Below, in pieces: positions 1-64,000 of a stretch of 64,000 nt of DNA. How positions within the stretch are numbered: the first letter of the stretch is position 1; each line of letters starts with the position of its first letter. The DNA is from Candidatus Bathyarchaeota archaeon (lineage in GTDB: Archaea > Thermoproteota > Bathyarchaeia > Hecatellales > Hecatellaceae), in NCBI GenBank assembly GCA_052246995.1, contig JBQPWD010000003.1, positions 128,001-192,000 of the forward strand, read 5' to 3'. The notes below the pieces were generated by a model that made no database searches, was not told the origin of the DNA, and saw only the letters and a list, made by a program, of their open reading frames with translations. A program made the translations under genes and the position numbers.

Positions 1-67
1 GAGGTATTTTAACGATAAACCATTAATGTTTGTTAGGCTAGGTTAATATGTTGATGGTGTAAAGGTT

Positions 68-754
68 TTGGTTTGTTTAAGGGAGAAAAATAGGGTTATT
101 CACGCATTAGATGTTGAGGATAGGGATAAAGCTTTAAAGATTGTTAAAGCTGTTAAGGATTTCGTTGATGCGGTAAAGCTTTCCTACCCATTAATCCTTA
201 TGAAAAGTTTAAAAATTGTTGGTGAAATTAAAGAACACTCAGACAATTTACCGTTAATCTTAGATTTTAAAGTTGCAGATATACCTTCAATCTGTGAAAA
301 AATTGTGAATGTTTGCGGTAAAGCTGAGGCTAATGGAATTATCGTTCACGGCTTTATGGGTAGTGATTCCGTGAAAACATGTGTAGATGCTGCAAAAAAG
401 TGGAACTTGGATGTTTATGTTGTTGTTGAAATGTCTCATCCAGGTGCGGTTGAATTTTTACAACCTGTAGGTGAAAAAATAGCTGAAATGGCTAAAAATT
501 TGGGTGCTACTGGCATTGTTGCACCTGCAACAAGACCTGAAAGAATTAAAAGGTATAGGTCTATCGTAGGGGAAGAAATGATAATAATGTCTCCAGGTGT
601 AGGTGTACAAGGTGGAAGAGTAGGAGATGCTATTCTTTATGGAGCAAACTTTGAAATTGTAGGCCGCTTAATATATGAATCACCAAACCCGAAAAAAACA
701 GCCCAAGAAATAAACCAAAAGATTATGGAAGCTTACATGAAATTTAAACATTAA
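68..754 (+). CDS. pyrF: Orotidine 5'-phosphate decarboxylase
   Basis: ALD, DFKVADIP catalytic motif, MSHPG, SPGVGVQGG, IVGR. Confidence 0.96.
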   Translation: MVCLREKNRVIHALDVEDRDKALKIVKAVKDFVDAVKLSYPLILMKSLKIVGEIKEHSDNLPLILDFKVADIPSICEKIVNVCGKAEANGIIVHGFMGSDSVKTCVDAAKKWNLDVYVVVEMSHPGAVEFLQPVGEKIAEMAKNLGATGIVAPATRPERIKRYRSIVGEEMIIMSPGVGVQGGRVGDAILYGANFEIVGRLIYESPNPKKTAQEINQKIMEAYMKFKH

Positions 755-850
755 CGAAAGAATCAAAAACTTTAAGTTTGCAACTTAAATAAGCTTTCAC
801 CATTCTAAGACTGCAAGCCTTATGCCTTAAAGTATAAACCATGTGCTTGT

Positions 851-1507
851 TTAAGCACTTACAGGCTGCTTTTCTAAAGCTTTTCTTATCTTTTTTAACT
901 CCTCTAAAATCTCCAATCCTACATCCCGTGTTTCAAATGCTCCGAAAAGTGGTCTACCCCCTCACTATGTTAATTATCAAGTCTCTTATCTCAGTAAAGT
1001 TTGAGATTCCCCAAATTGTTGCTTCTGCACTTCTAGTCATTGGCCCGGCAGACCCGCCAGCTCGTCCAGTATATCCGGCTGTGTACACGTAAACTGATCC
1101 TAAACCAAACATCCTTGAAATAGGCCCCTGAATTATGTCTACGGACATGATACGTGAGTATGGAACAACATGTCTCATTTTCCACCATACCCCTCTCTCT
1201 CAACAACTACTTCACCCTTTTCAAGGGTAAAATAGATAGAATCGTAATACTTTGGAATCCAGTAAGCTATAAAACCGAAAATTGCAAACACTACGGCTAG
1301 TGGTATAAAGGTAAAAGGCCAAACCATGCTCCAAATTTGGGGTTCAAAAGTGAACACAACCAAAACTGGTAAAACTGTAGCAATAACTACTGGAATAGTT
1401 ACAAGCAAAAGATAAACACCATAAACCTTCTTCAAGTTTGGATGTGGCTTAAACTTCTCACCAACCTTCAACCTAACACCAAACAAACAAAATAATTCAG
1501 TTACCAT
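851..1507 (-). pseudogene. Membrane protein with bacterial PH domain (YdbS-like), two frameshifts
   Basis: Two TM helices. Removing 2 nt from the GA repeat at 1190-1201 gives VERGVWWKMRHVVPYSRI. Removing one G at 957-961 extends it to ...IVRGRPLFG...ILEELKKIRKALEKQPVSA* ending at 851. Could be sequencing error. Confidence 0.7.
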
Positions 1508-1641
1508 AATAAAGTTTATTCAAAAAGCTTTCAGCTTCAGTAAGCCACATTCCGTTGTTGCTGTTAACGGAAATTAATAAAAAAGCATTGTGGCAAACAG
1601 CCTAGAAACGTTTTTTTACTATTTTGAACATACTATCCCTA

Positions 1642-2838
1642 ATGATCTTGGAGTTACCTAGGCGTGCGGAGCATTTTGGTGCAGTTCGATTTTATGACGT
1701 GCAGAGAGTTTACGAGCTAGATTCTGGTATGAAAAGATTTCCCACCAAGGCTAGGGAGGCAGTGGCAACTATATCAAGTGAGGATATAGGAAAAATTAAT
1801 CAGAAGATGGCGATAGTGGTTCCTATCAAAGACGAAAGGCTTAAACTTTTTGAGGGTGTTCTAAGCGGAATTCCTCACGATTGCCATGTAATTGTGGTTT
1901 CGAATAGTAGAAGGTCTCCTGTTGATAGGTTTATGATGGAAGTGCAACTACTGAAGCGATTTAATCACTTTGTGGGCGATGAGATTCTCGTAATACACCA
2001 ACAGGATCCGGGACTCTCGGAAGCTTTAAGAAACGCTGGTTTTGATTCCATCCTTGATGAAACGGGGTCTGTTAGAAGCGGTAAGGCTGAAGCCATGGTG
2101 ATAGGTATATTTCTGGCGAAGATGCTTGGTAAGGAATATGTTGGTTTCATAGATGCTGACAATTATTTGCCAGGCGCTGTCCACGAGTACGTTGAAATTT
2201 ATGCGGCTGGTTTCACTCAAGCCGAAAGCCCGTTTTCCATGGTTAGAGTTTCATGGGTTTACAAGCCCAAAATTAGAGAGGACGGGCTATTCTTCGTCAA
2301 ATTTGGAAGGGTTTCGGCGGTTTCTAATGATTGCCTTAATTTGTTGTTGTCAAGTTATACTGGTTTCGGGACAGATGTTATAAAGACCGCCAACTCAGGA
2401 GAGCATGCCATGAGCATGCAGTTAGCTGAGCTCCTGTATTACGCATCTGGGTTTGCTGCTGAAACATATGAGGTAGTTAACCTTATGGAGCAGTTCGGAG
2501 GAGTAATCCCAACTCCTTCTCAAGTTGCCTCTCAAGCTACATCATTAGGGGTTGATGTCTTTCAAGTAGAGAGTCGAAATCCTCACCTGCATGAAGAAAA
2601 GGGAGAAAGCCACATAAAAGAAATGCTTCTTTCATCTATAGGCGCAATATATCATTCCCAAATCTGCCCACCACCGTTGAAGGATAATATCGTCTCCATC
2701 TGCGCAAGACACGGCTTCAAAGTTGGGGAAGAAGAAATTCCGTGCCCAGTAAAGATTAGGCCTCCATGCGAGTTAGATATGAATAAATTTGCTGTTGAAG
2801 TACAGAAAAATTCCCAAACGTTAATGGAGTTAAAATAG
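1642..2838 (+). CDS. mpgS: Mannosyl-3-phosphoglycerate synthase (GT55)
   Basis: ELPRRAEHFGAV start, FEGVLSGIPH, RSGKAEAM, GFIDADNY, NSGEHAM, NPHLHEEKG. ATG 1642 preferred over TTG 1624. Confidence 0.93.
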   Translation: MILELPRRAEHFGAVRFYDVQRVYELDSGMKRFPTKAREAVATISSEDIGKINQKMAIVVPIKDERLKLFEGVLSGIPHDCHVIVVSNSRRSPVDRFMMEVQLLKRFNHFVGDEILVIHQQDPGLSEALRNAGFDSILDETGSVRSGKAEAMVIGIFLAKMLGKEYVGFIDADNYLPGAVHEYVEIYAAGFTQAESPFSMVRVSWVYKPKIREDGLFFVKFGRVSAVSNDCLNLLLSSYTGFGTDVIKTANSGEHAMSMQLAELLYYASGFAAETYEVVNLMEQFGGVIPTPSQVASQATSLGVDVFQVESRNPHLHEEKGESHIKEMLLSSIGAIYHSQICPPPLKDNIVSICARHGFKVGEEEIPCPVKIRPPCELDMNKFAVEVQKNSQTLMELK

Positions 2839-2859
2839 CGACTGGAGGTTTAGAAAGCC

Positions 2860-3528
2860 ATATCAAGACTTGTAGCTTTTGACATGGATGGAACCCTCCT
2901 CAATGGAAGGGTCATTTATACCATAGGCCGCAAGCTTGGTTTCACATCTGAAATCGAAAAAATCGCCAAGTCCTCAAAGATTCCCTACGAGAGATCGCGA
3001 AAGATTGCAAAGCTTCTTAGAGGTTTAACCGTTTACGAGTTTACTGAAATAGTTAAAGCAATACCTCTTATGAAGGGTGCAGCGGAAACCGTTAAACTGT
3101 TGAGGGACAAAAACTACAAGGTTGGGATAATAAGCGATAGCTATACACTGGCAACGGAGATTGTTGCTCGTAGGCTAAAGATGGATTTTCACGTAGCAAA
3201 TATGCTAGAAGTGAAGAGCGGTGTTATAACAGGCTTTTTAAAAATGCCCATGGGTTGGGAAAAAATAGACTGTTATTGTAAGCAATCGGTTTGTAAACGT
3301 TACCACCTAATCAGTCTCGCAAAGGAGTACAACTTGAACCTATCTAAAACCGTTGCGATAGGCGATTCCATCGCTGACCTTTGCATGTTAGAAAGCGCCG
3401 GAATCGGAATACTATTCAACCCCAAAGACAATAATATCCCAAAGAATGTAGTAAGTTATGTAATACAGGGCAAAGACCTCCAGGCGATATTAGACTATTT
3501 AAACACCCACATGAACCCGCAACCTTAA
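2860..3528 (+). CDS. HAD phosphatase (SerB-like), probable mannosyl-3-phosphoglycerate phosphatase by context
   Basis: RLVAFDMDGTL motif I starts upstream of the ORF-track ATG at 2884; AIGDSIAD motif IV; candidate ATA start at 2860 after GGAGG. Confidence 0.75.
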   Translation: MSRLVAFDMDGTLLNGRVIYTIGRKLGFTSEIEKIAKSSKIPYERSRKIAKLLRGLTVYEFTEIVKAIPLMKGAAETVKLLRDKNYKVGIISDSYTLATEIVARRLKMDFHVANMLEVKSGVITGFLKMPMGWEKIDCYCKQSVCKRYHLISLAKEYNLNLSKTVAIGDSIADLCMLESAGIGILFNPKDNNIPKNVVSYVIQGKDLQAILDYLNTHMNPQP

Positions 3529-3561
3529 GCAAAGCTTTAAAGATTCGCTTAAAAAATTAAG

Positions 3562-3635
3562 TGGACCGGGCGGGATTTGAACCCGCGACCTTCGGATTGC
3601 AAATCCGACGCGCATTCCAGCTGCGCCACCGGCCC
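3562..3635 (-). tRNA. tRNA-Ala(TGC), intronless, CCA not encoded
   Basis: Reverse complement folds as a cloverleaf: acceptor GGGCCGG/CCGGTCC with G3:U70, anticodon arm TCGGA-TTTGCAA-TCCGA, T arm GCGGG-TTCAAAT-CCCGC, discriminator A. Confidence 0.95.
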
Positions 3636-3763
3636 TACCTTAATTTTTTCATGGTATTTTAAATTAACTTTTTCCAGTTAAGAGGCTACCTTTATTTTTT
3701 GTTGGTTTACAAGTATAACATTAGTTTAATGTTTTCCTGCTTTACTTTATGTTAATGTTTCTT

Positions 3764-4192
3764 TCAACCCTCGTTTAAAAGTTTTTCAATTACTTGTTTA
3801 ACTTCGCTTTCAGGTAAAGCACCTATTATTCTTTCAACCTCAACACCATTTTTAAGGAATACTAGTGTTGGGATTGCTGTAATGTTGTACATTGAGGCTG
3901 TTTTCGGGTTTTGGTCAACGTCAACCTTTGCAAACACAACTTTTCCAGCGTATTGTTTTGCCAACTTATCTATGATTGGGGCAATAATCCTACATGGTGG
4001 ACACCATGTTGCCCAAAAGTCCACAACAACAAGCTTATGTGTGTCAACAAAAAGCTGAAAATTTTCATCATAAACATTAACAGGTTTACCTGAAGTGTTT
4101 TCACGACTTAATTGCTCAGATTTTTTAAATCTTTCCACAATCTCTTCAAGCTTTTTTCTTTTAATTTCTTCAAGCTCTCTATCTTCACTCAT
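3764..4192 (-). CDS. trxA: Thioredoxin with N-terminal helical extension
   Basis: VVDFWATWCPPC, IPT cis-Pro loop; likely start ATG 4192 (MSEDRELEEI). Confidence 0.92.
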   Translation of the reverse strand: MSEDRELEEIKRKKLEEIVERFKKSEQLSRENTSGKPVNVYDENFQLFVDTHKLVVVDFWATWCPPCRIIAPIIDKLAKQYAGKVVFAKVDVDQNPKTASMYNITAIPTLVFLKNGVEVERIIGALPESEVKQVIEKLLNEG

Positions 4193-4398
4193 TACCGCAT
4201 CAGCCCTACAAGTTTGAGAATTCTCAGTATAAAACAAGTTAAAGCTTAAGATTTAAACTTATTATATACCAGTTATCCTTTTAAATATTAGCAAAAAGCC
4301 TTTTCCGTGGTGGAAAAGGTTAATGGGCAGGAAAGACGTTAAAAAGGATGAGCCATTTTATTGAATATTGCTTCAAAGCCACCCATGAGGGGGGATAA

Positions 4399-4827
4399 TT
4401 GGTTACAGTTTACGATGTACCTGCAAACAGTTTAATAGAAAAAATTGCAGAATATTTACTGGAAAATGTTGAGGAAGTTAAACCTCCAAGCTGGGCTAGA
4501 TTTGTTAAGACTGGTTCCCATAGGCAACGTCCACCTGACAGGGATGATTGGTGGTACATTAGGTGTGCATCACTTCTAAGAAAATTGTACGTTAAAGGTC
4601 CTATTGGTCTTTCAAGGCTTAGAAGGATGTATGGTGGCAGAAAAACAGGTAAAATAAGGCCTGAACATCCTAGAAAAGCTGGTGGAGCTATAATCAGGAA
4701 AGCTCTTCAACAACTTGAAAAAGCAGGATTGGTTAAAGCTATATCGGGAAAAGGTAGAGTATTAACAGATGAGGGAAAAAGTCTTCTTGATAGGCTTGCA
4801 TTTGAAGTAAAAAGTAAGATGGGGTGA
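4399..4827 (+). CDS. rps19e: 30S ribosomal protein S19e
   Basis: [35 protein letters not shown]. Confidence 0.97.
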
Positions 4828-4831
4828 AAAC

Positions 4832-5155
4832 TTGGCTGAGGAGGATGTTGAGCTTCAAAAATTAAAACAGCAAAGATTAGTAGAACTTCAAAGAAGAGCT
4901 GCGGAGGAAGAGGCTAAAGCCAAAATTGAAATGGAAAAGCAAGCAGCTTTAAGAGTAATACTTACACCTGAAGCAAGACAAAGACTTGCAAACATAAAAA
5001 TTGTTAGACCTGAATTTGCTGAAAAACTTGAGCTTCAACTTATTCAACTCGCCCAAACAGGTAGAATAAACCTGCCTATAACCGATGAACAGTTAAAAGA
5101 AATTTTAAGAAGAGTATCAGAGAAAAAAAGAGATTTTACAATTAGAAGAATTTAA
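4832..5155 (+). CDS. PDCD5-like DNA-binding protein
   Basis: [37 protein letters not shown]; conserved position after S19e. Confidence 0.93.
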
Positions 5156-5167
5156 AGGGTGTAATTT

Positions 5168-5323
5168 TTGGCTAGAGTTAAAACTTTACCCAAAAAGCTT
5201 AGACTTGCAAAAGCCTACAAGCAGGCTAGACCTGTTCCGGCATGGGTTGTAGCTAAAACTATGAGAAAAGTTAGAAGAACTCCAACACAAAGACATTGGC
5301 GTAGAACTAAGATTAAGGTTTAA
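5168..5323 (+). CDS. rpl39e: 50S ribosomal protein L39e (51 aa, absent from ORF track)
   Basis: TTG start; [51 protein letters not shown]; lies between PDCD5 and L31e. Confidence 0.96.
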
Positions 5324-5337
5324 AGGAGGTTTAATAA

Positions 5338-5643
5338 ATGTCTGCCAAAGAAAAAAGTGGCAGTGAAGAAAGATTTTACACAATACCTCTTAGAAGGGCA
5401 TGGGTTGCACCATTTCCTGAAAGAACACCTAAAGCAATAAGGACTCTAAAAAACTTTTTAAGAAGAAATTTGAAAACTGATAACTTTAAAATTGATGAAA
5501 GCTTAAACAAGATTATTTGGAGGAGAGGTATAGAAAAACCTCCAAGAAATGTAAGAGTAAAAATTGTTAAAAAGGATGATGTTTACGTTGTTTATCCATT
5601 AGAAGCTAAGGTTGAAGGAGAAGGTGAAGGTGGCGAAAGTTAG
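5338..5643 (+). CDS. rpl31e: 50S ribosomal protein L31e
   Basis: ERFYTIPLR, LNKIIWRRGIEKPP; GGAGG upstream. Confidence 0.96.
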   Translation: MSAKEKSGSEERFYTIPLRRAWVAPFPERTPKAIRTLKNFLRRNLKTDNFKIDESLNKIIWRRGIEKPPRNVRVKIVKKDDVYVVYPLEAKVEGEGEGGES

Positions 5644-5645
5644 TT

Positions 5646-6542
5646 TTACTCTTTTAAACTTTTATTAAGGAAGTTAAGCTCAAAGTTTAAAACATCCTTT
5701 ATTCCTTCTTTCAGGCTAATTTTTGGTTTATAACCTTCAAGTTTAATTTTTTCTATGTTTAATACATTTCTCTCGATTTCCCCTTCCTCCTTCGGAAGAT
5801 ACTCGACTTTAAAGCTTATTTTAAACTCATTCCTTAAAATTTTCACAACATCGTTTATGCTGTGCTCCACACCGGTTCCAACATTGTACGTGCCTGTTAA
5901 ACCTTTGTCAATGATAAGCTCAATAGCTGAAACAACATCTGAAACATGAGTAAAATCTCTTGTCTGATTTCCATCTCCAGTGATGTGGCAAACACCATTT
6001 CTTAAAACATCATAAATTATTCTGTTAACAGGGCCATGACGTTTACCTGGTTGAGGACCATAAACAGAAGATAAACGTATAATTGTTGACTTTTGAGGAT
6101 AAAGCATTTGAATATATTTTTCGCATGTAAGCTTAGATAGACCGTAAGGGCTGATAGGGTTTGTTGGATGATTTTCAGGTATGGGGACTGTTGAAGGCTT
6201 ACCGTATACCGCCGCTGAAGATGAAAAAATTAGGTCTGAACCGTAGCTTAAAGCTAACCTTAAAACGTTTAATGTTCCAATAATGTTTTTTGTTGCATCT
6301 TCAACAGGATCGTCAAAACTTTTCGGGATGTAAGCTTGAGCTGCGGTATGGATGATTATTGACGGTTTTAGATTTTCTACAGTCTTTTTAAGACTATCAT
6401 AATCTCTTATGTCACATACAAGAGTATCCTCATCCTTAACCACATCGATACCTAAAACCACGTTAATCTCAGGTTTTTCTCTTAATCTTTCCACAATCTT
6501 TTTACCAATAAACCCTGCACTTCCAGTAACAAGAACATTCAT
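5646..6542 (-). CDS. NAD-dependent epimerase/dehydratase (GalE-like extended SDR)
   Basis: VTGSAGFIG, SSSAAVYG, YGLSK, GDGNQTRDF. Confidence 0.9.
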   Translation of the reverse strand: MNVLVTGSAGFIGKKIVERLREKPEINVVLGIDVVKDEDTLVCDIRDYDSLKKTVENLKPSIIIHTAAQAYIPKSFDDPVEDATKNIIGTLNVLRLALSYGSDLIFSSSAAVYGKPSTVPIPENHPTNPISPYGLSKLTCEKYIQMLYPQKSTIIRLSSVYGPQPGKRHGPVNRIIYDVLRNGVCHITGDGNQTRDFTHVSDVVSAIELIIDKGLTGTYNVGTGVEHSINDVVKILRNEFKISFKVEYLPKEEGEIERNVLNIEKIKLEGYKPKISLKEGIKDVLNFELNFLNKSLKE

Positions 6543-6789
6543 AATGTTTCCCTTCTCAAGGTAATAACAATAAATAGCTTTAAAAAGTTTTTAGTTTTGC
6601 ATATTTTTACAAACTGGCCCGTTTTAAAAGTTTTAAGATTTTATGTTCTAAACATGGTTTTCAAATTTTTAGCTTTCCAGTAGCTTACACGTTTTCCATT
6701 TTTACTAATTTACAACTTGTCATTTTGCATTATTCCGCCGTGTTTATCTCTAAGATTTTTTACGTTTTTTAGCTTTGCTGGTTTTCCAT

Positions 6790-6984
6790 TTAACCTAAGT
6801 TTCTTATTAACCCCTTTTCTTTTAACCATTCAACTATTATACGTCTAACCAAAGCTGACCTTGAAGGTTCATGGAAAGCTTTTTTAAGCCTTTCTAGGAT
6901 ACACCATAAGCTTTCCGGTAAACTGATGGTTTTCTGCGAAATATGTTCTTTAGGGTTTTCAGGTATGCTTATAGGTCTAACCAT
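6790..6984 (-). CDS. Ribbon-helix-helix (CopG-like) regulator
   Basis: KTISLPESL...L...SRSALVRRII pattern; GGAGG upstream. Confidence 0.75.
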   Translation of the reverse strand: MVRPISIPENPKEHISQKTISLPESLWCILERLKKAFHEPSRSALVRRIIVEWLKEKGLIRNLG

Positions 6985-7130
6985 AAATTTTAACCTCCCA
7001 GATTGTTAAATCTTTAATTTAATCTAGTTATTCTGTGAAAGTTTCATGACCATCAAAAAACTATTCATCCTTGAGGTTTTTGAAGATTTTTGCTTTAATT
7101 TTTTAAAGAAAACGCTCTTTGCTTTTATCT

Positions 7131-7252
7131 TAGCTAGCTAAAAATTCTAATGGAAAATGCGATACAATTTACTATATTTTTATGTTATACATTTTTTTGT
7201 AAAAGTTTATGATAAAGTTCAAAGTTTAGCCTACTAGGATTTTAGCTAGCTA
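7131..7252. repeat. Imperfect 18-19 bp inverted repeat with palindromic TAGCTAGCTA ends
   Basis: 7131-7149 tagctagctaaaaattcta vs 7235-7252 taggattttagctagcta (one mismatch, one gap). Confidence 0.65.
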
Positions 7253-7272
7253 CCATATTTTTTCTTTGAAGG

Positions 7273-7479
7273 CTAGTTCATGTTAACTTCGATTATAATT
7301 TTATTTTCTATCCTGTAAGCTTTAGCAGTTTTACCTATAAAATCTTCAATTTCACTCTTCATCTTAGATGAAATGTTTATAACGAGTTTTGGATACTTTC
7401 TCCATCTTCTACCTTTAAGCTTACTAAAACTACTCCAAAAACTAATTTTGCATGGATAATACTTGAAGTTTTCTTTCAT
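7273..7479 (-). CDS. Small basic hypothetical protein, possibly AbrB-like
   Basis: 68 aa, Lys-rich, YPKLVINIS...KIIIEV strand pattern; family call is weak. Confidence 0.4.
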   Translation of the reverse strand: MKENFKYYPCKISFWSSFSKLKGRRWRKYPKLVINISSKMKSEIEDFIGKTAKAYRIENKIIIEVNMN

Positions 7480-7605
7480 AAAAACTGCTAATAAAAATTT
7501 TGGGTATAAGCATAAGAGATTAGTGAAAGTAAATTTAAGAATGGAATGATGAGAAAAAGAGAAATTTATTGTTTTTAATTAGAATTTTATTCTAGGTGAA
7601 CGGCA

Positions 7606-9456
7606 TTACTTCCAAAGTTCTTTAGCTTGTTTCTCTAAACTCAGGCTTAAAAGCTTATTTTTTGATGGTTTACCTGTATTCCAGTCTATCTCCCTAATTT
7701 TATAATACTTTTTGAGCATCTCATCGATGTTTGGGGAATATTCTAAGGTTGCACCATCTTTAAGTGGTTTAGTTAAACGGCTTGGCAGTTTTTCATCCCC
7801 TCTTCTCATTCCAAGCTTGATGTTTATGCATCTTTTAAGGTTGTATATTCTCTCACCAGTCATGTTTAACTCTAAAGGAGTTAACTGTAAACCTGTAACA
7901 GCGTTATAAAGATTTGTAATTGTTGTTAAAGAAAATGGTGAAAATTTACACAAAATTAGTGAATCAAAAACTTCTCTAACATTCTGAAACCTAATCATCA
8001 TACCAATTTTTCTTTCAGATTCATCAAATCTATCAGATGGAAATATCTCTAACTCTGGTAGACTTGTTGTAGTGACGTCAATAAGGAAATAATCTGGTCT
8101 TAAATGGCATCCACCCCTACTTCCAGTAACATAAGATAAAGCTTGCATTGAGAAGGCTCTAGGTTCATGCATTGGAACTTCAAGCCCCTTAACATGACAT
8201 AACTCCTCTTGACTTACACCAAGCTTTAAACCGACATTCTTGACTCCCTCAGCTAAAAGACTACCTACACCAATTCTTTTAGCAATTTTCTCAACTAAAC
8301 TTATAATCTTCCCAGAATCGCCGTAATCAATTCCCCCATTAAGCTCGTTACTTGTTAAAAAACCCTCCTTGTAAAGGTAGATTGAAAACGCCAAGACAAC
8401 ACCAGTTGATATTATATCAAGCCCGTAAACATTACATAGATGATAATTTTTAATAATGTCATCTAGGTTAAAAATTCCACAAAGAGGTCCAAGGGAAATT
8501 AACGCTTCATACCCTACAGTATCAACGTAATCTATCCCATTCTTGCCATAAAGAATTTTTTTACCACATCTTATAGGACAACCTATGCAAGGTTCATCCT
8601 TAACATAATAATTTAACTTTAAAGTTCTACCAGAAACCTTAACCATAGGAAAAACTGTTGAACTAAAGTAGTAGGCAGGAGTATCCCCAAAACCGTAACC
8701 AACAGAAACATATCCTGCAGGACTATACTCCTTAATTATGTGAATAAACGGGTTTAACCTAACTTCATTTAAAGCTAAATCTACAACTTCTCTTAAATTA
8801 TCAATTTTAGCTACTTCTGGTCTTTTATTACCATAAACAGCAACAGCTTTAAGTTTTTTAGAACCCATAACAGCACCTAAACCACATCTACCAGCAGCCC
8901 TACCACTATCATTTAACACACAAGCATACTTTACAAGGTTTTCACCTGCAGGGCCAATACATGCAACATAAACTTTTCTTCCCGTCTCCTTTTTGATTAC
9001 ATTCATAGTTTCATATGTTGAAATACCCCAAAGGTGAGAAGCATCTCTAAACTCAACTCCATCCTCTCCAACCAAAAGATAACAAGGTCTCTCTGATGAA
9101 CCAGTAATTAAAATACCATCATAACCCGTCTGTTTTAAGAAGACAGGAAAGTATCCTCCAGAAGTTGATTCACCCCATAAACTTGTTAAGGGAGACTTTC
9201 CTGCTAATGCGTATCTGCTTGAGAGAGGAACAATTGTACCTGTAAACGGGCCTGTTATAAAAAGTAGAGGGGCTTCCGGGGATAGAGGGTTTAAGTCTAA
9301 AGTTAGGTAATCATAAAGTATTGAGGTTGCAAGTCCCGTCCCACCAACAAAACTTTTAACTTCACCATCTTTAACCTCAACTTCAGAGAAACTCTTCCTT
9401 GATAAGTTAACCTGTAAAATTTTTCCATGAAAACCTCCAACAACCATCACTACCAC
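7606..9456 (-). CDS. aor: Aldehyde:ferredoxin oxidoreductase family (tungsten)
   Basis: KSPLT, IGPAGENLV, AAGRCGLGAVMGSKKLKAVAV, CIGCPIRC, GLDIISTG. Confidence 0.93.
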   Translation of the reverse strand: MVVMVVGGFHGKILQVNLSRKSFSEVEVKDGEVKSFVGGTGLATSILYDYLTLDLNPLSPEAPLLFITGPFTGTIVPLSSRYALAGKSPLTSLWGESTSGGYFPVFLKQTGYDGILITGSSERPCYLLVGEDGVEFRDASHLWGISTYETMNVIKKETGRKVYVACIGPAGENLVKYACVLNDSGRAAGRCGLGAVMGSKKLKAVAVYGNKRPEVAKIDNLREVVDLALNEVRLNPFIHIIKEYSPAGYVSVGYGFGDTPAYYFSSTVFPMVKVSGRTLKLNYYVKDEPCIGCPIRCGKKILYGKNGIDYVDTVGYEALISLGPLCGIFNLDDIIKNYHLCNVYGLDIISTGVVLAFSIYLYKEGFLTSNELNGGIDYGDSGKIISLVEKIAKRIGVGSLLAEGVKNVGLKLGVSQEELCHVKGLEVPMHEPRAFSMQALSYVTGSRGGCHLRPDYFLIDVTTTSLPELEIFPSDRFDESERKIGMMIRFQNVREVFDSLILCKFSPFSLTTITNLYNAVTGLQLTPLELNMTGERIYNLKRCINIKLGMRRGDEKLPSRLTKPLKDGATLEYSPNIDEMLKKYYKIREIDWNTGKPSKNKLLSLSLEKQAKELWK

Positions 9457-10709
9457 CTTACCCTCCTGCCATGGTAAGCATCTAAGAAAAGTTTTTTAGC
9501 GTCATCAATGCTTAGAGGTCTTGGAGAAAAAACAGTTGTAACGTCTTCTACAGCATATCTTGATAAAACCTCAAGTTTGTTTAAAAATTCTTTTTCATCG
9601 ACCTTTAAATCTGAAAGTTTGGTTGGAGCATCAATTTTCCTATAAAAATCTAGAAAAAGGTTTTCAAGTTTAACTAAAAAATCTTCATCATTTAAAGCCT
9701 CAATGTTAAGCTCCCTTGCAAGCTCAACACATCTGTCAGTAGTTTTAGAGTAGTACCCTACCATGTATGGAATAAATACCCCAACAGAGAAGCCGTGATG
9801 AATACCAAAAATTTTTCCAAAAGGATGTCCTAAAGCATGAGTTAAACTTGCACCTCCATTACTAAAAGCAATTCCAGCTATGGTTGCAGCCTTATGAACT
9901 TTAAATCTGGCCTCCTTATTATCAGGGTGTTCTAAAACTTTAGGTAACCATTCAAAAACAAGTTTAATGGCCTTAACCGCAAAAACTTCAGTAAACTCTG
10001 ATGCTGCTGGAGATATATATGAGTCAAAAGCATGGGCAAGAGCATCCAAGGCTGTGCCAATAGTTAGATTTCTAGGTAAATTTATAACCATATCCGGGTC
10101 TAAAACAGAAAAATCTGGTACCACCTCCGGATGCACAACTTCAGCTTTAAGCGGAGGCTTAAAACTGTTATCCGTAATAACAATTGCTGCTGTTGAATCT
10201 GAGCCTGTACCACTTGTGGTTGGGATAGCTAAAAGTAAAGCTTTTCTTCTCAGTAAAAGTGGAATAAATGGATTTACTTCTTTTAAGTTTATTTCAGGCC
10301 TCTCATAAAGTATCCACGCGGCTTTGGCAGTATCAATATGAGAACCACCTCCAACTGCAACTATAAGATCCGGTTGGAAATTTAACATTTCTTTAGCACA
10401 TTCAAAAATTTTTTCAAGAGGGTTTTCAAGCTCAACTTTATCCCAAACGTAAACCTGAAAACCATTAAGCTTTAAGATAGATTCAACTTTAAAGGTAAGA
10501 TGTTTAATGGTTTTATCTGTAACAATAAAAGCTTTTTTTCTTTCAAACATAGCTGAAGTTACTGTAATTAGAAAGTTTAAGCCAAAGGACCCCGTAAAAA
10601 TCCTTGGACAAATAAAAAGGCTTACAACTCCGGCAGCATCATAAGAAAAAGCTGCTTGGAAAAAGTATCTACCTTCAGGTTTATATAAACTCCATTTATC
10701 GGTTGACAT
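9450..10709 (-). CDS. Iron-containing alcohol dehydrogenase
   Basis: AVGGGSHID, IPTTSGTGS, DALAHAFD, LTHALGH, HG metal ligands. Confidence 0.92.
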   Translation of the reverse strand: MSTDKWSLYKPEGRYFFQAAFSYDAAGVVSLFICPRIFTGSFGLNFLITVTSAMFERKKAFIVTDKTIKHLTFKVESILKLNGFQVYVWDKVELENPLEKIFECAKEMLNFQPDLIVAVGGGSHIDTAKAAWILYERPEINLKEVNPFIPLLLRRKALLLAIPTTSGTGSDSTAAIVITDNSFKPPLKAEVVHPEVVPDFSVLDPDMVINLPRNLTIGTALDALAHAFDSYISPAASEFTEVFAVKAIKLVFEWLPKVLEHPDNKEARFKVHKAATIAGIAFSNGGASLTHALGHPFGKIFGIHHGFSVGVFIPYMVGYYSKTTDRCVELARELNIEALNDEDFLVKLENLFLDFYRKIDAPTKLSDLKVDEKEFLNKLEVLSRYAVEDVTTVFSPRPLSIDDAKKLFLDAYHGRRVRW

Positions 10710-10908
10710 TGTTATCTCAGGTTTACCTTGAAAACTTTAAGTTTAAAAACTTTACCTAAGAGATTTTATAAAAACTTTAAAACTGCGGGTAGATAAACAC
10801 CTTCTTTTTAAACGCTTTAACAATTAAACCTAATTTTAAGGTAAAGGTGAATGTAGATTGTTTAAACGCCAATTTTATCTGTTTTTCACGTAAATTTAAT
10901 TTAGGAGG

Positions 10909-12018
10909 TTAAAAAAGTGCAGAAATTTCTTTTCCTCTATCCGCTAGTAATTCTTTAATATATGTTTTATGGTCTGGGACTTCAGGAGTTTTATCCCTTT
11001 TTACAAGTTTAATAGCTTCCATTGGACATGTGGGCACACAAACACCACAACCAAGGCATCTCTCAACATTAACGTTTGCTGGCGTTTTATTAACTTTAAC
11101 TTTTACCGCCTTCATTGGACAACGAAGCATACAGATTCCGCATGCTATACATTTTGAAGTGTCAACTTCTGCATAATAACTTGAATAAGCTATTGCGTTA
11201 GGATAGCCTGTCTCATAAATTGCCCTAAAAAAGGCACAGCAATCATTACAACAGTTGCATATTGTGCTTATTGGCCCCCTACTTCTCTCAGTTGTATGAA
11301 CAAGCCCCTCCCTGTTGGCTTTTTTAAGAATTTCAACCGCTTCATCAGCACTTATCTTTCTTGCGTATCCATGTTCAACCATATATTCTGCTAGGGAGCC
11401 AAAGTGGAGACAGTTTTCAAGAGAGTGGCGACATCCTTCTCCAGTCATTTTTGCCATTATTCTACAAGGACAGTAGCCAACCGCATGGTAATCTCTTTCT
11501 TTTACAAGTTTCACAGCATCCTCATACGGTAAAACCTCAGATTTTTCAGATATTGTACCTCTTTCAGGTAATGCTCTAAGAATCGCCTTCTTTCTATTTC
11601 CTAATTCATCAAGAAAACCCTCTTTCCTATACCTTTGCCATAGTGGCGCTAACTTTTTTTGTCTTGGATCTTTTTCAGGTCCAGGCAAAAAAGGCATTTC
11701 CGCAAAACCTACAATCACAGGGAAGAGGTGATAGTAGATTTCACCATTTTTCTTTCCCTTCCACACTGTTCCCTTTTTTGCCATTTCATCAAGAACTTTT
11801 TTTACATAGTCAAGTTTTTTCCCAGTTTTTTCAGCTAACATTTCAGCTGTAAACCTAACAAATGGCATGTGAATTGCTATTTTTGCCTCCTCTTCATCAA
11901 ACAAAACTTTTAATATTTCCCTTTCAACTCCACTTACGGTTTTAGGAAATCCTACAGGAGCTTTGTTAAGTTTTTCTCTTAACTTCTCGTAAACCTCTAA
12001 ATGATGTGAGGTATGCAT
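10909..12018 (-). CDS. Fe-S protein with C-terminal 2x[4Fe-4S] ferredoxin domain
   Basis: CPCR, ICNCCNDCC, CIACGICMLRCP, CLGCGVCVPTCP. Confidence 0.85.
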   Translation of the reverse strand: MHTSHHLEVYEKLREKLNKAPVGFPKTVSGVEREILKVLFDEEEAKIAIHMPFVRFTAEMLAEKTGKKLDYVKKVLDEMAKKGTVWKGKKNGEIYYHLFPVIVGFAEMPFLPGPEKDPRQKKLAPLWQRYRKEGFLDELGNRKKAILRALPERGTISEKSEVLPYEDAVKLVKERDYHAVGYCPCRIMAKMTGEGCRHSLENCLHFGSLAEYMVEHGYARKISADEAVEILKKANREGLVHTTERSRGPISTICNCCNDCCAFFRAIYETGYPNAIAYSSYYAEVDTSKCIACGICMLRCPMKAVKVKVNKTPANVNVERCLGCGVCVPTCPMEAIKLVKRDKTPEVPDHKTYIKELLADRGKEISALF

Positions 12019-12110
12019 TCTTTACACCTTCTTTTACTTTAAATACTATGTTTTTTATTTAAAAATACAATACAGAGTAAGTTACTTACCCCTTAAAAAG
12101 GTTAGTTAAG

Positions 12111-12971
12111 TTATTTTTTTCCTAAAATTTTTTCAACTTCATTTACTATTTTCGGTAAAATTTCGCCACATCTACCTTCAATAATGTAATCCGACACTAC
12201 CCCTGTTAACGGTGTAGGTTCAGCATTAATCTCAATAACTTTTGCTCCACGCTCAAAATCGCCTCTCCTAATTATCTCACTAAGACTAAAAAACATAGAA
12301 GGCCATACAGAAAAGTTTAAGCGGGTTTTTGCAATTAAAGGTAATCCTGCTGCAGGGTAAACTACAGCTGATGTTCCCGCAACAATCATCAAATCACAAG
12401 TTTTAGCCTCCTCCTCAGCTTTAATAAGAGCATCAACAGGTATTGGTTCCTCAAAAAATACACAGTCAGGTTTAAGTATAGAATTACATAATTGGCATCT
12501 TGGTGGGATTTCTCCACCTCTAACCTTTTTTTCAACCTCCGCTAAAGGATATTTTACATTACACCCAATACATTTAGCCCATTTAAGGTTTCCATGAAAC
12601 TCTATAACATTTTTACTGCCAGCTTCCTGGTGTAACCCGTCAACATTTTGAGTTATAACACATCTCAATAAACCTAGTTCTTCAAGCTTAGCTAGAGCAT
12701 AATGAGCAGGATTAGGCTTAGGTATAAAGTTAAATATTTCACTATTAAGCCTAACCATTACCTCCCAAACTTCGTCAGGATTTCTAAGAAACCTGCTGTA
12801 AGTAAAAAGGCTTGGATCATATTTTTTCCAGATACCGTGAGGTCCTCTAAAATCTGGAATACCGCTTTCAGTTGAAATTCCCGCACCTGTCAATGCAACA
12901 CTTTTCCTAGAGGAAACAATATCTTCCGCAGCTTTTTTAATCAAATCTTCCTTACTCATATATAATTTCAC
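12111..12971 (-). CDS. cobB: NAD-dependent protein deacylase (sirtuin)
   Basis: TGAGISTESGIPDFRG, ITQNVDGLH, HG, Zn-binding Cys pairs, GTSAVVYPAA; 24-aa insertion. Confidence 0.93.
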   Translation of the reverse strand: MKLYMSKEDLIKKAAEDIVSSRKSVALTGAGISTESGIPDFRGPHGIWKKYDPSLFTYSRFLRNPDEVWEVMVRLNSEIFNFIPKPNPAHYALAKLEELGLLRCVITQNVDGLHQEAGSKNVIEFHGNLKWAKCIGCNVKYPLAEVEKKVRGGEIPPRCQLCNSILKPDCVFFEEPIPVDALIKAEEEAKTCDLMIVAGTSAVVYPAAGLPLIAKTRLNFSVWPSMFFSLSEIIRRGDFERGAKVIEINAEPTPLTGVVSDYIIEGRCGEILPKIVNEVEKILGKK

Positions 12972-13031
12972 TAAAGATGGGCTATTTTTATATGAATCAA
13001 TAAATTATTATGCATCCATAAGATTTAAATT

Positions 13032-13568
13032 TTAAAACTCGTAACCCAAAGCACTAATCACGTCTTTATGAAGATTTTTTAACCTTCCAATCGCAGGATG
13101 ATTTTTTCCTAACTTTCTTTCAAATTCTTTAACACAATCATTAAACTCCACAACTCTACCATTTTTAACTCTTTTGTCAGCATAGGCGACAATCTTCTCT
13201 TCAATAGTTTCCAGCAGAAAACTTTTCCTAGGTAAACCATACTTTACAGTTTCCTCTTCAGGTATACCCGCACCCACATGCCTCTCTATAATGTTTACTA
13301 GGGAGCTAGGAAGGTTAAGTTTCCTAGCAATTTCTCCTCCAGCATAACCGTGCAAAATTGAACGTGTTTTAATTTTTCCAATATCGTGTAAGAGTGCTCC
13401 AACTTCAACAAGCTTTACATCAACATTGATTAAACCTCTTTCCACAATCTTTTTGGCTATTTCTACGGCTAAATCTGCAACAAGCTTTGAATGTTTTACA
13501 AGATTTTCTGGACAACCCATATTTTTAAGAATCTTTTCAGCTTCAACCCTAGATGGTAGATCATTCAT
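13032..13568 (-). CDS. HD-domain (HDIG) phosphohydrolase
   Basis: LLHDIGK, ERHVGAG, EEKIVAYADK. Confidence 0.9.
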   Translation of the reverse strand: MNDLPSRVEAEKILKNMGCPENLVKHSKLVADLAVEIAKKIVERGLINVDVKLVEVGALLHDIGKIKTRSILHGYAGGEIARKLNLPSSLVNIIERHVGAGIPEEETVKYGLPRKSFLLETIEEKIVAYADKRVKNGRVVEFNDCVKEFERKLGKNHPAIGRLKNLHKDVISALGYEF

Positions 13569-14070
13569 GCTCTAATTCTTCCTCTAACTCTCTAACCTTT
13601 TTTTCTAAAGCTTCTACAATCTTTAAATTATCAAAATGTTTTAGGGAAGTTGAACAGGTTGGACATTTAAAAATGTTTTCCATAGCTTCTTCAAAAGTAA
13701 ACCTTCCATGGCCACTTTCACAGTAAAAGAAATCATGAGTTTTTTCAATTTCAAGTCTAGCTTTAAGTTTTTCAAGTGTTCTTTTCTTTTGAGTTCTTAT
13801 TAAACTTTTAAGCTGATCTTTTTGAAGAACCCAGTAAAACGTCATCCACCCGGTGTTCTTATCTTGAACTGTTTCTGATGAAACTATGGAAAAATTATGG
13901 AGTTTGAAAAGGATTTTTCTTACTTCTGTTAACTTAACTCCTGTGGATTTTACAAGCTCCTCCTCAGTAATTTTTTCCCTTTTTTTAAGTTCATTAACAA
14001 TTTTTACCGCAGCCTCGCCACCAATTTTCTCAACAACCTTGTCAAGCAGCACAGTCTCTTTTTTATCCAA
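13561..14070 (-). CDS. tfe: Transcription factor E (TFIIE alpha)
   Basis: Winged helix (VRKILFKL, TGWMTFYW) plus Zn ribbon (FTFEEAME..FKCPTC). Confidence 0.93.
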   Translation of the reverse strand: MDKKETVLLDKVVEKIGGEAAVKIVNELKKREKITEEELVKSTGVKLTEVRKILFKLHNFSIVSSETVQDKNTGWMTFYWVLQKDQLKSLIRTQKKRTLEKLKARLEIEKTHDFFYCESGHGRFTFEEAMENIFKCPTCSTSLKHFDNLKIVEALEKKVRELEEELEHE

Positions 14071-14241
14071 TGTTCATCAGCCTTAGATTTTTTAGGCTTC
14101 TTCTGTAATAATCAATAATGATTTATTTATTGGGTGATTTAAAGTTTAAAAGTTTTTATTCAAAAAGCTAATTTGTTAACCTTTGAAGCTACTAAGAAAG
14201 GTTTAAGGGTCAGCTTTACCCTTTCTTTTTTGTGCTGAAAA

Positions 14242-14580
14242 ATGGAGAAGCATAAAACCGATTACATAACTATTGAGGAATTTAATAGGGTAGACTTAAG
14301 AGTTGGTAAAGTTATAAAAGCTTCAAAGATTAAAGATTCAACAAAGCTAATTTTACTTGAGGTTGACATTGGTGGTGAAGTTAGACAACTTGTTGCAGGC
14401 TTGGCAGAATACTACCCTCCAGAATATTTTCTTGGTAAAAATGTTGTTGTGGTTGTAAATCTTGCACCAAAAAAGATTCGTGGAATTGAATCCCGAGGGA
14501 TGATATTAGCAGCAGTAAACGACAAACCTTATCTTGTAACGGTTGAGGAAGGCGCTCCTCCAGGCTTAAAGATAACTTAA
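14242..14580 (+). CDS. tRNA-binding OB-fold protein (Trbp111/MetRS C-terminal-like)
   Basis: DLRVGKV, RQLVAGL, VVNLAPKKIRGIESRGMILA. Confidence 0.9.
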   Translation: MEKHKTDYITIEEFNRVDLRVGKVIKASKIKDSTKLILLEVDIGGEVRQLVAGLAEYYPPEYFLGKNVVVVVNLAPKKIRGIESRGMILAAVNDKPYLVTVEEGAPPGLKIT

Positions 14581-14686
14581 AAACTAATTTTTATTTCGCT
14601 TTTACCTTACCTAAATTATTTTTACAATCAAATTTGATAAGAAAGCCTAGGTTTTAACCCTTGGAACGGGTGGTTGGTAAGTTTAA

Positions 14687-14824
14687 ATGTTAAAGGCTGT
14701 TTTCCTTTTGAGCCTATCATTCATTGGCATGCTTACATGGATTGTGGGTTGTACGCTCATGGCAGGGGTTAACCTGACACAGCCAAAAACTTGGTATAAT
14801 GAAACCATAATAATTAAAATGTGA
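14687..14824 (+). CDS. Putative 45-aa single-pass membrane or secreted microprotein
   Basis: MLKAVFLLSLSFIGMLTWIVGCTLMAGVNLTQPKTWYNETIIIKM; G-rich stretch upstream; fills the intergenic gap. Confidence 0.4.
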   Translation: MLKAVFLLSLSFIGMLTWIVGCTLMAGVNLTQPKTWYNETIIIKM

Positions 14825-14856
14825 ATTCCCAGCTTTAGTCATGGAGAGCGTCAAGT

Positions 14857-15399
14857 ATGAGGGTTGTAGTTTTACGCTGGGGTCATAGGCTTGAAAGGGA
14901 TAAAAGGTTAACTTCACATGTAGCTTTAGTTGCACGTGCACTTGGTGCTGATGGTATGATTTTGTCTGACGTTAAGGATGAATCCATTAAAAGAACTGTT
15001 GAAAAAGTTGTAAAATTCTGGGGCGGCCCCTTCTTTTTTGAAATGGGAACACCTTGGAGGGAAGTTGTTAAAAAATGGAGAAGTGAAGGGGGGGTTGTTG
15101 TGCATCTTACTGCTTATGGAGAAAACATTGGTTGTAGTGACGTTATGGAGAGAATTAAAACTACAGGTAAAGATATTTTAGTAATTGTTGGAAGCCAAAA
15201 AGTTCCAAGAGAATTTTTTTCTGAAGATGTTTCTGATTTTAATGTTGCTGTCGGTAACCAACCTCACTCTGAATGTGCAAGTTTAGCTGTTTTTCTTGAT
15301 AGACTTTTTGAAGGTAAAGAATTGGTAAAAGAGTTTAAAAACGCAAAACTTAAGATTAAACCAACACCTCGTGGTAAACAGATTATTAAACTTTTATAA
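14857..15399 (+). CDS. trm56: tRNA (cytidine(56)-2'-O)-methyltransferase
   Basis: [42 protein letters not shown]. Confidence 0.95.
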
Positions 15400-16687
15400 C
15401 TTCAATTACACGTCCACCAAGACTTTCAACCCTACCTAAAATTTTATCTGCAAAGTGTTCTGTAGATTTAACGTCAACAAGTATTAAGTTTTCATGAAAA
15501 TCTTGACTAATCACTGTAGAAAACTTCCTTATTTTTGAGAGAAGCGAAAGAGATTCAGAGTTTAATGGTAGTTGTAGGGATAATTGAATAAAGTTTTTTA
15601 GGTTGTTAGCAACAGCTTCTTTTAAACTTTCAATGTTAACTTTTTTAAGTGCACTTATTGGAACAATGTTTGAAGCCATACCAGCCATGCTTTCCATAAC
15701 CCTCCTAACTTTTGCCTCGCTAATAAGGTCTATCTTATTTAAGGCAGTTACAATTGGTATTCCAACAGCTCCAATTTCACTTAAAACATTTAAGCAACAT
15801 GTAGTTTTTCTTTGAACTTCTTCAACGTCCTCGCTACAATCAACAACTAGTATAATAAGGTTTGAACAAATTGTTTCTTCAAGAGTTGATTTAAACGCCT
15901 CAATCAACGTTAAAGGTAAGCCGTCAATAAACCCTACAGTATCTATAAGTAACGCCTTTTTACCATCAAAGTCTGTAGCCGAAATCTTTGTTGAAAGTGT
16001 TGTAAAAATGCTGTTTGAAACTTTAACTTTTTCACCCGTAAGAGTGTTAAAAAGTGTACTTTTTCCAGCAGCAGTGTAGCCGCAAAGTGAAACCAACGGA
16101 AAACCTAAATTAACTCTTAAGGTACGCTTAATCTTCCTTTCAACTCTAATTTTTTGAAGTTCATTTTCAATACTTGAAATTCTTCTTCTTATAGCTTCAT
16201 AGTAAACATCGGCTTCATACTTTCCAAGTCCATGAAATCCTGGTTGCTCACCAAGTTTTGCAAGTCTAACTTTTTCCTTTGCTCTTGTAAGTTCATATTT
16301 AAGTTTTGCAAGCTCTATTTGAAGTTTTGCCTCTTTTGTTGATGCATGTTTGTTAAAAACTTCAAGAATAAGCTGAAACTTGTCTATAACCTCAACACCA
16401 GTTTTTTTAGCAAGGTTGTAAGCTTGAATAGGTTTAAGCTCATTTTCAAATATCACCTTTTCAGCAGATGTTTCCTTAACAATTTTTGCAAGTTCCTCAA
16501 CCTTACCACTACCAATCTGGTACTTTGAGCTTGGATACCTAACTTGACTTAAGCATCCAACAACTTCATACCCGACTGTTTCAGCTAAAATTTTAAGTTC
16601 ATGTAAAAGACTTTTTTCCTCTGGAAGCCTACGTTCCACCAGAACTGCTTTCAGTCTTCCCACCTTTTCTGCCCTTACCCTCTCCAA
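15386..16687 (-). CDS. hflX: GTPase HflX
   Basis: [27 protein letters not shown]; true start may be CTG 16654. Confidence 0.94.
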
Positions 16688-17174
16688 GGCTTATTGAAAC
16701 TACATCGCCTATTGTTAACCTTTCATCCAATTTAGGCTTAAACTCCTCTATTTTTAAAGGTTGAGGAGCTTTGGTTGTAAGCTTAATTTTAAGTACATGC
16801 TCCAACCTTTTGATTGTAGCTAAATCTGGAACAACTCTACCAGTTTCAATTTTACTTACAAATGATGCTTTTTCATTCATTTTTGACGCTAAATCCTCCT
16901 GAGACCAGCCAAGTTTTTCCCTCGCATTTTTAATTCTTAAACCATAATCCTCAACTAAAACAAGGTCCTCATCAAGGCCTGTTTGAGCTTCACTGATTCT
17001 TTTAGCAGTTGGAGGTTTGACCTCAGATTTTTTAACGGTTTTTTCCAATGTTGCTGGTGAACCGTATCCTGAACATTCTTCGCATGTTATAAGTTTTGCA
17101 CCTTCAATTATTATATTATGTATTTTTCCCTGAATTGGTTTTCCACAAACTTCACAACGCATAAAGCATACCAT
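16629..17174 (-). CDS. mbf1: Archaeal multiprotein bridging factor 1
   Basis: CEVCG..CEEC Zn ribbon plus HTH (IKNAREKLGWSQEDLA), TIGD motif; adjacent to hflX. Confidence 0.92.
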   Translation of the reverse strand: MVCFMRCEVCGKPIQGKIHNIIIEGAKLITCEECSGYGSPATLEKTVKKSEVKPPTAKRISEAQTGLDEDLVLVEDYGLRIKNAREKLGWSQEDLASKMNEKASFVSKIETGRVVPDLATIKRLEHVLKIKLTTKAPQPLKIEEFKPKLDERLTIGDVVSISLGEGKGRKGGKTESSSGGT

Positions 17175-17250
17175 TAAATCCTTATTCTTCCCTGTTATAT
17201 TTTAAATTGGGTAACATTAAATTTAAGGTTTAACCTTATAGAGTGTTTTT

Positions 17251-18390
17251 ATGAATTTTGACTTCATGGTTACAACTATTAATGGTTTTGAAGATGTTGC
17301 CGCGAAAGAGGTTCAGGATATTTTAGGTGTTGAAGTTAAACTTGATGTTGGAAAAATCTTCTTCAACTCAAATGTTAATGCTATTTACATGTTAAACCTT
17401 GATGGTAGGTGTATTCACAAAGTTTTCATTGTTTTAGGTGTTTTAAAGTTTAAAAATCTAGATGAGATTTACCGTGAGACTAGAAGGATAGATTATGGGT
17501 GGATTATAGGTTCAAACCAGTCTTTTGCTGTTAGAGCTGAAAGACATGGCTACCACAACTTTACAAGTCTTGATGTTGCAGCTGTTGTAGGTAAAGCAAT
17601 TATAGAAAGTTTTCTAGAGGCGTATAATGTAAGGTTAAAAGTTAACCTTAAAAATCCAGATGTAGAATTTTATGCTTTTGTTAAGAACTCAACTCTCATT
17701 TTAAGTGTAAATACTACAGGAGAATCTTTACATAAACGTGGCTACAGAGTTTATAACCATCCGGCAGCATTAAAAACCAGCTTAGCATGCTGTCTTGTAA
17801 GGTATAGTGGTTGGAGATTTAATCAAACCCTTTTAGACCCTATGTGCGGTGGCGGGACAATACCTATAGAAGCTGTTTTAATGGCTAAGCGGAAACCGTT
17901 AAACAGCTTTAGACATGAGTTTGCATTTTTTAAGCTAAAATTTTTTAACAAAGAAGAATACGAAAAAATTTGTGAAAAGTTTAGTGAAAAAAGGGTTGAA
18001 AAGTTAAAAGTTTACGGTATTGATGTTTCCAGTAAACACTTAAATGGTGCAATAATGAATGCTAGGTCTGCTGGTGTTTATGATGATGTAGTTTTTATTC
18101 TTGGTGATGCTAGAAAACTGGGAAGATATGTTAATTTTAAACCTGAATACATTATAGTCAACCCTCCGTATGGTATAAGAAGCTTAAGAAAAGAGGCTGT
18201 AAAAAAACTTTACAGGGATCTTCTTCTCTCCATAAAAGAAATCTCAGAAAACACAATATTAACCCTGATTACTGGTGCATGGAATGAATTTAAAGCTGTC
18301 TTAAAAGAGCTTAACATTCAGGATGTTGAAGAAAAAATTGTTATGCATGGAAATCTTCTAACAAAAGTTTTTAAATGTAGAATTTCTTAA
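17251..18390 (+). CDS. trm14: THUMP-domain tRNA (guanine(6)-N2)-methyltransferase
   Basis: THUMP region, SLHKRGYR..HPAAL, DPMCGGGTI, NPPYG. Confidence 0.85.
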   Translation: MNFDFMVTTINGFEDVAAKEVQDILGVEVKLDVGKIFFNSNVNAIYMLNLDGRCIHKVFIVLGVLKFKNLDEIYRETRRIDYGWIIGSNQSFAVRAERHGYHNFTSLDVAAVVGKAIIESFLEAYNVRLKVNLKNPDVEFYAFVKNSTLILSVNTTGESLHKRGYRVYNHPAALKTSLACCLVRYSGWRFNQTLLDPMCGGGTIPIEAVLMAKRKPLNSFRHEFAFFKLKFFNKEEYEKICEKFSEKRVEKLKVYGIDVSSKHLNGAIMNARSAGVYDDVVFILGDARKLGRYVNFKPEYIIVNPPYGIRSLRKEAVKKLYRDLLLSIKEISENTILTLITGAWNEFKAVLKELNIQDVEEKIVMHGNLLTKVFKCRIS

Positions 18391-18438
18391 ATTCAAGTTT
18401 TTATTAGTATTGTTAGAATTAGAGAGACGAGGTACTAA

Positions 18439-19260
18439 ATGAATCTTAAAAAATTGATAAATAACCTTACCGAGGAAATCAGGAAAAAGGAAAGCGTTAT
18501 TGTAGCTTTCTCTGGTGGTGTTGATTCTTCCGTTGCTGCTGCACTATCCTATAGAGCGTTAAAAAATAAGGCTTTAGCTGTAACCATTAACTCTCCACTT
18601 CTTTCACGTGGAGAACTTGCAAACGCAAAAAAAGTTGCAAAGGAGATAGGTATAAACCATTTAGTGGTTACGTTAAACGAACTTAAACTAAAAAATTTCG
18701 TTAAAAATCCGCCAAACCGCTGTTACATCTGTAAAAGGTTTCGTTTAAAGTTTCTTAAGAAGATAGCAGCAAAAAAAGGTTTTAACGTTGTTATAGATGG
18801 AACAAATTTTAATGATACTGGTGAGTACAGACCTGGGCTTCTGGCTTTGAAGGAGGAAAACGTTTATACTCCATTTTTGGAGTATGGTTTAGGAAAAATG
18901 TTAATTAGAAAAATCGCGAAAAATCTTAACTTATCAGTTTACAATAAACCTCCAAGCGCATGTCTAGCTTCAAGATTTCCCTACGGAGTTAGGTTAAGCT
19001 TAGATGGGTTAAAACGTGTTGATGAAGCTGAATCATACATTAAAGCTAAATTAGGATTAAATGTTGTTAGAGTTAGGGATCATGGCGAGCTTGCTCGGGT
19101 AGAGATTGAAAGAAAAGATTACAAGGTAGTTTTATGTAACAAAAACTTAGATAACATCATCAGAAAGTTAAGAAAACTTGGCTTTAAATTTGTAACCCTA
19201 GACTTGGAAGGTTATAGGTCAGGAAGTTTTGACTACCAACTTAAAGATAAAAAAACCTAA
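18439..19260 (+). CDS. larE: LarE-like ATP-dependent sulfur transferase (PP-loop)
   Basis: AFSGGVDSS, RCYICK, RPGL, ACLASRFPYG, DLEGYRSGS. Confidence 0.88.
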   Translation: MNLKKLINNLTEEIRKKESVIVAFSGGVDSSVAAALSYRALKNKALAVTINSPLLSRGELANAKKVAKEIGINHLVVTLNELKLKNFVKNPPNRCYICKRFRLKFLKKIAAKKGFNVVIDGTNFNDTGEYRPGLLALKEENVYTPFLEYGLGKMLIRKIAKNLNLSVYNKPPSACLASRFPYGVRLSLDGLKRVDEAESYIKAKLGLNVVRVRDHGELARVEIERKDYKVVLCNKNLDNIIRKLRKLGFKFVTLDLEGYRSGSFDYQLKDKKT

Positions 19261-19355
19261 AAAGCAGATCTTATATTTACCTTTTAGGTTTCAATTCTTT
19301 AATGTTTTTAACACGGTGAAATTTTTTACTTATTAATTCTCATCAACATTTAGGG

Positions 19356-20291
19356 ATGTTTTGGATGGTTAAATGTTACGGATGTTTGAATGTGGAGGCT
19401 TCCGTGCAGATTCCCTATGCAAAACTTTACTATTGTAAAGTTTGTTTTAACGAGTTTCTTCTGAAAAGGGTAAAGGAAACCGTTAAAAAATATAATATGT
19501 TTAGCTTTGATGACAAAATTGGGGTAGCTATTTCAGGTGGAAAGGATAGTGCTGTTTTGCTTCACATCTTAAAAAAGGCTTTTCCGGATGCTAAGCTTAT
19601 TCCTTTCCACATAAATCTTAGAATAGAAAATTATTCTGAAGATTGCTTGGAAAAGGCTAATGAACTGACTAAAAGTCTTGGGTTAGACCTTTTTGTTTAC
19701 GATTTAAGGGCGGAAAAAGGTTTTAGTATAGACGATTACAGGAAGACCAAGTACAGGAGGAAGTTATGCTCAGTTTGTGGGGTAATAAAAAGGCATGTGT
19801 TTAATGAAGTAGCGGAAAGACTTAATGTAGATGTTTTGGCAACAGGCCATAACTTGGATGATTTAGTCGAAATTATGTTTTCAAACTTTTTAGCTGGAGA
19901 TTTTAAACAGCTTATTAAGTTAAAACCAGTTATTTTACCCTTTCACCCAAAGCTTGTAAAAAAGGTTAAACCTCTTTTTAGAACACCAGAAAATGAGACA
20001 GCCTTATATGCTTACTTTAACAACCTTCCAGTTAGGAAAGCAAACTGTCCATATACTGTTGGTTCAAGACTTTTGGAGAGAAAAAAACTTCTAGAAGTTT
20101 TTTCAAAAGAAAATCCAAGTTTTAAATATCAACTCCTCTCGGTTTTTCTAAAAAAGCTAATTCCAATTTTAGAGGAGAAAGAAAAAGAAAAGGTTTCCGG
20201 TACATGTGAAGTTTGTGGTTTTCCAGCCTCTACCAAAATTTGTGGAAGTTGTAGAAGAATTATAGAGATAAAATCTATCTTAAAAAAGTAG
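19356..20291 (+). CDS. TtuA/NcsA-family tRNA 2-thiolation protein
   Basis: Terminal Zn fingers, SGGKDS, CSVCG, ATGHNLDD, CPY. Confidence 0.88.
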   Translation: MFWMVKCYGCLNVEASVQIPYAKLYYCKVCFNEFLLKRVKETVKKYNMFSFDDKIGVAISGGKDSAVLLHILKKAFPDAKLIPFHINLRIENYSEDCLEKANELTKSLGLDLFVYDLRAEKGFSIDDYRKTKYRRKLCSVCGVIKRHVFNEVAERLNVDVLATGHNLDDLVEIMFSNFLAGDFKQLIKLKPVILPFHPKLVKKVKPLFRTPENETALYAYFNNLPVRKANCPYTVGSRLLERKKLLEVFSKENPSFKYQLLSVFLKKLIPILEEKEKEKVSGTCEVCGFPASTKICGSCRRIIEIKSILKK

Positions 20292-20557
20292 AAGCCCAGG
20301 CTACACCTTTAGTTTCCTTTAATACTTTTGGACACATTTAACTAGAATTTTTCCATCTTTCATAGTAAGCTCCTTGCCTTCATCAGTTTTTAATCTGTTT
20401 CTATTGTTTATCATGTCTAAGTAAAGCAACAATGCTCTTCTCTAGATTCATGTATCATCTTGACACTTTTTAACCTACCTCATAATTTTTATGTTTAAAC
20501 ACAAAACACTCTAAGCTTAGTTTCTTGTAGCTTTAGAACTATCCAAACATTTGGCTA

Positions 20558-21766
20558 TCACTCGAGTGAACGAGAAATTTCCTCAATGATTGATAAAAAT
20601 TTTTCTACCTCCTCAACAGTGTTATAAAGGTATGTTGATACACGCACAGTTCCCTGAGGCTTACCAAGTATAAACTTAACTAGTGGGTGTGCACAGTGTA
20701 ACCCCGACCTTACAGCAATAGCTTTAGAATCAAGTATTAATGCTAAATCATGAGGGTTTAAGTTTTTAACGTTAAAGGAGGTTACTCCTATCTTAAACTC
20801 AGGTTTTGGTCCGTATACTTCCACGCCTGATATTCTTACCAACCCATCATAAATCTTTCTAGATAACATTTTTTCATGTTGCTCTATATTTTCAAGTCCT
20901 ACGCTTTTTAAATATTCAGCAGCAGCCTTTAACCCTATTACTTCACCTATAGCTGGTGTTCCTGCCTCAAATTTTGACGGGCCTTTAAGAAGCCTATAGT
21001 CATCAATATTAACAGCCTCCACAGTTCCTCCACCAACATAGATTGGTGTTAAACTTTCCATCAACTCTTCACGCATATAAAGGACGCCTGATCCTGTTGG
21101 CCCACACATTTTGTGACCTGAAAAAGTAAAAAAATCGCAATCTACTTTGTTTACATTTATTTTTATGTGAGGTGTTGATTGTGCCCCATCTACAAGTACC
21201 CTCGCACCGTGTTTGTGAGCTATTTCCACTATTTCCTTGACTGGTGATAAGACTCCTAGAACATTTGAAGCATGGGTTACAGCTACAATCTTTGTTCGGT
21301 CATCTATAGCTTTTTCAAAATCTGAGAGTTTTAGGAAGCCCTCTGTTGTTGGTTTAATATACTCGACTTTAACCCCGTAAAGCTCACTGCAACGTATCCA
21401 TGGTAAAAGGTTTGAGTGATGCTCTAAAAGAGTTGTAACAACTTTATCGTTTTTCTTAAAATTTATACTATGGGCAACTATGTTTACTCCTTCAGTAGCG
21501 TTTTTAACAAAAATAATTTCCTCTTTTGATTTTGCACCTATAAAGTTGGCAATTACCTTTCTAGCATCTTCGTACTCTTTACTAGCTCTTTGTGAAGAAC
21601 TGTACAACCCTCTTTCAATGTTTGCACGGTATTCAATGTAATACTCTAACATTTTATCTATAACTGGTTTTGGTGTTAAGCTGCTGGCCGCGTTATCAAG
21701 GTATATAATTCCAGATTTTAGCTGTGGAAAATCTTTTCTTATCTTTTTAACGTTTAACATCTTCAA
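20558..21766 (-). CDS. sufS: Cysteine desulfurase, group II
   Basis: YLDNAA, EHHSN, DGAQ, FSGHKM, RSGLHCA. Confidence 0.93.
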   Translation of the reverse strand: MKMLNVKKIRKDFPQLKSGIIYLDNAASSLTPKPVIDKMLEYYIEYRANIERGLYSSSQRASKEYEDARKVIANFIGAKSKEEIIFVKNATEGVNIVAHSINFKKNDKVVTTLLEHHSNLLPWIRCSELYGVKVEYIKPTTEGFLKLSDFEKAIDDRTKIVAVTHASNVLGVLSPVKEIVEIAHKHGARVLVDGAQSTPHIKINVNKVDCDFFTFSGHKMCGPTGSGVLYMREELMESLTPIYVGGGTVEAVNIDDYRLLKGPSKFEAGTPAIGEVIGLKAAAEYLKSVGLENIEQHEKMLSRKIYDGLVRISGVEVYGPKPEFKIGVTSFNVKNLNPHDLALILDSKAIAVRSGLHCAHPLVKFILGKPQGTVRVSTYLYNTVEEVEKFLSIIEEISRSLE

Positions 21767-21935
21767 TCTCCAGTTGTCACTCCTTGAAGTAAGTTAAGAA
21801 TAGAATTTTTAATTTTTTGCTAATTATGTTAAGATTTGAAACATGTTTAATTTTTTATCTTTATTTTTATAAATTTTAGAGCAGAGTTCTTAAATCTAGG
21901 GTTAAAGTCTATATTTTCACAGTAGCCGAACTCTT

Positions 21936-21957
21936 ACACCTCCCAAAAGGGAGGTGT
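21936..21957 (+). promoter_or_regulatory. 9-bp hairpin occluding the Shine-Dalgarno of the 21962 ORF
   Basis: ACACCTCCC-AAAA-GGGAGGTGT, ending 4 nt before the ATG. Confidence 0.6.
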
Positions 21958-21961
21958 TTTC

Positions 21962-22228
21962 ATGTTTCCCCCAACCATTAGGCTTGTTAGAGGTTACATT
22001 ATAGACTACTTAGTGGACAGTCTAGAGGGAAGCGTTAACCCTGAAAAAGTTTTTAGCAATATAAGAGGAATCATATTATCAAAACAGTTAACATTAGATG
22101 AAGTTTTAAACACAATTGACAACATTGAACATGACCCACTTTGCCTGCCTTATCTTCCAAAAATAGAAAAAATAAGAAGACTTAGAAGGCTTAGAAAACT
22201 GTTATCAGAATTATCTAGTATTGAGTAA
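21962..22228 (+). CDS. Hypothetical protein, 88 aa
   Basis: ATG with strong GGAGGTG; no motif recognised. Confidence 0.6.
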   Translation: MFPPTIRLVRGYIIDYLVDSLEGSVNPEKVFSNIRGIILSKQLTLDEVLNTIDNIEHDPLCLPYLPKIEKIRRLRRLRKLLSELSSIE

Positions 22229-22247
22229 ACAGCTTAAACTAAATATT

Positions 22248-22342
22248 TTTTTACTGGCAATTGCTGCATATCATGCAGTTAACAGAAAGTTTAAGTTTGA
22301 GCTAGAGTTTTGCAGGAGTAAGCATAATTTTGCCAGTAAAAA
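22248..22342. repeat. 95-bp element bounded by perfect 13-bp inverted repeats
   Basis: tttttactggcaa (22248-22260) / ttgccagtaaaaa (22330-22342); internal ctgcat-atc-atgcag hairpin. Confidence 0.7.
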
Positions 22343-22414
22343 GGACTATTCCGATAAAAACTTATAGATAAGGTTTTATAATTTGTTTAAGCTTAATTTA
22401 ATGGGTATGGAGTA

Positions 22415-23020
22415 ATGTATCGTGAACACCTAATTCCTGGAGCAACAACTGTCGGTGTTACATGTAAAGACGGAGTTATCCTGGCTGCTGAAAAAAGAGT
22501 TGCTTATGGCTATCTTCTTCTAAGCAAAACTGGGAAAAAAATTTTCAAATTGAGTGACAGGATTGGGGCAGCATGTGCAGGTCTTATTGGTGATATGCAA
22601 ATACTTGCTAGAGAAGCATCAGCTTACGCAACCATCTACGCTTTAGAAAGGAGGAGGCCTATTAGTGTTGGAGCTATGGCTAAACTTATTGCAAACTTAC
22701 TTTTTGAAAGAAGACTCTTCCCACTAATAACTCAAACAATAATTGGTGGGGTTGATGATGAAGGGTCGCATGTTTACGTACTTGATCCCTTAGGATCTGT
22801 TATACCCGATAAATATGCTAGTGTAGGTTCTGGTGCTGAAATTGCCACAGGTATTTTGGAGGCTGAATATAAGGACGGCCTAACCGTTGAACAAGGTAAA
22901 AATCTTGCTTTTAGAAGTATTAAGGCTGCGGTTTCACGTGATGTTCAAAGTGGGGATGGTGTAGATTTTCTAATTATAACTGCTGACGGTTCAAGGGAAG
23001 AAAGTATAGACTTTAAATAG
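22415..23020 (+). CDS. psmB: Proteasome subunit beta
   Basis: Short propeptide then TTVG, GVILAAEKR, GSG, RDVQSG. Confidence 0.95.
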   Translation: MYREHLIPGATTVGVTCKDGVILAAEKRVAYGYLLLSKTGKKIFKLSDRIGAACAGLIGDMQILAREASAYATIYALERRRPISVGAMAKLIANLLFERRLFPLITQTIIGGVDDEGSHVYVLDPLGSVIPDKYASVGSGAEIATGILEAEYKDGLTVEQGKNLAFRSIKAAVSRDVQSGDGVDFLIITADGSREESIDFK

Positions 23021-23119
23021 ATAATTTTTAAGTTTTTTGTTCTTTATCTCCTGTTTTGCCTAACACCACATCCTTCCTGATCCTATTATAGACTATATTA
23101 ACTCTTAGGTTGAAGATAA

Positions 23120-24265
23120 TTGGATAAATTTAAGCTTGTTAATGTTAATGAAGTTAATAAAATGTTAAAGAAGCTTATTTCAATTCCAAGTGTAAGTGGA
23201 AGTGAGCACGAAATCACAGATTATGTTGAGGAAAAACTTTTAGCTTACGGTTTTAACGTTGAAAGAATACTTGTTAAAGGTTGCGGACCTACTCTTTTTG
23301 CTTACTATAAAACTAACCCTAAAGGTTTAAACCTACTTTTTTATGGTCATCTTGACACCGTTAAACCTGTTGAAGGTTGGGCTTTCCCTCCATTTAAACC
23401 TAAAATAATTGATGGTAAAATGTACGGACTTGGCTCATGTGACATGAAAGGAGGTTTGGCTGCTATCCTTGAGGCTTTAAAGAGGCTTACAAACCTTAAA
23501 AAACTTTATGGGAATATCTTTGTTGCTTTAGTAAGTGATGAGGAACTTTACTCTAGAGGTTGTGATAGCCTTATAAAGCTTGGAAAACTTAAAGGGATTG
23601 ATGCCGCTATTTCAGCTGAGTCTACAAGTGTTTCGAGAATGGAAATTGGACGTTTTGGTCGTGCAGTCTATGATATAATTGTGAAGGGTAGAAGCTCTCA
23701 CGTTACAAATTTTAAAAAAAGGGTTGATGCCGTTGTTGAAGCCTCAAAGATTGTTTTATCCCTTAAAAAGCTGGGAGGTGAGGGAAGTTTTACTGTTTTA
23801 GCTATAAATGGTGGAACAGAGTTTTTATCAACTCCCGATACATGTAGGATTGTTATTGATAAACAGCTTAGTCTAAAAGAATCTAAAGAAGCTTTTTTAA
23901 GAAAGATTAAAAATTTAACCAAGAAACTTAACTTAAAATCTAGTGTTACAGTTAAAGTTTTTAAAAGGCCAACTCCGTACATGAAACCTTATGTATTGGG
24001 TAGTAGGGGTAACAGAATAATTGAGGCTGTTGAAAAGGCTTGCAAAGTAGTTAAAGGTAGATTTCCAAAAAAAGTTGTTGGAAAATGTGTTGGAGATGAA
24101 AACTACCTCGTTGTTAGGGCGCAAATACCAACAGTAACCATTGGACCTAAAGGTGGAAATGAGCATTCGGCAAATGAGTACGTATACCTTAATTCTGTTG
24201 CTGATGCAGCTAACATTTATCTATATTCAACATTATTCTTTTTTGGCGAGTTAAGGGGGTTTTGA
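23120..24265 (+). CDS. M20 metallopeptidase (ArgE/DapE-like)
   Basis: GHLDTV, GSCDMKGG, DEE, HSANE. Confidence 0.9.
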   Translation: MDKFKLVNVNEVNKMLKKLISIPSVSGSEHEITDYVEEKLLAYGFNVERILVKGCGPTLFAYYKTNPKGLNLLFYGHLDTVKPVEGWAFPPFKPKIIDGKMYGLGSCDMKGGLAAILEALKRLTNLKKLYGNIFVALVSDEELYSRGCDSLIKLGKLKGIDAAISAESTSVSRMEIGRFGRAVYDIIVKGRSSHVTNFKKRVDAVVEASKIVLSLKKLGGEGSFTVLAINGGTEFLSTPDTCRIVIDKQLSLKESKEAFLRKIKNLTKKLNLKSSVTVKVFKRPTPYMKPYVLGSRGNRIIEAVEKACKVVKGRFPKKVVGKCVGDENYLVVRAQIPTVTIGPKGGNEHSANEYVYLNSVADAANIYLYSTLFFFGELRGF

Positions 24266-27030
24266 TGAGTTTAACATCAATCTACGAAGTCTCTCTCTTT
24301 AAGGAAAAAGGTTACATTAGGAAAAAATGTATCTCCTGTGGAAGAAACTTTTGGACACTTAATCCTGATGCTAGCTACTGCGGTGACCAGCCATGTGTAA
24401 CCTACACCTTTATCGATAAACCTCCCACAAGTGTAAAGCTTAGCATTGATGAGGCTAGGGAAAATTTTTTATCATTTTTTGAGAGGAATAATCACAAAAG
24501 AATAAAGAAGTATCCTGTTGTAGCTAGGTGGAGAGACGACGTCTACCTAGTTGGGGCTTCAATCTACGACTTCCAACCTTGGGTTACAGATGGAATAATT
24601 CCTCCTCCATCAAATCCCTTAACAATTTCCCAGCCATGTATAAGGTTTACTGACATAGACCTTGTAGGTAAGTCTGGTAGGCATTTAACAGAGTTTGAGA
24701 TGATGGCTCATCATGCTTTCAACTATCCGGATAAAAGGGTTTACTGGAACGATGAAACAGTAGAGTATTGCTTTAGGTTTTTTACCGAAGAGATTAAAGT
24801 CCAACCTGAAAAAATAAACTTTGTTGAGGATATGTGGAGTGGTGGAGGAAATGCTGGAGAAGACTTTGAGGTAGTTATTGGCGGGATTGAGGTTGCAACA
24901 TTGGTATTTATGCATTATAAGCAGGTTGATGATAAGCTTATACCGTTAAAGATCCAAACTGTTGATACTGGTTATGGGCTTGAGAGAATTGTTTGGCTTA
25001 CAAACCAAACACCAACAGTTTACGATGCCGTTTTTTCACCATTTCTAAGAAAGTTTTATAGCTTAGCTGGAATTGAACCTCCAGAAAAAAAGATTTTTGC
25101 TGAAATATCCAAGCTTGCAGGCTCTTTTAGTCTTAAAGGTAAATCCAGTCTTAAAGAGTTTAGGTTAAACATTTCAAAGAAGCTTGGTTTAAGTGTTGAG
25201 GAACTTGAAAAAATAGTTCTACCTGTAGAAACAGCTTATGCTATTGCCGATTTCTCCAGAACCCTTGTATTTATGCTTGGAGATGGTGTTGTGCCGTCAA
25301 ATATGGGTGCAGGTTATCTTGCAAGACTTCTTATAAGAAAAATTTTAAGAAACATGCACTATTTAGGCTTAAATTATCCTGTTACAGAGCTTATAGACTT
25401 CCAGATTAGGGAGGTTTCCAGAAATTTTCCTGAATATCTTGATAAAAGTGAGGTTATTCTTGATATGGTTGATGTTGAAGAAAGGAGGTTTAAGGAAACA
25501 ATGCAGAAGGGTAAAACCATTATTAAAAAGTTGGTTGAAGAGGAAAAAGGTAGAATTTCTACAAAAAACCTTCTTATGCTTTACGATTCTCATGGATTAA
25601 CTCCAGATTATGTTTCACAAGTTGCTGGAGAGCTTGGGGTTAATGTAGAGATTCCTGAAGATTTTTACACTCAGGTTGTGCAAATGCATGAGAAACTTCA
25701 AAAACCTGAGGTTTTTGAAGATGAAGTTCTTCTAAGATTTGAAGGAGAGGTTGAGGAGCTTCCTCCAACAAGACTACTATACTATGAAGATACATCCTTA
25801 AAGGAGTTTAAAGCTGAAGTTTTAAAGGTTTTCAAAGAAGGCTACGTGATTTTAGACCAAACATGCTTTTACGCTGAAGGTGGCGGTCAACCATCTGATA
25901 CTGGATTTTTAAAATGGAATGGTGAGGAAGCCAAAGTTACTGATGTACGGAAAGTAAAAAACGTTATTCTTCATAAGGTTGAAGGAAAACTGCCAACTAC
26001 AGGTTGTCATGTTGTAGGAGTTGTAGATTGGGAGAGAAGAAAAAGCTTAATGAGAAGTCACACCGCAACCCACATTCTAATTGGAGCTGCACGTAGAGTC
26101 TTAGGTGAACATGTTTGGCAGTCGGGAGCCTTAAAGGGTGTTGAAAGGTCGAGGCTTGATATATCCCACTATCTAAGGTTAACCGATGAACAGGTTAAAA
26201 AAATTGAGAGGCTTTCAAATGATATTGTAACTAAAAATGTTCAGGTAAAAACATTCTGGGCTCCGAGAGAGGTTGCTGAAGAAAAGTACGGTTTTAAGCT
26301 TTATCAAGGGGGGGTAGTTCCAGGTCGAGAGATAAGAGTTGTTGAGATTGAAAACTGGGATGTTGAGGCATGTGGTGGGACTCATTGCAAATTTACTGGT
26401 GAAATTGGCTTGATAAAGATCGTTAAAACAGAGAGAATTCAGGATGGTGTTGAAAGAATACATTTTGCTGTTGGGCCTCAAGCGGTTGAGTATGTTCAAC
26501 AGGTTGATTCTAGATTTAAAGGTTTAAGCAGAGTTTTAGGTTGTTCTGTTGATGATGTTGAAAAATTTGTTGAAGGACTTATTAACGAAATTAAAGATTT
26601 AAGAAAAAATGCTGAAAAACTAAGAGAAAACATTGCCAAACAGCTTGCTGAAACGTTGTCAACAAGTATTAAAGAGTTTAAAGAAGTAAAGCTTCTTAAA
26701 TATGCCTCAAAACTGGTTGATGTTGAAGTAGCAATAAAAACATTGGCTGAACTTACAAACGCAAAGCCAAACCTAGTTTCGGTATTTGTGGTCTTAGGTG
26801 AAAAACACGCTAGGGTTATTGTTATGATTGGAAAAGAAGCGTTAAAACTTGGTTTACATGCAGGTAAACTTGCTTTAAAAATTTCTAAGCTGGCTGGTGG
26901 AAGTGGAGGTGGAAAACAAGATTTTGGTCAAGGTGGAATTCAACATACAGAAAAAGCTTTAGAAGCTTTAGAAAATGTTGAAAACATTTTACTTGAAGAA
27001 CTAGGAGGGTTTAAAAGTGGAGAAAGTTGA
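24262..27030 (+). CDS. alaS: Alanyl-tRNA synthetase
   Basis: Archaeal N-terminus, VDTGYGLER, HTATH and CGGTH editing motifs, GGSGGG C-Ala domain. Confidence 0.97.
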   Translation: MMSLTSIYEVSLFKEKGYIRKKCISCGRNFWTLNPDASYCGDQPCVTYTFIDKPPTSVKLSIDEARENFLSFFERNNHKRIKKYPVVARWRDDVYLVGASIYDFQPWVTDGIIPPPSNPLTISQPCIRFTDIDLVGKSGRHLTEFEMMAHHAFNYPDKRVYWNDETVEYCFRFFTEEIKVQPEKINFVEDMWSGGGNAGEDFEVVIGGIEVATLVFMHYKQVDDKLIPLKIQTVDTGYGLERIVWLTNQTPTVYDAVFSPFLRKFYSLAGIEPPEKKIFAEISKLAGSFSLKGKSSLKEFRLNISKKLGLSVEELEKIVLPVETAYAIADFSRTLVFMLGDGVVPSNMGAGYLARLLIRKILRNMHYLGLNYPVTELIDFQIREVSRNFPEYLDKSEVILDMVDVEERRFKETMQKGKTIIKKLVEEEKGRISTKNLLMLYDSHGLTPDYVSQVAGELGVNVEIPEDFYTQVVQMHEKLQKPEVFEDEVLLRFEGEVEELPPTRLLYYEDTSLKEFKAEVLKVFKEGYVILDQTCFYAEGGGQPSDTGFLKWNGEEAKVTDVRKVKNVILHKVEGKLPTTGCHVVGVVDWERRKSLMRSHTATHILIGAARRVLGEHVWQSGALKGVERSRLDISHYLRLTDEQVKKIERLSNDIVTKNVQVKTFWAPREVAEEKYGFKLYQGGVVPGREIRVVEIENWDVEACGGTHCKFTGEIGLIKIVKTERIQDGVERIHFAVGPQAVEYVQQVDSRFKGLSRVLGCSVDDVEKFVEGLINEIKDLRKNAEKLRENIAKQLAETLSTSIKEFKEVKLLKYASKLVDVEVAIKTLAELTNAKPNLVSVFVVLGEKHARVIVMIGKEALKLGLHAGKLALKISKLAGGSGGGKQDFGQGGIQHTEKALEALENVENILLEELGGFKSGES

Positions 27031-29908
27031 TTTTAAAGCTATCGAAGAAAAGTGGCAGAAGAAGTGGTCTGAAGCAAAAATTTTTGAAGCTGATCCTGAT
27101 TGGGTTAAGCCTAAATGCTTTGTAACCTTCCCATTCCCTTACATGAGCGGACCTCTTCATGTCGGACATGCGTATTCAGCCGCAAGGGTTGATGTTTATG
27201 CTAAATATAAACGAATGTGCGGTTTTAATGTTCTTTTTCCATGGGCATGGCATTGGACTGGGGAAACTGTTGCAGGGGCTTCTGAGAGAATAAAGCTTGG
27301 AGATGAAAAGTTTATTCAAGCTTTAAGAGAAATTGACGGCGTTCCTGAGGATGAGCTTAAAAAGTTTGTTAACCCAGTTTACATGGCTGAATACTATACT
27401 CGATACAATAGGGAGGCTGTTAAAAAACTTGGTTTATCAGTAGATTGGAGAAGAGAATTTCACACATCATCCATATGTCCAACTTTTACCAAGTTTGTTG
27501 AATGGCAATATCTAAAGCTTAAAGAAAAAGGATATGTTATTAAGGGAACCCATCCTGTTGTTTGGTGTCCTAAATGTGAAAGCCCGACAGGCGAAGCTGA
27601 TAGGCTTGAAGGTTCAGGAATTTATCCTGAGGAGTATACTCTGGTAAAGTTTAAGCTTGATGATTTTTACCTTCCAGCTGCAACATTAAGACCTGAAACC
27701 ATCTTCGGTGTTACAAATTTATGGATAAATCCTGATGCTATCTATGTTAAAGCTTTGGTTGATGGAGAAAAGTGGATAATAAGTAGAGAAGCTGCCGAAA
27801 AACTTAAAGAACAGTTAAAAAAAGTCGAGGTTTTGGATAAAGTTAAAGGTTTAAACCTCTTAGGTAAAACTTGTACGGAGCCTGTTAATGGACGGTTTCT
27901 CCTTATCTTACCAGGCTGGTTTGTAAAACCTGATAACGCCACAGGCATTGTTTACAGTGTTCCAGCTCATGCACCTTACGATTGGCTTGCTTTAAAAGAC
28001 CTACAAGAAAGCCCTGAGGTACTTAAAAAATTTAACATTAATGTTGAGGATGTTAAAAAAATTAAACCAATATCAATAGTTAAAGTTGAGGGTTTTGGAG
28101 ATTTTCCAGCTGTTGAAATTGTTAACAAAATGAATATTAAGGATCAAAATGACCCTAAAGCTGAGGAAGCAACAAAAATTATCTATAAGAAAGAGTTCCA
28201 TACTGGAGTTTTAAAGGAAAATTGTGGAGACTACGCGGGTTGGCCTATTTCAACAGTTAAGCAGCAATTAATTGAAGATTTTAGATGTAAGGGCCTTTTT
28301 GACGTTATGTACGAGTTACCTGGAAAAGTTGTTTGTAGATGTACAACAAGCTGTATAGTAAAAGTTCTTCAAGACCAGTGGTTTCTAAATTATTCTAATC
28401 CTGAATGGAAAAAGAAGGCTCGGGAGCTTTTATCAAAAATGAGGATTTATCCTGAGGAAGCTAGAAAATGGTTTGAAGACGTTATAGATTGGCTTCATGA
28501 TTGGGCATGTACAAGAAAAACAGGGCTTGGATCCCCTTTACCTTGGGCAAAAGACTGGATTGTTGAAACACTCAGTGACTCAACAATCTACCCAGCCTTT
28601 TACACCATAAATAAGCATATTAAAATGCATAGATTAAAAGCTGAACAGTTAACTGAAAGCTTTTTTGACTATGTTTTTTACGGTCTAGGGGATGTTGAAA
28701 AAGTATCAACGGAAACAGGAATACCTTCTAACATCCTTAATGATGTTCGCAAGGAATTCTTATACTGGTATCCAGTAGACTTAAGAAATTCGGGAAAAGA
28801 CCTTGTACCAAACCACCTGACATTTTACATCTTTCATCATGCAGCACTCTTTCCCCCCGAGCATTGGCCTAAAATAATAGGTGTAAATGGCTTTATGAGG
28901 GTTGAAGGGGAGGAGATGCATAAATCAAAGGGAAACTTTATCCCCTTAAGGCGAGCTCTTGATAACGTAGGTGCTGACATAACAAGATGTACTGTTCTAC
29001 TTGCAGCTGAAGGTATGGATGACCCAAACTGGAAAAATACAAGCCTTATAGAGGTTAGAGATAACTTAAACGCGTTATACAACTTTCTTCTAGAAATTAG
29101 AGAGATTAAGGATACTCGTGAAAATGAAATACACATGGATAGATGGCTTTTAACATCTATTTATCATCATGTAGAAAAGGTTTCTGAGAATATTGAAGTT
29201 TTAAAAACAAGAACAGCTTTAGAAACAGCCCTTTACGAAGTTTGGAGAAGCTTTAGATGGTATTTTAGAAGAGTTGAAAAACCAAATCGGGAAACCATTT
29301 TAAAAGCCACAAGCATATGGATTAGACTTTTAGCACCCTTCATACCTCACCTAGCAGAGGAGCTTTGGGAAAAATTTGGCGAGAAAGGTTTTATTCTAAC
29401 CGTCAAATGGCCTAAAGGCGAAGTTGAACCTAGCCTTAAAGATGAAGTTTTAGAGGAGCTTATTCAAAATCTTTTTGAGGATACAAAGGATATTGTTAAA
29501 GTAATAAAATCTAAACCTAAAAAAATATTCTACTATACTGCATCAGGCTGGAAGTGGGAGGTTTACCTTAAAGTTTTAAGCAAGCGTTTTGAAGAAAATC
29601 TTGAAAAAAGAATGATTAAAGCCCTTATGTCCTCCTCTGAGGTGAGAGAGAAGGGTGCTTCAGCTGCTAAGTATGTTAAAAAAATTGTTGAAGACATTCT
29701 AAAAATGCCTGAAGATATTGCCAGTAAAAGGTTAAAACTTGGTTTTGTAGACGAATATGAACTCTTAATGGGTGCTAAAAAATTTTTTGAAAAAGAATTC
29801 AACACATCAGTTTATGTTTTTAGGGAGGATGACGAAGCCAAAATAGACCCAAAAGGCAAATCTCAAGTTGCAGAACCATACCGTCCAGCAATATTTATTG
29901 AAGAATAA
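27017..29908 (+). CDS. leuS: Leucyl-tRNA synthetase
   Basis: PYMSGPLHVGH, TLRPET, SGKDLVPNHL, EMHKSKG. Confidence 0.97.
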   Translation: MEKVDFKAIEEKWQKKWSEAKIFEADPDWVKPKCFVTFPFPYMSGPLHVGHAYSAARVDVYAKYKRMCGFNVLFPWAWHWTGETVAGASERIKLGDEKFIQALREIDGVPEDELKKFVNPVYMAEYYTRYNREAVKKLGLSVDWRREFHTSSICPTFTKFVEWQYLKLKEKGYVIKGTHPVVWCPKCESPTGEADRLEGSGIYPEEYTLVKFKLDDFYLPAATLRPETIFGVTNLWINPDAIYVKALVDGEKWIISREAAEKLKEQLKKVEVLDKVKGLNLLGKTCTEPVNGRFLLILPGWFVKPDNATGIVYSVPAHAPYDWLALKDLQESPEVLKKFNINVEDVKKIKPISIVKVEGFGDFPAVEIVNKMNIKDQNDPKAEEATKIIYKKEFHTGVLKENCGDYAGWPISTVKQQLIEDFRCKGLFDVMYELPGKVVCRCTTSCIVKVLQDQWFLNYSNPEWKKKARELLSKMRIYPEEARKWFEDVIDWLHDWACTRKTGLGSPLPWAKDWIVETLSDSTIYPAFYTINKHIKMHRLKAEQLTESFFDYVFYGLGDVEKVSTETGIPSNILNDVRKEFLYWYPVDLRNSGKDLVPNHLTFYIFHHAALFPPEHWPKIIGVNGFMRVEGEEMHKSKGNFIPLRRALDNVGADITRCTVLLAAEGMDDPNWKNTSLIEVRDNLNALYNFLLEIREIKDTRENEIHMDRWLLTSIYHHVEKVSENIEVLKTRTALETALYEVWRSFRWYFRRVEKPNRETILKATSIWIRLLAPFIPHLAEELWEKFGEKGFILTVKWPKGEVEPSLKDEVLEELIQNLFEDTKDIVKVIKSKPKKIFYYTASGWKWEVYLKVLSKRFEENLEKRMIKALMSSSEVREKGASAAKYVKKIVEDILKMPEDIASKRLKLGFVDEYELLMGAKKFFEKEFNTSVYVFREDDEAKIDPKGKSQVAEPYRPAIFIEE

Positions 29909-29944
29909 ACACAGGAAATTTTTTCTTTATTTATTGTAAGGTTT

Positions 29945-30667
29945 TTGATGATGGTTGTCTCTGGTAAGCTTAACGATTTTTTAAGGTTTAAAATGGCTAT
30001 TGAAGATTTTAGATACCTTCTAGATAGAGAGTATGATAGGGAAAGCGCATTAAAATTTATAGGTGACCATTATCAGCTTAACAAGCAGCTTAGACTCGTA
30101 CTTTACCGTTGTGTTTACGGTTTCAAAAAAGCCTTAGAACATAAAGAAAAAAAAGTTTGCAAACAAGATATTCATGAAAGAAGAATCGGTATTGATGGTT
30201 ATAACGTACTTATTACTGTTGAATCTCTTATTCAAGGTAAGCTGGTAATCTTTTGTGATGATTACTTCGTTAGAGATGTTTCAGCAGTACATGGAAAACA
30301 TAGGATAACTCCTGTAACTCTGGAAGCCTTAAAACTGATTGCTAAAACTCTTAAAAACCTTAAACCTGAAGATGCAGGATTGTTTTTTGATTCTCAGGTA
30401 AGCTATAGCGGAAGGCTTGCCTTGCTTGCGAGAAAAATATTTCTGGATGAAGGTTTAAAAGGAGAGTTTTTGGCTGTAAAACAGGCTGACAATCAAGTTC
30501 TGAATTATGGAGGTATAGCTGTTAGCAGTGATACTGTTATAATTGACAAAGCTGAAAAAATTTTTGATTTAAGTGAAGAGGTTGTAAGAATGTGGAAGCT
30601 TACTAAACTACTAAATTTAAAAAAGGCCTCGCATATTAGGGAAATTTATAAAATTTTGCATGTTTAA
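29945..30667 (+). CDS. DUF434 family protein (PIN-like)
   Basis: DFRYLLDREY, IDGYNVLITVE, SSDTVII. Confidence 0.8.
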   Translation: MMMVVSGKLNDFLRFKMAIEDFRYLLDREYDRESALKFIGDHYQLNKQLRLVLYRCVYGFKKALEHKEKKVCKQDIHERRIGIDGYNVLITVESLIQGKLVIFCDDYFVRDVSAVHGKHRITPVTLEALKLIAKTLKNLKPEDAGLFFDSQVSYSGRLALLARKIFLDEGLKGEFLAVKQADNQVLNYGGIAVSSDTVIIDKAEKIFDLSEEVVRMWKLTKLLNLKKASHIREIYKILHV

Positions 30668-31074
30668 ATATAGCTTGTAAGAGTTTTTGTCACAATTGTC
30701 TCCAAATCTTTACCTTCAGATAAAAGCTGGTTAAATGTTAACCTGTAATATTTACCAGTATTTTCAAGTTTTTCAGGTTCTATTAAACGCCATCCAATAC
30801 CCTTTTTCTTGAATTTCGCGGCAATAAAAGGTTTTGCGCCAAACTTTTCAGAGAATCTTACAAGCTGTTTAACAGATTCGATGGTAATGTAGATTACATT
30901 TTTTCTTGTAGATTTAACTTCAATAGCCAAGTATAGTCCTTTTCTACCCGCCACTATATCTGGCCTATCAAGTTTTGTTCCTGAACCTGAAGATGGTGCA
31001 CGTAAGACAGCAAAACCTAGTTTATCAAGTTTATGTACAAGTTCCCTTTCCTCGTTTACTCCTCTCCTTAACAT
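30664..31074 (-). CDS. hjc: Holliday junction resolvase
   Basis: ERELV, GFAVLRAPSSG, PDIVAG, IEVKST. Confidence 0.93.
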   Translation of the reverse strand: MLRRGVNEERELVHKLDKLGFAVLRAPSSGSGTKLDRPDIVAGRKGLYLAIEVKSTRKNVIYITIESVKQLVRFSEKFGAKPFIAAKFKKKGIGWRLIEPEKLENTGKYYRLTFNQLLSEGKDLETIVTKTLTSYI

Positions 31075-31085
31075 CTAATAACCAC

Positions 31086-31745
31086 TCAAAGTATAGAAGA
31101 AATTATCATTAGCTCTGGACCTGTTGTTAGGGAGCCAACTAAGGCTCCATAGCTGTTTATAACTATTCCGCTAGCAATAAAAGGCACACCATTATTTACT
31201 GTGCCTAAAACTACGGGTAAATCAAAAAATTTTGAGACAATTTCCTCCTCCTTTTTAGATGTTTTTGGGTGAAGAATAATGCCCTTGTTGGTTACTCTCG
31301 CAACAGAGCCAACATAAGGTGAACCTGCAATCACTCCAAAACAAGCTTCAACGTCAAGTACATCCTCAACAATCTTTAGTTCCTTCTTGGTTAGGATAGG
31401 TGAAACTATAGCTTTTTTATCATTAGCTAAAACAAGATTTCCAAACGAGGTTTTTGTGCTTAAAACCTTTTCAACATTAACTTTAAGTTTTCTTTTTAAA
31501 AGAGAAACTTCATCGTCATCCACATAATGGGGCAAAATTATTCCATTAGAGTTTGCTGAGGCTAAAGCACCAATAAGCTTAGAATAAGCTAAATCCATGA
31601 CAATGGATGGAGCGTTTAAAGTTTTCTCAATTTTAATAACTTTTCTTTCAGGTAAACCATTAGGTAAAATTATGAATTTATCAGTTGCAAGAGAGAAAAC
31701 TCCTATGTTTGGGCTACCGAGCATATTGAAACGTAGGATTGTCAA
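31086..31745 (-). CDS. eif6: Translation initiation factor 6
   Basis: GSPNIGVF, GNLVLAND, GTVNNG, TTGPEL. Confidence 0.93.
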   Translation of the reverse strand: MTILRFNMLGSPNIGVFSLATDKFIILPNGLPERKVIKIEKTLNAPSIVMDLAYSKLIGALASANSNGIILPHYVDDDEVSLLKRKLKVNVEKVLSTKTSFGNLVLANDKKAIVSPILTKKELKIVEDVLDVEACFGVIAGSPYVGSVARVTNKGIILHPKTSKKEEEIVSKFFDLPVVLGTVNNGVPFIASGIVINSYGALVGSLTTGPELMIISSIL

Positions 31746-31894
31746 ACTAACTTTTTCACCATGCTTCCCTTAAACTTATCAACCTTAAACATTTTTCCAT
31801 GTTTTCCATATTCCTGCATGTTATATAAGTGTTTACGTAAGGTTGAAAAAACTTAACATTAACTTTTAACCTCAAAAATTTAGGTGGGTTAAAG

Positions 31895-32818
31895 TTGAAT
31901 GAGAACTATTATGACCTGATAATCGTAGGAACAGGTCCAGCAGGTTTATCAGCTGCAATCTACTCAGCAAGAATGGGTTTAAAAACCCTTGTTCTAGGAG
32001 AAAGTTTAGGGTCGGCTGCTGAAGCGTTAATTATAGAAAATTACCCTGGTTTTAAAAGGATATCTGGTCTTGAGCTTGTTGAAAAGATGCATGAACAGGC
32101 GGAAGAGTTTGGCGCAATTATTCATTTACCTGAAACAGTTGTTAATCTAGATTTAAAAAATAAGATTAAGAAGGTTAAAACTGAGTCTAACGTGTACACA
32201 TGTAAAGCCGTTATTATTGCAACTGGCTGCACTCATAAGAAACTTGAAGTTCCTGGAGAAGAGAAGTTTATGGGTAAAGGTGTAAGTTATTGTGTAACAT
32301 GTGATGGACCTCTTTTTAAAGGTAAAAGAGTTGCTGTGGTTGGTGGAGGTAACGCTGCAACCGCAGCAGCCTTATATCTAAAGGATTTAACATCTAATGT
32401 TTTCCTTATACATAGAAGGGAAGAGCTTAGGGCTGATGAGATACTTAAGAGGAGAGTCGTAGCTGGTGGTATTACTCTGCTTTTTAACAGTGAAGTTAAA
32501 GCTATAATTGGTGGAAACTTTGTTGAAAAAATATTGGTTTTTAACAGAAAAACGGGAGAGGAGCGCCTTCTTGATGTTGATGGAGTTTTTATTTATATTG
32601 GTGAAGTGCCTCAAAGCAGCTTGGCCAGAAAAGCTGGGGTTTTAGTTGATGAAGAAGGGTTTATAATAGTGAACAGAAAACAGGAAACGAACATTGAAGG
32701 AGTTTATGCTGCAGGTGATGTAACAGGAAACGTTAGACAAATAGGAACTGCTGTGGGTGAGGGAATAACCGCAGCTGTAAATAGTTACTTATATATTAGG
32801 GGTGGATGGTATAAATAA
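31895..32818 (+). CDS. trxB: Thioredoxin reductase
   Basis: GTGPAG, GVSYCVTCDG, GGGN, HRR, AAGD. Confidence 0.93.
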   Translation: MNENYYDLIIVGTGPAGLSAAIYSARMGLKTLVLGESLGSAAEALIIENYPGFKRISGLELVEKMHEQAEEFGAIIHLPETVVNLDLKNKIKKVKTESNVYTCKAVIIATGCTHKKLEVPGEEKFMGKGVSYCVTCDGPLFKGKRVAVVGGGNAATAAALYLKDLTSNVFLIHRREELRADEILKRRVVAGGITLLFNSEVKAIIGGNFVEKILVFNRKTGEERLLDVDGVFIYIGEVPQSSLARKAGVLVDEEGFIIVNRKQETNIEGVYAAGDVTGNVRQIGTAVGEGITAAVNSYLYIRGGWYK

Positions 32819-32904
32819 GGGAAAAAGTTTAAAAGTTTATATTTACTTTTCTTCAGTCTACTTTTTTAGTCGGGATGGGGACGCTTAAACTTTTGCTTCT
32901 ACCA

Positions 32905-33099
32905 CTACTCTGTGACGGTTATTGCTTGAGTTGGGCATTGAACTTCACAGGCACGGCAAACAATGCAGGCGTCGTTGTTTACTACAACTGAAACTTTTTT
33001 TCCTCCTTTTTCCTGTATTTCGAATACTGCAACAGGACAAACCTCCGCGCAAACGCCATCCCCATTACACTTTTCATAATTAACCTCCACTTTAACCAT
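32905..33099 (-). CDS. Dicluster ferredoxin, first motif with Cys-to-Asp
   Basis: CNGDGVCAEVCP and CIVCRACEVQCP. Confidence 0.9.
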   Translation of the reverse strand: MVKVEVNYEKCNGDGVCAEVCPVAVFEIQEKGGKKVSVVVNNDACIVCRACEVQCPTQAITVTE

Positions 33100-33187
33100 T
33101 TCTTATCACACCCACAAGTTTTTTGTTCTTTTCACATGATCTCTAAAACTTAAAATGTAGATAAAGTTTTTTATTGGACATACTTAG

Positions 33188-33907
33188 CTATCTTCTGGAT
33201 AAAACATCAATTTTACCATCTTTTTTTCCGACATAGACAAGGTCTGTCATGTTTAAAAACAAGCCTGTTTCAACAACCCCAGGTATACTTTTTAATTTAA
33301 AATTGAAGGCCTCAGGGTTTTCAACAATTCCACAGTAAACATCAACAATAAAATTTCCATTATCAGTTATCGTAGGACCAACCTTACCAGGACTCTCCCT
33401 AACCTTAACATTAAAACTTTTCTTAAGTTCTTTAAGAATGATTGGAAGAGCAAATGGTAAAACCTCGACAGGAATTGGGCTTTTAAAGCCAAGATTGTCC
33501 ACAAGTTTTGTTTCATCTACAACGATAATGTATTTTTTAGATGCATACCCGATAATTTTTTCTCTTGTTAATGCTCCTCCTCCCCCTTTAACAAGGTTTA
33601 GATTTTTATCAACCTCATCGGCACCATCTATTGTTAACTCTAAACATGGGTATTCATCTAGTGTTACAATGTGAAGTCCTTCCTCTAAGGCTTTATAAAA
33701 AATCTGGTAGGATGATGGAACAACATAAACCTTTAACTCCTCTTCTTTACTCCTTTTCCCTAAAGCAGATACAACATACTCAACAGTTGTACCACTACCT
33801 AAACCAATAACCCAACCATCTTTAACATTTTTTACAGCAACCTCTGCAGCTCTTTTTTTTGCATCTTCACGCCAATTAGAAAAGTTTTTCATGAAGTTAA
33901 CCTTCAA
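33188..33907 (-). CDS. rpiA: Ribose-5-phosphate isomerase A
   Basis: GLGSGTT, DGADEVD, KGGGGALTREK, GVVETGLF. Confidence 0.96.
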   Translation of the reverse strand: MKVNFMKNFSNWREDAKKRAAEVAVKNVKDGWVIGLGSGTTVEYVVSALGKRSKEEELKVYVVPSSYQIFYKALEEGLHIVTLDEYPCLELTIDGADEVDKNLNLVKGGGGALTREKIIGYASKKYIIVVDETKLVDNLGFKSPIPVEVLPFALPIILKELKKSFNVKVRESPGKVGPTITDNGNFIVDVYCGIVENPEAFNFKLKSIPGVVETGLFLNMTDLVYVGKKDGKIDVLSRR

Positions 33908-34508
33908 GCTCTATTTGTTCAAGTTTTTCAAGTTCTTTTTGTAACTCCTCTTTTAATTTTTCCAATTCTTCATCGGCTTTACTCTTTCTTGGTTGAGGTT
34001 TTTCAGTTTGAATTGGGGTTTTAGCTTCTCTGGTTGTTGTAGTAGGTGTAGTTGTGGTTGTTGGTTTAGACAGAATTTTGTGTTCAATAAATTCTTTAGG
34101 TGTTAAGCCCAGCTTTTTTCTAACTTCCTCAATTTTGTTGTTAATCTCCATAAACTTTTCAGTAAACATTTTAACAAGCTCTACACGTGTTTCTTCAAGC
34201 TCATAAAGACTTACAATCCTCTGGTTATGTTCAATGGTATCATTAAGTTTTGAAATTTGGCCTTCATATTTTGCTAAAAGCTTTACTTTTTCCTCTTCAG
34301 TTATTCTTCCCTCGGCGGCGGCTTCGTAGATACGTGTTAAACTTTCACTTAAAATCTCTCTCTCAAGGTTTAAAATTTTAAGCTCGTTTTTAATTTTTTC
34401 GTATTCTTCGCGTGTAAGACTTTTTTCAACTTTTATACTTTCAGGTAAAACTGCTGGTTTAGGTGGTGGAGGATTTTCTTTTTTACGGAAAATAAAGCTT
34501 AGAAACAT
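33897..34508 (-). CDS. Hypothetical coiled-coil protein with Thr/Pro linker
   Basis: E/K heptads, PPPPKP and TTTTTPTTTT; overlaps the rpiA start. Confidence 0.7.
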   Translation of the reverse strand: MFLSFIFRKKENPPPPKPAVLPESIKVEKSLTREEYEKIKNELKILNLEREILSESLTRIYEAAAEGRITEEEKVKLLAKYEGQISKLNDTIEHNQRIVSLYELEETRVELVKMFTEKFMEINNKIEEVRKKLGLTPKEFIEHKILSKPTTTTTPTTTTREAKTPIQTEKPQPRKSKADEELEKLKEELQKELEKLEQIELEG

Positions 34509-34631
34509 TTATTAACACTTTAAGCTTAGGTTGGCGTTAGGTTATTAAGGGTATTAAAGTTTAAGCTGTATTTAAGTTCTCACCTACAACTAATGGAGTA
34601 AAGTTAAGGGCAACTCTAAACTTTTAGGAAA

Positions 34632-35120
34632 TTAGTCCTCCTTAAGAAGATCTTCATAAACGCCTTTGTCAACATCTTTTTGAAATTCTTTTGGATCTTT
34701 GCCCTCAATAGTTACCCCCATACTTACACATGTTCCAGCAACTTCCTTAACAGCAGCCTTTAAACTTTTAGCATAACTTTTACTCATCCTAATTTTAGCT
34801 ATTCTCTTTACCTGTTCAATAGTTAGATTTCCAATTTTTTCACTTTTAGGTTTTCCTGAACCCTTCTCCACTCCAAGCTCTTTAACAATCAGAGCAACTG
34901 TTGGGGGTGTTCCAACCTCAACCTCAAATTCTTTTGTGTCGATATCAACTACAACCTTTACTGGAATTTTAACACCTGCAAAATCCTTTGTTAACTCGTT
35001 AATCTTGTTAACAATAGCAACAACATTTACACCTAAAGGTCCTAGTGCAGGTCCTAGTGGTGGTCCTGCTGTTGCCTTTCCGCCACTAACTAAAGCTTCA
35101 ACAACTTTTTTCTCACCCAA
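34632..35120 (-). CDS. rpl11: 50S ribosomal protein L11
   Basis: GGKATAGPPLGPALG, GTCVSMG; TTG start at 35120 (MGEKKVVE) after GGTGA. Confidence 0.97.
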   Translation of the reverse strand: MGEKKVVEALVSGGKATAGPPLGPALGPLGVNVVAIVNKINELTKDFAGVKIPVKVVVDIDTKEFEVEVGTPPTVALIVKELGVEKGSGKPKSEKIGNLTIEQVKRIAKIRMSKSYAKSLKAAVKEVAGTCVSMGVTIEGKDPKEFQKDVDKGVYEDLLKED

Positions 35121-35133
35121 CTTTTTTCTCACC
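35102..35133. repeat. Perfect 16-bp tandem duplication at the spt5/rpl11 junction
   Basis: caacttttttctcacc at 35102-35117 and 35118-35133. Confidence 0.85.
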
Positions 35134-35670
35134 TTCACCTTTACTTACAAGTCTTACATGGTCTGCACGTATTGTTATTGGAAAGGTTATTGTTGCCTCT
35201 AAAAGTTCAAGAGTAACCTCATTTTTAGGTTTATCAATTCTCGTAACCTTGGCTCTCATACCTTTAAACGGTCCGCTTACAACTTCAACAACATCTTCAA
35301 GGTTAAGCTCTTCGATGGTTGGTTTAACAATTAAAAACTTCTCAACATCGGATATATTAACTATCCCCGGAAGTCTTTGTTTAACATGTTTTATTCCTGA
35401 GGCAACTTCATCCACAAAATGTGGCCCGGCGGCCTCAATAAAGATACATCCTTTTATTCTATCCATTGTTAATATAGCATAAATTGGAAGTTTTTGTGAT
35501 GAAGCCCTAACAAGTACAAGGTTTGCAACATTGTTTTCCTGTCCGCTTGTTGTTTTAACTACGTAAATCTGGCTTTTCTTAACTTGAACTTCTTTGGCAC
35601 TTTCTACTGTAGATTTTTCAACTTCTCCAATTTTTTCTTCTTCTGGTTTTATTTTTTCTTCCTCATTCAT
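35113..35670 (-). CDS. spt5: Transcription elongation factor Spt5
   Basis: TTSGQE NGN domain, VVSGPFKG KOW motif. Confidence 0.95.
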   Translation of the reverse strand: MNEEEKIKPEEEKIGEVEKSTVESAKEVQVKKSQIYVVKTTSGQENNVANLVLVRASSQKLPIYAILTMDRIKGCIFIEAAGPHFVDEVASGIKHVKQRLPGIVNISDVEKFLIVKPTIEELNLEDVVEVVSGPFKGMRAKVTRIDKPKNEVTLELLEATITFPITIRADHVRLVSKGEGEKKVG

Positions 35671-35673
35671 TTT

Positions 35674-35856
35674 TTACCATCCAATTAACCCTATTACTGA
35701 CGAGATAAGCCTAATTATGAAGCCTAAAACTCCTATTACAACAATACCTAAAAAACATATACGGAGTAGTAGGAAAAACTCTGATCTTCTGGGTTTTGTT
35801 GCAGACTTAAGGACTTTAATGCTTGAAGAGAATAATGATTTAAGCCTTGACAACAT
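35674..35856 (-). CDS. secE: Protein translocase SecE/Sec61-gamma
   Basis: ATKPRRSEF then TM GIVVIGVLGFII; ATG 35856 after GGAGG; upstream of spt5. Confidence 0.9.
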   Translation of the reverse strand: MLSRLKSLFSSSIKVLKSATKPRRSEFFLLLRICFLGIVVIGVLGFIIRLISSVIGLIGW

Positions 35857-35894
35857 AACCTCCCCGTCTGAAACCAATAATTCAAGGTGCACCT

Positions 35895-36665
35895 TTAAAG
35901 GTTTATGTTAAGGTTAAAAACTTCTACGGCATTTTTAACAGTTTTTTCCCCAACTTCAAAAAAACTCGCTTTCTTTATTTCAGCGATTTTTTCGATAACA
36001 ATTTTAACATTTTGAGGAACATTTCTTCTGTTATCCGGAGCAAGAAAGGGTGAATCAGTTTCGGTTAAAATTTTTTCTAGAGGTATATCCTTAACGGCTT
36101 TTTTAATATCTTTGCTTTTGATGATGTTTGGTGCTACTGAGATGTAGTATCCTTTTTTGGCTATTTCGTATGCAAGTTTACGTTTACCTGTAAAGCAGTG
36201 AAAAACTGCTTTTTCAACTTTGTTATCTAAAACAATCTTAAAACCATCTTCTAACGCATTTCTAAAATGAAGAATAACTGGTAAGTCTAAATCTTCAGCT
36301 AAACCTAAAAATTTTTTAAAAACATTTTTTGTTCTTATAACCTCATTTTGGCTTTTAATCCAATGGTAATCTAATCCCACCTCACCTATACCCACAATTT
36401 TTTCCTTATTTTTTCTGATAAAGTGGACGTAATCATCTATTTGAGTATCTGACAACTCTGAAACATGTATGGGATGAAGCCCTAAGCTTACATGTATAAA
36501 ATTCGGATATTTAGACTTTAAGTTTAAAGCTTTTTCAGCATCCTTAGGCTCAACTCCACTTATAATAACAGCTTTTAAAGCTTTTTCAGCATCCTTAATA
36601 ACATCATCTCTATCTCTATCATAGTCTTTAAATGTAAGGTGGCAATGAATATCGATCATCTTCAA
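35895..36665 (-). CDS. tatD: TatD family hydrolase
   Basis: DIHCHL, GLHP, GEVGLDY, HCF, ETDSPFL. Confidence 0.93.
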   Translation of the reverse strand: MKMIDIHCHLTFKDYDRDRDDVIKDAEKALKAVIISGVEPKDAEKALNLKSKYPNFIHVSLGLHPIHVSELSDTQIDDYVHFIRKNKEKIVGIGEVGLDYHWIKSQNEVIRTKNVFKKFLGLAEDLDLPVILHFRNALEDGFKIVLDNKVEKAVFHCFTGKRKLAYEIAKKGYYISVAPNIIKSKDIKKAVKDIPLEKILTETDSPFLAPDNRRNVPQNVKIVIEKIAEIKKASFFEVGEKTVKNAVEVFNLNINL

Positions 36666-36731
36666 TCTAAACCCAGTTTGAATGTGTTAAACTTTCTTTT
36701 TTGCTGGAAATGTAAGGTTAGACAAGGTTTC

Positions 36732-36825
36732 AAGGGGTGTCGCCTGGATAACTAACACTTAGTATCATTGTCGGGCTTTACGCCCACCTCCGCTAAGCTC
36801 TCTTGTACCAGGCATTTTACCCCTT
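36732..36825 (-). ncRNA. Putative H/ACA box guide RNA with K-turn
   Basis: Minus strand: lower stem UGCCUGG/CCAGGCG followed by ACA, two-sided pocket, upper stem GCUUAG/CUAAGU, K-turn-like CGGA/AAUGA, apical GGGC-GUAAA-GCCC, outer stem AAGGGGU/ACCCCUU. Confidence 0.7.
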
Positions 36826-36968
36826 TCTTGCTAAACTATTAATCTACAGCACTTCCTATTAAGGAATATTTAAGCCTAAGGAAAAAATTGGTTATTTTTA
36901 AAATAAAAGGTTAATTGATACCCTTACACTTTACTTAATTAATGTTGTAGGCTATGGGGGTATTTTAG

Positions 36969-38084
36969 GTGGATGTAGATTCAAGGTTGAGGCTTGTGGA
37001 AAGAAACTTGGAGGAGATTGTAACTAGGGAGGAGCTACGTATACTTTTAGAGTGTGAATCTAAGCCTAAAGCTTATTGGGGTTTTGAACCTTCTGGATAG
37101 CGGTTAAACCTTAATGGTTTACCGCCCAGAGTAATGCATATAGGTACTGGACTTGTTTGTGGTTATAAGATTTTAGATATGGTTGAAGCTGGGTTTGATT
37201 TTACTATTTTTCTTGCCGATTGGCATGCCTGGATAAATGATAAGTTCAACGGGGATATGGACGCCATTAGAGAATGTGGAAGATACTTTATCAAAGCATT
37301 CTCATCCATAGGTTTGACACCTGGAAAGGTTAAATATGTTTGGGCTTCAGAGCTTCTGGAAAATCCGGAATATTGGGATATGGTTTTAACTGTTGCAAAA
37401 AAGGTTAAGATTTCAAGGGTTCTTAGGGCCCTTCCTATTATGGGTAGAGATTTGAATCAAAAAGATGTTGAAACAGCATGGTTGTTTTATCCTTGCATGC
37501 AGGTTACGGATATTTTTAGACTGGATGTTGATTGTGCATGCGCAGGAATGGATCAGCGTAAGGCTCATATGCTTGCAAGGGATGTTGCAGAAAAGATTAA
37601 AAGAAAAAAACCTATTTGTCTTCACACCCACCTTTTAGCTGGGCTTTCTGGTCCAGCGGAAAAGCATGAAGAAGTGGTTTATGATGAAGATGAAACATTA
37701 AACGTTCAAATTGGAACAAAGATGTCTAAAAGTAAACCTCAAAACTGTATATTTATCCATGACAAACCTGAGGAAATTAGGAGGAAGATTCTAGCTGCTT
37801 ATTGTCCTTCAAGAGAGGTTTTTGGTAATCCTGTTATGGAGATTGCAAAATACATTATTTTTCCTAAGGAAGGAAAGCTAATTGTTGAAAGAGAGGAAAA
37901 GTATGGTGGTAAAATTGAGTTTACAAGTATTAGTGAGCTTGAAAGAGTGTACATGAATGGTAAACTTCATCCATTAGACTTAAAAAATAGCGTTGCTGAA
38001 GCGTTGATAAGGATACTTAACCCCGTAAGAAAGTATTTTGAGGGTAAGGAAGAGTTGATTGAAAAAATTAGAATGTTTCAATAG
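36969..38084 (+). CDS. tyrS: Tyrosyl-tRNA synthetase, two exons (36969-37098, 37132-38084), 360 aa spliced
   Basis: Exon 1 from GTG: MDVDSRLRLVERNLEEIVTREELRILLECESKPKAYWGFEPSG. Exon 2: MHIG, LADWHAWINDK, YPCMQVTD, GMDQRKAH, KMSKS, LHPLDLK. Confidence 0.93.
37099..37131 (+). other. 33-nt bulge-helix-bulge intron in tyrS mRNA
   Basis: UU-CUGG-[AU^A]-GCGG(U)UAAACC-UUAAU-GGUUUA-CCGC-CCAG-[AG^U]-AA. Excision removes the in-frame TAG and gives SG-L-MHIG. Confidence 0.88.
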
Positions 38085-38103
38085 TGATTTTACCACTTTT
38101 TAA

Positions 38104-38912
38104 CTAAGATTCGTCTAAACTCTTCTTAATCGCTTTTTTCTCAGGTTGAGGAACTGGAGAACTATATTCAACCATATAAGGTGTTGGATATCTTAATCCT
38201 CCATGACACGTATACTCTAAGCCTTCAATAATTTTTGGTAAAGCTTCAATGTGAAAAACTGCCGCAGTCTCATCATCACCAGCAAGTCCTTGATATCTTT
38301 CCCCGTAGCCTGGTAAGATAAGCTGGGCTTTTCTTGTTTTGTAACATTTAGACAATGCTCTACATCCTACAAGGCTTGTAAGTTTAGCTTCAATAAAAGG
38401 TGATTCTTCATCAGTATAAGCAATACCACTAATAAGCCTGTTTATTTGAGCTCCATCCCCATAAACAACAACTAAGTCAGGTTTGATGGTGGTTCTTTCA
38501 ATTGGTGAAATAACAATATTTGTAAAACTTCCAGGTGGAAGAGAATCCTCCTCAACAATGCTTACTAATTTTCTTGCAACCTCTTCAGACTTGAAGAACC
38601 TCCAGCCAACAAGAAATTCTTTTATAAGTATTTCTTTACTCTCGCTCCAAACATCCTTACCGTATTTTGCAAGTCCAAACACAACAACACCTAAACATGG
38701 TATATTTTGTTTGTCAATAACATATGTTCTTCCAGTTCTTCTTGAAAGTAGCATTGCTCTACAAAAAACAAAGCAAGCTGAAGGTTTGTAGGCTTTTTCC
38801 GGTATAGGTTCCCGCTTTTAACAAATTTTATAGCTAGGGGGAAGGTTTTTGGTCTGAGGTAAAAACTTAAACGTGAACCTAACTCCCTAATCTTTTCAAC
38901 TTCGCTTGACAT
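38104..38912 (-). pseudogene. DUF169 family protein, one frameshift
   Basis: PLAIKF N-terminus; adding one G at 38811-38813 gives KSGEPIPEKAYKPSACFVFCRAMLLSRR and joins both ORFs; PDLVVVYG..Q. Confidence 0.72.
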
Positions 38913-38957
38913 TTCTTACATCCTCCTCTAAAATTTATTTTTCTTATTTACTTTAGG

Positions 38958-40875
38958 TTAAAGTATTTTTAACGCAACATTAAAAGCTTCATGAATTGCC
39001 TCTAAAGCCTTACGAGGTTCTACACAATCTCCAACCATGTAAACTTTTTCCTTAAATCTTTGTTTAAGCTTCTCTGCTAAAGCTTTATTTGGTTTTGAAC
39101 CTACAGCAAGAACTGTACTATCAGCCTTAATAAACTCCTCTTTGCCGTCCTTCTCTAAACAAAGTCCATTTTCCACTATTTTTGTAACTTTTGCTTTTGT
39201 TAAAATTTTAACATTATGTTTTTTAAGAAACATTACATCCACCCACCTTGTTGTAACACCAACATCTTGAGCCAGTTTTTCAAGCATTTCAATAAGAGTA
39301 ACTTTCCTACCTTTTTCAGCTAAAAACTCTGAAACCCAAACTCCAACACCTCCCCCACCAACAACAGCAACCTCACCTTTAACATCAACTTTCCCAGCTA
39401 AAACATCCCAAGCAAGAAATACGTTTTCCCTATCTACCCCGTCTATGTCTGGTACAATTGGTTTTGACCCGGTTGCAACAATAATAACATCAGGATTGTA
39501 TTCCTCAACAACATCTATATTAGCTTCAACATTAAGCTTAACATTTACATTAAGCTTCTTAAGCTGAACTTCAAAATACTCAATTAAACATTTAAGTTCT
39601 TCATGTCCTGGAGGTTTAAATGCAAGATTTAGTTGACCGCCTAACCTTCCATTTTTCTCTAGCAAAGTAACATTATGACCTTTAAGTTTAGCTATTAAAG
39701 CCGCCTCCATTCCAGCTGGCCCCCCACCAATAATTAAAACATTTTTAGGTTGACGTGTTAACATGATTTTAACTTCACCTTCCCTACCAGCCATAGGATT
39801 TACTAGACATGTTACATCTCTATTGGTAAACACCATGTCAAGACAACCCTGGTTACACGCTACGCACGGTCTGATATCCTCAATTCTACCTTCATAGGCT
39901 TTTTTGGAAAATTCAGGGTCAGCTATTAATGGTCTACCTATGCGGATAAAGTCAGCTTTTCCCTCGCGAAGAATTTTTTCTGCAAGTTCAGGAGTGTTTA
40001 TTCTTGTTCCAGCAATTACAGGTTATAGTTAGGATTTTCTTAACCTGCTCAGCTAAATATATAAATCCTCCTCTTGGAACATGGTAGGTTATTAAGGGTC
40101 TTGGTGATTCATGCCAACCCTCATGTGTATCTATGGCGTCGACCCCAATTTTCTCCAGTGCTTTAACAATAACTTTAGCTTCTTCAATGGTGTTTCCCTC
40201 AGGCATAAATTCGTCAAGGGTAACCCTGCAAACAACTGGAAAATCTTTTCCAACTTTTTCCTTTATAAGCTTAACGATTTCAAGCAGAAACTTCATCCTG
40301 TTTTCTAAACTTCCACCATACTCATCTTTTCTTTTGTTTGTTACAGGAGATAAAAATTCGCTTATAAGGTATCCTCCGCCAGCCATAACTTCAATAAGGT
40401 CAAAGTCAGCCTCTACAGCTCTTTCGGCAGCTTTAGCAAACTCTACTTCCAACATTTTAATCTCATTAACACCTAATTCTCTTGGTGTTTCACCTGTTAG
40501 ACGTGATGGTATTGGTGAAGGTGCAACTGGTTGCCCGCCTACGATTGCAGAAAATGCATATCTACCAGAATGTAAAAGCTGGAGGCCAATTTTTGTACCA
40601 TAATCTTTAACAGCTTTTGCTAGCCTTCTTAAACCATCAACATATTTATCATCGTAAATCATAATCATGCTTGGGGCTCCACCTAAAGGATGAACACCAC
40701 ACCCACCTGCAATTATTAACCCTGTACCTCCCTTAGCTCTCTCAACGTAAAAATCTATAAGCCTAGTAGTCACAAATCCATTATCTGCATAACCAAGATG
40801 AGTTGCGGACATAACAATCCTATTCATGATTTCCAGTTTTCCAATTTTACCCGTCTTAAAAAGATAATCAAACAT
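38958..40875 (-). pseudogene. NADH:flavin oxidoreductase (OYE/FadH-like), one frameshift
   Basis: NRIVMS, GGYLISEFLSP..NKRKDEYGGSLENR. Removing one A at 40023-40024 gives TIPVIAGTRINTPELAE...RPCVACNQGCLD, continuous with the GGGPAG domain. Confidence 0.85.
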
Positions 40876-41026
40876 TTTGCTCCCTCATATGCTTTAAAAT
40901 TGAGTGTATGGTAGTATAATAGTATGCCCAGAATTTACTTTAAAAGTTTCTCTTGTTAACACTATGTTTTTCAATTTTTAATGGTTTAAATATCATAAAA
41001 ATAGGTTAAGCTAGTAGGGTAAAGTC

Positions 41027-41275
41027 TTGGAAAAAGAGTCAAAGTTCGTGGAAAAAGTTGCGTATGAAGCTCTTGTAGATTCTACTCCATACCTTCAAAA
41101 TACGGAGTGGATTAAAAATGTTGTTGCTGAAGGTTTGATGAAAAATGAAAGCTTAAATGGGTTTAAAGAATTTGTTGAGGAAAAAATCAAAAAGGAGGTT
41201 GAAGAGGACAAGAAAGTTGACTTAAGAATTTATCTTACATTTTTTTTAAGGTTGTGGCGGAGAAAAGTTGGGTAA
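41027..41275 (+). CDS. Hypothetical protein, 82 aa
   Basis: TTG start, overlaps the helicase start. Confidence 0.6.
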   Translation: MEKESKFVEKVAYEALVDSTPYLQNTEWIKNVVAEGLMKNESLNGFKEFVEEKIKKEVEEDKKVDLRIYLTFFLRLWRRKVG

Positions 41276-44123
41276 CGCTTTAAAATTACTATCTTCAAGA
41301 ATTGTTGAAGAAGCGAATAGGCTTGGTATTAAAACATTAACTGAAATTCAAAGTTTAGCCATACCTATAATTCTTTCAGGTGAAAATACGCTTATAATTG
41401 CTCCTACAGGTGAAGGTAAAACTGAGGCGGCTGTTCTTCCAGTTTTTGACATGTTTTTAAAATATAAAACGAGTGGTTTATCTCCACAAGGTATAAGCAT
41501 TCTTTACATCACTCCGCTTAGAGCATTAAATAGGGATATTTTTAGAAGGTTAGCTGGAGTTGGAAGTAGGCTTGGAATAAGTGTTGATGTTAGACATGGA
41601 GATACTCCAACTAAACTTAGAAAATTTCAAGCTGAAACTCCTCCTCAAATGCTTATAACAACGCCTGAAACTTTGCAAGCTATTCTTGTCGGAAAAAGGA
41701 TGAGAAATAATCTAAAGAGTATAAGATGGGTTATTATTGATGAAATTCACGAGCTTATCTCCGATAAGAGGGGCGTTCAACTTTCACTTGGACTTGAAAG
41801 GCTTAGAAAAATCTGTAACTTTGATTTTCAAAGGATAGGTCTTTCAGCAACAATTGGAGATGAAAATGTTGCTGGAAGTTTTCTTGCTGGAAAAGACAGA
41901 AAATTTAGAATTGTTAAGGTTGAAAGTTTTAAGGATGTTGAATTTATCGTTGAAAAACCTCAACCAACAAAGAAAGATTATGATGATTCTTTAAGTTTAA
42001 TGATTCCCGCTGAAACGTTAGCAAGAGTTAGAAGAATACTTGAACTTTTGGAAAGTTACAGGTCAACACTAATTTTTACAAACACAAGAGAACATGCTGA
42101 ATCTTTGAGTTTAAAAATTCGTATGTTAAATCCAAGTCTTAGCTTTGCAACTCACCATGGCTCGGTTTCAAGGGATGTTAGAATTGAGGTTGAACAGAAG
42201 CTTAAAAATGGAGAGTTAAAAGCGGTTGTATGCACCTCCTCCCTTGAGCTTGGTGTGGATATAGGTTTTATTGATTATGTTATTCAGTATCAATCACCAA
42301 AACAAGCTTTAAAGCTTCTTCAAAGGGTTGGACGTAGTAGTCATGTTGTTGGTGGTAAACCTAAAGGCTGTATTATAGCTTCTTGGCTTGATGATATCTT
42401 AGAATCTGCAGTTTTATGTAAAAGGGCTGTAAAAGGTGTTTTTGAAAAACCTTTAATTCATTTTGAAGCTTTAGATGTTTTAGCTCATCAAATTATAGGG
42501 CTAATTTTGGATAATGCTGGCGAAATCTCGGTTGATGAGGCTTACAAAGTTGTTGTTAATGCCTATCCTTATGTTAACTTAGATTTTAAAGTTTTTTTGG
42601 ATGTTGTTGAACAACTTAAGCTTGAAGGTTTAGTTAAAACTTACAATGGAAAGTTAAAGGCTGCATCTTCACATGCCTACAAGTATTACTTTGAAAACTT
42701 GTCCATGATTCCAGACGTCAAACACTACCTGGTTATAGATTTTTTAACTAGGAGAAATGTTGGAAGTTTAGACCAAGAGTTCGTTGCATGTCATGGTAAA
42801 CCTGGAAATCTTTTTATTCTTCATGGTCTTGTTTGGAGAATTCTTAGAGTTGATGAGGAGAAAAATGTTGTTGAAGTTGAGGAAGCCGAACCCAGTCCTG
42901 CGGCTATCCCTTCCTGGGAAGGGAAAACAATTCCAGTGGAGTTTGATGTAGCATTAGAGGTTGGTTTTCTTAGAAGAAGACTTGCTGAAGAAGTTAAAGT
43001 AGGTGGTAACCCCTTAAAAATTTTGAACGACTACCCCTTAGCTTTTGATGTTAAAGCTAAAGTTGTTGATGAAATTGGAAAAAACGTTAAAGAAGGTTTT
43101 CCTATACCTTCTGATAAGCTTATTGTTATTGAGCTCTTTGAAAACTACATCATAATCCATACATGTTTTGGTGATAAGGTAAACAAAACTTTAAGCATAA
43201 TTCTAGCTTCAATTTTAACCTCAAAAATAGGTTTAGAAGTTGCTTTTCAGTCAAGCCAGTATCATATAGCCTTAATTACTCCTTACAAGCTTGACCCTTA
43301 TATCGTTAAGAAGGAGTTAACCTCCCTGAAACCTGAAGACTTGGAAAAAATTTTGGAGGTATGTTTAACCCAAACAAATCTTTTTCTTTGGAGATTTTGG
43401 AATAATGCTAAAAGATTTGGAATTGTTTCTAAGGATGCTGAGTATAAGCTTTCTTACGCAAAAATTTTACTAAAAAGCTTTAAAGATACTCCAGTCTACA
43501 TGGAAACTCTTCGTGAAATTTTTGTCGAAGATTTAGCCGTTGAGGAAACTAGAAAGATTATAGAAAACATTAATACTGGAAGTTTAGATGTTGAAGTTTC
43601 TTCAAACTTTGAAAAACCATCAACTTTGGCTTTACCAATGCTTGATAAAATAGCTCCTCATGACCTTTTAAGGCCTGTTAAGGAGGATAAAGATGTTTTG
43701 GATGTTTTAAAGAGAAGACTAAATAATAAAACTGTTAGACTTATATGTTTATTTAAAGGTGATTGGGAAACTTTAAGAAGAATTGAAAATTTACCTGAAA
43801 AGATTAAGTGTCCTTTTTGTGGTTCAACATTTATTGCGGTAACTAATGAAAGTGACGAAGATGCTGGAAAAGTGGTAAAAAAGAAGCTTAAAAAGCTAAA
43901 ACTCACAAAAGAAGAGGAGAAAAAATGGTTGGACCTGTGGAAAACCTCCAGTTTAGTTCAAAACTATGGTAAAAAGGCTGCAATAGCTTTAGCTGCAAAA
44001 GGTGTAGGACCTTCTAAAGCTGTAAAAATACTATCTGGCGGATATAAAAATGAGGAGAAACTCTACATGGAAATATTGAAGGCTGAGAGAGATTATATTA
44101 GGACAAGAATGTTTTGGAGTTAA
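41268..44123 (+). CDS. lhr: Lhr-family SF2 helicase
   Basis: APTGEGKT, TTPET, DEIH, SAT, HHGS, QRVGRS, IPSWEG, C-terminal CPFCGS. Confidence 0.92.
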   Translation: MGNALKLLSSRIVEEANRLGIKTLTEIQSLAIPIILSGENTLIIAPTGEGKTEAAVLPVFDMFLKYKTSGLSPQGISILYITPLRALNRDIFRRLAGVGSRLGISVDVRHGDTPTKLRKFQAETPPQMLITTPETLQAILVGKRMRNNLKSIRWVIIDEIHELISDKRGVQLSLGLERLRKICNFDFQRIGLSATIGDENVAGSFLAGKDRKFRIVKVESFKDVEFIVEKPQPTKKDYDDSLSLMIPAETLARVRRILELLESYRSTLIFTNTREHAESLSLKIRMLNPSLSFATHHGSVSRDVRIEVEQKLKNGELKAVVCTSSLELGVDIGFIDYVIQYQSPKQALKLLQRVGRSSHVVGGKPKGCIIASWLDDILESAVLCKRAVKGVFEKPLIHFEALDVLAHQIIGLILDNAGEISVDEAYKVVVNAYPYVNLDFKVFLDVVEQLKLEGLVKTYNGKLKAASSHAYKYYFENLSMIPDVKHYLVIDFLTRRNVGSLDQEFVACHGKPGNLFILHGLVWRILRVDEEKNVVEVEEAEPSPAAIPSWEGKTIPVEFDVALEVGFLRRRLAEEVKVGGNPLKILNDYPLAFDVKAKVVDEIGKNVKEGFPIPSDKLIVIELFENYIIIHTCFGDKVNKTLSIILASILTSKIGLEVAFQSSQYHIALITPYKLDPYIVKKELTSLKPEDLEKILEVCLTQTNLFLWRFWNNAKRFGIVSKDAEYKLSYAKILLKSFKDTPVYMETLREIFVEDLAVEETRKIIENINTGSLDVEVSSNFEKPSTLALPMLDKIAPHDLLRPVKEDKDVLDVLKRRLNNKTVRLICLFKGDWETLRRIENLPEKIKCPFCGSTFIAVTNESDEDAGKVVKKKLKKLKLTKEEEKKWLDLWKTSSLVQNYGKKAAIALAAKGVGPSKAVKILSGGYKNEEKLYMEILKAERDYIRTRMFWS

Positions 44124-44160
44124 CTGGAAAATTTGAAAAAAATGGTTGATAAGAAGTTTG

Positions 44161-45147
44161 TTATTTTTTACCTTTTAATTCTAAGATTAAATCTTTAAGC
44201 AAGGGTATAACCTTAAACATGTCTTCAACTATACCATAATCTGCTACATTAAATATTGGTGCTTTGGGATCTTTGTTTACAGCTACTATTAATCCCCCCT
44301 TCATTCCAGCTACATGCTGAAATGCTCCACTAACACCTAGAGCTATATGAAGTTTAGGTTTAACTGTTTTACCTGATATTCCAATTTGTCTATCTTTTGG
44401 AAGCCAACCTTTATCAACTATTGGTCTTGAACATCCAAGAACCCCGCCAATAGCTTTAGCAAACTCTTCAACTATTGGAATATTTTTTACATCCTTAATT
44501 CCACGTCCAACATCGACAATTATATCTGCTGAAGAAATATCCACCTCTCCTACCGCAGCCTCCACGTACTCAATAAACCTCTTATATTTAACATCCTCAT
44601 CTGTTAAAGGTGAAGGTATGGAGATTACTCCTCCAGCAAGTGGCGGTTCAGGTTTTTCCGGGGAGAATACTCCTGAACGTACAGTAACCATGTAACTTTC
44701 AGATTCCTTAAATACAACTTTACCATTAACTTTCCCACCATAGTACTGTCTTACAACACTAAGCTTCTTACCCTCCAAATCAATACCTATACAGTCTGTT
44801 GTTAAGGGTATTTTTAATGCTGCTGAAAGAGCTGGAGCTAAATCCATACCCATAGCGGTATGTCCTATAAGAGTTAGTAATGGTTTACGCTCCCCAATAA
44901 CCTTTACAAGAATCTTTTGATATGCTTCAGAGTTAAATTCTTTTAATCTTTCATCTTCAACAACTAAAACTTGGTTGGCATAATCTGAAACTTTTTTAGC
45001 GTATTCCTGTGCACCATACCCAAGAATTAATGCTGAAACATTTCCACCAATTTTCTTAGCAATCCTTGCAGCTTCAGAGAGCATTTCAAAGGTTATATCT
45101 CTAATTTCTCCTCTTCTATGCTCAACTAAAACAAGAATTTCCTTCAT
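44161..45147 (-). CDS. etfA: Electron transfer flavoprotein alpha
   Basis: GRG, SRPIVD, QIGISGKTV, GVSGAFQH, VNKDPKAPIF. Confidence 0.95.
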   Translation of the reverse strand: MKEILVLVEHRRGEIRDITFEMLSEAARIAKKIGGNVSALILGYGAQEYAKKVSDYANQVLVVEDERLKEFNSEAYQKILVKVIGERKPLLTLIGHTAMGMDLAPALSAALKIPLTTDCIGIDLEGKKLSVVRQYYGGKVNGKVVFKESESYMVTVRSGVFSPEKPEPPLAGGVISIPSPLTDEDVKYKRFIEYVEAAVGEVDISSADIIVDVGRGIKDVKNIPIVEEFAKAIGGVLGCSRPIVDKGWLPKDRQIGISGKTVKPKLHIALGVSGAFQHVAGMKGGLIVAVNKDPKAPIFNVADYGIVEDMFKVIPLLKDLILELKGKK

Positions 45148-45148
45148 C

Positions 45149-45946
45149 TTACACCAACCCCTTTTCTTTTAATATTGATACAAGCTTTTTTGAAACCTCT
45201 CCAACATCACCAGTTAAAATTTCAGCTTGCTTAGTTACAGGCGGAATAAACAACTTTTCTAATACTGTTGGAGACGCTGGTTCTCCAACATCTTCAGCCT
45301 TTAAACCTACATCTGCAGCTTTAAGAACTTTAATCTCCTTTTTTGCAGCTTTTCTAACTCCTGCAATAGAAACATATCTGGGTTCGTTAATACCTGTTTG
45401 AATAGTTAAAACCGCAGGCTTTTTAACTTCGACAACCTCTTCCAAACCTCCTTCAAGTTCTCTATGAACCTTTAAAACATCCTCTTTAACTTCAGCTATC
45501 TTCTTTACAAGTGACACGTGCTGAACTCCAAGAAGTTCTGCAAGTGTTACTCCAACTTGAGCGTAGCCATCATCTCCAGCCTGGGCACCGGTCAATATGA
45601 GGTCATAATTTAAATTTAAACTTTTGATAGTGTTGAAAAGAATTTTTGCAATAGTATATCCATCCGAACCTTTAAAGAGGTCATCTGTTAACCTTATAGC
45701 TTCATCAACACCCTTTGCAATACATTTCCTTAAAGTTTCTTCAGCCTCCTTAGGTCCAATGGTTATTGCTGTTACCTTTCCACCATACTTCTCCTTTAAA
45801 AGAAGGGCTTCCTCAACAGCGTAGTTATCCCACTCGTTTATATCAAAAACAAGACCTGTTTTCTTAATATCCTTACCTGTTTCATCAATGGCCAGCTCAG
45901 CCTCAGCAGTATCCGGTACATGCTTAACGCATACAATTATGTTCAT
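45149..45946 (-). CDS. etfB: Electron transfer flavoprotein beta
   Basis: VCVKHVPD, INEWDNYAVEEAL, NEPRY. Confidence 0.95.
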   Translation of the reverse strand: MNIIVCVKHVPDTAEAELAIDETGKDIKKTGLVFDINEWDNYAVEEALLLKEKYGGKVTAITIGPKEAEETLRKCIAKGVDEAIRLTDDLFKGSDGYTIAKILFNTIKSLNLNYDLILTGAQAGDDGYAQVGVTLAELLGVQHVSLVKKIAEVKEDVLKVHRELEGGLEEVVEVKKPAVLTIQTGINEPRYVSIAGVRKAAKKEIKVLKAADVGLKAEDVGEPASPTVLEKLFIPPVTKQAEILTGDVGEVSKKLVSILKEKGLV

Positions 45947-46027
45947 ATTTTTAACCTCCTCGACTGTTAGTAAGCTTGAACCATTTTATTTATGAAAATA
46001 TGTTTTATCTATATTTTAAGATTTCCA

Positions 46028-47167
46028 CTACAATGCTTCAGATACAAATTCGGCAACATCCATAACTCGTATAACATCCTCTTTACCCGTAGTTTTAACA
46101 GCATCTTCTAAGTTTATCAGGCAGAATGGACATGAAGTTAAAATTATTTCAGCACCCACCTCAGAAGCCTCCTCAACCCTACGCTCAGCTAAACGTCCAT
46201 TTGGAAGGTCAAACCACATTCTCCCTCCGCCACCTTCACAACAAAGACTTTGAGATTTTGTTAAAATAAGCTCAACAAGCTTAACTCCTGGAATGTTTTC
46301 AATAACTTTCCTAGGTTCGTCGTAGACATTGTTTCTTTTACCAAGAAAACATGGATCATGGTAAGTTACAGTCTTTTCAATTCTTTTCGAAAACTTTAAC
46401 TTACCCTTGTCTATAAGCTCTGAGAAAAGCTGAGTGTAGTGTTTAACTTCAAAGTTTATTTTAGTATTGTAGAGGTTTTTAAAAGCATTGTAACAGTGTG
46501 GTGATGATGTAACCATAAGTTCAATGTTGTATTGGTTAAAAAGGTTTAGGTTATCTTCAACAAGAATCTCAAAAAGGCCTTTTTCACCCATATGATAAAC
46601 TTCATTTCCGCAACAGTTTTCTTCATTTCCAAGAGTTTTAAAGCTTAAACCAGTTTTCCTGTATGTGTTAACCAAAGCTTTACCGATACTTTGAGCTCTA
46701 GGATCATATGCTACCGAGCAACAAACAAAATATAGGAGTGGTACTGTTTCCCCTTCCTTTGCTTTTTCAATGTTTAAATCTTCAGCCCACGCCGACCTTT
46801 TATCTCTAATTCTTCCCCAAGGGTTACCATGCTTGTAAATTGATTCTAGCGCATCTCTGATTGTTGGTGGGACTTCTCCTTCTTCAACAAGCCTGCCACG
46901 AACCTCTAAAATTGTTTCAAAAGGTTTAAGGTCTCTTGGGCATCTAATCATGCATGTTCCACAGGTTGTGCAGCCCCAAACTTCGTTTTCACCAAGTTTT
47001 GGTAGTTCTTTGCTAAATAAAGTTCTGTATATTATTCTTCTAATGTTAAATCCTTTAAACTTTAAAAATATAGGGCAGGAACCACTACAAATTGCACACT
47101 GCATACACTGGAAAAGATTCAGTTTTTGCACCGGAGTCTCCATGGTGCTTGTCACGAGTCTCACCAC
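46028..47167 (-). CDS. HdrD/GlpC-like Fe-S oxidoreductase with CCG domains
   Basis: CMQCAICSGSCP, CTTCGTCMIRCP, CCG, YHDPC, CCEGGGG, CPFC. Confidence 0.88.
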   Translation of the reverse strand: MVRLVTSTMETPVQKLNLFQCMQCAICSGSCPIFLKFKGFNIRRIIYRTLFSKELPKLGENEVWGCTTCGTCMIRCPRDLKPFETILEVRGRLVEEGEVPPTIRDALESIYKHGNPWGRIRDKRSAWAEDLNIEKAKEGETVPLLYFVCCSVAYDPRAQSIGKALVNTYRKTGLSFKTLGNEENCCGNEVYHMGEKGLFEILVEDNLNLFNQYNIELMVTSSPHCYNAFKNLYNTKINFEVKHYTQLFSELIDKGKLKFSKRIEKTVTYHDPCFLGKRNNVYDEPRKVIENIPGVKLVELILTKSQSLCCEGGGGRMWFDLPNGRLAERRVEEASEVGAEIILTSCPFCLINLEDAVKTTGKEDVIRVMDVAEFVSEAL

Positions 47168-47275
47168 AACTCTAACTAAAGCATTTACAGAATTAGGTAA
47201 TGTTTTTGCTGATAAAAGCTTTTTTCATTAAGGATTAAAGATAAATTGTTGTTAGAATCTAGATTTTTTTAGGGT

Positions 47276-48562
47276 TTGAGGAGTTTGAGAAAGCTTTTAT
47301 ATGTTGTTTTAGATGGTCTTGGAGATAGGCCTTCACCCAGCCTTGGTTGGAAAACACCACTGGAAGCTGCTGAAACTTTAAACATGGATTTTTTAACTAA
47401 AAATGGTAAAACAGGTCTTATGTTTCCTATAAGAAAAGGTTTTGCGCCTGAATCCGATACCGCAGTTATAAGCATATTGGGTTATGATCCTTTACAATAT
47501 CCCTCATCACGTGGAGTTCTAGAGGCTTATGGTATAGGCTTAAAAATTGAGGACGGTATGTTAGCTCTTAGATGCAACTTTGCATACGTAGATGACGAGT
47601 GGATGATTGTTGATAGAAGAAGCGGTGGAGATTTAACATTTAACGAGGCTTTAAAACTTACTGAATCCGTGAATAGAGAGGTTAAACTACTATCAGAACC
47701 AGCCGAATTTATCTTTAAAAATACTGTTGGTTATAGGGGGGTTCTTATTATAAAAAGGTTAAATGGTAAATTATCCGGTAAAATTTCAAACGTTGACCCT
47801 GCTTATGTAAGAATTGGAGACGTGTCTGTTGCAAAAGCTGAAGGTATCTTAAAGGTTGAGAAGTCTAAACCTTTAGATGACAGTGTTGAAGCTTTTTTGG
47901 CAGCAAAGCTTGTAAATGAGTTTACTGAGAAAACTTTTAATGTTTTAAGTAGACATGAGGTTAACGTTAAAAGGATTAGTGAAGGTAAACTTCCGGCAAA
48001 TATTATACTTTCGAGAGATGCTGGGAGTACTGTGCCAAAGTTTCCAAGCTTTAAAAAGCTTTACAATATAAACTTTGGGTTTATGGCTGAAATGCCTGTT
48101 GAAAGAGGAATAGCCATTCTTTGCGGAATGGTTGAAGTTCCTCTTCCACCTTCAACTGGGAATCTTAGAGAAGATTATGAGTTAAGAGCTAAGAAAGCTT
48201 TGGAATCAATAGAGAACCTTGATGGAGTATATGTTCATATTAAGGGGCCTGATGAACCTGGACATAAAGGTAAGTGTAAAGAGAAAATGGAAACTATAAA
48301 TCTCATAGATAAATACTTCTTTGGAAAAGTTCTTCCAAGTTTAGACCTTAAAGAAACTATTGTTGTCGTAACGGCAGACCATTCAACACCATGCACGGTT
48401 GGAGCTCATACCGATGATCCTGTCCCCCTACTAATTGCTGGTGGAGACGTTAAACCTGACGGGGTATCAAGTTTTAGTGAAAAATCATGCGAGAAAGGAA
48501 GTTTAGGCTTGTTAAATGGACCTGAACTTATGCCTAAACTTATCAATTTGATGAGAAGATAG
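47276..48562 (+). CDS. apgM: BPG-independent phosphoglycerate mutase
   Basis: LDGLGDRP, TPLEAA, HIKGPDEPGH, TADHSTP, HTDDPVP. Confidence 0.93.
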   Translation: MRSLRKLLYVVLDGLGDRPSPSLGWKTPLEAAETLNMDFLTKNGKTGLMFPIRKGFAPESDTAVISILGYDPLQYPSSRGVLEAYGIGLKIEDGMLALRCNFAYVDDEWMIVDRRSGGDLTFNEALKLTESVNREVKLLSEPAEFIFKNTVGYRGVLIIKRLNGKLSGKISNVDPAYVRIGDVSVAKAEGILKVEKSKPLDDSVEAFLAAKLVNEFTEKTFNVLSRHEVNVKRISEGKLPANIILSRDAGSTVPKFPSFKKLYNINFGFMAEMPVERGIAILCGMVEVPLPPSTGNLREDYELRAKKALESIENLDGVYVHIKGPDEPGHKGKCKEKMETINLIDKYFFGKVLPSLDLKETIVVVTADHSTPCTVGAHTDDPVPLLIAGGDVKPDGVSSFSEKSCEKGSLGLLNGPELMPKLINLMRR

Positions 48563-48574
48563 GTTTGTAGCTGT

Positions 48575-49141
48575 TTATTCTTGGGCTGTTAAGAGTGCAA
48601 CTCTTTCTAAAACAAGTTTTTCTAAAACTTCATTTAAGGTATTTTTCCCGGTTTTTAAAGTTTTAATTTCAGTATTTGAGATTTTAAATGTCTTCATAAT
48701 TTTTTTGGTTTTTTCTTTAGAGTAAATGTTTATAATGTTGTTATCAACCTCCCCCACGGTCAAAGACTTGACAAAGCTTAAAATTTCTTCAACTACTGTC
48801 TCGTTTTCTTCATTAAAAATGGCTAAGACAATGTTTTTTGTTTCACTTGTTAAACCTACAAGCTCAAAAGCTTTTTTAATCTGTCTTTGCCCTGAAACGT
48901 ATAGCGTAACTTCAACGGAAAGGTTTTTTGATATATTTTTACCTAACTTAAAAGCTTTAACAGAATTTAAAAATGCAAGCTCAATATGTTTACTACTAAC
49001 AATTTTGTCAGCGTCAAAAATTTGAAAATCGGTGTTAGGAAATCTTTTCCTAAGTTTTGCTAAAAAAGCTTCAACATCACCTATGTTAACATTTTTTAAA
49101 CTGGTAATCCTTAACTTTAAACTTTCATTAACCATAATCAT
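48575..49141 (-). CDS. cgi121: KEOPS complex subunit Cgi121
   Basis: QIFDADKI..KH, LYVSGQRQIKKAF, VLERVALL. Confidence 0.88.
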   Translation of the reverse strand: MIMVNESLKLRITSLKNVNIGDVEAFLAKLRKRFPNTDFQIFDADKIVSSKHIELAFLNSVKAFKLGKNISKNLSVEVTLYVSGQRQIKKAFELVGLTSETKNIVLAIFNEENETVVEEILSFVKSLTVGEVDNNIINIYSKEKTKKIMKTFKISNTEIKTLKTGKNTLNEVLEKLVLERVALLTAQE

Positions 49142-49372
49142 TTAACCATACCATTACATTAAATCCCTTAATAATAGAAATTTTTCAAGGTTTAAGGTTT
49201 TCCGGCAAAAACTACTATATTTTGATAACAGTTCTTAAGCGGGTTAGAGGAGTTTTATTGCTAATTTTAATGTTTACAGGCATTTTTCTTAGAAAAAAAT
49301 TTAGAAATGTAAACGTTTTATAGCGTCTTTAAGTTAAATTTCTAATTGTACGCTAGTAAAGGGTGAGTTAAA

Positions 49373-49663
49373 CTGAAAAGAAGACTTTTAGATTTTCTTG
49401 CATGTGCTATGTGTAAATCTTACCCTCTAGAGTTGTACGTTTTTGAGGAAAAAGATGAGATTGTTGAGGGTTTGCTTGTATGCCCTAACTCTGAGTGTAA
49501 AATGTGGTATCCAATAATAGATGAAATTCCACACTGCCTTCCACCAGAATTAAGAAGTAAGAATGAGGATTTAGCCTTCCTTAAAAGGTGGAAGGATAAA
49601 ATACCTTTAAAGGTTTTAAAGGAAGGAAAACCCTTTAACCTTTCAGAAGAACTAACAAGTTGA
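49373..49663 (+). CDS. trm112: Trm112 family methyltransferase activator
   Basis: CTG start after GGTGA gives MKRRLLDFLACAMCK..PLEL; EGLLVCP..C..WYPIIDEIP. Confidence 0.88.
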   Translation: MKRRLLDFLACAMCKSYPLELYVFEEKDEIVEGLLVCPNSECKMWYPIIDEIPHCLPPELRSKNEDLAFLKRWKDKIPLKVLKEGKPFNLSEELTS

Positions 49664-49675
49664 AAGGTTTTTTTT

Positions 49676-50851
49676 TTGTTTTCGTTGACAGAAGAACAAA
49701 AAGCTATTAAGAAGGCTGCACGCGAGTTTGCTGAAAAAGAGTTTGCAAAAGATTTGCTACTTAAGTGCGAAGAAGAGGATGGAGCAGACATCCTACAAAA
49801 TCTTATTAGAAAAGCCTCTCAGCTAGGCTTTTCTAACATAGAATTTCCCGTGGAGTATGGTGGACAAGGCTACACGTTTTTTGAGAAAGTTTTAGTTACT
49901 GAAGAGTTTTGCAGAGTTGGTTCAGGTGTTGGAGTTGCTGTTGCTGAGGGTTGCGGTGTTGCTGCAACTCTTGTTAACGCCATTGGAACTGATGAGCAGA
50001 AAAGAAAATATTTACCTCCTGCCTTAAGGGGTGATGGTGGAATTGCCGGAGCTTTTACAGAACCTGCCCATGGAACAGATATAACTTTTCTTGAAACTTC
50101 TGCTAAAAAGGAGAGGGATGGATGGGTTATTAATGGTACAAAAACTTTTATCAGCGGGGCTTTTGAAGCCTCATCTATAGCTGTTTTATGTCAAACAAAT
50201 CCTGATGCTAAACCATCCTATCGTGGTCAAACCTTGTTCTTGGTTGATAGGAATGCTGATGGTGTTGAAATTACAAAACTTAAACCAAAGCTAGGTTTAC
50301 ATGCATGGTCAACATGTGAGGTAAAGTTTGATAATGTATATGTTGATAATTCTTCCATTCTGGGAGAGTTAAACAAGGGTTTCTACCATACACTTCTGCT
50401 TTTTAATCAGCTTCGTATCCTTGGTGGTGTTAGATCCTTAGGTATGGCTGAAGGGGCTTTTGAAGCTGCGTTAAAACATGCTAAAGAAAGAATTATTCTT
50501 GGTAAGAGCTTAGCAAACTTTCAAGGTATCAGGTGGATGCTTGCAAAAATGTTTACAAAAATTGAGCTTGCAAAGCTTCTAGTTTATAAAGCTGCTCACC
50601 TTGAAAGTAGGGGGGTTGCTGACCCTGTTTTACCATGTATGGTTAAAGCTTGGGTTGTTGAGGAAATGTTAAATGTTATAGATGAGGCTATCCAGATTTT
50701 TGGTGGACTTGGCTACATGACCGAGACGGATGTTGAGAGAAGATGGCGTGATGCTAGAGCGTTTAAAATCGCTGGTGGAACTAGAGAAATGGCTTTAAAC
50801 ACTATTGCAGATTTTATAATTGAAAAAAACTATCCAATTGTTGACTTCTAG
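49676..50851 (+). CDS. Acyl-CoA dehydrogenase
   Basis: FSLTEEQ, EYGGQG, FTEP.HGTD, INGTKTFIS, QIFGGLGY. Confidence 0.92.
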   Translation: MFSLTEEQKAIKKAAREFAEKEFAKDLLLKCEEEDGADILQNLIRKASQLGFSNIEFPVEYGGQGYTFFEKVLVTEEFCRVGSGVGVAVAEGCGVAATLVNAIGTDEQKRKYLPPALRGDGGIAGAFTEPAHGTDITFLETSAKKERDGWVINGTKTFISGAFEASSIAVLCQTNPDAKPSYRGQTLFLVDRNADGVEITKLKPKLGLHAWSTCEVKFDNVYVDNSSILGELNKGFYHTLLLFNQLRILGGVRSLGMAEGAFEAALKHAKERIILGKSLANFQGIRWMLAKMFTKIELAKLLVYKAAHLESRGVADPVLPCMVKAWVVEEMLNVIDEAIQIFGGLGYMTETDVERRWRDARAFKIAGGTREMALNTIADFIIEKNYPIVDF

Positions 50852-51040
50852 ATTAGCGTATAACATTAACGGTAGGCTTTGTTATTATTGCTTTACAGAT
50901 AGTGTAACAACTTATAAGTAAAAACATAGGAGAAAAATAAAATAAGTGACAGAACATTACTCACCAGAAAAAACAACATCATTCTTCATTGTGAATCACT
51001 TTTACCGCTGGGTGGCAAACTACTGCTTAATGAACGTTTA

Positions 51041-51712
51041 TCATGGAGACTGAACTGCTTCGTCTTTAACAGTTTTTGCTTTATTTTCTCTTTGATATTC
51101 AATGTATGAGTAGACAACCGTGTAAACAGCAACCAGTATTACTGAGGTAAGGATTAAAACAAATACGTATTCTTGAACGAATACTCCTAAAATAGCAACT
51201 ATCCCGATGATTTTGAACAGTCTTCCCCCAACCTTATGTGTTTTCTCCCATACCCTGTCGTTGCTTAAAGTCCAAGGTGTTCTTATTCCAATAAACCAGT
51301 TTCTTTTTGCTTTTTCACAAAGAACACCAGCATAGAAAAGCATGAACCCAATACCTGTTGGAAAGATCAGCAAAGGGCTTATTTGGATTCCAAGATTCCA
51401 GAGAATTGTGTGTAGATATATAACGAGAAAGAAGATGGAAAAGATGATGATAAACTTATCATAATATTCTCTGAACTCTTCAATATTTGCCTTTAACGGA
51501 TCTATTCTGGGGACTGCAATAAGTAATAAAGCAACTCCTGTAAAAATTAGGGGAAGTAAGAACAAACCCCAAAACTTGGAAAGGTATCCGTCAACCTCTC
51601 CCTTACTATTCCAATGAGTAGCCATCTTTTCCGGCATTAATGGATACAAGCAAACCCCAATAACGAAAAACAGTAAGGCAATTGCGAAGATAAATATCTC
51701 ACTTTTTTTCAT
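51041..51712 (-). CDS. SdpI/DUF1648 family membrane protein
   Basis: MATHWNSKGEVDG, NWFIGIRTPWTL...WEKTH. Confidence 0.88.
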   Translation of the reverse strand: MKKSEIFIFAIALLFFVIGVCLYPLMPEKMATHWNSKGEVDGYLSKFWGLFLLPLIFTGVALLLIAVPRIDPLKANIEEFREYYDKFIIIFSIFFLVIYLHTILWNLGIQISPLLIFPTGIGFMLFYAGVLCEKAKRNWFIGIRTPWTLSNDRVWEKTHKVGGRLFKIIGIVAILGVFVQEYVFVLILTSVILVAVYTVVYSYIEYQRENKAKTVKDEAVQSP

Positions 51713-51916
51713 AATGCTTACTTCAATAATTTAGTTTTATGGATATTTTAAATTTATTTTGAATCAAGCTAGTATTGTTTACTAGTTTAACCTCGTAATA
51801 CTCAAATTAAAAAGCTATGTGAAAAATTTAACTAAGCAATAAGTTGGAAGTTTAAAATCATTCTACTCAATACTCATGCTGGTTATGTTCTTTCTTTTCA
51901 TCTTAACCTTTCACGT

Positions 51917-52573
51917 TTAAACTAAGTTGAATTTTAGTATTTCAAGAAACCAGTGTGTATCCTCCAATTTTTTCCTACTCTCAAGGATTTTTATTCTCCA
52001 TTTAAATATAGGTCCATAAGTTACTAGAGTGTGAAATTCACCTCTCTCACCACAGAGGTCAATATTTTGTTTCTTAAGATAGTCTATGAATTTCTGGTTA
52101 AATGGTTCTCCAACCCATTTTTTGTCGATTAAGCTAGCTTTGACGCTAACTATTAACGCCTCAAAGCCGTTGCTTATAAACTCGTTTATTAACTTTTCAT
52201 AGCTTTCATCCCATAAAGGCTCAAAAGCTTTAACACCAACTCTACTACAAACTTTTTCAACCCAGTCTTTATGTTCCTGAATGTTTATATCCCCAAACAC
52301 TCCGCCATTTACCCCCAAACTTTTTAAATGATTAATAATTTTCACAAACTCTTCCTCATACTTCTCCCAAGAGGCTTTACCGTAAATTATTGGTACTCCT
52401 AAAGCCCTAGCCTGAGCATTAAGAACCTCCTTGGCTAATCCGTGAGACCTCGACCTAAGACCATCACTATCAAGCATGGTAACAAGAAACTTAACTTTAA
52501 AGTCTAGCTTTAAAGCCCTATAAAGTGCCAAGCAGCTATCCTTTCCACCACTCCAAGAAACAAAAACCTGCAT
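51917..52573 (-). CDS. PP-loop ATPase, diphthine-ammonia ligase (Dph6/MJ0570) family
   Basis: SWSGGKDS, FGDI, CGERGEFHT; ATG at 52573. Confidence 0.85.
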   Translation of the reverse strand: MQVFVSWSGGKDSCLALYRALKLDFKVKFLVTMLDSDGLRSRSHGLAKEVLNAQARALGVPIIYGKASWEKYEEEFVKIINHLKSLGVNGGVFGDINIQEHKDWVEKVCSRVGVKAFEPLWDESYEKLINEFISNGFEALIVSVKASLIDKKWVGEPFNQKFIDYLKKQNIDLCGERGEFHTLVTYGPIFKWRIKILESRKKLEDTHWFLEILKFNLV

Positions 52574-52586
52574 ACTATGCCATGAA

Positions 52587-53885
52587 TTATGGTGCGAATG
52601 TTGGTTTAGTTTCAACTAAAGATAACCCTTCTTCAAGAGCTTTAATTATGGTAATTGCTTTTTCCTGATTTTCAACAAAAATTGCTCCTTTTTTCTCTAA
52701 CCTTCTAAAGATATCACTAGCTATGCCTCCAGTATAATCCCTCTCGTTACAGGGTGTTTCTTGGATAACTACCACTTTCTTACCCTTTTCTAATGCTTCC
52801 TTTGCAGCTTCAAGGTTTCTAATGTTGGAGAACCCGAAGGGAGTGTTTGCTACAAGTACCACGTCAGCTTTGCATATTGAATCCATGTTATTCTTGTGGT
52901 TTTCGTCGGTTATAGGCGAAAACGGGGCTTCGCATACAGTAGGTATTCCAAGCGCTTCAGCTGTTTCATAGTCACTATCTATAACATTTAATACTCCAGC
53001 AGTAAGCTCAAAACCTTCATCTACAATTTTTCTCATAAGAACACCACCAGTCCCGCCACCGCAGATCAAATGTATTTTAAGTTTTCTTACTGGACGTTTT
53101 TCGGTAATTTTTTGTAGGGGTACGATGTAGAGGGAACCTGTTATTGGGTGTCTTTTAACTACCACGTTAATACTGAAAGCTTCTTCAATGTTTTGTTTTG
53201 TAAGAGTTTCCTCACAAGATCCCATTGCAATAATTCGACCCTGCTTCATAACTATAATTGAGTCGCAGTATCTTGCAGCAAGGTTAATGTCGTGAATAAC
53301 CATGATTACCGTAAGCATGTTTTCTTTACATAGTTTTACTAGAAGCCCCATAATTTCTAATTGATGGTTTATGTCTAAATGTTGTGTTGGCTCATCAAGC
53401 AAAAGCACCTTTGGATTTTGGGCTAACGCTCTTGCAATTATAACTCGCTGTCTTTCACCGCCGCTTAACTCCTCAATATATCTGTTAGCAAGGTGAAGTG
53501 TGCCTGTAAGCTTCATAGCCTGCTTAGCAATAAGTAGGTCGTTGAGGCCTTCACCTTTCATCCTTTCCAGATACGGGTTTCGACCCATTAACACTACATC
53601 TAGCACGGTAAAGTTGAATGATGTTGATGGGTTCTGGGGAACAACCCCAATTTTTTGGGCAACTTCAACTCTTTTAAGCTTATGAATCTCTTGGTTATCG
53701 ATTAATACGCTACCAACCTTTGGCTTTAAAACACCAGCTATAGTTTTTAGTAAAGTTGTCTTTCCAGAACCGTTTGGACCAATTATACCGAGAAAGTGTC
53801 CACTGGTAACGGTAAAGCTTACATTTTCAAGCACCTTAACAGAGTTGTAGTAGCATTCCACCCCTTGAACTACAAGCCTCACCAA
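52587..53885 (-). CDS. btuD: Cobalamin/Fe-complex ABC transporter ATPase with C-terminal extension
   Basis: GPNGSGKT, LSGGERQR, LLLDEPT; extra HLICGGGTG domain; cobamide context. Confidence 0.85.
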   Translation of the reverse strand: MVRLVVQGVECYYNSVKVLENVSFTVTSGHFLGIIGPNGSGKTTLLKTIAGVLKPKVGSVLIDNQEIHKLKRVEVAQKIGVVPQNPSTSFNFTVLDVVLMGRNPYLERMKGEGLNDLLIAKQAMKLTGTLHLANRYIEELSGGERQRVIIARALAQNPKVLLLDEPTQHLDINHQLEIMGLLVKLCKENMLTVIMVIHDINLAARYCDSIIVMKQGRIIAMGSCEETLTKQNIEEAFSINVVVKRHPITGSLYIVPLQKITEKRPVRKLKIHLICGGGTGGVLMRKIVDEGFELTAGVLNVIDSDYETAEALGIPTVCEAPFSPITDENHKNNMDSICKADVVLVANTPFGFSNIRNLEAAKEALEKGKKVVVIQETPCNERDYTGGIASDIFRRLEKKGAIFVENQEKAITIIKALEEGLSLVETKPTFAP

Positions 53886-53896
53886 GTAAAGCTCAC

Positions 53897-54991
53897 CTAT
53901 GTTGTGGTGAAGAAGTATTTACCCTTAGCCTTCCTCAACAGATAAATGAAAAACGGGACACCTGTAAAGGCTGTAATTACTCCAACTGGAAGCTCGGTTG
54001 GCGGTGCAACAACCCTCGCAACCACATCACACATCATAAGAAAGGTTGACCCGACAATTAAAGCTGAAGGAAGTAGTATACGGTGGTCAGGGCCTACTAC
54101 AAGCCTAATTATATGCGGTATTATTAACCCCACAAAACCTATTAATCCACTTACTGAAACAGCTGAGGCTGTTAGTAGGCTTCCAAAGATAAGAAAGTAA
54201 CGTTTAACCTTCTCTACTTCAACTCCAAGGTATGCTGCTTCTTCTTCGCTAAGTTGAAGAATGTTTAGGTCACGAGCAAAGATATAAACTGCAAAAAAGC
54301 TGAGACATGTAAATGGTAGTATTACATGCACGTCTACCCACTCACTGTATGAAAAGCTTCCCATAAGCCAGAAAACAAGAGAATGAAGTTTTTCCCCTGC
54401 AACAATGTGTAGAAGTGAAACTACTGCTGAAAGAAAAATGCTTACAGCAACCCCTGAGAGTAGTAGCGTCATTACTGGAATTCTTTGGCCAACTTTTGAA
54501 ATGCTGTAAACAAGGAATAGTGAGGCTATTGCGAAGATGAAAGCCATAACAGATATTATTGAAGCTCCAAAAATGTCATACCCTATACCCAGCACTATTG
54601 CAAAAGATGCTCCAACCGCCGCACCCGAAGAAACGCCTATAACGTAGGGGTCAGCCATTGGATTACGGAAGATTCCCTGAAAAACTGTACCAGCAATAGC
54701 AAGTGAACCTCCAACAAGCGAGGCTAGAAAGGTACGGGGCATCCTAACTTGAAATATTATTGCTTCTCTAGCTTCATCCATTACTGGTTGGGTTTTAAAA
54801 CCTAAAACCATGCCAGCTTTGCATGAAAGAATTGATAAAACTTCGGTTATTGGTATGTTGGCTGAACCAATACTTATTGAGATTAGTGTAACACACAAGT
54901 TTACAGCTAGGAATGACAAAATTATTAAAGGCCAACTTTTTCTACGTTTTAAGTAAAGTTTTTCCAGTTCACTTCCATACATAGGCCTCAT
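53897..54991 (-). CDS. btuC: Cobalamin ABC transporter permease
   Basis: RMPR, FRNPMADPYVIGVSSGA, GLIGFVGLIIPH. Confidence 0.87.
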   Translation of the reverse strand: MRPMYGSELEKLYLKRRKSWPLIILSFLAVNLCVTLISISIGSANIPITEVLSILSCKAGMVLGFKTQPVMDEAREAIIFQVRMPRTFLASLVGGSLAIAGTVFQGIFRNPMADPYVIGVSSGAAVGASFAIVLGIGYDIFGASIISVMAFIFAIASLFLVYSISKVGQRIPVMTLLLSGVAVSIFLSAVVSLLHIVAGEKLHSLVFWLMGSFSYSEWVDVHVILPFTCLSFFAVYIFARDLNILQLSEEEAAYLGVEVEKVKRYFLIFGSLLTASAVSVSGLIGFVGLIIPHIIRLVVGPDHRILLPSALIVGSTFLMMCDVVARVVAPPTELPVGVITAFTGVPFFIYLLRKAKGKYFFTTT

Positions 54992-54992
54992 C

Positions 54993-55937
54993 TTAACTAA
55001 ACAGTTCAGGATGCAGTATTTTTGCCAATGTTTCTAAACCTTCAACAATTCGCGGGCCAGGTCTTATTAAAATGTTTTCTTCAACCTCGTATATTTTACC
55101 AATCTTAACAGCATCTATTGTATCCCATCCAGGCCTTTTGGCAATCTCCTCTTTAGCTACTCCACCCATATAGCCAATTTTTATTATAATTATTTCAGGT
55201 TTTCTCTCAATTACTGATTCAGGGCTAATTGTAGGATAGGATGTTTTTGCATCATAAAAGATGTTTACCCCCCCAGCCAACTCTATAAGCTCATTCACAA
55301 AGGTATCTGGTCCTATACTCATCAACGGGTCATGCCAAACCTCATAGTATACTTTTGGCTTATAGGATACATCACGAGTTTTACTTGTTATATAGTCAAT
55401 ACGTTGCTTCATTTCCTTCACAAGTTTTCCAGCCTCATCCTCCTTACCTGTTGCTTTCCCAACAAGCATTACGCTATCTAAAATTTCTTGGACGTTTTTA
55501 GGGTCTAAAAAAACAACTGGTATACCTTTATTCTCTAAAGCTTCAACACCCTTCAGCTGGACGGTGTGCATTGCAAAAACTACATCAGGCTTTAACTCAA
55601 CTATTTTTTCAACATTTGGGTTTGCAAATCCGCCTATAATTGTTATTTTACCCTCTTCAACCATTTTTTTAACTTTTGGAGGATAATCACAGTATTGTGT
55701 AACTCCAACAATTTTATCATCCAACCCCAATGCAAACAAGATTTCAGTATTAGCTGGAGCTATAGAAACAATCCGCTGGGGAGGGTAGTTTGCTATAACC
55801 ACATTTTTTCCACGACTATCCGTAACAGTCATGGTTGTGGTAGGTTTTTGAGTAGTTGTAGTTGTTGAAAAGTATGCTATTGAAATAACACTAAGAATAA
55901 TTACGATGAATAACAGAACAATCAAGCCCTTTTTCAT
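54993..55937 (-). CDS. btuF: Cobalamin ABC transporter substrate-binding protein
   Basis: N-terminal anchor and Thr linker, RIVSIAPANTEILFALG, CDYP, RPGPRI. Confidence 0.87.
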   Translation of the reverse strand: MKKGLIVLLFIVIILSVISIAYFSTTTTTQKPTTTMTVTDSRGKNVVIANYPPQRIVSIAPANTEILFALGLDDKIVGVTQYCDYPPKVKKMVEEGKITIIGGFANPNVEKIVELKPDVVFAMHTVQLKGVEALENKGIPVVFLDPKNVQEILDSVMLVGKATGKEDEAGKLVKEMKQRIDYITSKTRDVSYKPKVYYEVWHDPLMSIGPDTFVNELIELAGGVNIFYDAKTSYPTISPESVIERKPEIIIIKIGYMGGVAKEEIAKRPGWDTIDAVKIGKIYEVEENILIRPGPRIVEGLETLAKILHPELFS

Positions 55938-56037
55938 GGCAAGTACCATCTCAAGGAAAGTTTTATATGGCTGGATTGTCCATCCAATATACAACTATCT
56001 GCTATAAAAATTTTTCCACTAAACACCATGGTGAGGT

Positions 56038-56892
56038 TTGCTGATTCAACGGAAGGTGCCATTTATAACTTTCTGCGTTAAACCCGTAAAGAAGGCTTGG
56101 ATTAATCTGGCTGGATGCAACTTTAACTGTAAGGGTTGTTTTGCGGTAGCCAAGGATGACGTTGGTAAACCGTTTTCGGTTGACGAATTAGTTAGATTCT
56201 TTATTAGTGCATGCCGCTACGTTTGTGGTGAACTTGTTGACGATGTAACAATAACTGGTGGTGAGCCAACCCTTAACCCGGCATACCTAACAAGTTTAAT
56301 TCAACGTCTGCGTGACCACTCGGTAACAAAAATTGCGTTATCAACAAACGGCTATCTTCTCGATGAAGATTTTGTTCGAAGGTTAAGGACTTTAGAATTG
56401 GATTTGGTTAAGATAGATATAAAGGCTTTTAGCGAAGATATCCACTACTGGTATACAGGTGAAAGTAATAAAAACGTGTTTAAAACCGTAAAGCTACTTC
56501 ATGATTACAATGTAAACTTCTATGTACGAACAATACTTATGCCTGGAATTGTAGACGTTTACGAGGTGGAGAAGATAGCCAAGTTCTTATTCTCAATAAA
56601 CCCAAGTATACATTATAGAATATACGAGTTTGACCCTAAACATGCAAGAGAACCTGTAAGCAGTAAACCGTCAAGAAATACCATGGTTCAGGCCTTAAAT
56701 GCCGCTAAAAGGTATTTGGTGAACGTTACATCAATAACCGCCTCAGAAACTTATGATTCCAGTTATGAATATGTTGAGGTACGTGACGATTCACTTTTAG
56801 AGGTATTTAACAAGGTTGACGAGGTTTCTAAAATGTCGATTAAGGGTTGGAAGATGGTTGGCATACCTTTTAGCAAAATTGTCTCAGGATGA
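56038..56892 (+). CDS. Radical SAM protein (PFL-activase-like)
   Basis: GCNFNCKGC, TGGEPT, STNG, DIKA. Confidence 0.88.
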   Translation: MLIQRKVPFITFCVKPVKKAWINLAGCNFNCKGCFAVAKDDVGKPFSVDELVRFFISACRYVCGELVDDVTITGGEPTLNPAYLTSLIQRLRDHSVTKIALSTNGYLLDEDFVRRLRTLELDLVKIDIKAFSEDIHYWYTGESNKNVFKTVKLLHDYNVNFYVRTILMPGIVDVYEVEKIAKFLFSINPSIHYRIYEFDPKHAREPVSSKPSRNTMVQALNAAKRYLVNVTSITASETYDSSYEYVEVRDDSLLEVFNKVDEVSKMSIKGWKMVGIPFSKIVSG

Positions 56893-56895
56893 AAA

Positions 56896-57651
56896 ATGAC
56901 AAACATATACCATATTGTTTATTTTGATGTGGACAAGTCAATCTACATCTTCTTTAAAGGCTGCAATTTTGCTTGTAAGGGCTGTATCTTAAAACTTTCA
57001 CCATGGGATTGCCACCTTCCAGTTGAAACACAAGCTAAGCTTCAGAAACTTTCTAACATTAAAACCCTATCCATGACTGAGTTAAATGCTGTTGTTGGAA
57101 AAATGGAGGTTAAAGAGGCTGTGCTTGGTGGTGGTGAACCAACCGTAGATGAAGAGTTAACATACGTAGTTAAGCTTCTTAAAGACTACAATATTTCTAC
57201 AGTGCTGCTTACTAATGGTTACAAGCTTGATGATAAAATGATTCAAAAACTTGAAAAGGTAGAGCTTAATGAGGTTTGTGTAAGCATTAAAGCCTTTACC
57301 GACAACGTTCACATCTACTATACCGGAGTTTCAAATCAGAAGGTTCTGGAAAATTTTAGATACTTAAACTACAGTAGTATTAAGCTTAGGGCTGAAAGTG
57401 TATTAATACCTGGTTTAATTGATGTAGGCGAGATTGAGCTTATTGCTAAGTTTATTGCTTCTGTGAATGCCACCATACCTTACAGAGTGGATGCTTACAC
57501 TCAAGTGCCAGGCACACCTTGGCCTTCAGCTTTACCAGAAAAAGTTTACAAGGCGGTTGAAACATCCAAAAAATACTTGAAAAACGTTTCATGTATTCAT
57601 GCAGATATGCCTGTTGTAGGTAGGGTTAGGATAGTTTATCCAGAAGTTTAA
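56896..57651 (+). CDS. Radical SAM protein (PFL-activase-like), paralogue of the preceding gene
   Basis: GCNFACKGC, GGGEPT, LTNG, SIKA. Confidence 0.88.
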   Translation: MTNIYHIVYFDVDKSIYIFFKGCNFACKGCILKLSPWDCHLPVETQAKLQKLSNIKTLSMTELNAVVGKMEVKEAVLGGGEPTVDEELTYVVKLLKDYNISTVLLTNGYKLDDKMIQKLEKVELNEVCVSIKAFTDNVHIYYTGVSNQKVLENFRYLNYSSIKLRAESVLIPGLIDVGEIELIAKFIASVNATIPYRVDAYTQVPGTPWPSALPEKVYKAVETSKKYLKNVSCIHADMPVVGRVRIVYPEV

Positions 57652-57666
57652 CGGTGAGAATGTATT

Positions 57667-58800
57667 TTGAGTTGTAAATTGTTGGATGTTGAAAGTTGGG
57701 TGCGGGATGAAGTAAAAACCATAGAAAAGGTTGAGCATGGAGGAGAAGTTTGGAGGTATATGGGAAGTAAAACCGTTCTAGACTTCAGCTCAAATGTAAA
57801 TCCTCTTGGAGCCTCTCCAAAAGTTTTTAAGGTTTTAAGAAAAAGTCTACATCTAATCAGTTTTCTGCCAGATAGTGATTCAACCATTGTTAGGGAGGCT
57901 GTTGCAGAGTATATAGGTAAACCTATCAACCATTCTAACATCATAGTTGGTAACGGTTCAACCGAGTTAATACATCTGTTTGCCTTAACATTTGTTAAGA
58001 AGGGTGAAGGGTGTCTTATTCCAATTCCAACTTTTGGGGAATATGAAGCTGCTGTAAGAAAAGCTGGAGGTAAATTATGCTTCCTAAAAATGAAGATTTC
58101 AGATAATTTTACGTTAAATTTTGATGAATTTTTGGAGAATATTAAACCCAAGAAAACTAAAGTGGTTTTTATCTGTAACCCCAACAACCCTACAGGTCAA
58201 GTAGTTTCTATACAAGATTTAACAAGGTTTTTAAATGAAACTTTAAACATGGAGGTAATGGTTTTTCTAGATGAAAGCTATGTTGAGTTTTCAGATGTAG
58301 ATACATTAGCAAACCAAGTTGAAAACTACCCTAACCTGTTTGTTTTAAGGTCTCTTACTAAGGCTTTTGGGTTAATGGGTTTAAGGATAGGTTATGGTGT
58401 TGCCTCCAAAAAATTGATTGACTTCATGTTAAAGTCAAAAATAGCTTGGAATGTTAACCTGTTAGCTCAAGTAGCAGCGGTAGCAGCTTTAAAAGATAAA
58501 GCTCACCTTGAAAAAGCAAAAAAGATTGTTAGGAAAGAAAGGCAGTTTCTGTTTGAAGGTCTTAGGAGGGTTAAAGGTTTCAACGTACTCCCTACAAAGG
58601 CAAACTTCTTTTTAGTGGATGTTAAGGATTCAGGGTTTAGTGCTTCACATCTTAAAAAGCAGATGTTAAAGTATGGGATACTTGTGAGAGATTGTAGCTC
58701 CATTAAAGGATTAAACAACAACTATATTCGCATATCCGTGAAACGTCGCCAAGAAAATAGAATGTTATTGAAGAGCTTAACAATGGTTGTAGGGGGTTAG
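57667..58800 (+). CDS. cobD: L-threonine-O-3-phosphate decarboxylase
   Basis: HGG, DFSSNVNPLG, NPNNPTG, RSLTKAFGLMGLRIGY; cob context. Confidence 0.88.
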   Translation: MSCKLLDVESWVRDEVKTIEKVEHGGEVWRYMGSKTVLDFSSNVNPLGASPKVFKVLRKSLHLISFLPDSDSTIVREAVAEYIGKPINHSNIIVGNGSTELIHLFALTFVKKGEGCLIPIPTFGEYEAAVRKAGGKLCFLKMKISDNFTLNFDEFLENIKPKKTKVVFICNPNNPTGQVVSIQDLTRFLNETLNMEVMVFLDESYVEFSDVDTLANQVENYPNLFVLRSLTKAFGLMGLRIGYGVASKKLIDFMLKSKIAWNVNLLAQVAAVAALKDKAHLEKAKKIVRKERQFLFEGLRRVKGFNVLPTKANFFLVDVKDSGFSASHLKKQMLKYGILVRDCSSIKGLNNNYIRISVKRRQENRMLLKSLTMVVGG

Positions 58801-58826
58801 GTGGTATTAGCTTAGTTGATAAGTAT

Positions 58827-59159
58827 ATGGCGTCAGTAAAAGCTGGCAAAATTACCGGACCTAACACTAAATGCGAGTATTATCCTTGTCATTTTGAAGG
58901 TCAAGATTGTACATGGTGTTTTTGTCCATTCTATCCTTGTGGTGACTGTAGCGTAGGTGGAGAATGGATTGTAAGCAGCAATTTTAAAGGAAAAGTTTGG
59001 AGTTGCACCAACTGTAAATGGATTCATAAGCCTGAAGTAGCCGGCGAGGTATTAAAAGAAATTTCTCAACTTGTAGGTAGGTTTAGCAGTGCTAACGAAG
59101 TCTTAAAGGAAAGGTTATTTGAAGTCTTTTTACATGTAAGGGCGAGGCTTCCCCCTTAA
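58827..59159 (+). CDS. Cysteine-rich small domain protein
   Basis: CEYYPCH..QDCTWCFCPFYPC, WSCTNCKWIH. Confidence 0.85.
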   Translation: MASVKAGKITGPNTKCEYYPCHFEGQDCTWCFCPFYPCGDCSVGGEWIVSSNFKGKVWSCTNCKWIHKPEVAGEVLKEISQLVGRFSSANEVLKERLFEVFLHVRARLPP

Positions 59160-59180
59160 CTACTAGTTTAGTGAAGCTTC

Positions 59181-60143
59181 TTGCAGTCTCTAACTCCCCC
59201 TACCCTTATATGTGGCTTATCTTTGCTTGTTTTTGCATTAGCTCTTGACTTAATTTTAGGAGAGTATCCCTCTATAATTCATCCAACAGTATGGATAGGT
59301 AAACTTACAAAATTTTTAGAATATAGGTTTAGATTTGACGGTACCCCTAAAGCTGAGAAGGTTGGCGGCGTATTTCTAGCTTTAACCTTAACAATCCTCC
59401 TCGGGTTAATATGCTATTTAACCTTATACGTTTGCTACCAAATTCATCTTCTCCTGTTTTTTGCCGTGGGAGTTTTTCTGTTAAAGTCTACATTCGCAAT
59501 TAAATCTATGAGGGAGCATGTAATACCTATAGTGGACGCCCTAAGTAAGGGAGATATTACTCAAGCACGTAGGCTTGTAGCTCGCATAGTTAGCAGGGAT
59601 ACAAGCAACCTTGACGAAGAACATCTAATTTCAGCCACGGTTGAATCGATAGCTGAAAATACTGTTGATGGGGTTACATCACCACTTTTTTATTTCAGTC
59701 TTTTTGGACCAGTTGGGGCTTTCGTTTATCGTGTGATTAATACACTAGATTCTATGGTTGGGTATAAAAATGCACAATATCTTCATTTTGGCTGGTTCTC
59801 CGCAACATTAGATACGCTTGTAAACGCTATTCCAGCACGTATTACAGCATATTTAATGGTTTTTCTATCATTTTTTATGGGAAGAAGTTTTAAATTTACA
59901 TATGAGGTTTTTAGGCGGTATAGGTCAAAAACTGGAGATTTAAACTCAGGATGGTCAATTGCCGCCATGGCTGGGGTGTTAAAAGTTCAGCTTGAGAAAC
60001 CAAACACCTACAGGATTGGTGAAAGCTTAAAGAAGCTTTCAGTTGAAGAGATTCGCCAAGCCTTAAAGGTAATGTGCGGTACTATTTTACTATTCATAAC
60101 TCTGGTAGTTATCCCCATATTAATCCTTGTAAGCTTAATATAA
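59181..60143 (+). CDS. cbiB: Adenosylcobinamide-phosphate synthase
   Basis: HPTVWIG, IVSRDT, ESIAEN.VDG, YRVINTLDSMVGY. Confidence 0.93.
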   Translation: MQSLTPPTLICGLSLLVFALALDLILGEYPSIIHPTVWIGKLTKFLEYRFRFDGTPKAEKVGGVFLALTLTILLGLICYLTLYVCYQIHLLLFFAVGVFLLKSTFAIKSMREHVIPIVDALSKGDITQARRLVARIVSRDTSNLDEEHLISATVESIAENTVDGVTSPLFYFSLFGPVGAFVYRVINTLDSMVGYKNAQYLHFGWFSATLDTLVNAIPARITAYLMVFLSFFMGRSFKFTYEVFRRYRSKTGDLNSGWSIAAMAGVLKVQLEKPNTYRIGESLKKLSVEEIRQALKVMCGTILLFITLVVIPILILVSLI

Positions 60144-60158
60144 AGGAGTGAAAAATTT

Positions 60159-61334
60159 ATGAGGGAAACAACAGGTAGAGGTAAGGTTTCAAAAATAAGC
60201 CTTAAAACTCCAATCAATAGAATTCAGTGTTGTATTGAAGAAGGTAATTTGGTTATAAAGTCAAGGGTTGGTTTTCTTAAAACCTTAAGCTCTGCTGTTT
60301 TGAATGGAGGTTTATGTTTCGCGAAAACTATTCTTAACCATCAAGTCCCAAAAAACTTCAACCATCCAGATCCAGCATCCTACTTAAATATGGTTGTAAA
60401 CAAGTTAGGGCTTCCAACTCCAGTGGTTGGGTTGATGACTGCAGCCAGCATTTCAAATTTTTCAATGTATCAATCTACAAAAAATGAAAACTGCTTCTGC
60501 ATTTTTACTACTGCAGGTTTATCTAATGCTTCTACTGCGGGAGACATTACAACTCAAACTGGCTTTTCTTTTACAGGCACAATTAACATTATTGTTTTAA
60601 TTGATGGAAACCTTACTGACTCATGCATGGTGGATGCTGTAAAAACAGTTACGGAGGCTAAAACTGTTGCATTAAGGGAGCTTGATGTTAGAAGTCAGTT
60701 TTCAGGGAAGCCAGCCAGCGGTACAACAACCGACGCTGTGGTTGTTGCTTGCACAGGAAGGGGAAGGTTGGTGCATTACGCTGGTACAGCTACAGCAATA
60801 GGTGAAGATATTGGTGTAGGTGTTGTTAAGTCTGTTAAGGAGGCTGTTGAAAAAGGTGAGAAGCTTGTTGCAAACAGGCCGCTAATTAAGAGGCTTGAAG
60901 AAAATGGTATAACATTTGAAGACCTTGTTAAAACAGCCTTAGAACTTCTAGTTTACCATCCAAACATGGGAAGTAGAGAGTATGTAGTTCAAGTATTAAA
61001 AGAATGTCTTCAGGAGGCTTTATCCGATGTAAATGTAGCCGCCTTAGTAATGGCAGGTATTAGACTTAATGATGATGGAAATGTTGGACTTATACCTGGA
61101 CTTACCAGTGAAGCCTACGTAAGCGACCCGGTTTATATTTTAGCTGACGAGATTTTAGGGATGAGTATAGCAAACTACATTGCTGGAAGTAGAGGAATTT
61201 TTGAATTTGCAAGGTTTGATAAGGCTAAGCCTGGATTGCTAAAAAATCTAAAACCATTCCTTGATGATGTCATTGGAGGGTTAATTGCTGGAGCATCATC
61301 TAAAATGTACACTAAACTGCTTGGAGGCGTGTAG
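60159..61334 (+). CDS. cbiZ: Adenosylcobinamide amidohydrolase CbiZ fused to CobZ-like alpha-ribazole phosphatase (CbiS-type)
   Basis: LSSAVLNGG, GLMTAA, GTINI, TEAK, SGTTTD; C-terminal ADEILGMSIANYIAG..FDKAKPG..FLDD. Confidence 0.85.
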   Translation: MRETTGRGKVSKISLKTPINRIQCCIEEGNLVIKSRVGFLKTLSSAVLNGGLCFAKTILNHQVPKNFNHPDPASYLNMVVNKLGLPTPVVGLMTAASISNFSMYQSTKNENCFCIFTTAGLSNASTAGDITTQTGFSFTGTINIIVLIDGNLTDSCMVDAVKTVTEAKTVALRELDVRSQFSGKPASGTTTDAVVVACTGRGRLVHYAGTATAIGEDIGVGVVKSVKEAVEKGEKLVANRPLIKRLEENGITFEDLVKTALELLVYHPNMGSREYVVQVLKECLQEALSDVNVAALVMAGIRLNDDGNVGLIPGLTSEAYVSDPVYILADEILGMSIANYIAGSRGIFEFARFDKAKPGLLKNLKPFLDDVIGGLIAGASSKMYTKLLGGV

Positions 61335-61342
61335 GTAGTTTT

Positions 61343-62092
61343 ATGGGGCTTGTAAAGGGTTTAAGGGATGTTGTAGGCTTCCTTACTATTATACCTGTAA
61401 AGCTTGATGAAAACAGCCTAAAAAATGCAGCTAACTATATGTTTCTTTTCCCAGTTGTTGGGGCTTTTCTTGGTATACTGTCTGACTGTTTTGCATATTT
61501 ACTTTCAAGTTTTTTTCCAACATTAATTGTTGGGACTGTTACACTCTTCTTCCTTTTAATACTTACAGGTTTTCATCATTTGGATGGTTTACTGGATTTT
61601 GGTGATGGTTTAATGTTTCAAGGTGTATATAAGGAGAAGATTAACGTTATGCGTGATAGCAGAGTTGGTGTTGGAGGTATAGGGCTGGGTTTAATGGTTA
61701 CTATTACAACATTGTTATGTATCTCGGAGCTTGTTAAAGGTCGAGTTGTTTACTGTTTAACGGTTTCTGAGAGTTTAGCGAAACTTTCAATGGTTGTTCT
61801 TGCCTTTACAGGTAAGTCTGCATGTGAAGGCTTAAACACGTACTTTGTTAATGTTATGCATGGGAAACATAGAGTTTTACGTTTAACAGTATCCATAACT
61901 ATAACTTTTATTGTGGGAGTTTTTCTTATAGGCATAAATTTTGTTTATCTACTGTTAGGCTGTGTCATCACAAGCTTAGCTATACTTTTCATCTCCAACA
62001 AACATTTTAATGGTATAACAGGTGATGTATTGGGGGCGTTAAATGAGATTTCACGTATGACCTCGTTGCTTATCATGGTGATGATAGGATGA
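61343..62092 (+). CDS. cobS: Cobalamin synthase
   Basis: FLTIIP, GFHHLDGLLDFGDG, MRDSRVG, GITGDVLGA. Confidence 0.93.
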   Translation: MGLVKGLRDVVGFLTIIPVKLDENSLKNAANYMFLFPVVGAFLGILSDCFAYLLSSFFPTLIVGTVTLFFLLILTGFHHLDGLLDFGDGLMFQGVYKEKINVMRDSRVGVGGIGLGLMVTITTLLCISELVKGRVVYCLTVSESLAKLSMVVLAFTGKSACEGLNTYFVNVMHGKHRVLRLTVSITITFIVGVFLIGINFVYLLLGCVITSLAILFISNKHFNGITGDVLGALNEISRMTSLLIMVMIG

Positions 62093-62718
62093 AGGTTAAT
62101 GTTTTGGTTATGGCTGGAGGTAAGGGTAAACGTTTAAAGGCAGAAGGGGAGAAACCTCTTTTAAAGCTTAATGGTAAACCTTTAATCCAGTATGTTATTG
62201 AGGCGTTAAAGAAAGTTGCAATGGTAGATAGAATAGTTGTTGTAACCAGTAAGTATACCCCTAAAACAGCAAGCATGGCGCGAAGTTTGCAGGTTGAGGT
62301 TTTGGAGACACCTGGAGACGGATATGTTGCAGACCTACGTTATGCTGTTGAAAAGTTAAACTTAAAAGGTCCTGTAATGCTGGTTTCAGCCGATCTTCCT
62401 CTAATTTCCCATGAAATATTAAGTATGGTGATTGAGTACTTTAAACAGTGTGGTAAGCCTGCTTTGTCGGTAATGGTTCCATATCAAGTTTTTGAGAAGT
62501 TGGGGTTAATTCCAAGCTTAACCTTAAACGTGAACGGAAACCTTCTAGTTCCAGCTGGAATAAACATTGTTACTGGTGAGATGATGGGTAATGGGGAAAT
62601 TGAAGAGGAAAGAATGGTTTTGAACGTGGAGGAAGTTGCTGTAAACGTTAACACGGTAGAAGACTTAAAGGTAGCTAAAAAGCTTCTATCTTTAAAAGCT
62701 TCTAGATTAAAATCATGA
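62089..62718 (+). CDS. cobY: GTP:adenosylcobinamide-phosphate guanylyltransferase
   Basis: MAGGKGKRL, EKPL, GDGYVADL, SADLP, NVNTVEDL; cob context. Confidence 0.87.
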   Translation: MKVNVLVMAGGKGKRLKAEGEKPLLKLNGKPLIQYVIEALKKVAMVDRIVVVTSKYTPKTASMARSLQVEVLETPGDGYVADLRYAVEKLNLKGPVMLVSADLPLISHEILSMVIEYFKQCGKPALSVMVPYQVFEKLGLIPSLTLNVNGNLLVPAGINIVTGEMMGNGEIEEERMVLNVEEVAVNVNTVEDLKVAKKLLSLKASRLKS

Positions 62719-62788
62719 TTTTAAAATAGGTTGGTTTTGTAATGTTTAAAGTTGAATCCTTAAAAAGGTTGAAACTTTACCAGTATTG

Positions 62789-63901
62789 TTATTTTTGTGA
62801 AACTAGTCTTTCATAGTTTTTCTCAATTTCCCTAAGTAGTATATCTTTTGATATTAAACCTCTTGATTTTAATATTGCGGCAATTGTCGAGCCGCCTGCA
62901 CCAACCCCTTCTTTAACAGCACCCTCCTCATAAACCCTTAAACCCTCAAATCTTGAGTGGGTAAAATCAAGGTCAGAAACCAGTATCGGAACTTCAGCAA
63001 TTTGGGATGTTATCCCTTTTAAGTCAGCTGTTTTGTCGTTTACAATCCACCTTGTAGTTCCAACAGCCAAATTGTGTAAAATGTCTGGATTTAACGCTTT
63101 AACTACTGCCAACATGGCGGTCATCTGTGTTCCACCAGCCATTAAAACCGGAACCTTGTTAGCAGCCCCGATGAGTAATCCTGAGAAGGCTGCTATAACA
63201 GGGTCTCCAACACATGAAATCGCCTTTATCGGGTTTTTTGCTAACGTGCCAAACTTTATGTTTGAGGCTTTTAAACCCTCCTCAACGGTTTTAACTTTAA
63301 GGTTATGCGGATTACTTGGCATGCTACTGCTAACTTTTCCTTTAGCATCTACCCCCATGGCTAACAAAACACCAAGCGTGGTTGTTGTACCACCTGGAAT
63401 ACTTTCCCCAATTACTAGGTAGTCGGCAACCTTAGCCAGGTTTCTTCCAGCAATTTCAGCTTTATGTAAAATTTCTTCCACGTTTTCCACTGCTTTACCT
63501 GTTCTTATGTCGTTTCCAGATTTCCCTCCCAACTCAATAAATGGAGTATGTGGTTTTACTTTAACCCCGCCGCTTACAACAATTGTAGCTATATCTGCCA
63601 GTTTTAACGCTGACATGGTAATCAAGGCAGGGGTTGGTATCCCCTCAGGTGTTACAGGTACACCTTCAATACACCTACACAAGCCTAACAGAAGTAGTTC
63701 TACGTCCGCGGGAGGCGTGTAATCTGTAAGCTCGGGATATTTTCCAGCTGCAGATATACCTGGAATTTTAGCTGTTTCAGTAGTTCCGATTACACAAATA
63801 AATAGCGGGTTTTTTCCCTCTACTTTTTCTATAAAGGCTTTGCCTTTATTTTCCTCATGAAACAGTATTATATCGTAAATTTTTTTGCAATCTTTCAACA
63901 T
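62789..63901 (-). CDS. cobT: Archaeal nicotinate-nucleotide:lower-ligand phosphoribosyltransferase
   Basis: IPGISAAG, PTPALIT, GESIPGGTTT, AGGTQM, VKEGVGAGG. Confidence 0.9.
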   Translation of the reverse strand: MLKDCKKIYDIILFHEENKGKAFIEKVEGKNPLFICVIGTTETAKIPGISAAGKYPELTDYTPPADVELLLLGLCRCIEGVPVTPEGIPTPALITMSALKLADIATIVVSGGVKVKPHTPFIELGGKSGNDIRTGKAVENVEEILHKAEIAGRNLAKVADYLVIGESIPGGTTTTLGVLLAMGVDAKGKVSSSMPSNPHNLKVKTVEEGLKASNIKFGTLAKNPIKAISCVGDPVIAAFSGLLIGAANKVPVLMAGGTQMTAMLAVVKALNPDILHNLAVGTTRWIVNDKTADLKGITSQIAEVPILVSDLDFTHSRFEGLRVYEEGAVKEGVGAGGSTIAAILKSRGLISKDILLREIEKNYERLVSQK

Positions 63902-64000
63902 TATTATTATAGCCCTCCATTTTTGTTGTCCTTAACTGCAATATTTTAGAAATCACCTTTACAATTTTTATCTTTGTAATTTTATAATTTTCTACTTAAT

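Follow-up and report, generated by a model that had tools for sequence, protein, structure and literature searches.

Bulge-helix-bulge (BHB) introns of archaeal pre-tRNAs, with their hBHBh' motif, are said to have been set out by Marck and Grosjean in 2003, and a BHB intron in the pre-mRNA of cbf5 was reportedly described by Watanabe in 2002 and by Yoshinari in 2006. The cbf5 pre-mRNA intron is recorded in the Desulfurococcales and Sulfolobales, in most cases with a motif called 'unconventional', or relaxed, and archaeal splicing is stated to cut between the second and third residues of each bulge (Yokobori 2009, PMC2738675, cited here and below for the available part of its text). In 2020, cbf5 was given as the sole protein-coding gene of archaea in which a BHB intron had been reported, the hBHBh' motif was defined so as to include at least two Watson-Crick pairs in both h and h', and the Haloferax volcanii HVO_1309 mRNA was described as having a BHB element in its 5' UTR (PMC7714728, likewise cited for the available part of its text). 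The full-text literature that we searched, with subscription journals and supplements lying outside it, returned no BHB intron in tyrS or in any aminoacyl-tRNA synthetase. The first-pass annotation of the DNA studied here had likewise named cbf5 as the known archaeal mRNA intron and had known of none in a tRNA synthetase. We describe a candidate for such an intron in the tyrS gene of a bathyarchaeon.

In the window (the whole 64,000-nucleotide stretch of DNA that was analysed), tyrS lies on the forward strand in two pieces. A 43-codon frame starts at GTG 36969, ends in ...YWGFEPSG and is followed by TAG at 37098-37100; in the same frame, ATG 37134 opens a 316-codon tyrosyl-tRNA synthetase (TyrRS) ORF that runs to TAG 38082-38084, with a TAA directly after it. 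That the TyrRS N-terminus runs from GTG 36969 to the TAG at 37098 and resumes at 37134, as the first-pass annotation had proposed, was confirmed from the DNA. When the whole is read through, the Pfam match of the product is tRNA-synt_1b. On NF006330, the NCBIfam tyrosine--tRNA ligase profile of 342 positions, exon 1 matches positions 1-43 and exon 2 matches positions 45-339 (396 bits), which leaves exactly one profile position, corresponding to the junction codon. In an alignment with 2cya, the best match among solved TyrRS structures, the read-through product is covered from end to end, and the one gap, of 11 residues, falls at the insert. The genome (1.53 Mb in 17 contigs, scored 100% complete) has a single tyrS, and the only other match in the TyrRS search was TrpRS (NF008927, 530.8 bits against a cut-off of 478); a second intact tyrS, which would have marked this copy as a pseudogene, was not found in it. 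In the public protein collection the two pieces, of 316 and 43 amino acids, are stored as separate entries, and a cluster member of 316 amino acids there is named tyrosine--tRNA ligase. Public annotation thus presents TyrRS as a 316-residue protein without its first 44 residues, just as gene callers had been expected to do. Because tyrS is mis-annotated in this way, gene callers, marker-gene sets and counts of archaeal pseudogenes should allow for BHB introns.

The sequence around the junction has the parts of a BHB motif, all of them on the forward strand. The central helix has 4 bp: its 5' strand, CUGG (37093-37096, within the Ser-Gly codons), pairs with the intronic 3' strand CCAG (37126-37129). 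It is flanked by bulge 1, AUA (37097-37099), with a predicted 5' cut after U37098, and by bulge 2, AGU (37130-37132), with a predicted 3' cut after G37131. On the intron side, the hairpin h' (37100-37125) is formed by 37100-37104 with 37121-37125 and by 37106-37110 with 37116-37120 (5+5 bp), U37105 being bulged and 37111-37115 forming the loop. On the exon side, the outer helix h is formed by CCUU (37089-37092) with AAUG (37133-37136), both strands being coding sequence; U37091 pairs with A37134 and U37092 with A37133, followed by a C/U mismatch and then by C37089 with G37136. The window's tyrS therefore has the two 3-nt bulges on opposite strands, with a 4-bp helix between them, by which a BHB is recognized, and at least two Watson-Crick pairs in each flanking helix (exactly two U-A pairs in h and 5+5 bp in h'). 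The pairs, bulges and intron stem that had been named from the letters alone were all present at their positions.

Cutting after the second residue of each bulge would remove 37099-37131, a predicted intron of 33 nt that rests on this geometry, on the cleavage rule (PMC2738675) and on the gap in the 2cya alignment. This intron starts with the last base of bulge 1, runs through the hairpin and the central helix's 3' strand, and takes in the first two bases of bulge 2. Exon 1 (36969-37098) is then made up of the 43 codons and of U37098 from the junction codon, and exon 2 (37132-38084) begins with the UA that completes this codon as Leu, continues with MHIGTG... and ends with TAG 38082-38084. The earlier reading, that the rule removes exactly 33 nt and restores the frame with Leu, agrees with the one-position gap between the two matches to NF006330. 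RNAfold of 37080-37150, at -21.8 kcal/mol (z = -2.64), returned the hairpin of the intron together with the central helix and bulge 1, and 2 of 200 shuffles folded equally well.

Compared with the cbf5 intron, that of tyrS is alike in its cuts, predicted to fall between the second and third bulge residues, in its place inside a catalytic motif and in its patchy gain and loss (PMC2738675). The hosts of the cbf5 intron have a hetero-oligomeric EndA (PMC2738675), and the tyrS host has two EndA paralogues. The tyrS intron differs in that its host gene encodes an aminoacyl-tRNA synthetase, that its lineage is the Bathyarchaeia and that it is predicted from DNA. Whereas most cbf5 introns have an 'unconventional' motif (PMC2738675), the motif in the window's tyrS is regular, with 3-nt bulges and 4 bp in its central helix. 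The HVO_1309 and tyrS mRNAs are alike as substrates of the splicing endonuclease, by prediction in the case of tyrS, but the BHB of HVO_1309 lies in an untranslated leader (PMC7714728) and the tyrS intron in coding sequence. Pre-tRNA introns share with it the geometry of the motif, the predicted enzymes and a similar size; in tyrS, however, the exon-side helix is coding sequence and not a tRNA stem, and the product would be an mRNA whose reading frame is restored to the base. By prediction, tyrS is spliced by the mechanism that serves cbf5, and it adds to that mechanism a new host gene, which is essential, and a new lineage.

Inserts at the same site were found in other Bathyarchaeia. A tyrS match was present in all 40 relatives searched, and among 30 related loci 12 (the window's own included) were interrupted at exactly the tyrS junction codon and 18 were uninterrupted. 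Among 401 sampled Bathyarchaeia genomes, 380 had a tyrS match. A degenerate pattern for the interrupted form, in which 22-52 additional bases separate the Gly codon from AUGCAY, was found in 48 of the 401, and a reversed control pattern was found in none. Two further genomes, G001 (with GUG for AUG) and G009 (with a 53-nt insert), are interrupted and fall outside this pattern. An insert at this exact site is therefore present in at least 50 of the 401 genomes and in 8 of 37 family codes (f1, 7/14; f3, 3/3; f7, 2/2; f13, 4/4; f18, 6/6; f21, 5/5; f26, 21/59; f35, 2/2). The 47 distinct inserts are 21-53 nt in length, and in 33 of them the length is not a multiple of three; several carry TGA or TAA. 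Because most of these lengths shift the frame, read-through would be unable to rescue those tyrS genes.

When the cut rule was applied to the 47 distinct junctions, the codon formed was Leu in 29 and Met in 18, and nothing else. Junction codons that begin with U have A or G in third place, so that no Phe codon arises, and those that begin with A always have G there, so that no Ile codon arises. At the same position the 18 uninterrupted homologues have Leu (10), Pro (4), Met (3) or Phe (1). Of the 47 interrupted relatives, 46 have an exon 2 that reads on for 250 codons or more without a stop, and in the remaining one it ends at a contig edge.

A TyrRS gene tree was built from exon 2 only, with 76 rows (46 interrupted and 30 not; one row was dropped). 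The interrupted rows have ordinary branch lengths. On this tree, which describes history and not prevalence as interrupted rows were enriched by the pattern search, the intron trait needs at least seven changes, three of them forced by well-supported branches. One old gain followed by repeated losses is possible, as are repeated gains at one site. In a collection of species genomes, the best 80 loci (which by record title include Bathyarchaeia, Thermoplasmata, Thorarchaeota, Desulfurococcales, Sulfolobales and others) contained 76 that could be judged, and only one of these, L033, a bathyarchaeal locus 92% identical to that of the window, is interrupted.

Pairing in the relatives was counted on a MAFFT alignment of the 47 distinct interrupted junctions, and the figures for individual pairs refer to 46 distinct relatives. 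Overall, 90.3% of the alignment cells are paired compared with 79.3% in shuffles, none of 500 shuffles reaching the observed value, and when the 3' partner was slid by one to three columns pairing was only 24-47%. The central helix is 95.7% paired. Its pair 12/66 changes from U-A (27) to C-G (19), and its pair 11/67 changes once from C-G to G-C. The 5' strand of this helix consists of Ser and Gly codons (UCU, UCC or AGC, then GG), and the intronic strand matches it with CCAG, C(C/U)GG or CCGC. All four central pairs form in 38 of 47 distinct relatives and three of four form in the other nine, of which eight have a G/A adjoining bulge 1 (one f26 subgroup) and one has a C/A. The five intron-stem pairs that adjoin the bulge are 96.1% paired in relatives. 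Changes on both sides were seen in two of the four central-helix pairs and in all five of these intron-stem pairs, and U37132 is invariant across the 47-sequence alignment. The alignment of tyrS across relatives, which had been suggested as a check for gain, loss and covariation, thus gave inserts that are patchy in occurrence and fixed in site, with a stem and a central helix that covary.

The outer helix behaves differently. That it is only 2 bp long had been raised as a caution, and the worry was a fair one: h is 77.7% paired in relatives, the second of its pairs fails to form in 30 of 46, and it has no compensatory change. Because this exon-side helix is weak, many of the relatives are, by predicted structure, relaxed BHBs. 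RNAalifold, with no structure imposed, returned the intron stem and three of the four central pairs, seven of its nine pairs being compensatory, and its consensus places the central helix one column off (10-13 with 65-68) with pair 14/64 open. Since the cut rule applied in that register gives a stop codon, the register adopted here was chosen by reading frame and homology and not by energy. Chance as the origin of the predicted element is excluded by the comparative data, not by the fold of the single sequence.

The genome encodes enzymes of the kind that would be needed. It has two EndA-family genes (PF01974, 102.7 and 83 bits), and RtcB is present (one PF01139 match, 601.6 bits). The EndA-family genes lie in the regions G000:C6:127341-127598 and C7:55216-55470. 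One of the EndA-family proteins, of 183 residues, has as its closest chains 3p1z_B, 3ajv_B, 2cv8 and 2zyz_B, which we take to be catalytic subunits of crenarchaeal splicing endonucleases; the second EndA is more divergent. Because there are two paralogues, the enzyme is probably of the hetero-oligomeric, broad-specificity crenarchaeal type. Hetero-oligomeric EndA has been linked to relaxed substrates and to cbf5 splicing in literature that includes PMC2738675. The rule that EndA cuts after the second bulge nucleotide, which the first-pass annotation had taken as established, is stated in PMC2738675 and is obeyed by a tRNA of this genome: tRNA-Gln(CUG) has an 18-nt intron at 37/38, and a 7-nt anticodon loop results only if the cuts fall between the second and third bulge residues.

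The cbf5 gene of the same genome served as an internal control. It has one TAG within its TruB_N match and a 21-nt BHB insert (G000:C2:209580-209600, minus strand) that lies inside the catalytic Asp codon (G|AU). Without the insert, G and AU come together and the catalytic Asp codon of GGTLDP is restored, and the site is that of the published crenarchaeal cbf5 intron (PMC2738675). Among 30 related cbf5 loci, 23 have an insert of 11-30 nt, 5 are uninterrupted and 2 fall outside the search motif; all four central-helix pairs form in 21 of the 23 inserts. On this evidence, tyrS is a second gene in the organism with a putative cbf5-type mRNA intron element.

We give a probability of about 0.9 to the reading that the tyrS pre-mRNA contains a BHB intron of the EndA/RtcB type at the HIGH motif. 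This was the central proposal of the first-pass annotation, and it is upheld by the inserts at the same site, their frame-shifting lengths, the covariation, the Leu or Met junction codon, the single copy of the gene, the presence of EndA and RtcB, and the cbf5 insert. The intron sits between the EPSG codons and the codons of MHIG (the HIGH motif). In the pre-mRNA, the exonic CUGG would pair with the intronic CCAG, flanked by the two 3-nt bulges and closed by the intron hairpin. The splicing endonuclease would cut between the second and third base of each bulge, and RtcB would join the exons and would probably circularise the intron. The mature mRNA would read ...EPSG-Leu-MHIG... and would give a full-length TyrRS of approximately 360 residues. 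If splicing did not take place, translation would be expected to end at the TAG straight after Gly43, and TyrRS is probably made only after mRNA splicing. We infer cleavage and ligation of the tyrS RNA in the cell from the anatomy of the junction, its conservation and covariation, the reading frame and the enzymes encoded.

Four other explanations for the interrupted frame were weighed against the intron. The insert may be kept, with the two frames yielding either two products, a peptide of 43 residues and, from ATG 37134, a protein of 316 residues, which might assemble as in the split genes of Nanoarchaeum, or the truncated protein alone. Exon 2 does begin with ATG (GTG in the sister genome G001), and gene callers list the two pieces as separate proteins. 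The Met, however, is the conserved residue of MHxG and is found in uninterrupted homologues as well, so it is not a newly evolved start. Exon 1 holds the conserved YxGFEPSG segment (within NF006330 1-43), which bears a tyrosine-binding residue in archaeal TyrRS. Nor would a split or truncated enzyme provide any reason for a 4-bp helix and 3-nt bulges under compensatory change, or for a virtual junction codon that is only ever Leu or Met. We consider this explanation very unlikely.

Ribosomes may instead bypass the insert. The stretch that ribosomes skip in phage T4 gene 60 is bordered by a take-off codon and a landing codon that match, and at tyrS a ribosome that leaves the message at the GGA before UAG and the hairpin would land downstream in the same manner. 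The layout of GGA, UAG and hairpin at 37095-37125 does resemble a take-off site, and those relatives whose helix is of the CCGG or C(C/U)GG type have a GGA 3 nt before AUG AUG, so that a hop would give the same protein. In the window, however, there is no GGA within 37101-37134, AGA being the nearest, and most relatives (those of the CCAG type) also have no GGA for landing. The 3-nt bulges, the 4-bp spacing and the intronic strand of the central helix would not be needed for bypass, yet they are conserved or covary. We know of no gene 60-like bypass in archaea, and we regard bypass as highly improbable here.

Recoding of the TAG, for example as pyrrolysine, or its read-through would make the 33 nt code for 12 extra residues within TyrRS. 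In the window, the reading frame is kept across the insert, which contains a single TAG, and ARAGORN calls one tRNA of the genome 'Pyl(cta)'. This call is a mis-parse: once its intron is placed at 37/38, the tRNA is tRNA-Gln(CUG), an isoacceptor that is otherwise missing from the set. No PylS was found in the genome (the best match to TIGR02367 is 39 bits against a cut-off of 178). The extra residues would separate EPSG from the HIGH motif, whereas 2cya has no such residues there, tyrS itself terminates with TAG, and the related inserts that shift the frame (33/47), together with those carrying TGA or TAA, would escape such a remedy; recoding is hardly credible. An in-frame stop at codon 44 of an essential gene might mark a pseudogene, or the insert might be an assembly artefact, but either is scarcely tenable: this is the only tyrS of a genome scored as complete, exon 2 is intact both in the window and in 46 of the 47 relatives, the branches on the TyrRS tree are of ordinary length, and the insert occurs in contigs from four of four runs and in at least 50 genomes. 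The DNA contigs of all four sequencing runs, which came from hot-spring metagenomes, span the insert with no differences, and DNA lacking the insert, which would have spoken against the intron, was not found among them. Two runs labelled as metatranscriptomic yielded contigs of 35-42 kb, which are DNA-like and have the insert; the joined exons were not seen in them, a result that, in DNA-like contigs, bears neither for nor against splicing.

If splicing of the tyrS mRNA takes place as predicted, then mRNA splicing by the tRNA machinery would be a regular part of gene expression in a widespread, uncultivated class. The 33-nt intron would be a tractable substrate for studying how the endonuclease recognizes mRNA, and its distribution would provide a clean case of intron gain and loss. 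The tyrS gene would be a second archaeal protein gene with a BHB intron, one that lies at the same position in no fewer than 50 genomes from 8 Bathyarchaeia family codes and whose helices covary.

The nine ORFs neighbouring tyrS encode rpiA, L11, Spt5, TatD, DUF169, oxidoreductases and Lhr helicase. A homing endonuclease was found in none of the nine, and the idea that the tyrS intron is a mobile cassette was set aside. Rfam gave no match at the tyrS locus or close to it, either at the gathering threshold over the whole window or with E up to 5 over 36600-37200. The genome was also scanned for other interrupted coding sequences, as the first-pass annotation had suggested, and the loose BHB motifs returned 2,436 and 3,030 candidates. 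The strict motif had 477 matches in the organism's own genome, of which 13 bridged ORFs, and it missed cbf5. With a compact-hairpin filter, 52 candidates remained in the same genome. Both tyrS and cbf5 were among these 52. In 15 of the other candidates, examined either through the Pfam families on each side of the junction or directly in the sequence, no family was split across the junction. Those rejected included a HEPN/nucleotidyltransferase gene pair, speD/speE-like genes lying side by side and a GT2 gene that proved intact.

The coupling of TyrRS level to tRNA maturation that the first-pass annotation had thought possible is speculative. The intron might be retained as a checkpoint, TyrRS being made only when there is spare capacity of EndA and RtcB, which also have to mature the intron-containing tRNA-Tyr of this genome, so that synthetase and substrate would become available in step; we consider this idea unlikely. 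ARAGORN found 44 tRNA genes, 13 of them with predicted introns that are mostly 13-79 nt in length, and the intron of tRNA-Tyr is 49 nt. With introns in 13 of 44 tRNAs, the link between tRNA-Tyr and the tyrS intron may be a coincidence.

The cbf5 gene of the window's own genome (G000) served as an internal control for the reading of the tyrS intron. A 21-nt bulge-helix-bulge (BHB) intron was predicted in this gene, outside the window (G000:C2:209580-209600, minus strand; positions 1797-1817 of locus L170), and it splits the codon for the catalytic Asp as G|AU. This codon is the position reported for the crenarchaeal cbf5 intron, and a 2009 survey gives the intron for Desulfurococcales and Sulfolobales only (Yokobori 2009, PMC2738675). 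An insert of 11-30 nt was found at the Asp codon in 23 of the 30 related Bathyarchaeia cbf5 loci. Because the survey names only the two orders, these inserts, as read from the genomic sequence, would extend the known range of the cbf5 intron. In one relative, G020, the cbf5 match (G020:C11:292020-294618) is broken into three segments, and some 1.6 kb of sequence separates query residues 195 and 195-345; besides the break at the Asp codon, this gene may carry a large insertion, either an intein or a long intron.

In tyrS, the introns of one subgroup (family f26, genus g41; loci L126, L128, L131, L132 and L139-L142) have a G/A mismatch in the central helix, opposite bulge 1. An alternative register, UCCG/CGGA, pairs fully in these introns and is accompanied by an outer GUGC/GCAC helix; application of the standard cut rule to this register would result in a broken reading frame. 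From their predicted folds, the f26/g41 introns may be relaxed BHB substrates.

The public protein collection lists the two pieces of the window's tyrS (36969-37097 and 37134-38081) as separate proteins. At the 90% level, the larger piece falls in a cluster with 14 members, eleven of them 316 residues long and the others 275, 315 and 317, and one member, MCX8176125.1, is named tyrosine--tRNA ligase. The Bathyarchaeia genome G094 has two full-length, uninterrupted tyrS matches (G094:C1:267023-268084 and G094:C3:432192-433232), which are 56% and 52% identical to the query.

Adjoining tyrS, a DUF169 gene (38104-38912, minus strand) consists of two overlapping ORFs in different frames, one of 73 aa (38691-38912) and one of 216 aa (38104-38754) that matches profile positions 43-209. 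The frame switches at about 38740-38790, near a run of six T, where no obvious hairpin was seen; the switch may reflect a frameshift, an error in sequencing or a programmed event.

ARAGORN also predicted introns in tRNA genes of G000. One gene, called as 'tRNA-Pyl(cta)' and given an intron of 18 nt (G000:C2:139181-139274, minus strand), becomes tRNA-Gln(CUG), an isoacceptor otherwise absent from the set, once the intron is placed at 37/38, and a search of the G000 genome returned no PylS. The 741-nt intron predicted in tRNA-Val(gac), on a small contig (G000:C9:6293-7133), is possibly spurious or possibly an intron with an ORF inside, and a 49-nt intron was predicted in tRNA-Tyr(gta) (G000:C4:81959-82084).
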